Part shown: positions 1 through 5,428 of the stretch, one piece after another
How positions within the stretch are numbered: the first letter of the stretch is position 1
How the letters are laid out: each line of letters starts with the position of its first letter
DNA from: a virus
Length of the DNA: 5,428 bases
Reading direction: 5' to 3' (one strand)
IMG/VR virus record: IMGVR_UViG_3300022690_000587
Location: 1 to 5,428 of that record
Position numbers and translations under genes: made by a program
Notes under the pieces: generated by a model
Seen by the model: only the letters and a program-made list of their open reading frames with translations
What the model was told of the DNA's origin: nothing
The model's database searches: none

Positions 1-144
1 TTATGCCCGATTTTGCTCCATGCATCCGTTGCTGATGTACGTATTGGAATCGGTGTAGAGAATCCTTTATTCCAGTACTTTCTAAACCCGTTAATAACTC
101 GTAACGTGGGAGGGATTTTTCCGTAGTTGGGATCGCGGCAACAA
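1..144. repeat. Terminal direct repeat, copy 1 (identical to 5285..5428), an assembly overlap marking a circular 5284-nt genome
   Basis: Base-by-base reading shows 1..144 (ttatgcccgattttgctcc...gatcgcggcaacaa) recurs exactly at 5285..5428. The repeat lies inside one continuous minus-strand reading frame (gene A), so it is redundancy and not a biological terminal repeat. Confidence 0.95.
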
Positions 145-788
145 GATTCGGGGAGAGATTTAAGTATATGTATGACATGGAAATGATTCCTATTTGTTAA
201 TGATCCTTCCTCTACAACAGCGAAATATTTGTGATTTTCTTTACCACTTATTTTATTGAATTTATATATATAATCTCTAAATACAGTAGAACTTTTTTCC
301 CATACTTTATTATAATGTTCAGGAGCCACTGTTAATGTATTCATCATAATATAATGATTTTTATATAATGCCTCTTTTAATGCCATTTTAAGCCGCCAAT
401 TTAGCTCTGCACAACGAGCTTTTGTTCCTTTTGACTCTAACTGTTCAAGAAATACTTTTTCCAACTCAGTAACTTTTGGAGGCATTACTATCCATTCTAA
501 TTTTGTAGAATTTTCCCAATGTTTTCTTATATCAAGTAGTTGATTTAATTCTTTTTTAATGAGTTGTATTTTTATATTAGTATTTATCAAGTAGTTATTA
601 GCTAGATATTTTTGCATACGCTCTAAGCGATTAATTTCTTTTACTGCGTCTACAGGATAATAAGACTTTTCATTATAATGTAATTGTAATTGTAATTTGA
701 ATTTTTTTATACGATTTAGTATTGTTCTAGACCTCTTAACATTTGAGTCTAGACGAGTAACTATATTTAGATTTAGATTTTCTATCAT
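1..788 (-). CDS. A: Rolling-circle replication initiation protein (phiX174 gpA-like), 5' part. It runs off the left edge and continues at 5284 through the circular junction, giving 1344 nt / 447 aa if the start is at 788.
   Basis: My own reverse-complement translation is open from the ATG at 788..786 down to base 1: MIENLNLNIVTRLDSNVKRSRTILNRIKKFKLQLQLHYNEKSYYPVDAVKEINRLERMQKYLANNYLINT...YIMMNTLTVAPEHY...YFAVVEEGSLTNRNHFHVIHILKSLP...INGFRKYWNKGFSTPIPIRTSATDAWSKIGHK. RCR motif 1 is NTLTV (phiX FDTLTL). The HUH motif HFHVIH lies at 168..185 (phiX HFHAVH). The ORF track misses this ORF because it has no stop within the window. The start is uncertain: ATG 788 overlaps the H stop as ATGA, and the next in-frame ATG is at 617. 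KSYYP upstream of Met-617 resembles the phiX gpA N-terminus (RSYYP), which favours 788. Confidence 0.85.
   Translation of the reverse strand, partial: MIENLNLNIVTRLDSNVKRSRTILNRIKKFKLQLQLHYNEKSYYPVDAVKEINRLERMQKYLANNYLINTNIKIQLIKKELNQLLDIRKHWENSTKLEWIVMPPKVTELEKVFLEQLESKGTKARCAELNWRLKMALKEALYKNHYIMMNTLTVAPEHYNKVWEKSSTVFRDYIYKFNKISGKENHKYFAVVEEGSLTNRNHFHVIHILKSLPESCCRDPNYGKIPPTLRVINGFRKYWNKGFSTPIPIRTSATDAWSKIGH
513..542 (-). other. Candidate viral-strand origin of replication (gpA nick site) inside gene A
   Basis: The minus strand reads CAACTACTTGATATAAGAAAACATTGGGAA, against the phiX174 origin CAACTTGATATTAATAACACTATAGACCAC (nick after CAACTTG). ACTTGATAT is identical, the reading frame is the same as in phiX (CTT GAT AT-) and the relative position in the A protein is comparable. 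The predicted nick is between 533 and 532. Confidence 0.55.
585..596 (-). repeat. Second copy of the 12-nt nick-site-like motif AACTACTTGATA (the other copy is at 530..541)
   Basis: Exact 12-nt direct repeat, 55 nt apart, both inside gene A. This copy is in a different codon phase (AAC TAC TTG ATA). Confidence 0.6.
726..753 (-). other. Imperfect hairpin just downstream of the H stop, function unknown
   Basis: The minus strand reads TCTAGACTC-AAATGTTAA-GAGGTCTAGA. This gives a 7-bp stem plus 2 more pairs across a 1-nt bulge, with a 9-nt loop. No T-tract follows, so it is not a classical intrinsic terminator. Confidence 0.3.
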
Positions 789-1900
789 CTGAATGTTTGA
801 CCAGCTTTTGGCCCATATCTTGGCCAATTTTGTATTTTACCTTTTGGATGTGGAGAAGATGTAACTCCTTTTCTTCCAAATCCTTTTTTACCTTTTGCAA
901 GACCTCTTAGACCTAATAAGGTCATAATTGTACCTAGTATTCCTAATAATGGAGCACCTATTTTTCCAGCCGCAAGAGCCTCAGCATACTCAGATAATAC
1001 ACTCTGAATTTTTGCCTTAGCTTTAGTTTCAGGTAAACGAGCGATTTCATTATTTAACCTTGCCTTTATTAATTCACCTTCTTTTACTAAATTATTTTTT
1101 TGTTGAAATGCTACATCACCTTGAGCTTGTTTTAACCTAGCTTCATAAGATGTTAGATTACGTTGTAATGAATTTGTTATATTTAATTTTTCAGTTTCTG
1201 CACCTGTTCGTGCAGTACCTTGTTCAAGAGCTCTTATTTCAGGATGTAATTTTTGATATTTTATATTTACTTCTTCTATTTTTGGAGCAGTAGTTATACC
1301 TGCTGCCCTTTCTTGTGATCTAGCACCTGTAGCAGCAGTTTCACGAGCAGTTTTTTGTTGTATTGAAGCAGCACCACGTCCACCTTGGCCACCTGCACCA
1401 GCAGAAGATCCTAGTACTTCCCAAGGGTTAATTCTTCCTCCAAATCGTGCTTGTGTATATGCTCTATCTTGAATACCTCGTTCCATTGGACTTATTTGTT
1501 TCGGAGCGAACATTGAAGTTATTTTTGAATCTATAAATTTAGAACCTAATTTTTCTATAAAATCACCAGCGAATTGTTTACCTAATTGACCAACTTGAGA
1601 ACCAAGACGATCAGCCATTGTAGGAATAGCAGTAGGTGCCTGAACTGTAGATTTATCTACACCACCAGCAAGATCATCTTTTCGTTCCTGTTCTTCCTGC
1701 TGAGCTCTTATTATATCGGCGGCATCATTACCTTTATCGCCGCCACCTCCAAAGAGACCACCAAGTAATCCCTTACCTGCACTACCTACAAAGCTAGAAC
1801 CAACACCTAACAATGAAGATCCTAACATAGCAGATGTAATACCTAAAAAACTAAATCTCGGCTGTGAAGCCAAGAACACTTTTTTATATATAGAAAGCAT
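785..1900 (-). CDS. H: DNA pilot / minor spike protein (phiX174 gpH-like), 371 aa
   Basis: It is the last gene in the F-G-H order. It has a Gly-rich hydrophobic N-terminus (GLLGGLFGGGGDKG versus phiX SKLFGGGQK). INPWEVLGSSAGAGG resembles phiX LNAWERAGADASSAG. A long Q/K/E/A-rich region looks like a coiled coil. No SD is evident before ATG 1900. The internal ATG at 1828 (MLGSSLLGVG...) aligns better with the phiX H N-terminus and is an alternative start. Confidence 0.8.
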   Translation of the reverse strand: MLSIYKKVFLASQPRFSFLGITSAMLGSSLLGVGSSFVGSAGKGLLGGLFGGGGDKGNDAADIIRAQQEEQERKDDLAGGVDKSTVQAPTAIPTMADRLGSQVGQLGKQFAGDFIEKLGSKFIDSKITSMFAPKQISPMERGIQDRAYTQARFGGRINPWEVLGSSAGAGGQGGRGAASIQQKTARETAATGARSQERAAGITTAPKIEEVNIKYQKLHPEIRALEQGTARTGAETEKLNITNSLQRNLTSYEARLKQAQGDVAFQQKNNLVKEGELIKARLNNEIARLPETKAKAKIQSVLSEYAEALAAGKIGAPLLGILGTIMTLLGLRGLAKGKKGFGRKGVTSSPHPKGKIQNWPRYGPKAGQTFR

Positions 1901-1948
1901 ATATTATTGAACTTATACCAATTATTATTAATGATATATTTAATACTT

Positions 1949-2569
1949 TCATCGTGCTGGATCAAATGTTATTAGATCCTCACCATACTTATGAAATGCA
2001 ATATTAGCTCTTAATTGTGCCATTATCGCATCAGAACCGTCAATATTTCTAAAGAACCAGAATGCAGCAATATCAAAGAATGTTGAAGGTGCTGAACCAC
2101 CATCTAATTGTGTAGATATAAAACTTGTATTACAAACATAATGATTTATTCCGCCACCATTCATGGCTACTTGTAACGGTAAAACAATAGGATTAGGAAC
2201 ATCAATATTTGCAGTAGCACTAGGAGCAGCCGCAAGACGACCTACAACCATATCAACAAGTAAATCTTTATCAGAATGGAACGTTACGGAAGCGGCTACA
2301 GAATACATATATTGATGCATTTCTTCTTCACCACCAGATAATTGAACACCAAAACCAGTTTGGCGTTGACTACTAAGAAATATTGAAGTATTACTAAAAC
2401 ATACATGTTCGCCTGCAAAATCAACACCAGATACTGTGTTAAGACTATACATGCCATATGAAGTAGTACTAACTAGATCAACAAGATCAAAGTCAGTCTT
2501 AGCATCAACTATTAATGGTTTATTATAATTTCCTAATTGCCAAGGGCCAATTCTATTTGGACGATACAT
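1949..2569 (-). CDS. Putative major spike protein (gpG position), 206 aa, assigned by synteny only
   Basis: The ORF lies between F and H, as G does in phiX174. It has a strong RBS (TAAAGGAAAATTATG) nearly identical to that of F. I see no convincing similarity to phiX174 gpG (175 aa) by eye. Confidence 0.55.
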   Translation of the reverse strand: MYRPNRIGPWQLGNYNKPLIVDAKTDFDLVDLVSTTSYGMYSLNTVSGVDFAGEHVCFSNTSIFLSSQRQTGFGVQLSGGEEEMHQYMYSVAASVTFHSDKDLLVDMVVGRLAAAPSATANIDVPNPIVLPLQVAMNGGGINHYVCNTSFISTQLDGGSAPSTFFDIAAFWFFRNIDGSDAIMAQLRANIAFHKYGEDLITFDPAR

Positions 2570-2574
2570 AATTT

Positions 2575-2579
2575 TCCTT
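2575..2579 (-). promoter_or_regulatory. Shine-Dalgarno site for the G-position gene, overlapping the F stop codon
   Basis: The minus strand reads CTTAAAGGAAAATT-ATG, and the TAA of F is part of the motif. Confidence 0.6.
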
Positions 2580-3898
2580 TAAGATTTGCGTTTAGTACCA
2601 GCAAAGATACTTGCTTTTGAATTTGGATAATGACGAATAGCTTCAACTTGAATTGACGCTTGCGCTTGCCAATGAGCTAAAGAAGTAGTTTGGAATATAG
2701 AATCATAATCAGCACCTGAATGATATATTGCTTTTGTATGAGTATTTAATACACCAGGCGATAAAAATGGAAATCCTTGTAAAGATTCATAATCGAAATG
2801 CACAGCATTTGGTTGATGTCTCCATTCTTCACCGAATGGTATTTCACCAAGAGTTGTAGCACCTGCAGGTGATGTATGCCAATCATTTAGATTTGTAGAC
2901 GCTGGAGCAATAGCTGAATCCACATCATAATCAGCAGCAAAGTTTGCAAAGGTTTTAACACCTTTAGCTTGACGAATTTGTTCTCTAGATCCAATAGTTG
3001 GAAACCTTACAAGAACCATTAACCATACAGCACCATGCTCGGGAAAGAACTTACGTCTAAACCCGAATTGCTGATTACCAAGGGACTTACCGGAGAACGT
3101 CCCTAAAGAGGCGTCTCCTGTCCCGTTTACGTCATATCCACTAAGGGGCACGGACTGACGCATAACTAGCTGAGGACGCTCATCAGCGTCTATATTTACA
3201 CTAGAACCATATGATGTACGCATTACATCGTTATAACGATTTGCAAAGCGATCTCGTTCTATTTCAGAACGGTAAGACATTTTTGTTTGTTCATAATCAA
3301 TAATATCAAGAACAGTAACAGCAGCTACCTGACGATCAGCAGCAACTAGATCAGATACAATACCTGTATTCCACGGTTTTTTAAGTCTACAACATGAATA
3401 CCCATAGAATTTTTGATTCATACCACCATCTATACGTGAGTTAGCAGCACTATGACCTGTAGGAAAACCTACATTTACATAAGCATCCTGAATTTCAGGA
3501 GTTAATTTTAAGAATCTAAAATACCGATTCCAAATACGGATATATCCAGTAGACAACCATGAAGATTGAGCAGCTGAAGCAGCTTCTAATACTTGACCTA
3601 AATATGATGTCCCTATAGGAGCAGTAGTCCCTAAAGATACAGCAGAATCAGGACCTGCTAATAACATTGTTTCCCAGTCATCCCCAAATATATGACGATG
3701 AGGAACATAGAAAGCGAAATAATCTACCTGAGCATCAACAGTTAGGGATCTCCTCAACGGAGATAAACGCATAAGGTTTGTCATTTGAACTGTTATAGAG
3801 TCCCCTCCGATAACAGGTATAACCGACAAAGTCTGCAACTGTCCAATTCGTCCGTCCATGAACGAATAATGGCCTAAATTGAACTTTTCGCGCTGCAT
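2579..3898 (-). CDS. F: Major capsid protein (phiX174 gpF-like), 439 aa
   Basis: Motifs shared with phiX174 F as recalled are PVIGGDS (PVIAGDS), RLSPLRR, FYVPHRH, RPQLVMR (RPLLVMR), SGYDVNGTGDASLGTFSG (SGYDVDGTDQTSLGQFSG), FFPEHG (FVPEHG), LVRFP and GFPF. The length is similar (439 versus 426 aa). The SD AAGGA lies 7 nt upstream of the ATG. Confidence 0.95.
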   Translation of the reverse strand: MQREKFNLGHYSFMDGRIGQLQTLSVIPVIGGDSITVQMTNLMRLSPLRRSLTVDAQVDYFAFYVPHRHIFGDDWETMLLAGPDSAVSLGTTAPIGTSYLGQVLEAASAAQSSWLSTGYIRIWNRYFRFLKLTPEIQDAYVNVGFPTGHSAANSRIDGGMNQKFYGYSCCRLKKPWNTGIVSDLVAADRQVAAVTVLDIIDYEQTKMSYRSEIERDRFANRYNDVMRTSYGSSVNIDADERPQLVMRQSVPLSGYDVNGTGDASLGTFSGKSLGNQQFGFRRKFFPEHGAVWLMVLVRFPTIGSREQIRQAKGVKTFANFAADYDVDSAIAPASTNLNDWHTSPAGATTLGEIPFGEEWRHQPNAVHFDYESLQGFPFLSPGVLNTHTKAIYHSGADYDSIFQTTSLAHWQAQASIQVEAIRHYPNSKASIFAGTKRKS

Positions 3899-3904
3899 AA
3901 TTTT

Positions 3905-3909
3905 TCCTT
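3905..3909 (-). promoter_or_regulatory. Shine-Dalgarno site for F
   Basis: The minus strand reads AAAAGGAAAAATT-ATG. It is nearly the same as the G initiation region. Confidence 0.6.
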
Positions 3910-3919
3910 TTAATATTCA

Positions 3920-4051
3920 TTAGAATACGGTTCCACCGATATAATACTTTCCACCTGTTTTACGTCTACGTGGATTAGGCTTAGCCATTGTAGAACGCCT
4001 ACCTCTTACTTTACTTTTTCGCCCGTACGATTGACGTCGATTCCTTGGCAT
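3920..4051 (-). CDS. J: Small basic DNA-binding/packaging protein (phiX174 gpJ-like). The certain core is 3920..3988 (22 aa); the preferred 43-aa form starts at 4051.
   Basis: It is not in the ORF track because it is under 60 aa. My translation is MPRNRRQSYGRKSKVRGRRSTMAKPNPRRRKTGGKYYIGGTVF*. The C-terminal KYYIGGTVF matches the conserved J C-terminus (phiX RLWYVGGQQF, G4 ...WYVGGTQY). It has 15 Arg/Lys in 43 aa and sits between D and F. GGGAG lies 9 nt upstream of ATG 4051. Alternative starts are ATG 3988 (AGAGGT 12 nt upstream) and ATG 4087 (55 aa). Confidence 0.8.
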   Translation of the reverse strand: MPRNRRQSYGRKSKVRGRRSTMAKPNPRRRKTGGKYYIGGTVF

Positions 4052-4547
4052 TTTCAATATCTCCCATAACAGAGTTAATCGATCCATTTACACGTTGCTC
4101 AAATTGAGCACGTATAGCTGGTAAATCTATATCATTTGATAACTGTAAACATAAAGAAAATAATTGTTGTGAAGTTATAACTCCACCTAATTGTGCACTA
4201 GCATTTGATGGATTACCTAAGCTTTCTGATGTAAATCCACCTTCCATCCATCGACAAGCTACTAATATATTTGATGGGTGGACGAACATAATAATAGCTG
4301 CAGCAACATATTCAGCAGGAGTTTCTATCCGGGGTAAACCTAACGCATCAGTAGTACCATGCATTAATACCTCAAGCACCCGGGTAACTTGACCACGTTC
4401 GACATTTTGCCATGAAAAATCTTGTTGAACTAATTTTAAATCTTCAGGAAGCAGGTTTAATGAAGCTAATGATCCGTAAGCTGCACCCCTTGATAAAGTG
4501 AACATAGCACCTTTTATTACAGATAACTGAGCATTTATATAATTCAT
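4011..4547 (-). CDS. D: External scaffolding protein (phiX174 gpD-like), 178 aa
   Basis: HGTTDALGLPRIETPAEYVAAAIIMFVHPSNILVACRWMEGGFTSE aligns with phiX D YGTLDFVGYPRFPAPVEFIAAVIAYYVHPVNIQTACLIMEGAEFTE. AGGAG lies 8 nt upstream of the ATG. The ATG overlaps the upstream gene's TGA as ATGA, the same junction as phiX C/D. Confidence 0.9.
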   Translation of the reverse strand: MNYINAQLSVIKGAMFTLSRGAAYGSLASLNLLPEDLKLVQQDFSWQNVERGQVTRVLEVLMHGTTDALGLPRIETPAEYVAAAIIMFVHPSNILVACRWMEGGFTSESLGNPSNASAQLGGVITSQQLFSLCLQLSNDIDLPAIRAQFEQRVNGSINSVMGDIENAKESTSIVRAKK

Positions 4548-4777
4548 TTATTAAGCTCCTTTTTTACATCTACTAATTGAGATAATGCATTATTTATTAC
4601 ATTTTCCAGATAATTTTTATTATATTCTGTTATAAGCATTTTTGAATGATTTGATAATTTTATAATTACATTTAACTCTGTTATTACTGACTGAATTTGA
4701 GTTATTGAATTTGATGATAATAATTTAATCAATACGGTGTGCCCTTTAATTGCGTATTGGAAGGTATAATCTGACAC
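4544..4777 (-). CDS. Small protein in the gpC position (candidate ssDNA-synthesis/packaging switch protein), assigned by synteny only
   Basis: The ORF bridges the end of A and the start of D, as phiX C does, and its stop overlaps the D start (ATGA). The track's start at 4777 is a GTG. An alternative TTG at 4732..4730 overlaps the A stop (TTGA), has AAAGGG 9 nt upstream and would give 62 aa. I see no visible similarity to phiX C. The segment is about 19% GC. Confidence 0.5.
   Translation of the reverse strand: MSDYTFQYAIKGHTVLIKLLSSNSITQIQSVITELNVIIKLSNHSKMLITEYNKNYLENVINNALSQLVDVKKELNK
4556..4560 (-). promoter_or_regulatory. Shine-Dalgarno site for D
   Basis: The minus strand reads AAAAAGGAGCTTAATAA-ATG. 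Confidence 0.6.
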
Positions 4778-5428
4778 GTTCCCAATACACTGTCAACAGT
4801 TATATCTAATATTCTCTGTATTTCAGAAATTACCGTGTTCTGTGATTTCTGAATCGGTATAGATCCAATGTTCTGCGATTGATACATCATCGGAGGAAAG
4901 GTCTTGATCCGCAAGCGCTGCATTATAGAAGGTTGAGCCTTTAGGGTCATAAGTTTCGAACTCTTTTTGTTGTTCTCTAACTTCATCAATATTTTTCGGT
5001 GGGCTTGGTTGATTAATAACATCGGTGGTACGACGTTGTTGTATATTACTAATACTTGCATTTTGGCTATTTGTATCAACTGATTTAATTGCATCTGATT
5101 CAATTGGTTGACCATCTTTTCTAGAACTGTCATCCCCAACTTGTGTGATTGTCTTATTCTCCATTTTTTACTCTCCTTTTGATTCATAGATTTTGTTACG
5201 TATTTTGAGACATAGTTAGCAACTTTATCTGCATTTCCCGAAGGGATCGGATTGATTGTATTTCCGACTTGAACGGAAGGCCACTTATGCCCGATTTTGC
5301 TCCATGCATCCGTTGCTGATGTACGTATTGGAATCGGTGTAGAGAATCCTTTATTCCAGTACTTTCTAAACCCGTTAATAACTCGTAACGTGGGAGGGAT
5401 TTTTCCGTAGTTGGGATCGCGGCAACAA
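4729..5428 (-). CDS. A: Rolling-circle replication initiation protein (gpA-like), 3' part. 5285..5428 duplicates 1..144, and the 152-aa track ORF 4729..5187 is simply its tail.
   Basis: The frame is open from 5428 down to the TGA at 4731..4729: ...HKWPSVQVGNTINPIPSGNADKVANYVSKYVTKSMNQKESKKWRIRQSHKLGMTVLEKM... The double-tyrosine catalytic motif YVSKYVTK lies at 5191..5214 (phiX YVAKYVNK). WRIRQSHKLGM resembles phiX FRIRMSRNFGM. The total of 788+556 nt is divisible by 3 across the junction. Confidence 0.9.
   Translation of the reverse strand, partial: CCRDPNYGKIPPTLRVINGFRKYWNKGFSTPIPIRTSATDAWSKIGHKWPSVQVGNTINPIPSGNADKVANYVSKYVTKSMNQKESKKWRIRQSHKLGMTVLEKMVNQLNQMQLNQLIQIAKMQVLVIYNNVVPPMLLINQAHRKILMKLENNKKSSKLMTLKAQPSIMQRLRIKTFPPMMYQSQNIGSIPIQKSQNTVISEIQRILDITVDSVLGTCQIIPSNTQLKGTPY
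4823..5164 (-). CDS. B: Internal scaffolding protein (phiX174 gpB-like), 113 aa, nested out of frame inside gene A
   Basis: It is embedded in the 3' part of A in another frame, as in phiX. It has a strong RBS (AAAAGGAGAGTAAAAAATG). The polypeptide is acidic and hydrophilic, and the N-terminus MENKTITQ resembles phiX MEQLTKNQ. The C-terminus AEHWIYTDSEITEHGNF resembles the aromatic coat-binding tail of phiX B (AEFYRFHDAEVNTFGYF). Confidence 0.8.
   Translation of the reverse strand: MENKTITQVGDDSSRKDGQPIESDAIKSVDTNSQNASISNIQQRRTTDVINQPSPPKNIDEVREQQKEFETYDPKGSTFYNAALADQDLSSDDVSIAEHWIYTDSEITEHGNF
5173..5178 (-). promoter_or_regulatory. Shine-Dalgarno site for B, encoded within the A reading frame
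   Basis: The minus strand reads CAAAAGGAGAGTAAAAA-ATG. Confidence 0.6.
5285..5428. repeat. Terminal direct repeat, copy 2 (identical to 1..144)
   Basis: Same 144 nt as 1..144. The offset of 5284 gives the unit genome length. Confidence 0.95.

Follow-up and report, generated by a model that had tools for sequence, protein, structure and literature searches.

Genome organisation and relatives

The window, the whole stretch of 5,428 nt analysed here, begins and ends with the same sequence, since bases 1-144 are identical to bases 5285-5428. This exact 144-nt direct repeat (1-144, not assigned to a strand) is the terminal redundancy of a circular assembly, so that the genome unit is 5,284 nt long (positions 1-5284). 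The same 5,284-nt unit was recovered, with 100% identity, in a Logan assembly made independently from run SRR7467839. The minus strand carries all genes, arranged as A(B)-C-D-J-F-G-H, and gene A wraps around the window ends (788 to 1, then 5284 to 4729). The window as given is complementary to the strand that carries the coding sequences and is packaged. The genes are tightly packed: gaps of 21, 9 and 48 nt separate J from F, F from G and G from H, while H and A overlap. A Phage_F capsid protein, an HUH rolling-circle initiator and a 5,284-nt circle are all features of the Microviridae, order Petitvirales (family range about 4-6.5 kb). The GC content is 35.8%, as compared to 44.3% in phiX174, 46.0% in G4 and 45.2% in alpha3. 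The complete phiX174 architecture and the higher AT content that an earlier note on this DNA had described were thus recovered, though with the genes on the minus strand.

Five relatives from other samples (L010, L011, L012, L018 and L019) are syntenic with the window and measure 5.26-5.36 kb. We refer to these six genomes as the window lineage. The relatives correspond to contigs IMGVR_UViG_3300023223_000106, IMGVR_UViG_3300023223_000551 and JACGJW010000900.1, with F proteins 97%, 92% and 81% identical to that of the window, and to the more distant ERZ28763718 ctg35231 (ENA, 55%) and JACGIT010003732.1 (NCBI, 54%). They share with the window the gene order, a 113-residue B, a GC content of 36-40% and the origin core described below. 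They differ from it most in the host-interaction proteins G (30-47% identity) and H (29-66%). No annotation or published description of these five relatives was found.

The sequence is known from metagenome assemblies alone, and some members of the phiX-like Family 1 are Klebsiella prophages (PMC9239249). One could therefore ask whether the window is a chimera created during assembly, or part of an integrated prophage, instead of a free circular phage genome. However, the identical circle was obtained in two independent assemblies, and the five syntenic relatives come from other samples. Neither an integrase nor any non-phage sequence is present in the genome. The longer contigs bearing relatives are head-to-tail concatemers that have no host flanks, and no relative was found among 185,579 bacterial and archaeal species-representative genomes. 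A chimera or prophage fragment is thus extremely improbable. We are confident that the window represents the complete circular genome of a lytic-type phiX174-like microvirus that falls in the phiX-like division but not in Bullavirinae, as part of a low-GC lineage seen only in metagenomes.

Gene A, overprinted gene B and the predicted origin

Gene A encodes the rolling-circle replication initiator (447 aa). Its 5' part occupies positions 1-788 of the minus strand and its 3' part, made of the C-terminal 185 codons and the stop, positions 4729-5284 of the same strand; together they form one open frame across the circle junction. The ATG start codon (788-786) shares the tetranucleotide ATGA with the stop codon of H. 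The protein matches PHROG 713, 'DNA replication initiation' (E 3.7e-60). Among Pfam models, only PF23343 was matched, weakly (E 2e-7), and no match was obtained with the classical Phage_GPA model. Tblastn comparison with the A proteins of phiX174, G4 and alpha3 gave E values of 1e-23 to 1e-25. The motifs TLTV, HFHVIH (HUH) and YVSKYVTK, the latter with two tyrosines, line up with their counterparts in phiX174 A. Orthologues of 448-455 residues are found in all five relatives.

Gene B (4823-5164, minus strand), coding for the internal scaffolding protein (113 aa), is overprinted in the +2 frame of A. An open reading frame of exactly this length is present in 6 of 6 genomes, each time with AAGGAG or GGAG upstream of the ATG. 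The stop-free run at B spans 113-117 codons, a length reached by none of 2000 synonymous shuffles in each of the six genomes. Synonymous constraint in A is elevated at codons 339-415, over B. The C-terminal 32 residues of B match Bullavirinae B (hhalign 94.7%, E 5.7e-8).

The highest synonymous-site constraint in A is observed at codons 51-85. In the whole six-genome alignment, a single stretch of 9 nt or more is invariant: ACTTGATAAA (592-583), which lies inside gene A and includes the core of the phiX174 origin nick site. CTACTTGATA has one mismatch with CAACTTGATA, the decamer of phiX174, G4 and alpha3, and recurs unchanged in Vibrio phage PG19, whose gene A contains a 30-mer close to that of phiX174 that begins with this decamer. 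Conservation of the 30-nt phiX174 origin in the window is limited to its first 10 nt. From the likeness to the phiX-type decamer and from the conservation, AACTACTTGATAAA (583-596, minus strand) is predicted to be the core of the viral-strand replication origin. Nicking would occur between G588 and A587 (ACTTG/ATA, the slash marking the nick). This assignment builds on a core of 8-10 nt and on established knowledge of phiX174.

A second copy of the 12-mer AACTACTTGATA is located 55 nt downstream of the first one (530-541, minus strand), in a different reading frame of A. The window, L011 and L012 have it intact, L010 has a disrupted copy, and L018 and L019 lack it. Its function is uncertain.

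Capsid, spike and scaffolding proteins

Gene F (2579-3898, minus strand) encodes the major capsid protein (439 aa), of the single-jelly-roll F/VP1 family (Pfam PF02305 Phage_F, E 1e-50). Full-length tblastn matches were obtained with 787 microvirus records. Among the first 80 residues, 47.5% are identical to phiX174 F, close to the half that the earlier note had estimated for this region; the overall value is 32%. Full-length identity is 32-33% to phiX174, G4 and alpha3, or 32-35% when PG19 is included. The closest named F protein is that of an Eel River basin pequenovirus (42.5%).

Gene D (4011-4547, minus strand) encodes the external scaffolding protein (178 aa). It was recognized by Pfam (PF02925 gpD, E 2.8e-14), PHROG (1386, E 1.2e-33) and alignment with Bullavirinae D (hhalign 99%, E 2.8e-18), and tblastn gave matches to annotated D genes. 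The last 13 codons of D are overlapped by the beginning of gene J (3920-4051, minus strand), and synonymous constraint is raised in this part of D. J is a small basic DNA-binding/packaging protein of 43 aa, with 15 lysines and arginines, no acidic residue and a pI of 12. L010 and L011 have its start at the equivalent position, preceded by GGAG. The C-terminal KYYIGGTVF of J aligns to RLWYVGGQQF of phiX174 J (hhalign 79%, E 1.6e-5), and tblastn against alpha3 J gave an E value of 0.012.

Gene G (1949-2569, minus strand) codes for the major spike protein (206 aa). Profile comparison with Bullavirinae G yielded an hhalign probability of 34%, as against 99.8% with the G-position proteins of pequenoviruses. 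In a Foldseek search of the PDB with the AlphaFold2 model (pLDDT 83.2), the top four matches were the G proteins of PJNS002 (a Salmonella phage), phiX174 (2bpa_2), PJNS001 and alpha3 (1m06_G), all Bullavirinae spikes, with a probability of 1.00 and TM scores of 0.49-0.64. As judged from its predicted fold, G is a homologue of the phiX174 spike. Gene H (785-1900, minus strand), which follows G, encodes the DNA pilot/minor spike protein (371 aa). Residues 135-237 of the lineage H alignment match residues 107-225 of phiX174 H in a comparison with Bullavirinae H (hhalign 97.4%, E 1.3e-11), and weak tblastn matches were found with the H proteins of alpha3 and PG19.

The C-position gene (4544-4732, minus strand) encodes a small protein of 62 aa that is conserved in the six-genome lineage. 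Its TTG start overlaps the stop codon of A (TTGA), and its stop codon overlaps the start of D. In L012, the start overlapping the A stop is an ATG. The protein is predicted to fold into a helical hairpin (AlphaFold pLDDT 90.6), for which no significant structural match was found. No homology was observed with Bullavirinae C (hhalign 0.05%) or with the open reading frames at the equivalent position in pequenoviruses and PG19, and only 7 matches were retrieved among 1.84 billion representatives. From its position, it may play a role equivalent to that of phiX174 C.

Overall, A, B, D, J, F, G and H are homologues of phiX174 proteins, and the C-position protein is the only product of the phiX174-type set that has no detectable homologue. 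The external scaffold, the tiny basic J and the separate G-position gene announced by the earlier note are therefore all present. Its statement that G and C are unrecognisable holds for C and for the sequence of G, but not for the predicted fold of G.

Placement among phiX-like microviruses, lysis and proposed life cycle

The phiX-like 'Suborder I/Family 1' (Kirchberger 2022) comprises Bullavirinae, Klebsiella prophages and pequenoviruses, and has the external scaffolding protein D as its hallmark (PMC9239249; see also PMC9865509). Pequenoviruses (Bryson 2015) have already been described as an external-scaffold sister group of Bullavirinae (PMC9239249, PMC6116155). The window carries both markers of the phiX-like division, D and a separate spike G. 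Its F and A identities to Family 1 members, 22-45%, straddle the threshold of 30% amino-acid identity (AAI; PMC9239249). The phiX-like gene set and the tree placement therefore make it a member of the described 'Suborder I/Family 1' and not a new kind of virus.

Neighbour-joining trees with bootstraps were built on F, A and A+F, with phiX174, G4, alpha3 and PG19 as the cultured clade. The window lineage is monophyletic in 85-89% of bootstraps. In 0-3% of them it joins the cultured clade, whereas that clade itself is recovered in 99-100%. By these trees, the window belongs to a six-genome lineage of its own, outside cultured Bullavirinae and never their sister; neighbour-joining gave no consistent order of branching for the three phiX-like lineages.

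If the window were a divergent representative of Bullavirinae proper, the ICTV subfamily (Sinsheimervirus, Gequatrovirus, Alphatrevirus), many of its features would be accounted for. Bullavirinae, Vibrio phage vB_VpaM_PG19 and Pectobacterium phage Mimer have the same gene order, and these cultured phages possess homologues of A with its HUH motif and two tyrosines, the C-termini of B and J, D, F, H and the G fold. The overlap of the A stop with the C start and the origin-like nick core within gene A also recall phiX174. However, A identity is only 22-24% to phiX174, G4, alpha3 and PG19, and the bootstrap values given above separate the two groups. E, K and a homologous C are all missing from the window, and its GC content is about 9 points lower (41-46% in Bullavirinae, PG19 and Mimer). 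Membership of Bullavirinae proper is thus very unlikely. The earlier note had proposed a distant relative of the classical clade, a view that agrees with these values. Neither F or A identity above 80% to Bullavirinae nor nesting within the phiX/G4/alpha3 genera, which it had set against such a view, was seen. The deep divergence it put forward is real with respect to cultured phages, but novelty is overstated, given that pequenoviruses are described and that public contigs have F proteins 81-97% identical to that of the window.

Pequenoviruses (KP087947, KP087943, NC_026665) and the Ciona gut microvirus SD_SC_1 (MH572352), also known from metagenomes only, resemble the window in gene order, D and the G-position spike. 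They are its best named matches, with F identities of 40-42.5% by tblastn (41-45% in trimmed alignment columns), A identities of 28-31% and, by tblastn, D identities of 32-43%. One named pequenovirus is even more AT-rich (30.7% GC). The window lineage might accordingly be one branch of the pequenoviruses as defined by Bryson et al. (2015), forming a single clade with the genomes from the Eel River basin and Ciona, with no third lineage. The homology of the G-position proteins favors this placement, and the A tree joins both groups in 67% of bootstraps. This value falls to 16% with F and 32% with A+F, and the F and A+F trees put pequenoviruses with Bullavirinae (42-66%), leaving the window lineage outside. 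Moreover, pequenoviruses themselves are monophyletic in just 19-66% of bootstraps, their C-position frames are unrelated to that of the window, and the CTACTTGATA core present in the window A gene was not found in the Eel River and Ciona A genes. The window is also more compact, at 5,284 nt with almost no intergenic DNA against 5,090-6,438 nt in pequenoviruses and Ciona. We regard a position inside the pequenovirus clade as a realistic possibility, somewhat short of an even chance.

Apart from the overlaps with J and C, no E-like frame was found inside D among same-strand open reading frames of at least 25 aa, and no K-like frame was found across the A/C junction. Because no E-like frame is present, a lysis gene was not assigned. 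Hydrophobic frames in the +1 register were considered as lysis candidates; their positions are not conserved.

Tentatively, the window and its five relatives may instead form a third deep phiX-like lineage of subfamily level, equidistant from Bullavirinae and Eel River pequenoviruses. In this lineage, C would have been replaced by an unrelated two-helix protein and the ancestral ACTTG/ATA nick site retained. Lysis would proceed without an E-type gene, possibly via a young overprinted gene such as an 88-codon frame in the +1 register of A, and the host would be a low-GC, Shine-Dalgarno-using, non-enterobacterial Gram-negative bacterium. Taken jointly, these proposals are rather doubtful, though not far-fetched.

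By analogy with phiX174, a life cycle can be proposed. Protein A, an HUH endonuclease with two catalytic tyrosines, would nick the viral strand at ACTTG/ATA within its own gene and thereby start rolling-circle replication. Pentamers of F and of G would assemble into a procapsid, with internal scaffold B docking on F via its C-terminus and D serving as the external scaffold. The basic J would enter with the single-stranded DNA during packaging, and H would pilot the DNA into the next cell.

As to the nature of that cell, the species-representative genomes searched above yielded no host. The different low-GC host suggested in the earlier note is a possibility for which the hints are only indirect, namely the low GC content, the use of TGA as a stop codon and the conserved Shine-Dalgarno motifs.

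Genome organization and placement

The first 144 positions of the window repeat its final 144 bases exactly, which leaves a 5,284-nt circle plus assembly redundancy. An independent Logan assembly (SRR7467839) agrees with it at 100% identity and also closes to a unit of 5,284 nt, its overlap being of a different length. The circle is therefore real and not a chimera. Every long ORF lies on the minus strand. Gene A (788 to 1, then 5284 to 4729; 447 aa) contains gene B in its +2 frame (5164-4823; 113 aa). The A stop codon overlaps the start of a gene in the C position (4732-4544; 62 aa), whose stop overlaps the start of D (4547-4011; 178 aa). The end of D overlaps J (4051-3920; 43 aa). F (3898-2579; 439 aa), G (2569-1949; 206 aa) and H (1900-785; 371 aa) follow, and the H stop overlaps the ATG of A. 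The three start/stop overlaps read ATGA for H/A (785-788), TTGA for A/C (4729-4732) and ATGA for C/D (4544-4547). Intergenic gaps are limited to 21 nt (J-F), 9 nt (F-G) and 48 nt (G-H), with none between H and A. With these codon overlaps and gaps of 9-48 nt, the window is markedly more compact than phiX174, and it has no obvious room for intergenic hairpins such as those of phiX174 and G4. The closed circle and the gene map show that the earlier note was accurate in describing a complete phiX174-like genome with the order A(B)-C-D-J-F-G-H. A scan of the window for promoter-like sites stayed at chance level (22 observed, 22.3 expected), and neither Rfam families nor tRNAs were found in it.

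Searched by blastn over its full length, the genome matched none of 50,697 phage records. Among named phages, the best F match is the Eel River basin pequenovirus KP087947 (42.5% identity), followed by a Ciona gut microvirus (39.9%); identity to F of phiX174, G4 and alpha3 is 32-33%. The same note had estimated by eye that F agrees with phiX174 at about half of its N-terminal 80 residues or so, close to the 47.5% measured over the first 80 residues (32% overall). In a large protein collection, closer F sequences were found on two IMG/VR contigs of sample 3300023223 (97% and 92%) and on NCBI JACGJW010000900.1 (81%), then in a grade of further contigs at 54-56% that includes L018 (ENA ERZ28763718 ctg35231) and L019. 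The long contigs bearing relatives were considered as prophages; this was ruled out, L018 and L019 being head-to-tail concatemers. The five related metagenomic contigs retained for comparison (L010, L011, L012, L018 and L019) share the gene order, a 113-aa B and a GC content of 36-40%.

Neighbour-joining trees with bootstraps, built for F, A and A+F with a gokushovirus as root, recover the six-genome lineage as monophyletic at 85-89% and the clade of phiX174, G4, alpha3 and Vibrio phage PG19 at 99-100%. The window lineage is never placed as sister of this cultured clade (0-3% of bootstraps), and no branching order is settled among the window lineage, the Eel River and Ciona genomes and the cultured clade. 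Together with the 32-33% identity in F, this supports the view of a distant relative of the classical phages. According to a proposal cited in PMC6116155, the pequenoviruses have an external scaffold and form the sister clade of Bullavirinae. Kirchberger et al. define a “Suborder I/Family 1” made of Bullavirinae, Klebsiella prophages and pequenovirus MAGs, with spike and external scaffolding proteins as hallmarks (PMC9239249). In 2022, this division counted about 60 genomes among roughly 13,000 microviruses (PMC9865509). The GC content of the window is 35.8%, against 44.3% in phiX174, 46.0% in G4, 45.2% in alpha3 and 41.3% in PG19. One Eel River pequenovirus has 30.7% GC, so that low GC is no novelty for the group. 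Thus, of the novelty first attributed to this DNA, what stands is a new, unannotated genome of a rare division; the division itself was already recognised in the literature and the composition is not new. Within the phiX-like division, it may stand for a sublineage of its own.

Relatives were sought in two scans among the representative genomes of 185,579 bacterial and archaeal species, and none was found. Three indirect hints bear on the host. TGA is the stop codon of A, B, G and H, and the host is therefore not a code-4 organism. Shine-Dalgarno motifs are conserved upstream of B, D, J, F and G, which argues against hosts that largely lack them, such as Bacteroidota. Finally, GC is low throughout the lineage, and a low-GC host is plausible. 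Since the window encodes homologues of G and H, its host may, by analogy, be Gram-negative.

Protein identities

F and D match the Pfam families Phage_F (E 1e-50) and gpD (E 2.8e-14). A matches PHROG 713, “DNA replication initiation” (E 3.7e-60), and can be aligned with A of phiX174, G4 and alpha3 across the TLT, HUH (HFHVIH) and two-tyrosine (YVSKYVTK) motifs; the sole Pfam model passed, PF23343, is a weak one. For the small or fast-evolving proteins, profiles built from the window and its five relatives were compared with profiles of phiX174, G4, alpha3, PG19 and Pectobacterium phage Mimer. The D profiles match at 99% probability. The C-terminal 32 residues of B match the cultured-phage B profile (94.7%, E 5.7e-8), as do residues 135-237 of H the corresponding H profile (97.4%, E 1.3e-11). 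The J C-terminus, KYYIGGTVF, aligns with RLWYVGGQQF (79%, E 1.6e-5).

B is a real overprinted gene, as supported by three observations. Its ORF has exactly 113 codons in all six genomes; in each of them, none of 2,000 synonymous shuffles of A reaches the length of its stop-free run; and GGAG or AAGGAG is conserved upstream.

Sequence searches of G and H against the PDB gave no match. H was recognised through profiles and G through its structure. At the sequence level, the homology of G to its positional counterparts in pequenoviruses is clear (99.8%), and Bullavirinae G gives just a weak hhalign signal (34%). The AlphaFold2 model of G (pLDDT 83.2) has as its best four PDB matches the G spikes of Salmonella phage PJNS002, phiX174 (2bpa_2), PJNS001 and alpha3 (1m06_G), each with a probability of 1.00 and TM scores of 0.49-0.64. 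Between the window and L010, L011 and L012, identity is 35-47% in G, 29-66% in H and 81-97% in F. Such fast divergence of G and H is the pattern expected of host-recognition proteins, under diversifying pressure or through recombinational exchange.

The C-position protein is confidently predicted as a two-helix hairpin (pLDDT 90.6), and a BFVD search with this model revealed no significant neighbour. It shows no homology to Bullavirinae C (hhalign 0.05%) and no hhalign similarity to the ORFs at the same position in pequenoviruses and PG19. A word-indexed search found no homologue, and just seven sequence relatives were detected among 1.84 billion representatives. The “C” label thus denotes position alone. 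At the equivalent place in PG19, between A and D, we noted an unannotated 80-aa ORF (1525-1767, plus strand; …DEQFQNMLRNTFIRWAKIE…) that resembles protein C of phiX174 and G4 by eye; the published PG19 description lists gpC as absent.

A predicted replication origin core in gene A

Neither a 20-mer nor a 15-mer of the full phiX174 origin has a meaningful match in the window. One match with 3 mismatches sits in F and is at chance level. In the classical literature on phiX174, protein A recognises and cleaves the first decamer of the origin, CAACTTGATA. A one-mismatch variant, CTACTTGATA, occurs twice on the coding strand (594-585 and 539-530), both times within the 5' third of A and in different reading frames. 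In PG19, gene A has a nearly perfect 30-mer of the phiX type that opens with the same variant, and the canonical 30-mer lies at the corresponding place of gene A in phiX174, G4 and alpha3. In the whole-genome alignment of the six genomes, the sole invariant run of at least 9 nt is ACTTGATAAA, at 592-583. Identity of the A protein across this set is just 43-44%, and synonymous-site conservation in A peaks in the same region, at codons 51-85. From these sequence comparisons, this region is predicted to be the core of the viral-strand origin, with cleavage expected after ACTTG, between G588 and A587.

The 12-mer AACTACTTGATA has a second exact copy (530-541, minus strand), 55 nt downstream of the conserved one and in another codon phase. 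Only L011 and L012, the two genomes closest to the window, share this copy with it. A further nick-site core at so short a distance should disturb the termination of rolling-circle synthesis, unless the flanks decide which copy is used.

A longer run, shared by four of the genomes, was observed within F. At 3471-3508 (minus strand, F codons about 131-143), 38 nt are perfectly invariant in the window, L010, L011 and L012, yet the overall nucleotide identity of these genomes is 70-84%. The run holds the palindrome TCCTGAATTTCAGGA (plus strand 3486-3500), and its conservation does not extend to L018 and L019. It may reflect chance or may act in cis, for instance as an RNA structure or in the priming of the complementary strand.

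The phiX174-like phages are a classic model system. Seen from the window, the old parts of the phiX174 design are the catalytic motifs of A, the nick core ACTTGATA, protein D, the fold of G, the H core, the hydrophobic J tail and, in B, both the tail that binds F and the overprinting within A; E, K, C and the long intergenic regions are lineage-specific inventions. The genome is of use for studies of gene overprinting and scaffold evolution and leaves current understanding unchanged. Most useful among its by-products are the nick-site core, for its conservation, and the C-position gene, for its lack of homology.

Additional overprinted ORFs and lysis candidates

The ORF map of the window contains no E-like ORF inside D and no K. 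Hydrophobic +1-frame ORFs are frequent in all six genomes, at positions that are not conserved. The one inside F was rejected as a lysis gene: in the window a stop codon breaks it, and no synonymous constraint is seen over it. No gene of the window could be assigned to lysis; the candidates are a 53-aa +1-frame ORF in G (2457-2296), the C-position protein and an ORF in A, ORF88.

ORF88 spans 88 codons in the +1 frame of A (minus strand, window 1-178 and 5196-5284), with its ATG in the HUH-motif codons. In the window, 2 of 2,000 synonymous shuffles of A reach the length of its 94-codon stop-free run. The open frame is significantly long in the window, L011 and L012 (2-5 of 2,000 shuffles) and has 78 codons in L010 (P about 0.03); it is absent from the more distant L018 and L019. 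ORF88 changes more rapidly than A, and the part of A that it overlaps is free of synonymous-site constraint. A young overprinted gene is possible.

In L018, whose F is 55% identical, a free-standing 55-aa ORF with a transmembrane segment is found between J and F (4571-4738). This ORF, which the window lacks, could plausibly be a lysis gene. Two Eel River basin pequenoviruses have small ORFs in the interval from A to D (L001 1205-1447 and L004 1558-1845), with N-termini resembling signal peptides with a lipobox (…LSAC and …LSGC). This suggests lipoproteins, possibly with a role in lysis or superinfection.
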